From Malacoraja senta (lineage: Eukaryota), in the NCBI GenBank assembly GCA_038087875.1, contig CM075991.1, forward strand, positions 248,001 to 312,000: 64,000 bases of DNA, given 5' to 3'. Position numbers and translations under genes: made by a program. Of this stretch, positions 1 through 64,000 are shown piece after piece (position 1 is the first letter of the stretch; the number at the start of each line of letters is the position of its first letter). The notes beneath the pieces are model-generated. The model saw only the letters and a list, made by a program, of their open reading frames with translations. It was not told the DNA's origin and made no database searches.

Positions 1-630
1 AGGTTGGAGGTCAGTGACTAGAGGGGTACCTCGGGGATGTGTGTTGGGTCCACTGTTGTTTGTCATGTGAATCAATAATCTGGATGTTGGTGTGGTAAAA
101 TAGATTAATAAGTATGTAGATGGTACTAAGATAGGTGGTGTTGTGAATAATGAAGTAGATTTTAAAAGTGTACAGAGAGATTTAGATCATTTGGAAGAGT
201 GGGTTGAAACATGACAGATGGGTTTAATGTTGATAAGTGTGAGATGATACATCTTAGCAAGACAAATCAAAATTGAACGTACATGGTAAATGATTGTGAA
301 TTGAGGAATGAAGTTGAACAGGCGGATCTAGGAATAACTGTGCATAGTTCCCTGAAGGTGGAATCTCATGAAGATAGGGTGGTAAAGAAAGATTTTGGTG
401 TGTTGGCCTTTATAAATCAGAGCATTGTGTATAGAAGTTGGATTGTAATGTTAAATTGTACAAGGTATTGGTGAGGTCAATTGTGGAGTATGGTGTATAA
501 TTTTGGTAGGCATAATTATAGGAAAAAGGTCAACAAAATAGAGAGAGTACAGAGGAGATCAATTAGAATGTTGACTGGGTTTCAGCAACTAAGACACAGA
601 GAAAGGTTGAACAAGTTAAGTCTTTATTAT
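1..630 (+). mobile_element. Degenerate CR1 LINE fragment (RT C-terminal region; family with (ATATGGTT)n tail elsewhere in window)
   Basis: Translates with stops to DLGITVHSSLKVESH..VVKK.FG.LAFINQSI.YRSW and KVNKIERVQRR, same as copies at 25121-25726 and 45183-45656. Confidence 0.9.
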
Positions 631-1925
631 TTAGGAAAGATAGAAGGAGTCCCAACAATGCAAGGGAACGATGTGTTCCTGAGGAACTATTTACTGGCAG
701 TGTCCCAATCTCTTGCAGAACTAAAAATTAAAGGATTGCTGGCCCAGAGCCCGCCACTGGACTTTCAGATTCACTCAGTCAAGGCTGGAGGCTGGGTATT
801 AATAAAAACATGGAAAGAAGAAAAGCTGCAACCTAAGTGGACTGGACCCTACCTGGTGTTACTGACCACGGAAACAGCAGTGCGGACAAAAGAAAAAGGG
901 TGGACACACGCAAGTCGAGTTAAGGGTCCTGTGGAGGCCCCACCAGACAATATCAGCCCGTGGACTGTGCGCAAAGGAGAGGAAACATTGACTTTAATAT
1001 TTACCAAGAACCCGCGGGAAAAATGAAGATTTTGTGTTGGTGGGTCGTGTGTTGGGTGGTTACCCAACTCGTGAGTAATATAACATGCATAAAAATCACA
1101 ATACCACAGAATAGAAGGTCCACCACCATCCCATTTGATGTATGTAAAGGAAAATGGTGGTGCAGCTATAGAATGTATGTATGCACCCATCCCTGTAAAG
1201 ATTGGCACGCAGTGTATACTTCATCAAAATATGGGTGGCATCGAACCACCTTATAGGTGGAAAGTATATCAAACCCCGAATGAGGGATAGGGAGGCGAAG
1301 AATCTGCTGCTAGAACTAGAAAAGGAGGATATAGTATAAATCAAAGGATGCGTAGCAAAAAAGAAAAGGATGGATTGTGAGAAAAGAGTTAACAGACATG
1401 GTTGATTTAGACTAGGGATAGAAAATGGCTTGGGGTGTCAGCAGAAGCCAGACTGCTGGTAGAATAGAAAATAACGATATATAGAACAGAGAGACATTCT
1501 AGATAAAAAGTAGCAAATTCAGCAGAAGATTTGAAAAGTAAGTAAAAGGGAGAAAGTACATAAGGTCAAACATATCTGCGCATGCCTAATGAACTTACAT
1601 GAATATGTACACACACCCACTATGAGAAGATGTCTCATTTAAATGCACATGCGATGTATGATCTGGGAGGTACCCTGGGTGTTGCGGGGCGTTACGGGGC
1701 GTTCCGGTTAGATTGTGCACCTCAGTGCTCTGATTGGAAGGAGCCCGAAGGGGAGGAATTAAAGGTGTAAACCATTGTAAAATGGTGTGAATAAAAGAGG
1801 GTGACTTTCCTGGTCTCGGTGTGTCTCAACAGGGGAGGCACCTGACTGCAGACTCTAATAAATAAACTTGTTTCTCTAAATTCTCTAGTATCGTGATTGT
1901 GTCAAACAGTTTTTTGCACCTCACA
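631..1925 (+). mobile_element. ERV 3' remnant: integrase C-terminus, truncated env-like ORF, PPT, 3' LTR
   Basis: LQPKWTGPYLVLLTTETAVRTKEKGWTHASRVK is a gamma/epsilon-type integrase GPY/F tail ending at 1026. Purine tract AAAAGGGAGAAA at 1544-1555. LTR-like 1556-1925 with AATAAA near 1857-1866, ending in CA. Confidence 0.8.
1023..1256 (+). pseudogene. Truncated env-like ORF (77 aa, hydrophobic N-terminus, Cys-rich)
   Basis: ATG overlaps the pol stop (ATGA); MKILCWWVVCWVVTQLVS looks like a signal peptide; sits where env is expected; no TM region follows. Confidence 0.5.
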
Positions 1926-1939
1926 AAATAGAACAAGTT

Positions 1940-2283
1940 ATCCTCCCCCCCCTCTCTACCCCCTCCCTATCTATCTCCCTCCCTCTCTACTCCTTCCCTA
2001 TCTACCCCCCTCCCTATCTACCCCGCTACCTCTCTACCCCATCCCTCGCTACCCCCTACCCCTTCCTCTATGCCCTCTGCCTCTCTACCCCCTCCCACTC
2101 CCCCTCAATCCCCTCCCTCTCTACCCCACCTTCTCTGCTGCCTCCCCCTCTCTGCACCCCCTCCCTATCTGTCATACCTCCATCTATGCCCTCCCCCTCC
2201 CTCGCTGTCCCTCTACCCTCCCTCTCTAGGGAGTGGTAAGTATTGGGACCTATGGGTGAGTGGTGGAGTATTGCGTTCGGGGA
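1940..2283 (+). repeat. CCCT/CT low-complexity tract plus Helitron-family subterminal fragment
   Basis: ctatgggtgagtggtggagtattgcgtt (about 2250-2277) resembles the subterminal sequence of the Helitrons at 36480-36510 (reverse strand) and 62770-62800; truncated by the CR1 at 2284. Confidence 0.5.
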
Positions 2284-4995
2284 CATAGAAACATAGAAAC
2301 ATTGAAAATAGGTGCAGGAGTAGGCCATTCGGCCCTTCGAGCCTGCACCGCCATTTGATATGATCATGGCTGATCATCCAACTCAGTATCCCATCCCTGC
2401 CTTCTCTCCACACCCCCTGATCCCTTTAGCCACGAGGGCCACATCTAACTCCCTCTTAAATATAGCCAATGAACTGGCCTCAACTATCTTCTGTGGCAGA
2501 GAACTCCACAGATTCACCACTCTCTGTGTAAAAAATGATTTCCTCATCTCGGTCCTAAAAGTCTTCCCTCTTATCCTTAAACTGTGACCTCTAGTTCTGG
2601 ACTTCCCCAACATCTGCAATAATCATCCTGCATCTAGCCTGTCCAACCCCTTAAGAATTTTGTACGTTTCTATAAGATCCCCCCTCAGTCTTCTGAATTC
2701 CAACGTGTACAAGCCGAGTCTATCCAGTCTTTCCTCATATGAAAGTCCTGCCATCTCAGGAATCAGTCTGGTGAACCTTCTCTGTACTCCCTCTATGGCA
2801 AGAATGTCTTTCCTCAGATTAGGAGACCAAAACTGTATGCAATACTCCAGGTGTGGTCTCACCAAGACCCTGTACAACTGCAGTAGAACCTCCCTGCTCT
2901 TATACTCAAATCCTTTTGCTATGAATGCTAACATACCATTTGCTTTCTTCACTGCCTGCTGCACCTGCATTACTACTTTCAATGACTGGTGTACCATGAC
3001 ACCCAGGTCTCGTTGCATCTCCCCTTTTCCTAATCGGCCACCATTCAGATAATAGTCTACTTTCCTGTTTTTGCCACCAAAGTGGATAACCTCACATTTA
3101 TCCACATTATACTGCATCTGCCATGCCTTTGCCCACTCACCCAACCTATCCAAGTCACCTTGCAGCCTCCTAGCATCCTCCTCACAGCTTTGTGTCATCC
3201 GCAAACTTGGAGATGTTGCATTCAATTCCCACATCCAGATCATTAATATATATTGTAAATAGCTGGGGTCCCAGCATTGAGCCTTGCAGTACCCCACTAG
3301 TCACTGCCTGCCATGCTGAAAAGGACCCGTTTACTCCTACTCTTTGCTTCCTGTCTGCCAGCCAGTTCTCTATCCACATCAATACTGAACCCCCAATACC
3401 ATGTGCTTTAAGTTTGTATGCTAATCTCTTATGTGGGACCTTGTCGAAAGCCTTCTGAAAGTCCAGATATAACACATCCACTGGTTCTCCCTTATCCACT
3501 CTACTAGTTACATCCTCAAAAAATTCTATAAGATTCGTCAGACATGATTTACCTATCATAAATCCATGCTGACTTTGTCCAATGAATTCACCACTTTCCA
3601 AATGTGCTGCTATCCCATCTTTAATAACTGACTCCAGAATTTTCCCCACCACCGATGTTAGACTAATTGGTCTGTAATTACCCGTTTTCTCTCTTCCGCC
3701 CTTTTTAAAAAGTCGGGTTGCATTAGCTACCTTCCAGTCCTCAGGAACTACTCCAGAATCTAAAGAATTTTGAAAAATTATCACTAATGCATCCACTATT
3801 TCTGCAGCTACTTCCTTCACTACTCTGGGATGCAACTTATCCGGCCCTGGGGATTTATCGACCTTTAATCCATTCAATTTACCTAACACCACTTCCCGGC
3901 TAACCTGGATTTCACTCAGTTCCTCCATCTCATTTAACCCCCGGTCCCTTGCTATTTCCAGCAGATTATTTATGTCTTCCTTAGTGAAGACAGAACCAAA
4001 GTAATTATTCAATTGGTCTGCCATGTCCTTGTTCCCTATGATCAATTCGCCTGTTTCTGACTGCAAGGGACCTACATTTGTTTTAACTAATCTTTTCCTC
4101 TTATCATATCTATAAAAACATTTGCAGTCAGTTTTTATGTTCCCTGCCAGTTTTCTTTCATAATCTATTTTCCTTTTCCTAATTAAGCCTTTTGTCCTCC
4201 TCTGCTGGACTGAATTTCTCCCAGTCCTCTGGTAGGCTGCTTGTTCTGGCTAATTTGTAGGCTTCCTCTTTTGTTTTGATACTATCCCTGATTTCCCTTG
4301 TTATCCACGGATGCACTACCTTCCCTGATTTATTCTTTTGCCAAACTGGGATGAACACTTGTTGTAGTTCATCCATGCAGTTTTTAAATGCCTTCCATTG
4401 CATATCCACCGTCAACCCTTTAAGAATCATTGGCCAGTCTATCTTGGCCAATTCACGTCTCATACCCTCAAAGTCACCTTTCTTTAAGTTCAGGACCTTT
4501 GTTTCTGAATTAACAATGTCACTCTCCATCCTAATGAAGAACTCAACCATATTATGATCACTCTTGCCCAAGGGGCCACGCACAACAAGACTGCTAACTA
4601 ACCCTTCCTCATTACTCAATACCCAGTCTAGAATAGCCTGCTCTCTCGTTGGTTCCTCTACATGTTGGTTTAGATAACTATCCCGCATACATTCCAAGAA
4701 ATCCTCTTCCTCAGCACCCCTGCCAATTTGATTCACCCAATCTATATGTAGATTGAAGTCACCCATTATAATGGTTTTACCTTTGTTGCACGCGTTTCTA
4801 ATTTCCTGTTTGATGCCATCCCCAACTCCACTACTACTGTTAGGTGGCCGGTACACCACTCCCACTAGCGTTTTCTGCTCCTTAGTGTTTCGCAGCTCTA
4901 CCCATATCGATTCCACATCCTCCAAGCTAATGTCCTTCCTTTCTATTGCGTTAATCTCCTCTCTAACCAACAATTTGCCCATCCCTCCCCCCACT
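2284..4995 (-). mobile_element. CR1 LINE ORF2 (APE endonuclease + RT), frameshifted
   Basis: (TTTCTATG)n 3' tail at 2284-2310; ORFs 4179-4994 (GDFN, SDHN), 3182-4066 ([13 protein letters not shown]) and 2623-3297. Confidence 0.95.
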
Positions 4996-5009
4996 ATTTA
5001 GTTTAAACC

Positions 5010-5330
5010 CACACGTGCCCACCCACTAGCAAACCTGCCTCCCAGAACGTCGGTCCCCCTCCAGTTAAGGTGTAACCCGTCCCTTTTGTACAGATCACCC
5101 TACCCCAGAAGAATTCTGCTTTTCAGTCTTCTTTAACTCTCTAAACGCGCGTTGCAGAACCTACTTCCTCTTTTCCCGAAGTCGTTTGTGCCTACGTACA
5201 CAACTACTGCCGGCTGCTTACCTTCCTTCTCGAGGATGTTCTGAATTCGGTTCGTGATATCGTGATACCAGGGAGGCAACAGATGACCTTCGAGTCTCGC
5301 CTGCCGCCACAGAATCTCCAATCCGTAATG
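5010..5330 (-). mobile_element. CR1 ORF1 esterase (SGNH-like) remnant
   Basis: ITNRIQNILEKEGKQPAVVVYVGTND matches the CR1 ORF1 esterase motif VVVHVGTND. Confidence 0.7.
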
Positions 5331-5489
5331 ATAATGTTATTGCTTATTCAGGCATAATAATGACCACACTAATAATGTCACGGCTTATGCACATTTATTA
5401 TATATATATATATATATATTTGCGCTAGCCCTAGGTTATCGCACTTTCACATTCGCCTCTTACATCTTACGGACGATGTACGGGGGCAA

Positions 5490-5655
5490 TCAATCTACAA
5501 ATCCGCATGTCTTTGCAAAATTCAGCACCGAGAAAACCCACGCAGTCACAAGGAGAACGTACAGACTCCATACAGACATCACCTAAGGTAAGCGCCGAAC
5601 CCAGGTATCTGATCCTGTGAGGCAGCATTCCAATCAACTACAGCACTACACTGTC
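5490..5655 (-). mobile_element. HE1/V-SINE-like SINE, degenerate
   Basis: gagaaaacccacgcagtcacaaggagaacgtacagactccatacagac...gaacccagg...gtgaggcagc is the reverse complement of the V-SINE core and tRNA-like head. Confidence 0.65.
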
Positions 5656-6217
5656 AATGTGGATGGTTATAGCAGAAATCTGCAACAATCTTTAATACAT
5701 AAGGACATAGTTAGAAACTTAGATTGCACCCTTGGTGGGCATCGTTCCTGCGAATTACCACGGAGAATTTATTGCCAGCTAACCTCAATGAGTGCCGTTA
5801 CGGTCAGGAAGTCATGAATCCACTGGCAGAGAGGTAAGTCCCTCTTGATGTCCAAGGGTTTGGGGCTGTCCTATATACTCCACCCAATTCACCTGATATC
5901 CTATGACCTTTATCTGAATAATTCGGTCTGCGGATCTGATCTTATTCCTCCTTTCAGGGCGATCTACCCAAGTACTCCATGAGCTGGTGATCTACTCCAA
6001 TTCTTCGTATAATAATAAGCAACTATAATTTTCATACTTTAATGATCTGCCCAAACTCCCCACATCCTGTTGATTTACCCTAACATCCAATAAGCACCTG
6101 ATCTACCCTAACTCATATCCTCAAGGACCACCTTCATTCCTCATACCTATGGGACCTACCCTGACTCGTCCATCCATTAGATAATCCAAATTCAAGAACG
6201 TTTTATACAAATTCCCT

Positions 6218-6942
6218 TATAACCATATAACCATTACAGCACGGAAACAGGCCATCTCGGCCCTTCAAGTCCGTGCCGAACATTTTTTTTTAATTTTTAA
6301 TTTTATTTTTTAATAAATACTTCCCCCTAGTCCCATCTACCTGCACTCAGACCATAACCCTCCATTCCTTTCCCGTCCATATACCCATCCAATCTATTTT
6401 TAAAGGATAAAATCGAACCAGCCTCCACCACTTCTACTGGAAGCTCATTCCACACAGCTACCACTCTCTGAGTAAAGAAGCTCCCCCTAATGTTACCCCT
6501 AAACTTCTGTCCCTTAATTCTCAAGTCATGTCCCCTTGTTTGAATCTTCCCTACTCTCAATGGAAAAAGCTTATCCACGTCAACTCTGTCTAACCCGCTC
6601 ATAATTTTAAAGACCTCTATCAAGTCCCCTCTTAACCTTCTGCGCTCCAAAGAATAAAGACCTAACTAGTTCAACCTTTCTCTGTAACTTAGTTGCTGAA
6701 ACCCAGGCAACATTCTAGTAGATCTCCTCTGTACTCTCTCTATTTTGTTGACATCCTTCCTATAATTAGGCGACCAAAATTGTACTCCATACTCCAGAAT
6801 TGGCCTCACCAATGCCTTGTACAATTTTAACATTACATCCCAACTTCTATATTCAATGCTCTGATTTATAAAGGCCAGCACCCCAAAAGCTTTCTTTACC
6901 ACCCTATCTACATGAGATTCCACCTTCAGGGAACTATGCACC
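6218..6942 (-). mobile_element. CR1 LINE 3' fragment (family B)
   Basis: Tail AACCATAT repeats at 6218-6235; ORFs 6327-6650 and 6666-6941 are the RT C-terminus. Confidence 0.92.
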
Positions 6943-7069
6943 TTGTGTCCTGTTCCATCCTAAATCCCATGTAGTTGTGCGCACTGATGCGCTGGATGAG
7001 CGAGCATATGTTGGCGCCTACTTTCTTCAGCGTGTGCAATGAATTGGCACATCCACAACGTTTTTTTTC

Positions 7070-7255
7070 TCCAATATTCTAAAGATGCTAATGGGATGCA
7101 TCTTGGCATGGTGTGGCAAATTAGTGTGGTGAATACAGCCCAGTACATCACAGACTCATAATTTCATTCCACCCAGAATTTCTAAATAGTGCATTGTATC
7201 AGGAAGGCGAGAGACATTTCAAAGACAGCTATCACCCTGGCCATTCCTTTACCGC
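7070..7255 (+). mobile_element. Rex1/Babar-like LINE 3' remnant
   Basis: Residual coding GCILAWCG..VVNTAQYIT..CIRKARDI..YHPGHSF resembles the Rex1 C-terminus. Confidence 0.5.
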
Positions 7256-7699
7256 TATTCTGCTTTAAACAAGAATCTGAAAGCTCAGACGTGATAACAA
7301 CATTGGGCATTGTATGCTACTCCTACAGGATGTGGCAAGTGAGGAAAATGTCTATGTTGCAGGGGTTGAACCGATGGATCATGATTCCAGACGGACCGTG
7401 TGAGGGGAGAGTGAGCCTCATAGATAAGATTCATACCGAGGTAGCCAAATTTAACGATCCGGCAAAAAGTTTCAACAGCTGGAGATAGAGTGGAGTACAG
7501 ATCTGCAGCTTTCAAATCAAACAATCCCGAGCAGTAAAATAAATATACCCTCAAACTTCGCAATGCTATCAAGGATTCCTAAAACCCCTGTCTCACGGTG
7601 CGAGGCGACCCACGAGCGACCCCGAGTTTAAAACTCGTGGTAATCACGTCCAATTATGAAAAGGCTTGCATGCTATAAAAGTCTACAAAACGAAAGGGA

Positions 7700-9696
7700 A
7701 GAAAGATTCTAAGGGGAGTAAGAGGCAACCGTGGCTGACAAGGGAAAATAGGAATGGTACAAAACTAAAATAAAAGGTGCATAACATAGCAAAGAGTAGC
7801 GGGAAGCCAGAGGTGTGGGTAACTTTCAAAGGACATCAGAAGGTAACAAAAAGGGTGATACGGGGCGATAAAGTACGAAGTTAAGTTCGCCGCGAATATA
7901 ACGAAGGATAGTGAAACCTTATTTTGGTAAGTTAACAACAGAAGACAGAAACAGGTGAAATTGTAATGGGGAACAGGGAAATGGCAGAAGAGTTGAACTG
8001 GTTCTGTCTTCACAGAGGAAGACACAAACAATCTCTCAGGTGTACTAGACGACAGAGGACCAATGGAGACAGAGGAACTGAAAGAAATTTGCATTTGGCG
8101 AGAAATTGTATTGGGAAGACTGATGGGACTGAAGGCTGATAAATCCCCAGGGCCTGATGCTCTGCATCCCAGAGTACTCAAGGAGGTGGCTCTAGAAATC
8201 GTGGACACAATGGTGATCATTTTCCAATTTTCGATAGATTCAGGAACAGTTCCCGTGGATTGGTGGGTAGCTAATGTTATGCCACTTTCCAAGAAAGGAG
8301 CGAGAGAGAAACGGGGAATTATAGAGCAGTTAGCCTGACATCGGTGCTGGGGAAGATGCTGGAGTCAATCAATAAAGAAGTAATAATGGCACATTTGGAT
8401 AGCAGTAAAAGCATTGGTCCAGGTCAGCATGGATTTATGAAGGGGAAATCATGCTTGACTACTCTTCTGCAATTTTTTGAGGATGTGACAAGTAAAATGG
8501 ACGAAGGAGAGCCAGTGGATAGAGTGTGTCTGTACTTTCAGAAAGCATTGGATAAGGTCCCACACAGATTAGTGGGAATTTTTTTAGCACATGTTATTGG
8601 GGGTAGGGTATTGACAAGGATAGAGAATTGGTTGGCAGACAGAAAAACAAGTAGGAATAAACGGGTCCCTGCCAGCATAGCAGGCAGTGGTGAGTGGAGT
8701 GCCTCAAGGCTCGGTGCTGGGGTCGCAACTATTTACAAGATATATTAATGATTTAGATGATGGAATTAAATGTAACACTAGCAAATTTGCAGATGACACA
8801 AAGCTGGGTTTCAGTGTGAACTGCGAAGAGGATACTAGAAGGTTGCAGGTTGACATGGATAGGTTGAGTGAGTGGGCAGATGCATGGCAGGTGCAGTATA
8901 ATGTTATCCACTTTTGCGGCGGGAACATGGAGGATGATTATTATCTCATGGTGTCAAATTAGGAAAAAGGGAAGTGCAACGAGACCTGTGTGTCCTTGTG
9001 CACCAGTCACTGAAAGTAAAAATGCGTGTACCGCAGGCAGTGAATAAAGCTTATGGCATGTTGGCCTTCGTTACGAGAGGATTTGAGTATAGGAGTAAAG
9101 AGGTCCTTCTGCAGTTGTACAGAGCCCTGGTGAGACCACACCTTGAGTACTGTGTGCAGTTTTCGTCTCCTAATTTGAGGAAGGACAACCTTGCTATTGA
9201 GGGAGTGCAACGTAGGTTCACGAGGTTAATCCCCAGGATAGTGGCACTGTCATGTGAGGAAAGATTGGAAAGACTGGGCTTGAATTCACTGGAATTTAGA
9301 AGGATGAGAGGGTACCTTATGGAAATATATAAAATTATAAAAGGACTGGACAAGCTAGATGCAGGAAAAAAGTTCCCAATGTTGGGCGAGTCCTGAAACA
9401 GGGGCCGCAGTCTCAGAATAAAGGGGAGGCCATTTAAAACTGAGAAGGGAAAAAACGTTTTCACCCAGAGTGTTGTGAATTGGCGGAATTATCTGCCACA
9501 GAAGGCAGTGGAGGCCAATTCACTGGATAAATTTAAAATAGTTAGATAGAGCTCTTTGGGGCTAGCGGCATCAAGGGGTATGGTGAAAAGGCAGGCACGA
9601 GTTACTGATTGTGGATGACCAGCCATGATCACAATGAATGGTGGTGCTGGCTCGAAGGGCCGAATGGCCTCCTCCTGCACCTATTTTCTATGTTTC
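7700..9696 (+). mobile_element. Degenerate CR1 LINE whose 3' tail is interrupted by the Gypsy element
   Basis: ORFs 8063-9396 are CR1 RT; tail ctattttctatgtttc ends at 9696 and resumes gtttctatg at 14352. Confidence 0.92.
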
Positions 9697-12600
9697 TGTA
9701 GATTGGTTATTGCATGTGAACCAATCATAGTAGAAATAGCATCACTAACCCCACCTTACTGAATACTTTATATTAACACCCACTTCCTACACTAGGCAGC
9801 CTTGGAAAAGGTGATGACATAGAAAATAGGTGCAGGAGGAGGCCATTCGGCCCTTCAGGAGGAGGCCATTCGGCCCTGACGAACTAGCAACTAACAACCT
9901 GCTGTACCGCTATATTATGTGTATCAATTAAAGATGACTTTAAACTCCAGACTGTGTAATATGCTTATTTACATGCTGTCGGAAAGCTTGGAGTAACCCA
10001 CTGCGTGCGTATAATCGGGTTTTATTTCTGTTTATCAGTTTCACTTGTATCACCATGGCTCACTTGTGCAGAAAGCCTGCACAGCTTATCTTCGATTCTG
10101 ACATCGGGGAACGATGGAGGCTCTTTGAAATCGACTTCGAACACTATATCAACATCCTCCTCCGAAATGAACCAGATGCTGTCAAGGCTTCCCTCCTACT
10201 TAACCTGGCGGGACACGAAGCCGTGATGAGAGCGCGGACCTTTGAATACGCGCCAGCCATTCACGATGCCAACGATCAGGTAGTTGTACCTGCTGAGACT
10301 ATGCGTGACCCCACTGTTTTACTGCGTAAGTTCCGTGAACTATGCGACCTACCCTCAAACCGTATTTTAGAAAAAGCAACATTTTTCGCGAGACACCAGC
10401 TTCCCGATGAGCCTGTAGAAAGATTTATTTGTGACTTGAAATATATGGCTCAGCGATGCCACTTTGAGGTCATGTCAAACGAATTAATCAGGGACAAGCT
10501 TGTCAGTGGTATGACCGATCAAAAGCTAAGGACTGAGTTACTACGGAATGCTGATTTAACCCTTGAACAAGAAGTACATGCCTGTCGAATGTCTGAGATT
10601 GTTGCCCCACTATGTGACCAGTTTGACACTCAGAGGAAGACCATGAACCTGACGGGTTTCAACAGACGACAAACACCGACCGATAACAGAAGATTCATGA
10701 ATGAACCACCGCAACCGGCTAACCGGGGATTCGCCAATGAGCCCCCTCAGAGGTGCCCGAATTGTAACTATTTTCACAACAAGAGACGATCATTTTGTCT
10801 GGCGAACGGAAAGCCTTGCAATTACTGCAAGAAGATGAATCACTTCGCCGTTGTCTGCAGGTCCGTGGGAACAGACCCTCCAGCTCAGCGTCTAATCTGC
10901 ACCTGTTGCAACAAAACCAAACAACTCCAGATTCACAGGACCAGCTCTACTCTGCCCAAGAGGATGATCCAATTAGCACATATGAGGAGTCAACTGTGCA
11001 CTCACTCCTTCACACAGCTGGTAAGATCAATGACAATTAATAACAAGCTTGTGAAGGCTAAACTTAACACCTTCGTTACACCGCGTGAAAGTAATGTCTG
11101 TGAACTTCTACAACAAGATAAGAAATAATGAGGCCTTGACTAGAGACAGCTCCACCTTACATGCTTATGGGGGGGAGGTTTTGTATCCTTGGGAAGAACT
11201 ACCTTCAAATGCATGCTGAAAAACACCACAAGAAATCTAACTTTCTATATCTTAAAATCTGACTCTGTGACTCTACTGGGCATCCATGCTTGCCAAGACT
11301 TAGGGCTAGTCTCTTTTGACCGGTCCATTCACAAGTTACTAATATCTGATGACCCGATAAAAGGATACCCCGATCTATTTGATCGCAAGCTAGGCAAGCT
11401 GCCTGTGACCCATAAGATCGCCATTGACCCTAACGTCGACCCAGCCGTCCCCGTCCCCACCATGTGCCACACACTATTTTAAAACAGAATTGAGACTGAA
11501 CTAAAAAACATGGTCTCCATGGTCGTACTAGCCGAAATCAGCGAGCCCACTGACTGGGTCTCCACCATGGTTGTCACCTTTAAGAAAGATAAAAATGAAC
11601 TGAGCGTGTGCATTAATCCAAAAGATTTGAACGCTGCCATCAAGCGCCCGCATTTTCCGATGAGAACTGTCGAGGATGTCGCTGCACAGATCGGGCGCGC
11701 AACAGTATTTTCCGTCCTTGATGCAAAAAGATCGTTTTGGCAGATACCACTCATCAAACCTGACCACGTTTGCCACACCGTTTGGCAGATTTAAATTTCT
11801 CAGGATGCCATTCGGCATAAACTCGGCCAGCGAAGTCTTTCAAAGAAACATGGAACAGCTGTTCCAAAGACTCCCGTGTGCCATCATCGTGGATGACATC
11901 CTGGTATATGGCAAAGACACAGCGGAGCATGACAACAACCTAAAGCGTATTATGGACCGGGCACGTGAGATCAACCTGTAATTCAACCCTAACAAGTGCA
12001 AGTTCAGGGTTCCAGAGGTCACATATGTTGGACACGTTTTCACTTCTGATGGCCTTAAGTCCGACCCAAAGAAAACTACTGCCATCACAGAAATGCCAGC
12101 CCCTACCGACGTGTTAAGCCTACAACGTTTTCTGGGTATGGTGAACTATCTGGGAAAGTTCATACCGAACTTCAGCGAACTAAGTTCGCCTCTGAGACAG
12201 CTCACTCGGAAGGACACTGCCTGGACCTGGTTCCAGCAACATCAACAAGCATTTGACTTTAAAGCCCAAGCTGGCCAGCGCTCCCACCTTGATGTTCTGC
12301 GACCTGAAGCGTCCTGTCACGGTAACCTGCGATGCCTCACTATATGGGCCAGGCGCAGCCTGCCTTCAAACATCTGCCGATGGGACTGTACTACCTGTAT
12401 CTTGTGCCTCCCGCACCATGATGGACATCGAACAGTGCTATGCGCAGATCGAGAAAGAGCTGCTAGCCGTGGTCTTCGCTTGTTCAAAATTCAAGGACTT
12501 CACCTTTGGGAACACCTTCACAGTCGAAATAGACCACCAACCACTTGTAACCATCCTTAATAAACCTATACACGCAGCACCTGCACAACTGCAGCGTATG

Positions 12601-14351
12601 ATGATGCAGCTCCAGCGGTTCGACTTCAGAATCGTTTACAAGAAAGGTAAAGACATGCTCGTTGCAGACACTCTCTCTCGCGCACCACGTGCATCCAGTG
12701 AACGACACCCCTACGAACGGGACGAGTTTACGGTTCTCAAGATCGACTTCATTCCCACAGAATGCTTGCGCCATCTGGCTGAACACACAGCCGCCGGTGG
12801 CACTCTCCAGCTACACTCGTCCATAATCAAAAGAGGCTGGCCAGACAGACAATCCAGCACACCACTGGAGGTACAACCTTTCTTCCTAGTCCGCGATGAG
12901 CTGGTAATACAGGACGGTGTCATAGTTAAGGGCCACAAAGTCGTGATCCCTTCATCCTTACAAGACGAATACTACGAAGAGGCACACAACGGTCATCCAG
13001 GTACCGATTCCACATTGGCCCACGCACAGAACATGTTCTACTGGCCTGGCATGGCCAAGTACATACGGGACAGGATCGCCTCCTGTCCCATCTGCAACAC
13101 CAACAGAAACAGCCTCTGCTACAACAACCACCACCGACACTGCGTTGGACGTCGGTGGCGGCAGACATTTTCGAATGGCACGGTAAATATCATCAAGTCC
13201 TGGTCGACTCCTCCTCTAACTGGTTTGAACTTGATTTACTGCCCACTATCACATCAGAAATGGTCATTCAAAAGCTAGAGACACTTTCCCACATTCGGCG
13301 CACCTGTCCGTCTGCAAACTGACAACTGAAGACAATTTACCAGCCATGCATTCAAAGACTTTGCCAACCGATGGAACTTCCACCATATCACAAGCAGCCC
13401 CGAATACCCTCAAAGTAATGGGCTCGCCGAACGGGCCGTTAGGAGTGCAAAACAACTAATGGAAAGCGCCCACCTGGCCAAGTCGGATGTGTATCTCGAC
13501 CTCTTAAACCTCAGAAACATCACTAGAGCCGGGGTCCTGGGCTCACCAGCCCAACGCCAGATGTCCAGAACAACGCGACCTCCGATACCAATTGCCCAGC
13601 AGAAGCTGGTGCCACAGGTGCTGAAGCCAGCCGCTGTCCAGAAGCTCATTCAGGAGAAACACAACATCCAGAAACGATCAAACCGCTGCTGCGCTTGCAA
13701 ACTACTTTGGGACATTCCCATCTAGGTTGCATTGTTGGCCCGTCTAAGGAACCCCACTCCTACCTTGTCGACGTCAATGGAGCCCTGTACCGACGGAGCC
13801 GCCAACACTTAATGTCTGTAAAGGAGCCACGTGCACCACCAGCAGATCCCTTTGCTACACCTTTATTGTTCCAGCCATTTGCTGCTGTGGCCACCACTAG
13901 ATCCAGCATGTCCCGTTCTCCGCCGCGACCCGCGGCTATGAGTAACAACACTACCTCTCCCGCATGCTCTCACCACAAGTGTCCCCTGCTGCTTTTTCAC
14001 TTCCGGGTTCACTTCCTCCCTCCCCGACTAACTTTTCTGGCGCGGAGGGAGAGGGGTTGGTCCGTACGGGTTCGGGCTGCATTAGTAGACCGCCTGACAG
14101 ATACCGCGAGTACGTTTAAATTCTAGACTCATATATGTGTTCAACTATATTCGCTGTTTACGGGGAAGGATGTAGATCGATTATTGCATGTGAACCAATC
14201 ATAGGAGAAATAGCATCACTAACCCCACCTTACTGTATGCTTTACTAGGCGGTGATGACGAACTAGCAACTAACAACCTGCTGTACCGCTGTATTGTGTA
14301 TAAATTAAAGATTACTTTTAAACTCCAGACTGTGTAATATGCTTATTTACA
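9697..14351 (+). mobile_element. Full-length degenerate Gypsy (Mag-like) LTR retrotransposon
   Basis: LTRs 9697-9973 and 14171-14351 (TG...CA); TSD GTTTC at 9692-9696 and 14352-14356; PBS-like tgctgtcggaa at 9974; PPT ggggaagga at 14162-14170; gag with zinc knuckles; RT IVDDILV; RNase H DAS; integrase HNGH..CPIC; several frameshifts and stops. Confidence 0.95.
10055..11128 (+). pseudogene. Gypsy gag (runs into a frameshifted protease region)
   Basis: ELIRDKLVSG; CNYCKKMNHFAVVC CCHC knuckle. Confidence 0.85.
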
Positions 14352-14979
14352 GTTTCTATGAATAAAGATGCAAAATACTCGTTCAATGCTTCGCATACAG
14401 CCCCGGACTCCTATTTTATTCTTCACCGTCCCGAACTTCTCTTTAATTACCCATTTGTCGTTCATGAACGTACATTATAAATTGTGAGAAAGAGTCAGCG
14501 GATTCCGGAAGCCCAGTAGCGGCCAGCATTGACAACGGCGATTCACAGCGTGAAATCTGGCGCTCCTCCATACCTATTCGATGTGATGCCGAGAGGTAGA
14601 AGCGTGGATGTAAGGTGATGCGGTGCCACACAGTATTGAGCTGCAATGGAATCATGATAGACAATACGGGTGGGAAAAGCGACCAGGCTAACAAACTGGA
14701 ATATTTTAGCTTGCATTTAATTTCTGTGTTCCCATAACAATAAATGATTTAAAAAAAACAGCAGGCATAGATGCTTTGGAGTATTACAGTTGTCCTCTCA
14801 TTCCGTTATTCACGGCTCGTCAACGGTCATAATGTCACCTCCGTAAACAAAGTTAACATCTCAGGATGGCTAAAAATGTAAACACTTATCGCTCTCTCTG
14901 TTATATTTAATGCGCCCAAGTTCACACAGTCGTCTCGAGTTTAAACATTAAACGCACTGCACTCTGGCTAAAGTAGGCT

Positions 14980-15275
14980 GTTCATATCTCAGCCCTGGGC
15001 ATCGACAAGCGCGTTGAAGTGTGTATCACGTAACGCACGACGTGCTTGAGTGAGTTCCATACGTTTACATTTTTAGGAAACGACATTCTGAAGGTAGACC
15101 CGGAGCTCAGACCGTGGAAATGATTGTTTGAAGAAATGAATTCGATGGCTTGTGAATTGCAGCGACTGCTGGTTAAAATGGTAATGTGGAAGGAATACAA
15201 TGAGCACATCGTGTTCCGAATCGGCAGATAAAAGCAACACGTGAAAACCCGGAACCGAAAAGAAATAGTGAATAT
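14980..15275. repeat. Unclassified interspersed repeat; second copy at 31811-31938 plus 34833-35010, split by a CR1
   Basis: Shared catatctcagccc.gggcat...cattctgaaggtag...gcttgtgaattgcagcgactgctggttaa.atggta...gaaatagtgaata. Confidence 0.8.
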
Positions 15276-15954
15276 TACATATGAAACTTAATCGGACAAA
15301 ACGTCGCTATCGGTCAGTACGACTGGAGCTTGGTTGGCGAACTGACCAAAATATCATTGATACAATTTTAGAAAAGTGCGATTGAGGCTACTGTACAAAA
15401 ATAGAATGCAAAGGAGATACTCTACACCGCACAAGCTGGAATCATGAGCGAATAGCAAACTGCACGAGAAACTCAGAGGGTCAGGCAACACCTGCGAAGG
15501 TACCACACACAAACTATGTATCGGATTGGGATGCTTGGTTAGGTGTAGCCGGCAAAGATGAAACTGAAGGCAGATATTGCGTTGTTCTAATGTGAATGGT
15601 TGCTGTGGACAAACAACAAAAGGGTGAGGTCCGACGCGATGTGACTATAATGGGTCCGTCACTTCTCAGGAGTTCTTTCTGACAGTTTCAACAGAAACTA
15701 CTGCCCGGTCTAAACCAATGTCGTCGATCGACACTGGCTGCCTTTTAGAAAAGAGGCCAACTCAGCGGGTGAGGCAGCATCTATAGAGCGAAGGAATGGG
15801 TGACGACACACAGGAGAGAGACAGCACAGAGGAGGTTTACCAGATCACTGTCTGGAAGGGGAGAGAGGGAGGGGGAAAGGAGGAGGGGGGGAGGGAGAGG
15901 GAGAGGGAGGAAGAGTGGGGATTGTGCTCCTCGATTCCCCTACTCTGGGGGTAA

Positions 15955-16385
15955 GAGGGTGTTTACCAGATCACTGCCCGGATTAGAGGGATTCAGCAAC
16001 AGGGGAGTTTGGACAGACTGGGATTGTTTTCTCTTGATCGTAGGAGGTTGAGGGGAGACCTGATACACGTTTATAAAATGACCAGAGGTGTAGATAGGGT
16101 CGACAGTCAGAACCTTTCCCCCCAGGGTGGAGATGTCCAGGACAAGTGTGCACAGCTTGAAGGTGAGAGGGGCAACGTTTACAGGGGCAGTATGTTGTTA
16201 CAGAGGTTGGTGGGTACGTCAAACGTGCTGTCGGGGGAGGGGGGGGAGGCAGATACGATAGTGGCGTCTGGGAGGGTGTCAGATAGGCTGATGGAAGTGC
16301 AGGCATTGGAGGGACATGGATCACGAGCAGGCACAGGAGAGAGGGATAGAGAGCTGGTCTTGGCATCGTGTTCGGCACGGACATT
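15955..16385 (+). mobile_element. Old CR1 3' fragment
   Basis: DRLGLFSLDRRRLRGDLIHVYK. Confidence 0.8.
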
Positions 16386-16388
16386 GTG

Positions 16389-16635
16389 GTCCTAGGGGGT
16401 GGATCAGCCTCAGGAGTGAGCAACAGGAGATAAAGGGGACGGGAGTCTAGGAGGTGTATCTCAGCCCCAGGAGTGTACGGGTGGAGGGGAGGCGGGGGGA
16501 TAGAGGGGAGAGGGGAGGGGATGGGAGTCTAGGAGGTGAATCTCAGCCCCAGGAGTGTGTGTGGGGAGAGGGAAGATAGAGGGGGAAGGGGAGGGGAGAT
16601 AGTCTAGGTGTATCTCAGTCCCAGGAGTGAGCGGG
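16389..16635. repeat. Four-copy minisatellite (gtctaggaggtgtatctcagccccaggagtg plus G-rich spacer) overlapping the GDPD stop codon
   Basis: Units start near 16389, 16446, 16527 and 16602. Confidence 0.75.
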
Positions 16636-16767
16636 GGGAGGGAAGGGGAGATGCGAGCTGTCGAGGAAGTGCCGTAGTTTGGTGGGAAAGTCCGTCATGA
16701 CTCCGGTGGCTCCAAGCTGGAAGGCGCGGCGGTAATCTGGCTCCTCGTTCAGGGTCCAGATGTAGAC
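16615..16767 (-). CDS. GDPD3: Last coding exon of a GDPD3/GDPD1-like lysophospholipase D
   Basis: Acceptor ttctgttctgtttccag then VYIWTLNEEPDYRRAFQLGATGVMTDFPTKLRHFLD...*; matches the GDPD1/3 C-terminus GATGV(M/I)TDYPT. Paralog assignment (GDPD3 vs GDPD1) is uncertain. Confidence 0.9.
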   Translation of the reverse strand, partial: VYIWTLNEEPDYRRAFQLGATGVMTDFPTKLRHFLDSSHLPFPPPAHSWD

Positions 16768-16852
16768 CTGGAAACAGAACAGAATGGGTTGAATGGTGGG
16801 GGCGGGGGGTGCAGCGGTAGAGTCCTCTCTCCAAACAACGCCTAACAATGCG

Positions 16853-17345
16853 AGGAAGGAACTCCAGATGCTGGTTTACACCAAAGATAAGACACAAAGT
16901 GCTGGAGTAACTCAGCGGGTCAGGCAGTATCTGTGGAGAACGTGGATAGGTGACGTTTTACAGAGTGCTGGAGTAACTCAGCGGGTCAGGCAGCATCTGT
17001 GGAGAGGAGATATGGGTGACGTATTGGGTCGAGACCCTTCTTCAGACTGGGGTGTAAGCGGCCCAAGTGAAATATGAGGCACTGTTCCTGCTATGAACAG
17101 TTGTCACCTTCCCCCACCTAACGATGATCCACTCTATATTTTCCTTCAGCCCATCCCCTTTAATCTCTCGTTTTCACACCTCACACTTCCTTATCTCTGT
17201 TTCCCGCTCCTCCGACAGTCTGATGAACGGTCTCGACCTGAAACGTCACCCATTCCTTCTCTCCACAGATGCTGCCTGACCCGCTGAGTTACTCCAGCAC
17301 TTTGTGTCTCTTCGGTGTAAACCAGCATCTGCAGTTCCTTCCTGC
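16853..17345. repeat. Inverted pair of Penelope-derived repeats (16853-17047 and 17218-17345)
   Basis: aggaact.cagatgctggtttacacc..cacaaagtgctggagtaactcagcgggtcaggcagcatctgtggaga and its reverse complement; carries a CTGAnGA..GAAAC motif. Confidence 0.75.
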
Positions 17346-17892
17346 ACCTCTCTCTCATGGATGAATCAGTTGATAGACCAAGTATGTTCACATACAAGGA
17401 ATTTACCTTGGTGCTCCGCCCGTAAGTAACAACACGAGATACAGTACACAATTAAGAATAAAACATAAAACATTAAACATTCTAGTTTAAACATGCGAAT
17501 GAAATATACCAGTGCAAAAGGAGGCGACAGACGTTTGGTTATTGAGTAGAGCTCTCATGCAACACCTCTCCCCCATCTCTCTCTCTCTCCCATCTCTCTC
17601 ACCCCCCCCCCCCCACCCTCTCTCTCTCACCCCCTCTTTCACTGGCTTATTCTCCCATCTACCTCATTGGAGACCCTCGCTTTATCTTTAATCGGGCTTT
17701 ACCTTGCACTAAACGTTATTCCCTTTATCCTGTATCTGTACACTGTGGACGGCTCGATTCTCTATGCTGTAGTCTCTACGCTGACTGGATATCATGCAAC
17801 AAGAAAGCTTTTCACTGCACCTCGGTATACGGGACAATAAACTATACTGAAGATGTGTGTTTAAGAAAGAACTGCGCATGTTGGAAAAATCG

Positions 17893-18085
17893 ATGGTAGA
17901 CAAAAATGCTGGAGAAACTCAGCGGGTGAGGCAACATCTGTGGAGCGAAGCAATAGGTGACGTTTCGGGTCTGAAGAAGGGTCTTTCAGTCTGAAGAAGG
18001 GTCTCGACCAGAAGGGTCACCTATTCTTTCACTCCATAGATGCTGCCTCACCCGTTGAGTTTCTCCAGCATTTTTGTCTACCTTC
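17893..18085. repeat. Palindromic Penelope-derived repeat
   Basis: ggtagacaaaaatgctggagaaactc...gagtttctccagcatttttgtctacc inverted arms around ctgaagaagggtctcgacc. Confidence 0.75.
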
Positions 18086-18231
18086 AGAAGATGTGTGTGG
18101 TACCCTGGGACAGCTTGATGCCCACACTGGGGATACAGAAGGAGGGAGAGGGAGGGAGAGAGGGAGGGATGAACGCTCGATGCCTACAATGGGGATAAAG
18201 CAAGTCTGATCAGTAGCTTTGTTCTGCTTAC

Positions 18232-18283
18232 CTGAATTCCACGATCGTCCAAATGTTTGATCAAAGACTTTTGCATCAGTAAC
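18232..18283 (-). CDS. GDPD3: Penultimate coding exon (52 bp) of the GDPD3/GDPD1-like gene
   Basis: cttcctccacag|G TTA CTG ATG CAA AAG...GGA ATT CAG|gtaagc = LLMQKSLIKHLDDRGIQ; splices in phase 0 onto the VYIW exon; closer to GDPD3 KSLIRHLEERGVQ than GDPD1 KALFDHLTARGIQ. Confidence 0.9.
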
Positions 18284-18488
18284 CTGTGGAGGAAGAAAGA
18301 GGGAGAGAGAGGGGGGGAGAGAGAAGGGGGGGGAGAGAAGGGGACGGGAGAGAGAGAGGAGGGGAGAGAGGAGGGGACGGGAGAGAGGGAGGGAGAGAGG
18401 GGGAGATGTAGTTTGTGAACTGTCTCACATTTTGAACACTCACATTCCCCCGAACTCTCTAAAATCCCCGCCCCTCATCCGCTTGATT

Positions 18489-19880
18489 GATCTTCTGGAA
18501 TTTTATGAAGATGTAACTATGAAAATGGACAAGGGAGAGCCAGTGGATGTAGTGTACCTGGACTTTCAGAAAGCATTTGATAAGGTCCCACATGGGAGAT
18601 TAGTGGGCAAAATTAGGGCACATGGTATTGGGGGTAGAGTGCCGACATGGATAGAAAATTGGTTGGCAGACAGGAAACAAAGAGTAGGGATTAACGGGTC
18701 CCTTTCAGAATGGCAGGCAGTGACTAGTGGGGTACCGCAAGGCTCGGTGCTGGGACCTCAGCTATTTACAATATACATCAATGATTTGGATGAAGGAATT
18801 CAAAGTAACATTAGCAAATTTGCAGATGACACAAAGCTGGGTGGCAGTGTGAACTGTGAGGAGGATGCCATGAGAATGCAGGGTGACTTGGACAGGTTGG
18901 GGGAGTGGGCAGATGCATGGCAGATGAAGTTTAATGCGGATAAATGTGAGGTTATCCACTTTGGTAGCAAAAACAGGAAGGCAGATTACTATCTAAATGG
19001 TGTCAAGTTGGGGAAAGGGGAAGTACAACCGATCTGGGGGTCCTTGTTCATCAGTCTATGAAACTAAGCATGCAGATACAGCAGACAGTGACGAAAGCGA
19101 ATGGCATGTTGGCCTTTATAACAAGAGGAGTCGAATATAGGAGCAAAGAGGTCCTTCTGCAGTTATACAGAGCCCTAGTGAGCCCACACCTGGAGTATTG
19201 TGTGCAGTTTTGGTCCCCTAATTTGAGGAAGGACATTCTTGCTATTGAGAGAGTGCAGTGTAGGTTTACAAGGTTGATTCCCGGGATGGCGGGACTGTCA
19301 TATGCTGAGAGAATGGAGCGGCTGGGCTTGTACACTCTGGAGTTTAGGATGAGAGAGGATCTCATTGAAACATATAAGATTGTTAAGAGTTTGGACACAC
19401 TAGAACCAGGGGCCACATTTTAAGAATAAGGGGTAAGCCATTTAGAACGGAGACGAGGAAACACTTTTTCTCACAGAGAGTTGTGAGAGCTAGATAGGGC
19501 TCTTAAAAATAGTGGAGTCAGGGGATATGGGGAGAAGGCAGGAACGGGGTAATGTTTGGGGATGAGCAGCTATGATCGCATTAAATTTGATTTGAGTATA
19601 GGAGCAGGGAGGTTCTACTGCAGTTGTACAGGGTCTTGGTGAGACCACACCTGGAGTATTGCGTACAGTTTTGGTCTCCAAATCTGAGGAAGGACATTAT
19701 TGCCATAGAGGGAGTGCAGAGAAGGTTCACCAGACTGATTCCTGGGATGTCAGGACTTTCATATGAAGAAAGACTGGATAGACTTGGCTTGTACTCGCTA
19801 GAATTTAGGAGATTGAAGGGGGGATCTTATAGAAACTTACAAAATTCTTAAGGGGTTGGACAGGTTAGATGCAGGAAGAT
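18489..19880 (+). mobile_element. Two adjacent CR1 RT fragments (18489-19580 and 19587-19880), the second cut by the assembly gap
   Basis: [31 protein letters not shown] in ORFs 18432-19061, 19058-19423 and 19624-19851. Confidence 0.92.
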
Positions 19881-20080
19881 NNNNNNNNNNNNNNNNNNNN
19901 NNNNNNNNNNNNNNNNNNNNNNNNNNNNNNNNNNNNNNNNNNNNNNNNNNNNNNNNNNNNNNNNNNNNNNNNNNNNNNNNNNNNNNNNNNNNNNNNNNNN
20001 NNNNNNNNNNNNNNNNNNNNNNNNNNNNNNNNNNNNNNNNNNNNNNNNNNNNNNNNNNNNNNNNNNNNNNNNNNNNNNNN
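19881..20080. other. Assembly gap (200 N)
   Basis: Run of N. Confidence 1.
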
Positions 20081-21849
20081 AACCAGTCTGAGGATGGGCT
20101 TCGGCCCAAAGCGTTGCCTATTTCCTTCGCTCCATAGATGCTGCTACACCCGCTGTGTTTCTCAAGCTTTTTTTGTGTACCAGTCTCTCTGTCTCTCTCC
20201 CCTCTCTCTCTCTCTCTCTGCCCTTCTCTCTTCACAGCCCGCTGCTCAACTCATGAACACACGCTCAAACCCCCCCCCTTCACCTATCTCCTACATCCTC
20301 TCCTTCTCTCTCCACACCCTCCTCTCTCTCCCCCTTCCTCCCCCCAGCTGTCATCCGTCTGTACGTCCAACGTCCTGCTTGACGTGCCACGCAGCCCCTT
20401 TGATACCGCCCTACACCCACGCAGCACGCGGAAACGCCGATATGTTTTACCATTTCTAAAGAGATTACATTTATCTTTACGAATAGACACTCCTGATTAA
20501 ATTTGGTCGTGTTTATGTACACTTTTTTAAATACAATACTTCTCCCCCCCCAACCAAAAATTTCAAAATGTTAAAAAAAACAGCTCAGCCACAGAATGTT
20601 AGTAAAGAATTCGTTGTGTGATGTCACAATGCACAATGCTCACAGATGTCCAATCGGAATGGACCCATTTACATATGCCTTTGCAGCAGCCACAGCCCCA
20701 GCCCCTCCCCCTCAACCCCCGCAGCCTGTGTCGAAGGCGCCGTCACGTGTGTGGGAATAGAGAAAGAGGATTGGGGGTGATAGGGAATGGGAACAGATGG
20801 ACTGTCCCTACCCCTCCTACCTCAACTCTCCCTCCCCACTCTTCACCCTCTCTCCTCTCCCCCTCCCTCCCCTCCCACACCCTCTCTTCCCCCTCCACCA
20901 CCCCTCTTCACCCCCCATCTCCCCCCCACCCCCTTCCCCTCTCTGTTGCACCTCTCCCCACTACCCCTCTGCCCCTCACTCCCCACTGTGCCCATCTCCT
21001 TCCACCACCTCTCTCCCTCCCCCTCCCTCTCTCCCTCTCTTCCCCTACTCCACTCCCCTTCCCCTCATCCCCTCCCCCCCCTTCCTGCCCTCCCCGCTCT
21101 CCTCCCACCCCAAACTCTCCTCCCCCTCCCTCTCACCCACCCTGATCTCTTCTCCCTCCCAATCTCTCCCCTTTCCTCCACCCCGCTCCCTCCGTCCCCC
21201 TCTTCCCTCCCCTCCCTCCCCTCTTCTCTCCCCACCCCGTCTCCTTCTCTCCCTCTCCCCAACCCCGTCTCCCTCTCCCCCACTCCCCCCGCCTGTGTGT
21301 TTGGGGGTGGTTAGTGTGAGGGTGATGCCGCAGCCGCAACCAAACGCAAGGTAAACAAAAAATGAAGTATATACTCAGCGGGTGCAGCAGCATCTTTGGA
21401 TCGAAGGAAATAGGCAATGTTTCATCACAAAACACGTCTGAAGATGGGTTTCGGCCACAAACATTGCCTATTTCCTTCGCTCCATAGATGCTGCTGCACC
21501 CGCTGAATTTCACCACCTTTTTTGGGTGTACCAGTCTCTCTGTCTCTCCCCTCTCTCTCTCTCTCTCTGCCCTTCTCTCTTCACAGCCCGCAGCTTAACT
21601 CATGAACACCAGCTCAAAACACCCCCCTTCACCTATTTCCAACATCCTCTCCTTCCTCTCTCCACACCCTCCTCTCTCTCCCCCTTCCTCGCACCCCTTC
21701 CTCTCTCCCCCTTCCTCTCCCCCCTTCCTCTCCACCCTCCTCCTCCCCCTCTTCAAATTTTTTTAATTCTACCATTACATTTTCTCTCTCTCTGCCCCCC
21801 CCCTCTAGACGCACCTGAGAGGTGAGGGGCTATTCGTAAGTGGATAGGG

Positions 21850-22053
21850 TGGAGATGAGATAAAAGAAGCAAATTAAAAATTAGGATAATATCAAGGGTT
21901 GTTATGCGTGTGTGTGTTTGTGGGTGCCAGATTCCCACCCCGCAACCGTGCTTTGGAGCAAAGGGGGTGGTTAGTGTGGCGCCACAGCACCCCCCACCCC
22001 ACCCGCAAACGCACGTTCGGTGTCCAGACCCAACGGGTCTGCACTTGGTCTAG
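21850..22053 (+). mobile_element. Helitron 3' end abutting the L1; 5' boundary not defined
   Basis: Hairpin CAGACCC-AAC-GGGTCTG at 22025-22041, terminal CTAG at 22050-22053 followed by T. Confidence 0.7.
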
Positions 22054-24200
22054 TAATAATAAAAGTATATCATCCGCATATAATGAAATTTTGTTATTAG
22101 AGTCATTAGTATTATATCCCTGAATATTCGGAGGCGTTCTTATCCTTTCAGCCAAAAGCTCTATCATAAGGGCAAATAGCAGGGGTGATAAAACACATCC
22201 CTGCCTATTGCCCCGTGATAATTAGAATTTTGAAGATAACGTATTATTAGTTAATATTCTTGCCATCGGTTTATCATATAGTAATTTTACCCATCTAATA
22301 AAATTATCTCCATAATAAATTTTTGGAGTACTATGTATAAATACTGCCACTCTACCTGATCAAATGCTTTCTCTGCATCCAAAGATATAACTGATAAGTC
22401 TTCCTTTTCCATTTTATGTGAATACATTATATTAAAAAGTCGTCTCAGATTATTAGATGGTTGTATTTTAGGTATAAACCCCGTTTGGTCCGGGTTTATC
22501 AATTTATTAATATATTTACTCAATCTTCTTGCTAAAGTCTTTGCTAAAATTTTCTGATCTGTATTTAAAAGTGATATGGCTCTGTACGAGCCCGGATCTT
22601 CTAATCTTTATCCTTTTTTGGTACAAGCGTGATTGTAGATTCTGCTAGTGTTTCTGGTCATTTCTTTTCGGTAAAAGCATACGTGTATAATTTAAGTAAT
22701 CGTGGGACCATTAACTCCTGAAATCTTTTATAAAATTCATTATTAAAACCGTCTGGCCCTGGTGTCTTCCCATTTTTCAGTTCTTTTATTGTTTCTCTTA
22801 TTTCTTCACTTGTGATCTGAGCTCCTAATTCCTCTTGTTCTAAGATATCCAATTTTGGCAAATTACAATTATCTAAAACATTTATAATTTTATTGTCTTC
22901 TATTTTAGTTTGGATGTATATAAATTTTGATAGAATTGAGCGAACCTTTTATTAATGTCCTTAGGTAGAGTTAATAGTTCCCCATTCTCTGATTTGATTT
23001 TAATAATAATTTTTTCCTTTTCTTGCTTCTTCAATTGTCGCGCTAGAAGTTTATGTGGTTTATCACCAAATTCAAACTGTACCTGTTTTGTAATCTGAAA
23101 TAATCTTATTACTCTTGCCGACAATATTCGATTAAGTTTAAATTTCATAATGTAATCTTATTATGTTTATCTATAGTTGGGTCTTTTGCGTTATCTAATT
23201 CTAATAGTTTAATTTCCTTTTCTAACGTCCATTGTTCTGTCATATTCTTTTTATTTTAAAAACTTTGAAATGAAATTATAACTCCACGGATGAATGCCTT
23301 AAAAGTTTCCCATAATAAAGATGATAAAATACCTGGTGTCTCGTTTGTCTCAAAAAAAAAATGTCATTTGTTGTTTTAAATACTCATAACCTGGTGGGTT
23401 ATTAGCTATTTGTGTGTTAAATCTCCAAAAATGATTTTATACCTGGCATTCCCTCAAGTTTTAAAGTAAAAGTCAACGGGGAGTGATCAGAAATAATACT
23501 ATTATGATATTTAGGATTAATCGTGTATGGTATTAATTTTGTATCCACTAAAAAATAATCAATTCTTGAGTAGATTTTGTGCACCGATGAGTAGAACGAG
23601 TATTCCCTTCCAGTTGGATTAACTATTCTCCATACATCTGTTATATTAGTGTGTTTTATATATGTGTTTAACAATTCGCTAGTCTTGGATTTGACGCTAC
23701 CCTTCCTTAATTTTATTGATTTGTCCTAAATATGAATCTATAACACAGTTAAAGTCCCCCCCTAATATTACATTTTGGTAAATATACTCATCTATTATAC
23801 CCATAATTTTCTTTAAAAATTGGGGGTTATCAAAATTTGGAGCATAGATATTTATCAGTCAGTGTGTAGAGTAAATTTCTCCCGCCACTATAGTGTACCT
23901 TCCTTCTTTATCAGATATAGTATTCTTTAATATAAATGGTATACCTTTACGAATAATAATAGCCGTTCCTCTAGCTTTAGCAGTAAATGACGAGTGATAA
24001 GTTTGGCCTATCCCGTTTGCCCTCAGTCTCATCTGTGTTTGTAGTTTCGTATGAGTTTCTTGCAGAAAAGCTATGTCCACATTTAAAGATTTTAACTGGG
24101 CCATAATCTTGCCCCTTTTAATTGGATAATTCGCACCCCTAATATTCCAACTACAGAATGTGACTCCTCCATTCTTTTTTTTCCTATTGTCTTGCATTGT
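22054..24200 (-). mobile_element. L1-clade LINE ORF2, degenerate and truncated at YADD
   Basis: SWNIRG..AFLQETH and SDHSP endonuclease; KTPGPDGFNNEFYK; QTGF; SLDAEKAFD; SLYADDILL. Confidence 0.92.
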
Positions 24201-24871
24201 TAATTGGTTTTGGTGATTTTGCTTCATGTGGTGCAGTTAAGTACCTCAGGCTTTTGGGTGTGGGGGATCGTCCCGTACTTCTGATGTTATTTTACATCTC
24301 CTCCGTCTATTGAACCTCCATTAGAAAAAGAGAAAAGTGTATTGAGAAATAGTAAAGAAAAAAAGAAAAATTATTGAATTAACCACATAAAAGTGAATAC
24401 AAAAAAAAGGTGATACCTTCAATTTGAGATGCCATCTATGATGGCCAAAAATTGATTGACCTCCGTAGTTGGAATTATACATTGAGCTCAGCCCCCTAGA
24501 TAAAATGTCATATACGACTACATGCCGTTTCCTCTTAATATATCAAAAAATCATTAGAAAAAATGTATCCAGTCAGGCTGAATAAAACAAAAAAAGTTTC
24601 ATCAATAGAGAGTTATCATCATCTGTACTATTTCAAATATTCTCTTATGTACCCAGGCTTTAAACCTTCTATAGTGCTTACTCAGTATCATAGGCATGGA
24701 ATCATAAAGCATAGAAACAGGCCTTGTCCCTGTACCCAAGGTTGGTCATCTTTTCCTTAATTACCAGCTTGTTTCAAGGGTTACATTTATTTATCTTAAA
24801 TACAACCGTCTTCCAGCCCAAACCTCTGGAACTTTTCCAAATCATTAACGCCTCTCTCTTTCCCACAGGCT

Positions 24872-26845
24872 TATAACCATATAACCATATAACCATAACA
24901 GCACGGAAACAGGCCATCTCGGCCCTTCAAGTCCGTGCCGAACATAATTTTTATTTTTTTATTTTTTAATTAAAAGTAAATACTTCCCCCTAGTCCCATC
25001 TACCTGCACTCAGACCATAACCCTCCATTCCTTTCCCGTCCATATACCCATCCAATCTATTTTTAAAGGATAACATCGAACCTGCCTCCACCACTTCCAC
25101 TGGAAGCTCATTCCACACAGCTACCACTCTCTGAGTAAAGAAGTTCCCCCTAATGTCCCCCTAAACTTCTGACCCTTAATTCTCAAGTCATGTCCCCTTG
25201 TTTGAATGTTCCCTACTCTCAATGGGAAAAGCTTATCCACGTCAACTCTGTCTAACCCGCTCATAATTTTAAAGACCTCTATCAAGTCCCCTCTTAACCT
25301 TCTGCGCTCCAAAGAATAAAGACCTAACTTGTTCAACCTTTCTCTGTAACTTAGTTGCTGAAACCCAGGCAACATTCTAGTAAATCTCCTCTGTACTCTC
25401 TCTATTTTGTTGACATCCTTCCTATAATTAGGCGACCAAAATTGTACTCCATACTCCAGAATTGGCCTCACCAATGCCTTGTACAATTTTAACATTACAT
25501 CCCAACTTCTATATTCAATGCTCTGATTTATAAAGGCCAGCACACCAAAAGCTTTCTTTACCACCCTATCTACATGAGATTCCACCTTCAGGGAACTATG
25601 CACAGTTATTCCTAGATCCCTCTGTTCAACTGCATTCCTCAATTCGCTACCATTTACCGTGTACGTCCTATTTTGATTTGTCCTGCCGAGATGTAGCACC
25701 TCACATTTGTCAGCATTAAACTCCATCTGCCATCTTTCCAGCCCACTCTTCCAAATGGCCTAAATCTCTCTGTAGACTTTGAAAATCGACTTCATTATCC
25801 ACAACACCACCTATCTTAGTATCATCTGCATACTTACTAATCCAATTTTCCACACCTTCATCCAGATCATTGATGTACATGACAAACAACAGTGGACCCA
25901 ACACAGACCCCTGAGGCACCCCACTAGTCACCGGCCTCCAACCTGACAAACAGCCATCCACCATTACTCTCTGGCATCTCCCATTCAGCCACTGTTGAAT
26001 CCATCTTGCTACTCCACCATTAATACCCAACAATTGAATCTTCTTAACCAACCTTCCATGAGGAACCTTGTCAAAGGCCTTACTGAAGTCCATATAGACA
26101 ACATCCACTGCTTTACCCTCATCAATTTCCCTAGTAACCTCTTCGAAAAATTCAAGAAGATTAGTCAAGCATGACCTTCCAGGCACAAATCCATGTTGAC
26201 TGTTCCTAATCAGACCCTGCTTTATCCAGATGCTTATATATATTGTCTTTAAGTATCCTTTCCATTAATTTGCCCACCACTGACGTCAAACTAACAGGTC
26301 TATAATTGCTAGGTTTACTCTTCGAACCCTTTTTAAACAACGGAACAACATGCGCAGTACGCCAATCCTCCGGCACTATTCCCGTTTCTAATGACATTTG
26401 AAATATTTCTGTCATAGAACCCTGCTATTTCTACACTAACTTCCCTCAATGTCCTAGGGAATATCCTGTCAGGACCTGGAGACTTATCCGTTTTGATATT
26501 TTTCAAAAGTGTCCGTACCTCCTCTTCTTTTGAATCTCACAGTTTCCATTGCTACTCTGCTTGTTTCCCTTACCTCACATAATTCCATATCCTTCCGAAG
26601 GAAAGAAATTGTTCAATATCTTCCCCATCTCTTTTGGCTCTGCAGATAGCTGTCCACTCTGACTCTCTAATGGACCAATTTTATTCCTTGTTATCCTTTT
26701 GCTATTAATATAGCTGTAGAAACCCTTTGGATTTACTTTCACCTTACTTGCCAAAGCAACCTCATATCTTCTTTTAGCTTTTCTAATTTCTTTCTTAATA
26801 TTCTTTTACATTCTTTATACTCCTCAAGCACCTCATTTACTTATG
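24872..26845 (-). mobile_element. CR1 LINE (family B)
   Basis: (AACCATAT)n tail at 24872-24900; RT ORFs 25121-26415 with YADD. Confidence 0.93.
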
Positions 26846-27570
26846 ATGTTATAATATTCTTATACCCATTTTCATTAATTGTTATGTATTAGTATACATC
26901 CTAAATTATATTTTGTTTCCTTTCAGCTATATTAAAATTATTTAACTGTTAATAATAAACATCTAACCCTCTATAGGCCCCTTATCCCTCAAAATCCATT
27001 AGTTAATACGTTAGTTAGTCATATTAGTATAATATTAGTATAATAGCCTAACCATCGATTAGTAATATAAAGTTTATATGGTTAGTTAATTCTTTACATT
27101 AAGTATATACTGTATTAATTAAAACTTTTCTTAAGTCCATAGTTTCCTTTGAGTTTCTTTCGAATCTGGTCGCTTTACTTCAGCATGTCTGCTTTTCCCT
27201 TGTTTCTCTTCCACTTTTCCGTTCAAGGTGAAACCAGGGCTCTATTGTCTATTGAAACGAGTTACGTTCAAATTGATGGTGTATTTTATGTTATTGATGT
27301 TTAAAAGTTTTTTTAAACTTAAAATAGGCTGTGGGCGGAGCATCAAAAATGTGTCTAAAAATAGATTTTCGTGACCCGCGTCACCAAACTACATGAAATT
27401 TTCCACAGATTTAGATGAAATATAATTGAGAAGGAAGTCATTGCCAAAAGCTGCACATTAATTAATTAAACATATTAGAAAATAAGATCGGGAAAGTAAG
27501 CGCCATCTAGTGGCCAATGGCCGTATTACACCATGGGCAGCCTATTTCCGTGTTGCAGTCCATTTAAACT

Positions 27571-28100
27571 ATATATAATAATTATAATGATGAATTTTAT
27601 TTATGGGCGCCTTATACCGAGGTCTCAAGGACACCTTACAGAGATTTATGGTTAACATATAATCAGAATAATCAGAATAAAAAAAATAAGTTATAAAGGC
27701 CAATACACAAATCAGGGACAGAATTCCTTCCAAAAACACAAAAAGAAAATCAGAAACACAATTTGAGGAGAGAGCAGCGGCAGCGAAACCGCGCCAGCGT
27801 CCACTCTCCTCTCCGACCGCCATCTTGAACACAGACTAACAAATACAATTACAAACAATTACAAACAAAAATCATCCCCCCACAATGATTTCCACTGTGG
27901 GGGAAGGCACAATGTCCAGTCCCCAGCCCCAGTTCAACCAAAAAGTCAGGCCAAATGAGGCCCCCGCTATTGACTCTACGGAGGCCCGATGATCCTGGCC
28001 GTTCTCGCCGGGTGATGTAGCCCCGGCATCGGGAGAGTCCTCCAGCAGCTGGGCCACCTGGAACGGCCGCATTCCTCACCGGAGGCCGCAACTACGGCTG
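27571..28100 (-). mobile_element. Non-LTR element with L2-like (ATT)n 3' tail; near-identical copy on + at 46580-47100
   Basis: gtaaggtgtccttgag...aaggcgcccataaataaaattcattattattatt tail; near-identical pseudo-ORFs 27872-28072 and 46597-46797. Confidence 0.65.
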
Positions 28101-28348
28101 GAACGGCAGATTTCCCGCAGGCGTCCGCAGCACCTGAAGCCGACAAGGCCGCGCCGATTTGGAGCCACACCGACCAGGTAGGGACCAGGAAGTGGTTTCC
28201 CCTTGATTCCCCCCACATCGAAATGCAAAATAAAGAAAAACAGAGACTTAAATAAAAACTAAAAACTAGAAAAATAAGTACAATTAACGCACGGCTGCTG
28301 TTTGGCAGCCGTTCCTCAAGATATATGATTATACCTATGTATATATAT

Positions 28349-29362
28349 TAGGTATGTTACAAAGCTTACCTTCAGTCGCGCTGTAATTCTGCCACTGGCC
28401 GTGTGCGCGATTTTCGCGCCTTTAAGGGGGGGCGGGGTTAATACGCGGGTTTCTCCTCCCTTGTCCTGGTTAATATTTTGTTGGAGTACAAGCGTTGGCT
28501 GACAAATCGTTACTAGTGGCGATTTGTGTATTTTTTATTTTTATTAAATCGTCAATGTCAGCGCTAGAGTAATTTTTAAAAGCAGCTCCTGAAGCGTCAA
28601 CGCCGATAACGGGGACGGATTTCACACACGGGACAGGTAAACGAAAGTGGTTTCTTTAAATGTATAAAAGTGCTTCTTAAGAAGCCTTTAATTCACATTT
28701 TTTCATACGACACGGTGATTTTATTCCCCGAATTAACGGCAGTATTTTTCATGCTAAACGTTCCAAAAGATCGCGTTCCAGAAATCCTCACTGCAAGATG
28801 ATTTAAATCCCCATTAATTTACAGGCATTAAACATTCAATTCCTTCCATTTGGCCTGTAAATTCATGAAAATGAGATTTAAAAATCATGTTATATTGTGA
28901 ATTATTGTGTGAATGTTATTTGGACACTTAGGCTATTTAAAATGTTAATCTATTCTTAAGAAATTGATAGATGTTTAGATCTAGTAATTGAATTTTGTAA
29001 TTAGCCACAATTAGGTAACTAACTAATTATATGCTTTACTTTCATGTCTTCTAAGTAAGATTGTTTCATATTTGTTTCAGAATGCTTCAATCTATAATAA
29101 CTGAAAATTTCTTTCAGTTATCTTAATTTTTAAGAAAGTTATGGGCTTTTAACTGTCCTCGATCACAGCTTTTGTGTTAAGTCAATGGAAAAGCAATAGG
29201 GAACAAGATGCTAATTTCCGAGTATGAAAATGGCCATAACTTCTTTAATACTGAAGATATGAAAGTGAATTAGGTGTCAAATTAAACTTCTTTTTATGCT
29301 TTATCTGATGGGATAAATTGCAGACTTTATTTTTAAAATCTCAAAATTTTGTAACATTGCTA
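28349..29362. mobile_element. Non-autonomous DNA transposon, TAG...CTA termini, imperfect TIR
   Basis: Left TAGGTATGTTACAAA; right reverse complement TAGCAATGTTACAAA; inserted in a (TA)n run; no ORF. Confidence 0.6.
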
Positions 29363-29897
29363 TATATATATATATATAATATATATATGACGTAAATATG
29401 ACTGTGATCATATATAATTAAGTATAATTATATTATATAAAAATAATATGATGAATATAATTGTGAGTGTTTTTAATGACACTGTTGCAGAGGTCCTGCT
29501 CCTGAACCAGCCTAATTAATAGGTGAGGGCGGTTCTTGTGGGTTCCTCCCTTTACTGAACCCCACTGACTGCCAGTGTACAGAGTGGGGGTCACGGCCAT
29601 AGTGGGACTGGGCAGTTCCAGGCTGGGGGACAGTCCTGCAAGGCATCTTCCAGTCGCTTTAATAGGAAATGTAATGAGACTGCAGCAGAGGTCCCAGGTT
29701 TTAAGGGCTCATGAACCTGCCTAATTAAAGGGTCAGGACAGATCCTCTGGGTTCCCACGTTTACTAAACCCCACTGACTGTCATAGTGGGGAGAATGGAG
29801 GTAACGGCCATAGTGGGACTGGGGCAGTGCCAGGCTGGGTGGCAGACCTGTAAGAGACCTGTCTTACAGTATTTCTGATGTAAATCAGAAATACTGA

Positions 29898-30423
29898 TGG
29901 AAGGACATTATTGCCATAGAGGGAGTGCAGAGAAGGTTCACCAGACTGATTCCTGGGATGTCAGGACTGTCTTATGAAGAAAGACTGGATAGACTTGGTT
30001 TATACTCTCTAGAATTTAGGAGATTGAGAGGGATCTTATAGAAACTTACAAAATTCTTAAGGGGTTGGACAGGCTAGATGCAGGAAGATTGCTCCCGATG
30101 TTGGGGAAGTCCAGGACAAGGGGTCACAGCTTAAGGATAAGGGGGAAATCCTTTAAAACCGAGATGAGAAGAACTTTTTTCACCAGAGAGTGGTGAATCT
30201 CTGGAACTCTCTGCCACAGAGGGTAGTCGAGGTCAGTTCATTGGCTATATTTAAGAGGGAGTTAGATGTGGCCCTTGTGGCTAAAGGGATCAGAGGGTAT
30301 GGAGAGAAGGCAGGTACGGGATACTGAGTTGGATGATCAGCCATGATCATATTGAATGGTGGTGCAGGCTCGAAGGGCCGAATGGCCTACTCCTGCACCT
30401 AATTTCTATGTTTCTATGTTTCT
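29898..30423 (+). mobile_element. 5'-truncated young CR1
   Basis: Matches 34300-34810; (TTTCTATG)n tail. Confidence 0.92.
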
Positions 30424-30599
30424 AAATGTCACATCCTAACCAAGAATCGAATGCTCTGAAGTTTACTCGATGAGTATTCATTTTAAGCTACAATGAGCCT
30501 ATATTTATGTTAGAGACCCCCCGATGGTGCCTTTGCAAATGAGGGCTATTACCTTTAACCTAAAAAAAACTAAAAGTGTTGCATTGTTTGAGTATCTGT

Positions 30600-30835
30600 A
30601 GTTTGGTGTGTGTGTCTGTGTATATTTGTCAAACATGTATCTGTGGATGTGTGTATGTATGTGTGGATGGATGGATGTGTGTGGATGTATGTGTGTGCAT
30701 GGATGTGTACATGTATGTCTGCGTGCGGATGGATGTGTGTGGGTGTGCGGATGTATGTGTGCATGTATGTGTGTGTGTGTGTGCATGCATGGAAGTGTGC
30801 GTACGGGTGGATGTGTGTATGTATGTGTGGATGGA
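30600..30835. repeat. Degenerate (TG)n/(TGTA)n/(GGAT)n microsatellite
   Basis: Direct inspection. Confidence 0.9.
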
Positions 30836-31374
30836 CTGTTGCACTGTCATTCACCAGCACGCCATTATCATAAGTAATTCACTCATTGTTTAAATAATTT
30901 GACCAAATAAACAGTGAAACGATCGACACTAAAATAAAACTTTATATAATCATTTATTACCCCAATTTATTTGTTTACATTACATCTGATCTTCATCTGA
31001 ATATTCTTCATCAGATTCCAAGTCTTTTGATAAGTTTTGATGTCCATTGATGTTACTTCAAGTTCAAGTGGTAGGTCAGGCAGAGGCTACAAAACAAACA
31101 TCTCATAGTCATTAAGTCTGCATGGACCTCAATTCATAAAATTTAAACCTCTTCTTAATATTGAGAATAACACTGTTACTACCATAGATAAATTAGTTCA
31201 TGTTCAAGTTGACATACACCAATTCATTTCTGCGTAAACATCAGCCATTTCTGACCATTTCTCACTCCAATGGCAGCCGATAAAGTGCGATCAATATTCC
31301 TCCCTTTTTCTCCCGTGGTCGGGGCCTGGAAACGGCCGCTAACGACGGCACTATGTACAGCCTCCCCCCACCCC

Positions 31375-31810
31375 CCGCTCCACAAAGCTCGCTGCCCCCC
31401 CTCCCCCTCCACCCTCTCCAGTTCCGCAACGCTCGCTGCCCCCTCCCTCTCCCCAGCTCCACAAAACTCGCTGCCTCCCTCTCCCCAGCTCCACAAAACT
31501 CGCTGCCCCCCTCCCCCTCGCCCCTCTCCAGCTCCACAAAGCTCGCTGCCCCCTCCCTCTCCAGCTCCACAAAGCTCGCTGCCCCCTCCCTCTCCAGCTC
31601 CACAAAGCTCGCTGCCCCCTCCCTCTCCAGCTCCACAAAGCTCGCTGCCCCCTCCCTCCCCAGCTCCACAAAGCTCACTGCCACCCCCCCCCCTCCCTCC
31701 CCCCTCTCCAGTCTCACAACGCTCGCTGCCTCCCTCTCCAGCTCCACAAAGCTCGCTACCTCCCTCTCCCTCCACCCTCTCCAGTTCCGCAACGCTCGCT
31801 CCCCCCTCTG
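31375..31810. repeat. Minisatellite with a unit of about 33 bp (ccagctccacaaagctcgctgccccctccctct)
   Basis: About 10 or more tandem units. Confidence 0.9.
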
Positions 31811-31965
31811 CATATCTCAGCCCGGGCATGGATGAAACAAAGTTTCATTAATGGCGTAGCGCGTTGAAGTGTATATTACGTGACGTCCTTGAGTGCGTTC
31901 TATGCGTTTGCACTTAGTAAACGCCATTCTGAAGGTAGTATTCGTAAAGGAGCATTCGTAATAAG

Positions 31966-34731
31966 GTGGATGAGTTGAACGTGCAGATAGCTATTAATGA
32001 TTATGATATAGTTGGGATCACGGAGACATGGCTCCAGGGTGACCAAGGCTGGGAGCTGAACATCCAGGGATATTCAATATTCAGGAGGGATAGAGAGAAA
32101 GGAAAAGGAGGTGGGGTAGCGTTGCTGGTTAGAGAGGAGATTAACGCAGTGGAAAGGAAGGACATTAGCTTGGAGGATGTGGAATCGGTATGGGTAGAGC
32201 TGCGAAACACTAAGGGGCAGAAAACTCTGGTGGGTGTTGTGTACAGGCCACCTAGCAGTAGTAGTGAAGTTGGGGATAGCATCAAACAGGAAATTAGAAA
32301 TGCGTGCAACAAAGGCAAAACAGTTATAATGGGTGACTTCAAACTACATATAGATTGGGTGAATCAAATTGGCAGGGGTGCTGAGGAAGAGGATTTCTTG
32401 GAATGTATGCGGGATAGTTATCTAAACCAACATGTAGAGGAACCAACGAGAGTGCAGGCTATTCTAGACTGGGTATTGAGTAATGAGGAAGGGTTAGTTA
32501 GCAGTCTCGTTGTGCGTGCCCCCTTGGGCAAGAGTGACCATAATGTGGTTGAGTTCTTCATTAGGATGGAGAGTGACATTGTTAATTCAGAAACAACGGT
32601 TCTGAACTTAAAGAAAGGTAACTTTGAGGGTATGAGACGTGAATTGGCCAAGATTGACTGGCAATTAGTTCTAAAAGGGTTGACGGTGGATATGCAATGG
32701 AAGGCATTTAATGACTGCATGGATGAACTACAAAAATTGTTCATCCCAGTTTGGCAAAAGAATAAATCAGGGAAGGTAGTGCATCCGTGGATAACAAGGG
32801 AAATCAGGGATAGTATCAAAGCAAAAGATGATGCATACAAATTAGCCAGAAAAAGCAGCATACCAGAGGACAGGGAGAAATTCAGAGACCAGCAGAGGAG
32901 CACAAAGGGCTTAATTAGGAAAGGGAAAATAGATTATGAAAGAAAACTGCCAGGGAACATAAAAACTGACTGCAAAAGTTTTTATAGATATGTGAAGAGC
33001 AAGAGATTAGTTAAAACAAATGTAGGTCCCTTGCAGTCAGAAACAGGTGAATTGATCATGGGGAACAAGGATATGGCAGACCAATTGAATAACTACTTTG
33101 GTTCCGTCTTCACTAAGGAAGACATAAATAATCTGCCGGAAATAGCAGGGGACCGCGGGTCAAAGGAGATGGAGGAACTGAGTGAAATCCAGGTTAGTCG
33201 GGAAGTGGTGTTGGGTAAATTGAATGGATTAAAGGCCGATAAATCACCAGGGCCAGATAGGCTGCATCCCAGAGTACTTAAGGAAGTAGCTCCAGAAATA
33301 GTGGATGCATTAGTGATAATTTTTCAAAACTCTTTAGATTCTGGAGTAGTTCCTGAGGATTGGAGGGTAGCAAACGTAACCCCACTTTTTAAGAAGGGAG
33401 GGAGAGAGAAAACGGGGAATTACAGACCAGTTAGTCTAACATCTGTAGTGGGGAAACTGCTAGAGTCAGTTATTAAAGATGGGATAGCAGCACATTTGGA
33501 AAGTGGTGAAATCATTGGACAAAGTCACCATGGATTTACGAAAGGTAAATCATGTCTGACGAATCTTATAGAATTTTTCGAGGATGTAACTAGTAGAGTG
33601 GATAGGGGAGAACCAGTGGATGTGTTGTATCTGGACTTTCAGAAGGCTTTCGACAAGGTCCCACATAAGAGATTAGTATACAAACTTAAAGCACACGGTA
33701 TTGGGGGTTCAGTACTGATGTGGATAGAGAACTGGCTGGCAAACAGGAAGCAAAGAGTAGGAGTAAACGGGTCCTTTTCACAATGGCAGGCAGTGACTAG
33801 TGGGGTACCGCAAGGCTCAGTGCTGGGACCCCAGCTATTTACAATTTATATTAATGAGCTGGATGAGGGAATTGAAGGCAACATCTCTAAGTGTGCGGAT
33901 GACACTAAGCTGGGGGGCAGTGTTAGCTGTGAGGAGGATGCTAGGAGACTGCAAGGTGACTTGGATAGGCTGGGTGAGTGGGCAAATGTTTGGCAGATGC
34001 AGTATAATGTGGATAAATGTGAGGTTATCCACTTTGGTGGCAAAAACAGGAAAGCAGACTATTATCTAAATGGTGGCCGATTAGGAAAAGGGGAGATGCA
34101 GCGAGACCTGGGTGTCATGGTACACCAGTCATTGAAAGTAGGCATGCAGGTGCAGCAGGCAGTGAAGAAAGCGAATGGTATTTTAGCTTTCATAGCAAAA
34201 GGATTTGAGTATAGGAGCAGGGAGGTTCTACTGCAGTTGTACAGGGTCTTGGTGAGACCACACCTGGAGTATTGCATACAGTTTTGGTCTCCAAATCTGA
34301 GGAAGGACATTATAGCCATAGAGGGAGTGCAGAGAAGGTTCACCAGACTGATTCCTGGGATGTCAGGACTTTCATATGAAGAAAGACTGGATAGACTTGG
34401 CTTATACTCGCTAGAATTTAGGAGATTGAGAGGGGATCTTATAGAAACGTACAAAATTCTTATGGGGTTGGACAGGCTAGATGCAGGAAGATTGTTCCCG
34501 ATGTTGGGGAAGTCCAGGACAAGGGGTCACAGCTTAAGGTTAAGGGGGAAATCCTTTAAGACCGAGATGAGAAAAAACTTTTTCACACAGAGAGTGGTGA
34601 ATCTCTGGAAGTCTCTGCCACAGAGGGTAGTTGAGGCCAGTTCATTGGCTATATTTAAGAGGGAGTTAGATGTGGCCCTTGTGGCTAAAGGGATCAGGGG
34701 GTATGGAGAGAAGGCAGGTACGGGATACTGA
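31966..34731 (+). CDS. Uninterrupted CR1 ORF2 (APE endonuclease + RT, 921 aa) of a 5'-truncated CR1 at 31940-34826
   Basis: GITETW, GDF, SDHN endonuclease; [29 protein letters not shown] (FADD in other copies); 3' UTR and tail to about 34826. Confidence 0.93.
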   Translation: MDELNVQIAINDYDIVGITETWLQGDQGWELNIQGYSIFRRDREKGKGGGVALLVREEINAVERKDISLEDVESVWVELRNTKGQKTLVGVVYRPPSSSSEVGDSIKQEIRNACNKGKTVIMGDFKLHIDWVNQIGRGAEEEDFLECMRDSYLNQHVEEPTRVQAILDWVLSNEEGLVSSLVVRAPLGKSDHNVVEFFIRMESDIVNSETTVLNLKKGNFEGMRRELAKIDWQLVLKGLTVDMQWKAFNDCMDELQKLFIPVWQKNKSGKVVHPWITREIRDSIKAKDDAYKLARKSSIPEDREKFRDQQRSTKGLIRKGKIDYERKLPGNIKTDCKSFYRYVKSKRLVKTNVGPLQSETGELIMGNKDMADQLNNYFGSVFTKEDINNLPEIAGDRGSKEMEELSEIQVSREVVLGKLNGLKADKSPGPDRLHPRVLKEVAPEIVDALVIIFQNSLDSGVVPEDWRVANVTPLFKKGGREKTGNYRPVSLTSVVGKLLESVIKDGIAAHLESGEIIGQSHHGFTKGKSCLTNLIEFFEDVTSRVDRGEPVDVLYLDFQKAFDKVPHKRLVYKLKAHGIGGSVLMWIENWLANRKQRVGVNGSFSQWQAVTSGVPQGSVLGPQLFTIYINELDEGIEGNISKCADDTKLGGSVSCEEDARRLQGDLDRLGEWANVWQMQYNVDKCEVIHFGGKNRKADYYLNGGRLGKGEMQRDLGVMVHQSLKVGMQVQQAVKKANGILAFIAKGFEYRSREVLLQLYRVLVRPHLEYCIQFWSPNLRKDIIAIEGVQRRFTRLIPGMSGLSYEERLDRLGLYSLEFRRLRGDLIETYKILMGLDRLDAGRLFPMLGKSRTRGHSLRLRGKSFKTEMRKNFFTQRVVNLWKSLPQRVVEASSLAIFKRELDVALVAKGIRGYGEKAGTGY

Positions 34732-35010
34732 GTTGGATGATCAGCCATGATCATATTGAATGGTGGTGCAGGCTCGAAGGGCCGAACGGCCTACTCCTGC
34801 ACCTATTTTCTATGTATATATGTATGTTATTTAGAACCGGAGTAAAGACCATGGAAAGGATTGTTTGAAGAAGTGAATTTGATGGCTTGTGAATTGCAGC
34901 GACTGCTGGTTAAGATGGTAGTGTGGAAGGAATGCAATGAGCCCATCGTGTTCGAATCGTCAGATGAAAACAACACGTGAAAACCCAGAGCAGACAAGAA
35001 ATAGTGAATA

Positions 35011-36366
35011 CTATATTGTGGGACCCGTTGAGTCCCAGTCACACGGGAGGCCTGATACCCCAACGCAACCAATTCCCCAACACAATATTCCACGAATCAC
35101 ATATAGCTCCTAACTGCGCAGGCGCGGCTCATTTTCCCTCATCCCCCAGCACTCCCTCCCCCTCCTCTTCCTGTGTGGGAGGAAGGGAGGGAAGTGGGTC
35201 TGGGGTGAGAGGGGAGGAGGCGAGTGGGGGTGTGTGGGCAGGGGTGTAGGAGGATAGAGAGCGTGGTGTGGGGTGGTAGGGGAGGTGTGTATCATGTATG
35301 TGTTGTGTCTCGTATGTGTTCGTTCTGCAGCCGGGGCGGGGGGCGGCTTCAGGCGGGGCCTGTCGGGGGACGGGGGGGGGGAGCGCTGCCGTGGCCTTCC
35401 GTTGTAGGGCGCTCCCCCCCCACCCAACCCCCCGGGCCACGACAGCCCTCTCCTGAAACCGTACCCCTCCCCCACTACAGGATTACCCCCGCCGCCCCCG
35501 CCTGAAGCCGTCCCCAGCTGCAGGAGCCTCCCCACCTGTCCCCACCGGCTTCAGGCAGGGGAGCATCCTGCAGCTGGGAATGGGATGGCTTCAGGCGGGG
35601 GCTGGTGGGGGGGGGGGGCGAGAGCGTCCCGCAGCCTGGGGATGGGGACGGCATAGGGCGGGGGCCGGTGGGGGTGGGGGTGGGGGGAGCGTACTGTAGC
35701 TGGCTGAGGGGGCCGCCTTCTGGCGGGGGATTCGAGGGCCGGTGGGGCTGGGAGCGTCCTACAGGCGGGGAGGTGGACGGCTTCAGACGGGCTGTCGGTG
35801 GGGGGGGAGCGTCGTGCAGCAGGGGGAGGGCGCCCGGGCCCGCAAGCTCCTGGCCCCGCCAACGCCATGCTCCCTCCATCGCCCCCAACCCCCCCAACTC
35901 ACACTCCACACTTCCCCAGGATCTCGTGGTTGCAGCAGTCGGTCTCGCAGTCGGCCAGGCTCCGAGCTGCTCCGCACTACGTGCCGCCACCGGGCTCCCT
36001 GACTCAGCGTGGCTTCGGGGCTCAGTTCGGCTTCGGGGCACAGCGCGGCTTCGGATCTCCCCGACACAGCCCGGCCTCCAGGCCTTTATTCTACTCGCCC
36101 CGGTGATTGACAGCGGGTGCCGGAGCACGCGTCGCCATTCCGGCGAATGACAGGAGAGAAGACCAATCTTCGATCTTGCGGTTTTTAAACCTTCATACCT
36201 TTTGTAATATTTCACCGATCGGAACAACCCTTGGTGCACATGCAGCACATGAGAATGGCGAGTAAGGTGGCGAAAAATCGTAGCGCTATCGGGTACAGTT
36301 TTTGCGCAAATGTAAAAACAACGCAAATCGGAAGAGGACAAGATGAGAGTTTTAGTTAAGTCTAGA
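35011..36366 (-). mobile_element. Non-autonomous Helitron with GC-rich internal repeats
   Basis: 5' end TCTAGACTTAACTAAAACTCTCATCTTG at 36366 (compare TCTATATTACTAAAACT at 48644); 3' hairpin GGGACTC-AAC-GGGTCCC near 35020-35036. Confidence 0.7.
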
Positions 36367-37500
36367 CTAGACTAAGTGGGACCCGTTGCGTCTCAGCCAC
36401 AACATTGGTTCCACAACGCAACCTATTCCCCAACGCAATATTCCATCACTCACCCGTTCCCCGACGGAACCCGTTCCCCCAATGCAATATTCCACCACTC
36501 ACCCATAGCCCCTAACTGCGCAAGCGTGGCCAACGGGTTCCCGTTGTGATGCCCCTGACCCCCCCCCCCCCCCCTCCTCCCCACCCGCAGAAAGGGGGGA
36601 ATGAGAGAAAGAATGAACAGAACAGTTCAGTTCTTTCTTGTTGCGTTCTGCAGCCGGGGGAGGGGGACGGCTTCAGGCGGAGGCTGTCGGGGGCCGGTGT
36701 GGGAGGGGGGAGCATCCTGCGGCTGGGGAAGGGGGACAGCTTCAGGAGGGCGCTGTCGGGGGGAGCGACCTACAGCGGTAAGCCGCGGCAGCGCTCCCCC
36801 CGCCGGCCCCACCTGAAGCCGTCCCCCCCCCCACCGGCTCCTGGGGCCTGCAGCTTGGGACGTGGACGGCCGCAGGCGGGGGGCGGTGGGGAGCATCCTG
36901 CAGCAGCGGACGGTACTGCTTCAGGCGGGGGACGGTGGGGGGGGAGGAGCGTCCTGCCGCGGGAGAGGCTTCAGGAGGTGGCTGTCGGGGACAGGGGGAG
37001 TGTCCGACAGCCAGGGTAGACGGACGGTTTCAGGCGAGGCTGTCGGGAGGGGCGTCCTGCAGCGGGGGCGGGGGACGGCTTCGTGAGGGGGCTGTCGACG
37101 GCCGTGGGGGGGGGGGGGGGAGTGTCCTACAGCCGGGGAGGGTGGCGACTTGAGGCGGGGGCTGCCGGGGGCCGGTGGGGGAGGGAGCGACCTGTAGCCG
37201 GCGGAGGTGGACGGCCTCAGCCTGGGGCTGTCGAGGGCCGGTGGGGGTGGGAGCGTCCTACAGTCGGGGGAGCGGGACGACTTCAGGCGGGGGCCGGTGA
37301 GGGGCGAAAGCCTCCTGCACTCACTCCACCCCCCCTCAACCACCCCATCCACTCTTCGCGGCTCTCTGGCAGTGCAGCCATTCCCGTCCATTGAGTTCCC
37401 ATTGTGACATAGAACACGCATGGGATTTATTAAAGCTTAAAATGTGAATAACTCTTAAAATATAACAACAATTTAAACGTTAATGATGAGATTTATTCAG
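36367..37500 (-). mobile_element. Second Helitron, head-to-tail with the previous one; 5' boundary approximate
   Basis: CTAG at 36367-36370 followed by actaagtgggacccgttg, same end as 52932; similar GC-rich repeats. Confidence 0.65.
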
Positions 37501-37554
37501 TCCATTCTTTCTTGTTGCGTCTCGTTGCGTTCTGCAGCCGGATGAGGGGGACGG

Positions 37555-40500
37555 CTTCAGACGGGGCCTGCCGGGGGCCGGTGGGGGGAAGCGCTGTCGT
37601 GGCCTACCGCTGCCATGCCCTATCATTGACTACTGCCGTGGCCTGCTGCTGCCACTGCCTACCGCTGTCTAGCCTTGCCACTGCCGCTGCCGTGGCCTAT
37701 CACTGTCGCTGCCTACCACTACCATGACCTATCGCTGTCTTGGCCTACCGCTGCCATGGCCGTGGTCTGTCGTTGCGGTACCCGGACGTGGCGCCGACGG
37801 ACGAAAAGCCGAAGCAAAGAAGTCGAAGCCAAAGAACCGAATAGAAACGAGGCAAAAACGCCAATAAATCGAAAGAGTACGAAGACGAAATGCCTACTAA
37901 CCAAAAGGATGGGACACCTAAATGCAAACTAACCGAAAGGGCGGGACGCCTAAAAGCCAACGAACCGAAAAGCTGCGTCGCCTAAAAGCAAACTTACTGA
38001 ATGGCCGCTCTGTCGAAACACCACTTACCTGAAAGGCGGCGTCGCCTACACGCCAACGGACCGACTGCTGCTCAACAGAAAAGTCCAATAACGGACATGA
38101 CGTTGCCAGGCGGCGGGACTTGTCAGCGATTGGTCTAGACCCCCGCGTCCATCACATCACTGTGAAGGGATGAACATTGTCCCACACCTCTCCACCGACC
38201 AGCAACCCGCGGAGGGTGGCCGTGGGAGAGTGGGGGCTGTCCCAAGGGATGTGCGGCCACTTTCAACTTGGTGCTTGGGTTCAGATTGCCCAGTCACCTA
38301 TGGCTTGTGTGGGAAAAGGGCCCCCATGCTCCCATCTTCCCCTTCTCTCACCCCTCTTCTCTCTCTCTCCCCCCATCTCTCTCTCCCTTCTCTCCCCTTC
38401 TCTCTCTCCTCTCTCTCAGCCCGTCTCTCTCTCCTCCTCTCTCTCCACTCTTCTCTCTCTCCTCTCTCTCAGCTCTTCTCTCTCCCACCACTCTCTCTCC
38501 TCCTTGCTCTCCCCTCCTCTCTCTCCTCTCTCTCCATTCTCTCTCTCCCCCTCTCTCCATTCTCTCTCTCCACCTCTCTCACTCCCTTCTCTCCCTCCTC
38601 TCTCTTCCCCTCCTCTCTCTCCCTTCTCTCTCCCTCCTCTCTCTCTCCTCTCTCTCCTCCTCTCACCCTCCTCTCTTTTCCCCCCTCACTTTCCATTCTC
38701 TCTCCCTCCCCCCCTCTCCGTCCCTTCTCTCTCCCTCCCTTCTCTCTCTCCCCCTTCTCTCTCTCCCCCTTCTCTTCTCCTCTCTCTTCCCCTCCTTTCT
38801 GTTGAGAAAACTGGCAGCGGTCCGTGTGAAAATACAGCACCTACCAACAATGAAGGCAATGTGAAACCAGCGGCCGCAAGCCCTTCGCACGGGACGGGGT
38901 TTTAACTCGGCATTAAAAATCAAAACAGAGCTACATTAATTTAAAACAAAAATGTTACATGTATAAATCGTTCTTACATTGGGGAACATGGTTAATTAAC
39001 TGTTGCCATTATATCCCTGTCATAACGCCCTTTGCTTTAGCCGGTGATTACATCCATTCCATCCCTCCCTCGCAAAGATGTGGGATTTCAATTTGAGCAC
39101 ACTTGTTTGAATAGATGCAAGCGGCATGTAAAGCGCCTCTTCTGTGGGCTGTGGTCCGGGCATCAAAAATGTGTCTAGAAATCCATTTTCGTGATCCACG
39201 TCTCAGAACTAAATTACATTTTCCACAGATTTAGATGAAATATAATTGAGAAGGAAGTTATAACTCGTCAGTGCCAAAAGTTGCACATTAATTAACTAAT
39301 TAGAAAATGAGATCGAGAAAGTAACCGCCATCTAGTGGCCAATGCCCATATTACCCCATGGGCAGCCTATTTCCGTGTTGCAGTCCATTTAAACCATATA
39401 TTATTATACCCATATATATATGACGTAAATATGACTGTAATCATATATAATTAAGTATATGATGAATATAATTGTGTGCTTTTTTAATGACACTGTCGCA
39501 GAGGTCCTGCTCCTGAACCAGCCTAAGGGTGAGGGCAGTTCTTGTGGGTTCCTCCCCTTACTGAACACCACTGATTGCCAGTGTGCAGAGTGGGGGTCAC
39601 GGCCATAGTGGGACTGAGCCAGTTCAAGGCTGGGGGACAGACCTGTAAGGCAGCTTCCTCAATGGGAAATTTAATGAGAAGGAAAAGGAAAAAAAAAACA
39701 TGATGCCGAGAAAATAGGTAGTGATTGTGGGAGATTTCAATTTTGCACACATAGACTGGGAAACACATTCTGTAAAAGGGCTGGATGGTTTGGAATTTGT
39801 AAAATGTGTGCAGGATAGTGTTTTGCAGCAATACATAGAGGTACCTACTAGAGAAGGGGCAGTGCTGGACCTCCTGTTAGGAAATGAGACAGGGCAGGTG
39901 GCGGAGGTAAGCGTTGGGGAGCACTTCGGGTCCAGTGATCACAATACCATTAGTTTCAATATAATTATGGAGAGGGTCAGAACTGGACCTAGGGTTGAGA
40001 TTTTTGATTGGAGATAGGCTAACTTTGAGGAGATGTGAAAGGATTTAAAAGGAGTGAATTGGGACATGTTGTTTTATGGGAAGGATGTAGAAGAGAAATG
40101 GAGGACATTTAAAGGTGAAATTTTAAGAGTACAGAATCTTTATGTCCCTGTTCGGTTGAAAGGAAATAGTAAAAATTGGTAAGAGCCATGGTTTTCAAGG
40201 GAAATTGGACACGGTTCGGAAAAAGAGAGAGATCTACAATAATTATAGGCAGCATGGAGTAAATGAGGTGCTTGAGGAGTATAAAGAATGTAAAAAGAAT
40301 ATTAAGAAAGAAATTAGAAAAGCTAAAAGAAGATATGAGGTTGCTTTGGGAAGTAAGGTGAAAGTAAATCCAAAGAGTTTCTACAGCTATATTAATAGCA
40401 AAAGGATAACAAGGAATAAAATTGGTCCATTAGAGAGTCAGAGTGGACAGCTATCTGCAGAGCCAAAAGAGATGGGGGAGATATTGAACAATGTCTTTTC

Positions 40501-43500
40501 TTCGGTATTCACCAAGGACTAGGATATGGAATTATGTGAGGTAAGGGAAACAAGCAGAGTAGCAATGGAAACTATGAGATTCAAAGAAGAGGAGGTGCGG
40601 ACACTTTTGAAAAATATGAAAATGGATAAATCTCCAGGTCCTGACAGGATATTGCCGAGGTCATTGAGGGAAGTTAGTGTTGAAATACCAGGGGCTATGA
40701 CAGAAATATTTCAAATGTCATTAGAAACGGGAATAGTGCCGGAGGATTGGTGTACTGCACATGTTGTTCCGTTGTTTAAAAAGGGTTCTAAGAGTAAATC
40801 TAGCAATTATAGACCTGTTAGTTTGACGTCAGTTGTGGGCAAATTAATGGAAAGAATACTTAGAGATAATATATATAAGCATCTGGATAAGCAGGGTCTG
40901 ATTAGGAACAGTCAACATGGATTTGTGCCTGGAAGGTCATGTTTGACTAATCTTCTAGAATTTTTTCGAAGAGGTTACTAGGGAAATTGATGAGGGTAAA
41001 GCAATGGATGTTGTCTATATGGACTTCAGTAAGGCCTTTGACAAGGTTCCTCATGGAAGGTTGGTTAAGAAGATTAAATTGTTGGGTATTAATGGTGGAG
41101 TAGCAAGATGGATTTAACAGTGGCTGAATGGGAGATGCCAGAGAGTAATGGTGGATGGCTGTTTGTCAGGTTGGAGGCCGGTGACTAGTGGGGTGCCTCA
41201 GGGGTCTGTGTTGGGTCCACTGTTGTTTGTCCTTCAGACGGGGCCTGCCGGGGGCCGGTGGGGGGAAGCGCTGTCGTGGCCTACCGCTGCCATGCCCTAT
41301 CATTGACTACTGCCGTGGCCTGCTGCTGCCACTGCCTACCGCTGTCTAGCCTTGCCACTGCCGCTGCCGTGGCCTATCACTGTCGCTGCCTACCACTACC
41401 ATGACCTATCGCTGTCTTGGCCTACCGCTGCCATGGCCGTGGTCTGTCGTTGCGGTACCCGGACGTGGCGCCGACGGACGAAAAGCCGAAGCAAAGAAGT
41501 CGAAGCCAAAGAACCGAATAGAAACGAGGCAAAAACGCCAATAAATCGAAAGAGTACGAAGACGAAATGCCTACTAACCAAAAGGATGGGACACCTAAAT
41601 GCAAACTAACCGAAAGGGCGGGACGCCTAAAAGCCAACGAACCGAAAAGCTGCGTCGCCTAAAAGCAAACTTACTGAATGGCCGCTCTGTCGAAACACCA
41701 CTTACCTGAAAGGCGGCGTCGCCTACACGCCAACGGACCGACTGCTGCTCAACAGAAAAGTCCAATAACGGACATGACGTTGCCAGGCGGCGGGACTTGT
41801 CAGCGATTGGTCTAGACCCCCGCGTCCATCACATCACTGTGAAGGGATGAACATTGTCCCACACCTCTCCACCGACCAGCAACCCGCGGAGGGTGGCCGT
41901 GGGAGAGTGGGGGCTGTCCCAAGGGATGTGCGGCCACTTTCAACTTGGTGCTTGGGTTCAGATTGCCCAGTCACCTATGGCTTGTGTGGGAAAAGGGCCC
42001 CCATGCTCCCATCTTCCCCTTCTCTCACCCCTCTTCTCTCTCTCTCCCCCCATCTCTCTCTCCCTTCTCTCCCCTTCTCTCTCTCCTCTCTCTCAGCCCG
42101 TCTCTCTCTCCTCCTCTCTCTCCACTCTTCTCTCTCCTCTCTCTCAGCTCTTCTCTCTCCCACCACTCTCTCTCCTCCTTGCTCTCCCCTCCTCTCTCTC
42201 CTCTCTCTCCATTCTCTCTCTCCCCCTCTCTCCATTCTCTCTCTCCACCTCTCTCCCTCCCTTCTCTCCCTCCTCTCTCTTCCCCTCCTCTCTCTCCCTT
42301 CTCTCTCCCTCCTCTCTCTCTCCTCTCTCTCCTCCTCTCACCCTCCTCTCTTTTCCCCCCTCACTTTCCATTCTCTCTCCCTCCCCCCCTCTCCGTCCCT
42401 TCTCTCTCCCTCCCTTCTCTCTCTCCCCCTTCTCTTCTCCTCTCTCTTCCCCTCCTTTCTGTTGAGAAAACTGGCAGCGGTCCGTGTGAAAATACAGCAC
42501 CTACCAACAATGAAGGCAATGTGAAACCAGCGGCCGCAAGCCCTTCGCACGGGACGGGGTTTTAACTCGGCATTAAAAATCAAAACAGAGCTACATTAAT
42601 TTAAAACAAAAATGTTACATGTATAAATCGTTCTTACATTGGGGAACATGGTTAATTAACTGTTGCCATTATATCCCTGTCATAACGCCCTTTGCTTTAG
42701 CCGGTGATTACATCCATTCCATCCCTCCCTCGCAAAGATGTGGGATTTCAATTTGAGCACACTTGTTTGAATAGATGCAAGCGGCATGTAAAGCGCCTCT
42801 TCTGTGGGCTGTGGTCCGGGCATCAAAAATGTGTCTAGAAATCCATTTTCGTGATCCACGTCTCAGAACTAAATTACATTTTCCACAGATTTAGATGAAA
42901 TATAATTGAGAAGGAAGTTATAACTCGTCAGTGCCAAAAGTTGCACATTAATTAACTAATTAGAAAATGAGATCGAGAAAGTAACCGCCATCTAGTGGCC
43001 AATGCCCATATTACCCCATGGGCAGCCTATTTCCGTGTTGCAGTCCATTTAAACCATATATTATTATACCCATATATATATGACGTAAATATGACTGTAA
43101 TCATATATAATTAAGTATATGATGAATATAATTGTGTGCTTTTTTAATGACACTGTCGCAGAGGTCCTGCTCCTGAACCAGCCTAAGGGTGAGGGCAGTT
43201 CTTGTGGGTTCCTCCCTTTACTGAACACCACTGATTGCCAGTGTGCAGAGTGGGGGTCACGGCCATAGTGGGACTGAGCCAGTTCAAGGCTGGGGGACAG
43301 ACCTGTAAGGCAGCTTCCTCAATGGGAAATTTAATGAGAAGGAAAAGGAAAAAAAAAACATGATGCCGAGAAAATAGGTAGTGATTGTGGGAGATTTCAA
43401 TTTTGCACACATAGACTGGGAAACACATTCTGTAAAAGGGCTGGATGGTTTGGAATTTGTAAAATGTGTGCAGGATAGTGTTTTGCAGCAATACATAGAG

Positions 43501-44891
43501 GTACCTACTAGAGAAGGGGCAGTGCTGGACCTCCTGTTAGGAAATGAGACAGGGCAGGTGGCGGAGGTAAGCGTTGGGGAGCACTTCGGGTCCAGTGATC
43601 ACAATACCATTAGTTTCAATATAATTATGGAGAGGGTCAGAACTGGACCTAGGGTTGAGATTTTTGATTGGAGATAGGCTAACTTTGAGGAGATGTGAAA
43701 GGATTTAAAAGGAGTGAATTGGGACATGTTGTTTTATGGGAAGGATGTAGAAGAGAAATGGAGGACATTTAAAGGTGAAATTTTAAGAGTACAGAATCTT
43801 TATGTCCCTGTTCGGTTGAAAGGAAATAGTAAAAATTGGTAAGAGCCATGGTTTTCAAGGGAAATTGGACACGGTTCGGAAAAAGAGAGAGATCTACAAT
43901 AATTATAGGCAGCATGGAGTAAATGAGGTGCTTGAGGAGTATAAAGAATGTAAAAAGAATATTAAGAAAGAAATTAGAAAAGCTAAAAGAAGATATGAGG
44001 TTGCTTTGGGAAGTAAGGTGAAAGTAAATCCAAAGAGTTTCTACAGCTATATTAATAGCAAAAGGATAAAAAGGAATAAAATTGGTCCATTAGAGAGTCA
44101 GAGTGGACAGCTATCTGCAGAGCCAAAAGAGATGGGGGAGATATTGAACAATGTCTTTTCTTCGGTATTCACCAAGGACTAGGATATGGAATTATGTGAG
44201 GTAAGGGAAACAAGCAGAGTAGCAATGGAAACTATGAGATTCAAAGAAGAGGCGGTGCGGACACTTTTGAAAAATATGAAAATGGATAAATCTCCAGGTC
44301 CTGACAGGATATTGCCGAGGTCATTGAGGGAAGTTAGTGTTGAAATACCAGGGGCTATGACAGAAATATTTCAAATGTCATTAGAAACAGGAATAGTGCC
44401 GGAGGATTGGTGTACTGCACATGTTGTTCCGTTGTTTAAAAAGGGTTCTAAGAGTAAATCTAGCAATTATAGACCTGTTAGTTTGACGTCAGTTGTGGGC
44501 AAATTAATGGAAAGAATACTTAGAGATAATATATATAAGCATCTGGATAAGCAGGGTCTGATTAGGAACAGTCAACATGGATTTGTGCCTGGAAGGTCAT
44601 GTTTGACTAATCTTCTAGAATTTTTTCGAAGAGGTTACTAGGGAAATTGATGAGGGTAAAGCAATGGATGTTGTCTATATGGACTTCAGTAAGGCCTTTG
44701 ACAAGGTTCCTCATGGAAGGTTGGTTAAGAAGATTAAATTGTTGGGTATTAATGGTGGAGTAGCAAGATGGATTTAACAGTGGCTGAATGGGAGATGCCA
44801 GAGAGTAATGGTGGATGGCTGTTTGTCAGGTTGGAGGCCGGTGACTAGTGGGGTGCCTCAGGGGTCTGTGTTGGGTCCACTGTTGTTTGTC
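37555..44891 (+). repeat. Near-identical tandem duplication (37555-41231 and 41232-44891)
   Basis: ORF track duplicated with offset 3660-3677; junction ...tgttgtttgtc|cttcagacgggg; only a few substitutions and CT-tract indels. Confidence 0.95.
39710..41231 (+). mobile_element. CR1 (family B) EN-RT, truncated by the duplication junction
   Basis: VGDFNF, SSDHN, KSPGPD; stops and frameshifts. Confidence 0.92.
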
Positions 44892-45785
44892 ATGTACATC
44901 AATGATCTGGATGATGGTGTGGAAAATTGGATTAGTAAGTATGCAGATGATACTAAGATAGGTGGTGTGGTGGATAATGAAGTAGATTTTCAAAGTCTAC
45001 AGAGAGATTTAGGCCATTTTGAAGAGTGGGCTGAAAGATGGCAGATGGAGTTTAATGCTGATAAATGTTAGGTACTACATCTCGGCAGGACAAATGCCAT
45101 GGTACGTACATGGTAAATGGTAGCGAATTGAGGAATGCAGTTGAACAGAGGGATCTAGGAATAACTGCATAGTTCCCTGAAGGTGGAATCTCATGTAGAT
45201 AGGGTGGTAAAGAAAGCTTTTGGTGTGCTGGCCTTTATAAATCAAAGCATTGAATATAGAAGTTGGGATGTAATGTTAAAATTGTACAAGGCATTGGTGA
45301 GGCCAATTCTGGAGTATGGAGTACAATTTTGGTCGCCTAATTATAGGAAGGATGTCAACAAAATAGAGAGAGTACAGAGGAGATTTACTAGAATGTTGCC
45401 TGGGTTTCAGCAACTAAGTTACAGAGAAAGGTTGAACAAGTTATGTCTTTATTCTTTGGAGCGCAGAAGGTTAAGAGGGGACTTGATAGAGGTCTTTAAA
45501 ATCATGAGCGGGTTAGACAGAGTTGACGTGGATAAGCTTTTTCCATTGAGAGTAGGGAAGATTCAAACAAGGGGACATGACTTGAGAATTAAGGGACAGA
45601 AGTTTAGGGGTAACATTAGGGGGAACATCTTTACTCAGAGAGTGGTAGCTGTGTAGAATGAGCTTCCAGTGGAAGTGGTGGAGGCAGGTTCGATGTTATC
45701 CTTTAAAAATAGATTGGATGGGTATATGGACGGGAAAGGGATGGAGGGTTATGGTCTGAGTGCAGGTAGATGGGACTAGGGGGAA
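43370..45785 (+). mobile_element. CR1 (family B) EN-RT, degenerate
   Basis: ORFs 43381-45656 including YADD. Confidence 0.93.
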
Positions 45786-46579
45786 GTCCTGCTCACCCCT
45801 CTCAGACAAATTTGTGTACCTGATGTTTTTCAGTAATATGCTGGCTTATTAGCCAATATAAAGCACTGTAAATAAGAGCAGAAGTGGAAATCTCAAAAGT
45901 AATAACCAGTCCTTTTCTGCCCGTTCCTTTCTACTATTTTTATTTCAATGTTCGAAAGGAAGCCTTGGTTATAACCCTGTATCTCTCTAGGCCAGGGGTC
46001 TCACAATTCTAAAGTAAATCATTTCAAGTTGTCACCATACCAAGTGCTGAATGAAAAAAACCTAATCAGACTAGTGAGTTCTTCTCAAGGGTATGCTGTC
46101 CAGTTACTCGCAGCTCTGTCCATCACATGACCATTTTCACGGTGTTTCTTTGTTCATGTTTCGCTCTGACTGTTTCATTTCTCCCAAAGCCTATCGGGAT
46201 ATTTGACATCCAGTCCCAGACTATATTTTTATATTCCTAAAAATTCCCCTGGTGATGAAATGGTCCGTGTCAGATGAAATCGGATGTCATTGAATGAGCT
46301 TGCAATCTCAACTGTTTATTCTTTGTTTTCTCTTAACTTTAAGTTTATTTTCTTCCTATTTCTTACCGTTTGAATTGAGTTCAGATCGAGAGCTGAATTC
46401 GGCGCTGGCCACGTGGCACCCAGGTAGATGTGTTGGATGAGATTGGAGATGCCTTTATCTCAGAACAAAATCTGTTAATTTGAAAATTGTGGATTTGGGG
46501 AGATAATCGGTAGGCAGCGCGACTCTGCAGTCCGTCTGTCTTTTTTTTTTTTTTTGTCCCGTTGAGTGTATAGTTTGTA

Positions 46580-47100
46580 GAGGCCTCCGGTGAGGAATGC
46601 GGCCGTTCCAGGTGGCCCAGCTGCTGGAGGACTCTCCCGACGCCGGGGCTACATCACCCGGCGAGAACGGCCAGGATCATCGGGCCTCCGTAGAGGCAAT
46701 AGCGGGGGCTTCATTTGGCCTGACTTTTTGGTTGAACTGGGGCTGGGGACTGGACATTGTGCCTTCCCCCACAGTGGAAATCATTGTGGGGGGATGATTT
46801 TTGTTTGTAATTGTTTGTAATTGTATTTCTTAGTCTGTGTTCAAGATGGCAGTCGGAGGGGAGAGTGGACGCTGGCGCGGTTTCGCTGCCGCTGCTCTCT
46901 CCTCAAATTGTGTTTCTGATTTTCTTTTTTGTGTTTTTGGAAGGAATTCTGTCCCTGATTTGTGTATTGGCCTTTATAACTTATTTTTTAAATTCTGATT
47001 ATTCTGATTATATGTTAACCATAAATCTCTGTAAGGTGTCCTTGAGACCTCGGTATAAGGCGCCCATAAATAAAATTCATTATTATTATTATTATTATAT
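46580..47100 (+). mobile_element. Copy of the (ATT)n-tailed element at 27571-28100
   Basis: Near-identical reverse complement of 27571-28091. Confidence 0.7.
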
Positions 47101-47334
47101 ATTGTATTTAACTGTGTATATGTGGGGGGCGGGGGAAACTTTTAGTTCTCTTCCCTGTACGGGGGACCCGACCTTTTCCCTGTCGGGTCTCCGTTGTCGT
47201 TGGGGCCTAGCACCGTGGAGTGGCCTCCAACCGGAACAACCTGGGGGCTCCAGTCGCGGAGCCTGCGGATTCGCCATCGTGGAGCTGGGACTAGCCGTCG
47301 CCCGCTGGGGGCTCCAACATCGGGAGAAGAATAA

Positions 47335-48346
47335 AGGGCCTGTCCCACCAGCATGCGATTGCATGCGTCTAGCGCGACCAAACGTGTTGGCTTGAGGCGT
47401 ACGGCCTCGCGGGGCCGGTCCCACTTCCAACCGCGGACACGTCTGGAGTTGTGCGGGGCTGGTCCCGACATCAAACTCACCAATCAGCTGGGCAGGAGGC
47501 GGGCCGACTGAATTGGACGTCGCACGGCGTCGGGCGGTGACGTCATCACACAACGGCACGCCGGGCGGTGACGCCATCGCGCAACGCCACATGCTAGGCG
47601 TACGCCGTCAAGACGCTGCGTATGACGTCGAGACACTGCAAACGTCCTCAAAGTGGCTGCGGGCCGATAGGCCGTTGGCGCGCGGGATTTTTTGACAGTG
47701 TCAGTTTTTCGGAGCCCCGCGCGATGTCGGGAACAGCCCGTACAACTCCATACGGCTCCGACGATCGAAGTGGGACCGGCACCGCAAGGCCGTATAAACA
47801 TATAATATAACCATATAACAATTACAGCACGGAAACAGGCCATCTCGACCCTTCTGGTCCGTGCCGAACACGTATTCTCCCCTAGTCCCATATACCTGCG
47901 CTCAGACCATAACCCTCCATTCCTTTCCCGTCCATATAACTATCCAATTTATCTTTAAATGATAAAAACGAACCTGCCTCCACCACCTTCACTGGAAGCT
48001 CATTCCACACAGCCACCACTCTCTGTGTAAAGAAGTTCCCCCTCATGTTACCCCTAAACTTCTGTCCCTTAATTCTCAAGTCATGTCCCCTTGTTTGAAT
48101 CTTCCCTACTCCCAGTGGGAAAAGCTTATCCACGTCAACTCTGTCTATCCCTCTCATCATTTTAAAGACCTCTATCAAGTCCCCCCTTAACCTTCTGCGC
48201 TCCAAAGAATAAAGCCCTAACTTGTTCAACCTTTCTCTGTAACTTAGTTGCTGAAACCCAGGCAACATTCTAGTAAATCTACGGCTCAAGCGACCACGCT
48301 AGGTCGCGCTCGCTGCATGCAGTCGCATGCTGGTGGGACAGGCCCT
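47335..48346. mobile_element. PIF/Harbinger-type MITE containing a nested CR1 (47797-48280, minus strand)
   Basis: TIR AGGGCCTGTCCCACCAGCATGCGA at both ends; TAA TSD at 47332-47334 and 48347-48349; nested ORF 47882-48289 is the CR1 C-terminus. Confidence 0.85.
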
Positions 48347-48643
48347 TAAGGAACAGGGGAGAGATAAGACTTTGCCTTCCATCACAGTGAGGAGGTGTTT
48401 GGAGATTCACTGTGATGGATATTTCTGTTAATTGTGTCTTGTGTTTTTTCTTGTTTGTATTACTTCAGAAACGTTCAAATGACATAATAAAATATCTTGT
48501 ATCTTGTATATATTATATATTTGTAATTGCTTTTTTTTGTCTTAATATGATCTATTTTTTAAAGGGTCTGCCTTGTAAGTAGTTAAAGAGTGATCTCACA
48601 TCCCTCACCACCCATAGAATTCTGAATTAATGGAGGGAATGAA

Positions 48644-50530
48644 TCTATATTACTAAAACTAAGATCTTGACCACTTTCTGACTTTCTGTTTCGTGATTTC
48701 TGAAAGAACGCCGCCACTTACGGCCGTAATGTTTGGCCACCTCGCTCAGTCCCCCTCCGCTGAGCTGGACCAGAGGATTTTTTCCCATCGATGAAACATA
48801 AAAGAGTTATTAATGTTTTAAAAATGTTGACATTCTCTCTGCTGCCACTGCTGGTGGGAGGGGGGAGGGACTAAAAATCCGGAAGTGTTGTGCCTCAATC
48901 AGTCTCTGCAAGATGGGGGGGAAGTGAGAGGGTCACGTCTCTCAGTCTGAGCTGTGAATAACACGGAACACATGTCTACTAAACTGTGAGTGTGGTTTTA
49001 CTGACTTTGAGTGCCCTTAATGTGGTTTGAAAATGAAAATATGGTTGGTTTGAAGAAAAACACTGCAAATGGTTGGTGGGGGGGGGAGTTGGTTGAAGTA
49101 AAAGGCACTGCAAATGGTTGTTTGGGGGGTTTGGGTTGAAGTAAAAGGCACTGCAAATGGTTGTTTGGGGGTTTTGGGTTGAAGTAAAAGGCACTGCAAA
49201 TGGTTGTTTGGGGGTTTTGGGTTGAAGTAAAAGGCACTGCAAATGGTTGTTTGGGGGTTTTGCGTTGAAGTAAAAGGCACTGCAAATAGTTGTTGGTCTA
49301 AACTTGACAACTTCCTGTCAATTGATTTTAGATAAAACGCTACCACTTACGGCTGTGATTTTTGGCCATCTTACACAGCCCCCCTCCGCTCATCAGGTGC
49401 AGAGGATTCTTCCCATCAATGAAAAATAAGTGTTATTAGTGTTTAAAAAATGTTGAGAATCTCTCTCCTGTCAATCCTGTGTGGGAGGGGGAGGGATTAT
49501 AAAACCCGGAAGTGTGGGTGTGGCCCAGTCTCTGCATGATGGGGGAGGGAGAGGTTACGACTGTCTGAGCTGTGAATCAACTGAACGCACTGAATGTCAA
49601 CTGAACTGTGAGCGTGGTGTTTTGTGTGGTTTTATGGTGGTTTCACCCTGCTTGAAATGGTATGAATGCATTTGAATGTGGTGGCCTTGCACCCTGCATG
49701 AAATGGTATGAAACTGCATTTGAATGTGGTGGCGTTTCACCCTGCATGAAATGGTATGAAACTGCATTTGAATTTGGTGCCCTTGCACCCTGCTTGAAAT
49801 GGTATGAAACTGCACTTGAATTTGGTGGCCTTGTGCCCTGCTTGATGCGGTATGAAACTGCACTTGAATTTGGTGACCTTGCACCCTGCTTGAAGTGGTA
49901 TGAAACTGCACTTGAAATCGGTGGCCATGCACCCTGCTTGAAGTGGTATGAAACTGCACTTGAATTCGGTGGCCTTGCACCCTACTTGAAGTGGTAGGAA
50001 ACTGCACTTGAATTCGTTGGCCTTGCACCCTGCTTGAAGTGGTAGGAAACTGAACCTGAATTTGGTGGCCTTGCACCCTGCTTGAAGTGGTATGAAACTG
50101 CACTTGAATTTGGTGGCCTTGCACCCTGCTCGAAGTGGTAAGAAACTGCACTTGAATTTGGTGGCCTTGCACCCTGCTTGAAATGGTAGGAAAATGGATT
50201 TGAATTTGGTGGCCTTGCACCCTGCTTGAAATGGAATTTCAAGGAATAGCCGTGAGTCAACTGCCAGCCCACCAGCCGTGAGTGAGCTGCCAGCACATCA
50301 GGCTTGAAGGACTGAGCTGCCACCCCAAGAATCCATTTGGCCCACAATGTCCATACTAGCCCTCTGGAAACCAGTCCCTTCAGCCCACAACACCCATACC
50401 AGTGCTCCAGAAAGCCACCCCCCTCCCCCCCACTGGCCACCAATTTTGGAATTGGTGGAGAGGTGAAATATTGTGTCGGGGGACCAGCCCTCCCGTGTGA
50501 ACATGGGACCCAACGGGTCCCATAGTCTAG
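48644..50530 (+). mobile_element. Complete non-autonomous Helitron with internal 43-bp (49050-49290) and 48-bp (49640-50230) minisatellites
   Basis: A|TC start at 48644; perfect hairpin GGGACCC-AAC-GGGTCCC at 50505-50521; CTAG|T end at 50527-50530; no TSD. Confidence 0.85.
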
Positions 50531-51271
50531 TAGGACACTAAAGAGTGTGGAAGTTAGTTATGACCTACAGGCCCTCAGCGATTAATTAATTACATACGCA
50601 CAGTAATTAACCCGAACCGTGTCAGTCTTGCATTCGCAGGTATTGGAAACCCAGAAGCCACTGCCAGTTGAACACAGACACAGTCCATATTACTGGGAGA
50701 CTACGTACTGATATGGTACAGGGATCGGACGAAATTGGGACTGTGTTGGAGGGGACTGTACCAGGTGCTACTACGACACCAACTGCCGTGAAGATTGAAG
50801 ATCACCTCCGTTGGAGACATCTGATATGATTGAATGGACGTGAACCAAAAAAGGACAATGGAGCTATTGACCCTCCTTTTATCCTGAGGTTGGCCAGATG
50901 GGCTGGACTTGGGGAACAACTCCTGCATCAAGCCATCCTGAGTAAGGCTGACAACTGTCCTATACGTTTATAACACTGACCAAGGTGGATCCATTACCAC
51001 AGGTTCTTGACGTAACCAGAGAAAGGTGGCAGCTGATCCTAGAGCTACAGACAGAACTGAAACAGATGAAAAATATGCTCACCAATGCGCAGTCTGAAAA
51101 TGACCATCTCGCTTCCATCACACTGCAGCTGAAGGAGAGTAATCAGGTTGTGGAGTTGAAAAGCTTTGATTTTGAAGTGCAACTCACTTACAGAACTGGA
51201 TTGAGGTAAATCCCAGCCGGGATCAAAGTGAGGGGCTGAGTAAGGATGGATCAGACAGACAGTTCGCATTG

Positions 51272-51470
51272 ATGGAGAAGGAAGAAGAATGCTGCTTTCA
51301 CACGCTGATGGACAACTTCAGAGAAAGAACGCCTTTACAGATCAGGAGGAAGTGCAAAGCCTTTGGTCACAACTTCGGAAAGACGAACCACATTTGATCA
51401 AAGAAATTGAAGCATATCAAGCTCTATTATGTGACCAAGGGTCCAGAGAGAGAGAAGCTGAACATTTTTA
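51272..51470 (+). pseudogene. Intronless CRACR2A/CRACR2B/Rab44-family fragment
   Basis: EKEEECCFHTLMDNF/..NAFTDQEEVQSLWSQLRKDEPHLIKEIEAY aligns, with one frameshift, to recalled CRACR2A [47 protein letters not shown]. Confidence 0.6.
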
Positions 51471-51496
51471 AATAGCTGGACCTCTTGAGAGACATT

Positions 51497-52352
51497 ATGC
51501 ATTACTCTGACCAGGAAGACAATGACTCAGACCAGGTGATAATCAGTGTGATGACAATTAGGACATCGATGAGGATGGCAATGATGGCATTCCTGATGAA
51601 AAGGACAATTGCCGTCTTGTTGGGGTGGCAGATTGCAACGTGGTCCGCCCTGTTTCGACGAATGATATCAACACGGAGTGCACAATCAAATAAGATCAAA
51701 TAGAACAAGTTGTCCTACAACTTTAGGCTGTGCATGCCATGCGCAAGAAGAAGCCGTCTTATTCTCAACACTGACCAGATAGATGCCGATGGTGACGGCA
51801 GAGCACAGACCAGCAAGGATGACTTTGACAACATCCCAGATATCTATGACATGTGCCCCGAGAACAGCGCCATCAGCGAGACTCACCTGAGGAAGGTCCA
51901 ACGGGGACGATGCAGATCGATCCTAACTGGGTATTGTGCAACCAGGGCAGGGAGTTGCTGCAGACCGACAACTCTGACCCAGGCCTTGCTGTCAGATTCG
52001 AGGAGTTCAACACCATCAACTTCAGTGGCACATTCTACGTCAACACAGACCGCAATCTACGGTGGCTTTGTCTTTGGCTTACAGTCCAACAGCTGCTTCT
52101 ACGTGGTGATGTGGAAGTAGGTCCCTGGGAGGAGAAGCCATCCAAAGCCCATGGATACGCTGAAGGGCTCCACCAAGGGACGGGAGGGGGAAGCAGCTGT
52201 GAAATGCTCTCCAGCACACAGGCAACACCCTCGGATTGGTGCGAACTTTATGGCACGACCCCAAGAATATTGGCTGAAAGGATTACACCACGTAAAGGTG
52301 GCACCTGATCCATCAACCCTAAACATGCTTCATCAGGGTGGTGGTCAATGAA
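51497..52352 (+). pseudogene. Intronless thrombospondin-1/2-like fragment (type 3 repeats plus C-terminal domain)
   Basis: [110 protein letters not shown]; stops and small deletions; no introns. Confidence 0.9.
51619..51752 (+). mobile_element. 134-bp non-LTR-type insertion with (AAG)n tail inside the thrombospondin fragment
   Basis: 8-bp TSD GCCGTCTT at 51611-51618 and 51753-51760; removal restores [19 protein letters not shown]. Confidence 0.8.
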
Positions 52353-52931
52353 GAGAGTGAGAACTGGTGGCCAAACCTTTGGTTTGATGGACTTTGAGGT
52401 ACGGTGATACATTATGGCTTTATCATTCTGCTGATCATTGCTCTGATTTTTATTATTAAATGCTTGCGACCATTGTGTGCCTACTGAGGCCTGTGAATGT
52501 TATCATGTTACAATAAAAAGGAGGGAATGAAAAAGTTAATATAGTCAAATCTAATAGTATTCACAAAATACACAAAATGGAGTCATTCTTCTTACTAATT
52601 AAGATGGAAACTAAGAACAAATGGTCTGTGAAGGACAATTGTGCCTCGTCTAAAGTGACTCCATGCCAAGTCTGTATAATATTGCTGACTTTGCAGATAA
52701 GTAATGCAGTACCCAAAATGGAGTAAAAGGTTGGCGTTTTGATATAGAAATTAAAATGGAAACTTGCAGTATAACATGTGCTTATCCAAGGCCATGAAGA
52801 AGGACTATGAGCCAATGACACTGAAAAGATAACCGATAACTTGTTATTGGAGGAGCTTGGTTTAGATTACTTGAATTCTTAAAGGCTTGCCATATTCAGA
52901 CTTGGTAGGAGTGTTTTACTGATGAGAAAAA

Positions 52932-53715
52932 CTAGACTAAGTGGGACACGTTGGGTCCCATGTTCACACGGGAGGGTTGGTCCCCCAAAGCAATATTCCA
53001 CCTCTCCACCAATTTGCTTTCTGGAGTGCTAGTATGGGTGCTGAGGGCCGAAAGGACTGGTTTCCAGAGGGCTAGTATGGACATTGTGGGCCGAATGGAT
53101 TCTTGGGCTGGCAGCTCAGTCACTCAGGCCTGGTGGGCAGGCCCCTCAGTCACTCAGGCCTGGTGGGCTGGCAGCTCAGTCACTCGGACCTGGTGGGCTG
53201 GCAGCTCAGTCACAGGGCTGGTGGGCTGGCAGCTCAGTTACTCAGGGCTGGTGGACTGGCAGATCAGTCACTCAGGGCTGCTGGGCTGGCAGTTCACTCA
53301 CGGCTATTCCTTGAAATTCCATTTCAAGCAGAGTACAGGCCACCAAATTCAATTTCATAGCGTTTCAAGCAGAGTGCTGGCCACCAAATTCAGTTTCATA
53401 GCGTTTCAAGCAGAGTGCAGGCCACCATATTCAGTTTCATAGCGTTTCAAGCAGTGCAGGCCACGAAATTCAATTTCATAGCGTTGCAAGCAGAGTGCAG
53501 GCCACCAAATTCAGTTTCATAGCGTTTCAAGCAGTGCGCAGGCCACCAAATTCAGTTTCATAGCGTTTCAAGCAGAGTGCAGGCCACCAAATTCAGTTTC
53601 ATAGCGTTTCAAGCAGAGTGAAGGCCACCAAATTCAATTTCATAACATTTCAAGCAGAGTGCAAGCCTCCAAATTCAATTTCATAGCATTTCAAGCAGTG
53701 TGCAGGCCAACCAAT
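52932..53715 (-). mobile_element. Helitron 3' portion (same family as 48644-50530) with minisatellite of about 41 bp
   Basis: CTAG at 52932-52935; hairpin gggacacgttgggtccc; reverse-complement similarity to 50200-50530. Confidence 0.8.
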
Positions 53716-53754
53716 TGCCAAACAACTCATTGCATCTTCATCGTGGCTGCACGA

Positions 53755-55970
53755 GGATCGGGCCTGGGAACTAAATATTCAGGGTTATACATCCTATAGA
53801 AAGGACAGGCAGGTGGGCAGAGGAGTGGGGTATCTCTGCTGGTGAGAGATGGAATTCAGTCCCTTGCAGGAGAAGACATAGGGACTGACGAGGTAGAGTC
53901 ACTGTGGATTGAGTTGAAGAATTGTAAAGGCAAGAAGACATTAATTGGTGTTATCTACAGACCCCCAAATAGTAACCTGGATGCAGGGTGTAAGTTGCAG
54001 CAGGAGATAAAACTGGCATGTAACAAAGGTAATGCCACTGTGGTGATGGGGGATTTCAATATGCAGGTAGACTGGGAAAATCAGGTTGGTTCAGGACCCA
54101 AAGAAAGAGAGTTTGCAGAATGCCTCCGAGATGGATTCTTAGAGCAGTTTGTAATGGAGCCGACCAGAGAAAAGGCAATTCTGGATTTAGTGTTGTCCAA
54201 TGAACCAGATATGATAAGAGAACTCGAGGTAAAGGAACCGCTTGGAGGTAGTGAACATAATATGATTAGTTTTAATTTGCAATATGAGAAGGAGAAGGTT
54301 AAATCGGAAATGTCAGTGATGCAGTTGAACAAAGGGGACAATGAAGGAATGAGAGAGGAGCTGGCCAAGGTAGACTGGAAAGGGATCCTAGCAGGAATGA
54401 TGGTGGAACAGCAATGGCAGGAATTTCTGGGCATAATCCGGAAGACGCAGGATCATCTCATTCCAAAAAGTAAGAAAGATTCTAAGGGGAGTAGGAGGCA
54501 ACCGTGGCTGACAACAGAAGTTAGGGATAGTATAACACAGCAAAGAGTAGCCGGAAGCCAGAGGATTGGGAAACTTTCATAGGACAACAGAAGGAAACAA
54601 AACAGGCAATACGGGCTGAGAAGATGAAGTACGAAGGGAAGCTGGCCAGGAATATAAAGAAGGACAGTAAAAGCTTCTTTTGATATGTTAAGGGAAAAAG
54701 AATAGCAAAGTCAAATGTGGGTCCCTTGAATGCAGACACGGGTGAAATTATTATGGGTAACAAGGAAATGGCTGAAGAGTAGAACAGGTACTTCGGATCT
54801 GTCTTCACTAAGGAAGACACAAACAATCTCCCAGATGTACTGGAGGACAGAGGATCTAAGGGGGTAGAGGAACTGAAAGAAATTTTCATTCAGCGAGAAA
54901 TAGTATTGGGTAGGCTAATGGGACTGAAGGATGATAAATCCCCTGGGCCTGATGGTCTGCAGAAAATTGGTTGGCAGACAGGAAGCAAAGAGTAGTAGTG
55001 AACGGGTCCTTTTCAGAATGGCAGGCAGTGGCGAGTGGAGTGCCGCAATGCTCGGTGTAGCGGCCGCAACTGTTTACCATATATATTAATGATTTGGAAG
55101 AGGGAATTAGGAGCAACACTAGCAAGTTTGTGGATGACACAAAGCTGGGTGGCAGTGTGAACTGTGAAGAGGATGTTAGGAGGTTACAGGGTGACCGGGA
55201 CAGGTTGAGTGAGTGGGCAGATGCGTGGCAGATGCAGTATAATATAGATAAATGTGAGGTTATCCACTTTGGCGGCAAAAACAAGGGGGCAGATTATTAT
55301 CTCAATGGGGTTAGGTTAGGCAAGGGGGAGGTGCAGCGAGACCTGGGCGTCCTTGTACACCGGTCACTGAAAGTTGGCGTGCAGGTACAGCAGGCAGTGA
55401 AGAAAGCTAATGGAATGTTGGCCTTCATAACAAGAGGATTGTAGTAGAGAGGTTCTTCTGCAGTTGTATAGGGCTCTGGTAAGACCACATCTGGAGTATT
55501 GCGTACAGTTTTGGTCTCCTAATTTGAGGAAGGACATCCTTTCGATTGAGGCAGTAGGGTCACAAGATTGATCCCTGGGATGGCGGGACTGTCATATGAG
55601 GAAAGATTGAAAAGACTAGGCTTGTATTCACTGGAGTTTAGAAGGATGAGGGGGGATCTTATAGAAACATATGAAATTATAAAAGGACTGGACAAGCTAG
55701 ATGCAGGAAAAATGTTCCCAATGTTGTGCGAGTCCAAAACCAGGGGCCACAGTCCTAGAATAAAGGGGAGGCCATTTAAGACTGAGGTGCAAAAAAACTT
55801 TTTCACCCAGAAAGTTGTGAATTTGTGGAATTCCCTGCTACAGAGGGCAGTGGAGGCCAAATCACTGGATGGTTTTACGAGAGAGTTAGATAGAGCTCAA
55901 TGAATGACGATGCTGGCTCGAAGGGCCGAATGGCCTCCTCCTGCACCTATTTTCTATGTTTGTTTCTATT
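53755..55970 (+). mobile_element. CR1 LINE with internal deletion near 54960
   Basis: Endonuclease ORF 53842-54582; RT ORFs 55094-55903; tail tattttctatgtttgtttctatt. Confidence 0.92.
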
Positions 55971-56516
55971 AAGGGCTAACAAATCATTTATTGCAAGGAC
56001 ATTGCAGACTCACAGTTCAGTTGATTCAGAGACACTCAAAGAGTAAATCACTTGAGAGCCCACTTTCAAACAAAGAGTCGCCTCTTTTTATGGCATCTAT
56101 TTGTCCCACCCCCGCTGCATTTTCATACCCAATCACTTGCAGCCATTCCCTTATCGATAACCAATTACCTGCATCCAGTTTCTCCCCTCCGTCCCCAGTT
56201 ATTTTCCATTTCGTAATCCCTATTTAAACCACATGACTTCTCCTTTCTTGGGCCCTCTTATTTCTCTTAGCTAGGGCTTGATACAGTTACAAAGGTCATA
56301 TATCTGTCACAAATGATTTACGCTAAGTGCTGCGAGAGAAGAACCCAAAGTTTATTTTCCTATCTTAGGCATCCCTTATCTCTCTTAGTCATCCCAGCTA
56401 GGGTTGTTACAGAGTTACAAAGGTCATCTAACAGTCACAACGGATTTACGCTAATTACTGAGCTCGCTACGAGGGAAGAACCCAAGTGCCTTCCCCCGAT
56501 TTGTATAAACAAAACA
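55971..56516 (-). mobile_element. Possible solo LTR
   Basis: Starts TG on the minus strand, has an internal direct repeat and AATAAA about 17 bp from the end, TATT on both flanks; lacks terminal CA. Confidence 0.35.
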
Positions 56517-56701
56517 TATTTTGCACACTAATCTCTTGTGTGGGACTTTGTCAAAGGCTATTTGAAAGTCCAGATACACTATATCAACTGGCTCACCGTT
56601 ATCCATTCTACTTGTTACATCCTCAAAAAATTCCAGAAGTTTAGTCAAGCATGATTTCCCCTTCATAAATGAATGCTGACTTTGACCGATCCTGTTGTCA
56701 C

Positions 56702-59700
56702 TGTCTTGTTATTCTTAAAATGAGGCTCGTACAACGTCGTAATCGGAGTCTGTCTTTATTTAGCAACTCTGTACAGGAGCAGCCTCCTGTGTAAGCCTGG
56801 GCCCGGCAGCCTCGTGTGTTCCCGGTTCCCCCCACAGCCCCAACTTCAGGCCGGATGCCGTCACTGCAGCCTGACCACTGGCAGCAGCGCCACCCTCCGG
56901 TTACTACAAAATAAAGGCATTCCTTACACTATTATTCCATAATACCACATCTCCCTTTCTTTGAGAACAAAGGGTGGACTACCTTTGTCTCTGCAGGTCT
57001 TAAGCGGTTTATTCTGCCCTTTTGCTGGAAGACCTGTCCCTGATCTGTCCCTGTTTCAAGCAAATCAATAAATCACCAATCAAGTGTCTGCGGCTTTCTA
57101 ACCTCTCTCCCACACCTGGTCCGCACAGTCTCTGTGGTGGGGCCCTCTCTGCTGGGTGATGTTGTCACTGGTGGAGCTGGCTCTGGTGTAGGTGAATCTT
57201 CTCCCACCGGTGGCTCATCAGCGTCGACTACCCCACTGTTGGTCTGCAGCAGCACCAAGTGATGCCGGTTCCTCCTCAGTGTGCCCTGAGGCACCTGGAC
57301 GATATAAGAACGAGGGGTGTTGTGTGTAGATAGCACTGTGCCCTGGACTCGTGCATCGGTGATCCACACATCCTCCCCAGGTACGAGTGGCTCCAGGTTT
57401 CTCGCTCCGTGCCTCTTGTCGACGGATCTTGCGTCGTTCCTCCTCTTCTCCCTTTCTTTGGCCCCCAGCGCGTTGTAGTCAGGCAAAACTGGATTCAGCA
57501 GGGTTGGAAGGGCAGGAACTGTAGTGCGGAGGCGGCGCCCCATCAACAGCTCGGCCGGGCTATAGCCGTTCTGTAGAGGGGTTGCTCTGTAGGCCAGCAA
57601 TGCAAGATATGGGTCTGATGCCTTTGTTAGCAGGTTTTTCACGGTTTGTACAGCGCGTTCCGCCTCCCGATTGCTCTGAGGAAACTTGGGGCTGCTCGTG
57701 GTGTGCACAAAGCCATACTCTGCTGCAAAGGCTTTAAAGTGGCTACCTGAGAACTGGGGCCCATTGTCACTTTTAAGAAATTCCCCAATTCCATGACGAG
57801 AAAACATGGATTTCAGGTGCACCACCACATCTGTGGACCTTGTGTGTGTCAGCAGCGCAACTTCCACATACCTTGAGAAATAATCTACTACTAGTAGATA
57901 AGTCTTGTTTTTCAGCGTGAACAGGTCAGCTCCCAAGGTTTGCCAAGGCCTGTCTGGCATCTCCGTTGGCATCAGCGGCTCTTTGACGTTCCTTCTCTCT
58001 TGGATGCAGGTTCTACATTTCAGCACCATGTCATTCAGCTGGCTGCTGAGTCCTGGCCACCATACCGTCTGTTTGGCCCGGCCCCTGCACTTTGTCACCC
58101 CCAGGTGTCCCTCATGTAGTCTCTGCAGCACATCACCTTGTAAGGCTGATGGGATGACGAGCCTCGTGCCCCGCAGCAGCAGCCCATCATGCACAGTCAG
58201 CACTGCTCTATCAGCCCAGTAATGTCTCAGCACTCCCTGCAGTTGGCTTTTGTCGGGCCAGCCGTCTGTGCAGTACTCCATCAGTGCAGAGCATGTGCTG
58301 TCTGCCTTCAGGTGCTCACGTAGGCTGCTCAGATAATCTCCACTGACAGGAATGTTGCTGATGACAGAGTCTACATAGATGTTGGTGTCCTCTAATAGGC
58401 TTGTGTCTGTGTGTGCTCTTGCGGCTCTCAGAGGAGCACGACATAAGGTGTCGACTGTCCACAGGCTTTTGCCAGGGACATGATTGACTGTATAGTTGTA
58501 CCTCATGAGTCTCATCCTAAATCTTTGGATTCTTGGTGGGTCATCCAAAGCTTTCCTTCCCAGCAGACTCACCAATGGCTTATGGTCAGTTTCCAGCTCG
58601 AATGGTCTTCCCAGGATGAAACAGCTGAACCTTTCACATGCCCACATTGCAGCCAATGCCTCCTTCTCTACTTGCGCATAGCGCTGCTCTGTTGGCTTCA
58701 TTGACCTGGACGCATATGCCACAGGTGCCACATGGCATCGCTCTTCTGCAGCAGGACTGCCCCCAGGCCAAAGGAAGAGGCATCAGCAGAGATCTTTAGA
58801 GCACTGTTTGGGTTGTAGAATGTGAGCACTGGTGTGGATGACAGCTCTGTTTTTAACTGATCAAAGGCGGCCTGCTGCTCTGTCCCCCAGTACCAGTGGT
58901 TCTTCTTGGACAGCAGGTCTCGTAGCACTTTGTCTTTTTCAGCCAGGTTAGGCAAGAAGCGGCCCAGCTGATTGACCATGCCCAGAAATCTCCTGAGTTC
59001 GCTGACATTTTTGGGTGCATCCATCTCTTGTACTGCTCTCGTCTTCTCTGGATCTGGCTTTACTCCATCTGCTGAAATCACATGACCCAGGAATCTGACT
59101 GTGTGGCGTGTGAGCTCACATTTGACCATGTTGAGCGTAATGCCGGCCTTTTGTGCCTTCTCTAGCACCGCATGTACCCGCACATCATGCTCCTCCTGTG
59201 TCTGTCCCCAGACCAGGATGTCATCCATGTGACACAGTACCCCCTCCAGGCCACCGGTCACTTCTGTCACCATCATCCTTTGAAAGTGCTCGGGGGCTGA
59301 TGCTATGCCAAAGGGTAGACGGTTACAATAGTAGCGCCCAAAAGGCGTGATGAAGGTGGTGTATTTGGTAAACTCTTTTGTGAATGGTACTTGCCAAAAG
59401 CCCATGTTGGCATCTAATTTGCTGAATACTGTTGCGCCAGCTAGCATGCCCAGAGTGTGCTCGACAGAAGGCAGGATAAACTTTTCTCTGCATACTGATT
59501 CATTCATCATTGTGAAATCCACACAAATGCGAACATCACCTGCTTTTTTCGGCACCACCACCATCCCGGCACACCAATCAGTCGGCTCCTCAATCTTGGT
59601 GATTACGCCCATCTTCTCCATACGGTCTATCTCCTCCTTCACTTTTCCCATAAGCGGCAGAGGGACTCTGCGTGGTGTGTGGAGAGAGAAGGGCACAGCC

Positions 59701-61343
59701 TCTGGTTTTAATTTAATTGAGTATGGCCTCAGAACAAGACCCAAGCCGCTACACAGCTTCGGATATTGTTGTTTCACTGATTCCATGGTGATGCTGTCAA
59801 CCCTGCACACAAGCTGAAGCTGTTCTATGGCAGGCCTTCCCAACAGTGCAGTGTGCAGGTCTTTTACTACATAAATGTTCTCTATGGCTGTCTTTTTGCC
59901 TCTGCGCAGTGTTTCTCTGGCTACACCTAGGACAGAGAGTGCATTGCCCCCTGGCCCAAACAACGGGCGTGTCGACTGCCAGGCACTTCACATCATGCCC
60001 CCCTGTAATGTCATGGTACACCTCGGCTGGCATGGCGGTGACATCAGCACCAGTGTCTATTTTAAAGCACACTTTTTTTTGTCTCACTTGTAGCTGCACC
60101 GTCCACGGGTCTTTTCCAGCATCCACGGCTCCCAGGAAAAAGCTCTCTTCTTCCTCTGTAGTGACAGCATTCAGAGATTTTGCACTGTTTCTGCACACTT
60201 TGCCATAATGTCCCTTTTTGCCACAGTTGTGACACACAGCATCTTTAGCAGGGCATTCCCATTTTCCATGCGAGGGCATTTTTCCACATCTATAACAGGC
60301 CTTTGAACCTGGCTGTGGCCGTGTATTAAGTTTATTTTTGCCTGGTGTTTGTGCTTGTGGCTGAGGCTTTGAGGGAAATTTGGGTTTTCTGTAGCTTTTA
60401 GCATGCACAGCATCAACATTAGAGCACTTGCTAGCACCGCCATTTTCTCCTCTTAAGTCAGACCGCTGTCGTCTAACTTCTTCAGACTGCCTTGTCTTTG
60501 TTATAGCAGTTCCAAGGGTTAGGTCTCTGTCTAGCTGTAGCTTTTCTGACAATGAGACGTTTCTCAGCCCGACCACTAACCTGTCGCAGATCAGCTCGTT
60601 CTGTAACTGTCCATAGTTGCAGTGTTCAGCTAATCCGTATAGAGCAGTGATGAAGGAATCCACCGTTTCTCCTGGCAGTTCCACACGCTGATTGAACCTG
60701 GCTCTTTCGTAGATTACATTCTTTTTAGGCACAAAAAATGCATCAAAGCCCGCCTTGACATCCGTGTACATCTTCCTCTCATCTGCAGTTAGCGTTAACC
60801 CCTTTAGCACATCTTCGGCTTCATCGCCCATGCAATACACTAACGTGTTCACCTGGTTTTCTTCCGACGTTGCGTTTAAGTTGCTTGCAAGCCGAAAGCG
60901 GTCGAATCTCCTGATCCAACGCTCCCATTCTTGAGGCTTGGTAAAATCGAATGGCTCTGGAGGTTGTATTGTGAACGTAGCAGTTGGTGTTGGTTGCGCC
61001 ATATCTGCCAGCTCATCTCACATTTCTCCGCCAAAACTATACACTTTCCGCTTCTTCTTTTTTTTTCGCTTACAAGAATCCCGTTTCTGACACCATGTCT
61101 TGTTATTCTTATAATGAGGCTCGTACAACGTCGTAATCGGAGTCTGTCTTTATTTAGCAACTCTGTACAGGAGCAGCCTCCTGTGTAAGCCTTGGCCCGG
61201 CAGCCTCGTGTGTTCCCGGTTCCCCCCACAGCCCCAACTTCAGGCCGGATGCCGTCACTGCAGCCTGACCACTGGCAGCAGCGCCACCCTCCGGTTACTA
61301 CAAAATAAAGGCATTCCTTACACTATTATTCCATAATACCACA
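56702..61343 (-). mobile_element. Young full-length Gypsy (Mag-like) LTR retrotransposon inserted in a CR1 fragment
   Basis: 248-bp LTRs 56702-56949 and 61096-61343 with 2 visible mismatches; TSD GTCAC; PBS TGGTGTCAGAA; PPT AGAAAGGGAGA; gag-pro 59797-61002 (CCHC, DTGA), RT/RNase H 58698-59963 (HMDD), integrase 57073-58731; two frameshifts. Confidence 0.97.
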
Positions 61344-61349
61344 GTCACT

Positions 61350-62855
61350 GCTTTCCCAATGCGCTGCTATTACAAATTATGCTGTTGAAATATTATTTCC
61401 GGCCCTCCAGGTGGGTTCCCGTTGGTCATCGATCCGCGGCGGGCGAGCCGGGCCTTCCTGGCGAGTCCCTGGTCTCCGGCAGGAGAGCTGCACCTTCCAG
61501 GCGGATCCTCGCTCTCGGGGCCGCGGCTCCCCAGGGTGCTCCCGCCGCGCGCGAGAAAGTCTCTGAATGCCGGTTCTCCATTTAGAATTTATGTAGTTTA
61601 AATATATCTATGCTGGACATGTTTATGTTTCTGAATGTTTTTTTAAGTCTAAATACCAATTGCTATGACAAGATACGAAGAGGTCAGCTTGATGGTATAT
61701 TGTAAAAGTTATTAACGTTTGAAATTCTTAAAAACCGCGCATGCGCAGATTGGTCTCCTCTCCTGTCAGTCAGGAAGGGGCGTCGCCGGGACCGCGGTGA
61801 AGGAGTGGCGGCAGCCTGGTGGGGAGGGTAGTGCCGCGGGCTGAGCCCAGGAACTGTGCCTGGGCCCAGGCTGGAGCCAAGAACGAGCCCGGGGACTGAG
61901 CCTGGGCTGGAGCCGAGCCTGGGGCTGGAGCTGAAGTGAGGGCCGAGCCTGGGGCTTGGGATGGGGCCGTGACCGGAGCCGAGAAAGAAACCACGGCCTG
62001 GGATGGAACTAAGGATGAGCCTGGGTCCGGGGTCAAGGACAAGCCCTCCTTCCCTCCCTCCCTCCCACTCTCTCTCCTACTCTTCCTCTCCCTCCCTCTC
62101 TCTCCCTCCCTCCCTCTCAACCCCTTCCTCTATCCATCCGCTCTCTTTCCCTCCCCCTCTCTCTATTCCCTCTCGGTCCCTATTCATTGTAAAACTGATA
62201 CACCCCTCACTCTCCCTCCCTCTCCCTCCCTCTCCCTCCCCTCCCTCTTTCCATCCATCTCTCTCGCTGCCTCTCACTCCCTCTGCCTCCCTCCCTCACT
62301 CTCTCCCTCCCTCTCCCCATCTCTCCCTCTTCCTCCCACCTTCTATCTCCCTTTCCATCCCTCCCTCTCTCCCTCCCTCTCTCTCCCTCCCTGTTCCTTT
62401 TTCCCCTCCCCCTCTCATTCCTTCTCCCTCCCTCTCTTCCTTCCTCCCTCTCTCTTTCTCCCTCACTCTCTTCCTCCCTCTCTCTTCCTCCCCCTCTCAC
62501 TTCCTCTCTCTCTCTGCCACCCTTTCTCTCTCGTTCCCTCTCTTGCCCCCCTCTCTCCCTCCTTCCATCTCTCCCTCCCTTCTTCCTCTCTCCCTGTCTC
62601 CCAGGTGAAAGAAGAGGGAGTGTCAGGTGCTGGGGGATGAGGGCGAATGGAGGAGGATAGGAGTAGGAAGAGAGATGGCGAGGTAATGGAAATATTAAAT
62701 GCAAAGTTATTAACTTTAACGTAACTTCTGCCGTTCGTGCAGGACCGTCAGCTGATCATGCGCATTTGGGGGCTATGGCTTAGTGGTGGAATATTGCGTT
62801 GGGGGGCGAGCCCTCCCGTGTGACAAAGGGACCCAACAGGTCCCACTTAGTCTAG
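61350..62855 (+). mobile_element. Helitron-family element; 3' end clear, 5' boundary approximate; CT-rich interior
   Basis: Hairpin gggacccaacaggtccc, then acttagtCTAG at 62852-62855 followed by T. Confidence 0.6.
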
Positions 62856-62859
62856 TGTA

Positions 62860-63395
62860 CGATAAATCTCTGGGACCTGTTCAGCTTGAAGTTGGCACTA
62901 CAATAGCTGATATTGTAGTCAGTGAAGATGGTTATCAAGAAATCGAGTAGGATATTGATCAGCTGGGCAATAAGTTTGAGGAATGGAAAATGGACTTTAA
63001 CTTAGATATGTGTGAATTGCTGCATTTTGAGAAGTCAAACCAGGGCAAAACCTTCACAATGAATGGTAGGGCACTGTGAGTCATACAGCATGGAAACAGG
63101 CCATTCGGCCCAACATGCCCATGCAGACCAACATGCCCCATCTTTGCTAGTTTCACCTGCCTGTGTTTGGCCCATATCCTTCTAAAATGTACCTATCCAA
63201 GGGTCTTTTAAATGTTGTTATTGTCCATACTTACAGTGTGGTAGAGCAGTGGGACCTCAGAGTACAATTTGCGTCACGTCGATAGGGTGCTGAAGATTTT
63301 TGGTACGTTGGCCTTTATCAGTCAGGGTACTGAGTATAGAATTTGGGATGTTATGTTACAGTTGTTCAAGATGTTGGTGAGGCCACAGTTGATGT
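62860..63395 (+). mobile_element. Old CR1 fragment with a nested inverted CR1 3' end (about 63080-63230)
   Basis: HVDRVLKIFGTLAFISQGTEYRIWDVMLQLFKMLVRP. Confidence 0.7.
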
Positions 63396-63396
63396 A

Positions 63397-63475
63397 TTTC
63401 CGCAGAGACCGCTCCCTCCGTAACTCCCTGGTCAATTCGTCCCTTCCCACCCGAACCACCCCCTCTCCGGGCACT
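63397..63475 (+). mobile_element. Penelope-like element ORF fragment
   Basis: FRRDRSLRNSLVNSSLPTRTTPSPGT resembles the linker before the GIY-YIG domain of Penelope-like elements. Confidence 0.55.
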
Positions 63476-64000
63476 ATGAATATGATATAGTTGGGAGCAC
63501 GGAGACCATGGCTCCAGGGTGACCAAGACTGGGAGCTGAACATCCAGGGATATTCAATATTCAGGAGGGATAGACAGAAAGGAAAAGGAGGTGGGGTAGC
63601 ATTGCTGGTTAGAGAAGAGATTAACGCAATAGAAAGGAAGGACATTAGCTTGGAGGATGTGGAATCGATATGGGTAGAGCTGCGAAACACTAAGGGGCAG
63701 AAAACGCTAGTGGGAGTTGTGTACAGGCCACCTAACAGTAGTAGTGGAGGGGGGTGGCATCGAACAGGTATTAGAAATGCGTGCAACAAAGGTAAAACAG
63801 TTATAATGGGTGACTTTAATGTACATATAGATTGGCTGAATCAAATTGGCAGGGGTGCTGAGGAAGAGGATTTCTTGGAATGTATGCGGGATAGTTTTCT
63901 AAACCAACATGTAGAGGAACCAACGAGAGAGCAGGCTATTCTAGACTGGGTATTGAGTAATGAGGAAGGGTTAGTTAGCAGTCTTGTTGTGCGTGGCCCC
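63476..64000 (+). mobile_element. CR1 endonuclease region, runs off the window
   Basis: Near-identical to 32000-32520. Confidence 0.92.

Follow-up and report, generated by a model that had tools for sequence, protein, structure and literature searches.

Nested, intron-free host mRNA pieces probably occupy the place of the env ectodomain in a non-autonomous, apparently class I endogenous retrovirus of the skate Malacoraja senta

Introduction

Acutely transforming retroviruses with host genes fused to env, such as those carrying v-sis and v-mpl, are defective and helper-dependent, and express a selected in-frame fusion. The element described here, identified in a 64,000-nucleotide stretch of the Malacoraja senta genome (assembly GCA_038087875.1, contig CM075991.1, positions 248,001–312,000 of the forward strand; hereafter the window), resembles them in having a defective genome with host sequence in env and in presumably needing a helper, but differs in that its env start is out of frame with the cargo, which is broken in all lineages.

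Among endogenous retroviruses (ERVs), CrocERV31 carries nectin3 in place of env and CrocERV29 carries KIT-ligand, in six and nine copies, respectively (Chong et al. 2014, PMC4299795). Like CrocERV31, the skate element represents a lineage that bears host mRNA in the place of env and spread without env; however, CrocERV31 and CrocERV29 are presented in the available text of that report as having open frames under purifying selection, whereas the skate element has no open frame, varies neutrally, has four donors and keeps the env signal peptide and anchor around its cargo. LTR-mediated retrocopies, among them the mouse 'Super' retrocopy with its four genes, share other features with it in the available text of Tan et al. 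(2016, PMC5131818), i.e., intron-free mRNA pieces flanked by LTR-element sequence with two LTRs, microhomology at switch points (here at the ZNF276 joints), absence of poly(A), and several parental genes per element, with more rounds of copying. The mouse four-gene retrocopy is nevertheless described as a single locus (PMC5131818), as opposed to four nested captures, one of them permuted, in at least 54 distinct copies in the skate. Finally, the pseudogenes derived from the mouse circular RNA circRFWD2 (Dong et al. 2016, PMC4897178; cited in PMC5408686) show, as far as the available text of that work describes them, a non-colinear exon order, tens of copies, LTR association and no poly(A), all of which recur here for ZNF276. 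Their back-splice joint lies at exon boundaries (PMC4897178), whereas that of ZNF276 connects the middle of the 3' UTR to the middle of exon 2 and lacks a splice donor, and ZNF276 has entry and exit at one site with the whole circle present.

Compared with these systems, the skate element is unusual in its four serial nested captures within a lineage that was still amplifying, and in a full-circle capture joined by microhomology and not by back-splicing. We found no description of this family in the literature, nor any described case of such capture in cartilaginous fish; similar cases may exist in the subscription literature or in supplementary material such as the tables of PMC5131818. The family thus offers a multi-copy fossil record of retroviral host-mRNA capture without selection for the product, in which the order of events can be read from the sequence.

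A multicopy LTR element with host sequences in the place of env

The window contains a copy of a non-autonomous LTR element that is represented by at least 54 distinct copies, this one included, and measures ~6.5 kb between LTRs of ~550 bp. Copies were collected by a DNA search of the skate's own genome (2,335 candidates, of which 40 were scored) and by a Pfam TSP_C search that gave 158 matches (150 of 251 candidates scored), nearly all of which end near model position 158 of 198. The ERV context that the initial annotation had assigned to the cargo is borne out by LTRs and by pol and env remnants on both sides (Table 1). LTR pairs, found in 8 of the 12 copies examined, are 89.5–97.9% identical, and copies at dispersed sites each possess a separate LTR pair within unrelated flanking sequence. 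The word TGGCGTAGTC, a putative primer binding site that may be of the tRNA-Ser type, lies past the LTR in all four copies examined.

Table 1. Features of the window copy and of the elements that interrupt it
Feature	Position	Strand	Evidence or remarks
Upstream part of the same ERV copy (leader / degraded pol remnant)	45915..46505	+	71–83% DNA match to copies L168 and L040
ERV remnant, continued	48517..48643	+	83–87% match to L043, L040 and L168
Helitron-like insertion splitting the ERV (TC...hairpin-CTAG, between A and T; 48-bp minisatellite)	48644..50530	+	Ends read from sequence; repeat D2
Integrase C-terminal remnant, 3' end of pol	50531..50857	+	tblastn and tblastx to ERV integrase; alignment with cargo-free ERV
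env start codon and signal-peptide stretch, broken in the window copy	50858..50932	+	Aligns with env N-terminus of cargo-free L178 and L179
First THBS2 piece, ~residues 808–826, type 3 repeat	50933..50984	+	Match to skate THBS2 DDILNEADNCPYVYNTDQ
BicD-family mRNA fragment, two host exons joined, internal deletion	51012..51164	+	Pfam BicD, E 2e-9; 89–96% DNA identity to host exons
CRACR2A (EFCAB4B)-like mRNA fragment, limits approximate	51165..51496	+	Four protein matches, E<=0.001
Main THBS2 cargo, residues 843–1131, intron-free, with frameshifts, stops and deletions	51497..52352	+	Pfam TSP_C in three frames; frameshift-aware alignment
Inserted 132-bp genomic repeat	51622..51752	.	Window copy only; elsewhere in host introns
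Membrane-proximal region of env with transmembrane anchor and short tail; contains one stop	52353..52487	+	68% identity to cargo-free env; DNA alignment; hydropathy
Polypurine tract	52516..52527	+	Sequence; matching place in cargo-free relatives
3' LTR, interrupted by the right Helitron-like element	52528..52931	+	77–79% to LTR region of L132 and L133; 68–73% to main family LTR
Second Helitron-like element, in reverse orientation, with 41- and 30-bp minisatellites and a hairpin-CTAG 3' end	52932..53745	-	Outer limit approximate

Integrase remnants are retained in the element, and a Pfam search of two full copies gave no match for gag, reverse transcriptase (RT) or env. Cargo-free relatives, 70–79% identical to the element, have RT, RNase H, integrase and an env that matches Pfam TLV_coat over the cut-off, as well as env transmembrane motifs of gamma type (immunosuppressive LQNRMALD and the CX6CC motif CAIIEQECC). 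On these sequence comparisons the element appears to be a class I (gamma/epsilon-like) ERV, an assignment through a relative, L179, whose RT has its best PDB matches in MLV-type p80 RT/RNase H chains (E 3e-34), above foamy and HIV RT, this being a ranking of matches, the element itself having no RT. No helper virus of closely similar sequence was found; at only 70–79% identity, the cargo-free relatives are kin of the element, as opposed to its helper.

At either end of the cargo, alignments show it standing in place of env, with the signal peptide immediately upstream and the membrane-proximal region immediately downstream; in most copies, the env start and signal-peptide stretch reads MGLLTLLFILRLAQMG. 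The parent env family was reached through a search with the LTR and tail, as the TLV_coat search yielded other env families; one of these (L082–L110) has long open frames and DNA unrelated to the element. At C2:19.814–19.820 Mb, a degraded cargo-free relative (L032 and L132) lies directly downstream of a cargo-bearing copy in L031.

In the phylogeny of the copies, the window copy branches early, with the C385 group (97/83; midpoint root), and its LTR is nearer to two cargo-free relatives than to the family LTR (Table 1), so that the window shows either an ancestral or a recombinant state. On contigs C385, C864, C2711, C1195 and C4083, close relatives form clusters with common insertions and short branches, which represent either a younger sublineage or segmental duplications; some copies, e.g., L167 and L168, which have insertions in common at the same places, may be segmental duplications. 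Contigs from four sequencing runs, which come from four organisms and four studies, match the stretch and three of them show the tandem duplication of the family (see below) as a joint; one of the runs, X1, may be the source of the assembly itself. Among the contig matches listed from these four runs, no filled version of the shared 5-nt gap was found.

Thrombospondin-2 is the donor of the main cargo

The best protein matches of the thrombospondin cargo are chondrichthyan thrombospondin-2 (THBS2) sequences, which settles the choice between THBS1 and THBS2 that the initial annotation had left to a later comparison. THBS1 was rejected as donor, the host THBS1 exons being only 70–78% identical at the DNA level and THBS2 proteins matching far better. 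The captured part corresponds to skate THBS2 residues ~808–826 and 843–1131; position 51497, previously taken as the start of the cargo, is indeed that of the main piece, but a first THBS2 piece lies further upstream (Table 1). As had been proposed, the cargo is intron-free when compared with the exon positions of the host THBS1 paralog, whose intron sites it spans without interruption. In the host, THBS2 lies at C2:108.09–108.12 Mb (L175–L177) with a ~22 kb intron after residue 238; residues 23–261 were located, and repeated searches of the assembly together with 30 kb of DNA did not find its 3' exons.

The fragment ends at about position 158 of the 198 of Pfam TSP_C, so that the capture stopped 43 residues short of the C-terminus of the domain, and the lectin-like beta-sandwich thus truncated would likely not fold. 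Amino-acid changes from host THBS2 that are common to the copies affect 12 of 156 columns and give no sign of constraint before amplification. With respect to the two VVM peptides that had been related to CD47 binding, the counterpart CFYVVMWK of the first is present in the window, in another frame than the one running into the anchor, but the second is absent already from skate THBS2, where the site reads FIRVVVHE. According to the available text of PMC4029904, the first motif, on which the link to CD47 rests, is buried in the folded domain.

The THBS2–env joint and the coding state of the family

The reading frame on which the initial annotation was built is present as written, leading from NALQHTG to FIRVVVNE and on into ESENWWPNLWFDGL, a stop, the stretch GTVIHYG to CAY, and a final stop. 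It opens, however, past a stop at 52200–52202, it is interrupted by three stops within its thrombospondin part and by one within its tail, and the in-frame THBS2 stretch of the window copy comprises only ~50 codons (52203–52352), the remaining THBS2 cargo lying in the other two frames. In total, frameshift-aware alignment calls seven frameshifts and seven stops in this copy, some of them within the 132-bp insert. DNA likeness to env starts at ~52358 in the alignment with cargo-free relatives, which locates the junction, earlier placed at 52352/52353, within 52352–52360. As the initial annotation had proposed, the tail is a membrane anchor; it is that of env, and is read in the env frame. In a single comparison with the env C-terminus of a cargo-free ERV, 30 of 44 residues are identical (68%, E 4e-19), and the best 19-residue Kyte–Doolittle mean is 2.81. 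The polypurine tract and the LTR follow in the same places as in the relatives.

Across the family, nearly all copies have the first repeat unit at the 3' joint in the env frame, but a 46–47 bp tandem duplication just past the joint leaves the anchor frameshifted in most of the family. An out-of-frame consensus, which the initial annotation had named as evidence against its reading, is largely what the copies show: of 50 distinct copies, 38 have an anchor whose frame differs from that of THBS2, and nine of the 12 with an in-frame anchor have a single unit. Most of the single-unit copies are dispersed through the main clade, and hence would likely have arisen by collapse of the duplication. In none of the 12 in-frame copies does the open stretch of THBS2 ahead of the anchor exceed 10 codons. 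At the 5' end, the env start is in frame with THBS2 in a single copy of 28 distinct ones, which has a private deletion.

Lesions were surveyed in the 43 well-aligned copies out of 54, the 11 poorly aligned ones being left out. Codons 871–903 (33 codons) are deleted in all 43, frameshifts occur near codon 972 and near codon 1025 in 42 each, and a stop at codon 1106, 25 codons ahead of the junction, is found in 40 (as TGA in 48 of all 54). The window copy has all four of these common lesions; its frameshift in the 1049–1060 bin is a private 10-bp deletion and not a common one. Open-frame copies, for which the initial annotation had suggested a search, do not occur, none of the 54 having a THBS2 part free of stops and frameshifts. 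A crude, uncorrected nonsynonymous/synonymous ratio of 0.49 among copies gave the appearance of purifying selection, which disappeared once mutation classes were matched (0.88, 0.91, 0.89 and 0.77 in 43 copies, all below 1 but none significantly; p 0.14–0.79), and 21 of 59 possible stop codons are observed among the copies. Variation among copies is neutral, with no purifying selection seen.

By these sequence criteria, the family that amplified did not encode the fusion, and a displayed protein is implausible for it, because of the common lesions, the joints out of frame, the neutral variation and the 43 missing residues. The observation of a thrombospondin–anchor frame was thus real, while the membrane-anchored thrombospondin module on virions or infected cells that the initial annotation derived from it is weakly founded, shared lesions, out-of-frame joints and neutral variation all speaking against it.

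Nested BicD, CRACR2A and ZNF276 fragments

The THBS2 cargo is split by BicD and CRACR2A fragments, and CRACR2A is split in turn by ZNF276. The BicD fragment joins two host exons located at C4:87.08–87.09 Mb; its ends offer no clear case of microhomology at the joints. Between the first THBS2 piece and BicD, ~27 bases (50985–51011) match neither and are possibly a fifth captured fragment. The CRACR2A identity comes from a 36-residue part: of 1.84 billion proteins, four match it at E<=0.001, under the names EFCAB4B or EF-hand/Ras. The longer piece read in one frame had no protein match, and it was the shorter open stretch that matched; the host DNA of CRACR2A was not located. Joints read directly show no poly(A) at the cargo ends, and all fragments are internal pieces in sense orientation to the virus, each of which either replaces flanking sequence or sits on microhomology.

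ZNF276 adds 1.4 kb in 26 of the 30 distinct copies that retain its site, which corresponds to 51323–51334 within the CRACR2A fragment of the window according to a site census. CRACR2A homologs are continuous across this position, which makes the insert a derived state; L167 and L168 (C385-type) are uninformative as to its ancestral absence, the site being deleted there. The cargo maps exon by exon, with introns gone, to host ZNF276 at C2:152.63–152.67 Mb, and is 91–100% identical to the host coding exons in most copies; the protein is 91–92% identical to that of Amblyraja and Leucoraja, and 64–78% to those of other rays and sharks. The ZNF276 3' UTR segment present in the element (host C2 ~152.673 Mb) is an old genomic repeat that also occurs in L111 and L112.

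The order of the insert is non-colinear, residues 517–631 and the 3' UTR lying ahead of residues ~105–517: it runs from codon 517 to the stop and ~410 bases of 3' UTR (with later deletions), then from mid exon 2 back to codon 517. At the inner joint, between mid 3' UTR and mid exon 2, there is a 7-nt microhomology in which no cut yields a GT/GC donor together with an AG acceptor, while entry and exit have a 7–8 nt word in common with CRACR2A, with a short slip duplication at the entry. A canonical back-spliced circular RNA is therefore not supported as the source, since the joint has no splice donor, unless a later deletion removed the original joint. RT would have quit the viral RNA, copied the mRNA full circle and come back at the same short word. 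For the template, we lean modestly towards a linear mRNA with one intramolecular jump between exon 2 and 3' UTR; a circular RNA formed in some way other than canonical back-splicing is a less probable, though serious, candidate. Non-colinear retrocopies would thus be possible without back-splicing, which matters for the calling of circRNA-derived pseudogenes. A first look at the genome gave 2,962 ZNF276 candidates; as the family seeds skate genomes with THBS2, ZNF276, BicD and CRACR2A decoys, it may confuse gene annotation and read mapping.

Origin and fate of the cargo

Taken together, the element is most probably a non-autonomous class I ERV in which nested intron-free pieces of THBS2, BicD, CRACR2A and ZNF276 mRNAs replaced the env ectodomain, likely by template switching, and likely travelled along as non-coding passengers. 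RT would have switched template on co-packaged RNA and picked up host mRNAs one by one, THBS2 first, BicD and CRACR2A next and ZNF276 last. The amounts of change from the host that are common to copies fit this order, with 12 of 156 THBS2 columns compared with 3 of 103 bases in BicD and 18 of 1186 bases in ZNF276. The element lacks any intact gag, pol or env gene, from which we infer mobilisation in trans by a coding relative. The in-frame joint between THBS2 and env may be due to chance or be a by-product of homologous switching. Speaking against mere passengers, the cargo lies exactly between signal peptide and anchor and its 3' joint is in the env frame, as in a selected display construct.

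That the cargo was instead retained for a reason acting on the RNA, either as a stuffer giving packageable length or structure or as host-like sequence that lowered silencing, is improbable. Four captures within one region of 1.5–3 kb in a lineage that went on amplifying, and the extra ZNF276 insert in most copies, would be expected from it; however, large cargo deletions are common among copies, and a hot spot in dispensable env sequence accounts for the clustering without selection.

We consider it very unlikely that the first capture briefly gave a type I membrane protein, made of env signal peptide, calcium-binding THBS2 repeats with the lectin-like domain, and env anchor, which was displayed on virions or cells to the benefit of the virus, and decayed before the sampled copies spread. 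Replacement of only the env ectodomain, the env frame at the 3' joint and the early-branching, single-unit, in-frame window copy agree with such a protein, and purifying selection on nectin3 replacing env in CrocERV31, as described in the available text of PMC4299795, gives it a precedent. Against this, the 5' joint is out of frame in 27 of 28 copies (the exception having a private deletion), four lesions are common to all lineages, 43 C-terminal residues are missing from a beta-sandwich that likely would not fold, 12 of 156 columns carry shared amino-acid changes, and the host protein has no second VVM, the first being reported as buried (PMC4029904, available text). There is likewise very little probability in the fuller scenario of a fish retrovirus that swapped its env ectodomain for an extracellular-matrix module, displayed it and founded a lineage that became a serial mRNA trap, once copying an mRNA circle. 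Had a display protein once existed, it would represent a new route of viral host mimicry.

Least probable of all are LINE-made processed pseudogenes or DNA-level insertions in a provirus copied later, for which CR1-like LINEs are plentiful in the window and segmental duplication may have spread some copies, but which are weakened because the internal pieces, all sense to the virus, have no poly(A) and sit on microhomologies or replace flanking sequence, and also do not sit well with the permuted ZNF276 order and with dispersed copies having their own LTR pairs and unrelated flanks.

Other elements of the window

The two elements that interrupt the ERV copy are named Helitron-like on the basis of the end features of Helitrons (5' TC, 3' hairpin with CTAG, A|T target site), which are present at both ends of the left element and at the 3' end of the right one. 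T follows CTAG in 12 of 12 Helitron-like matches listed. The ERV remnant at 48517–48643 ends on the A of the A|T site of the left element, which is the base before 50531 in intact copies. A Pack-TIR or foldback transposon was considered and rejected: the long inverted arms are two separate Helitron-like elements face to face, and the ERV goes on past the left one. More hairpin-CTAG 3' ends of the same family occur at window positions 62855 (+) and 36367 (-), the minisatellites differing within the family. CR1-like LINEs are abundant in the window, and a 200-base run of N occupies 19881–20080. At 38344–41250 and 42021–44910, a stretch of ~3.67 kb occurs as two tandem copies whose low-complexity parts (repeat families D1, D3 and D7) are nearly identical, representing either a local duplication or an assembly artefact.
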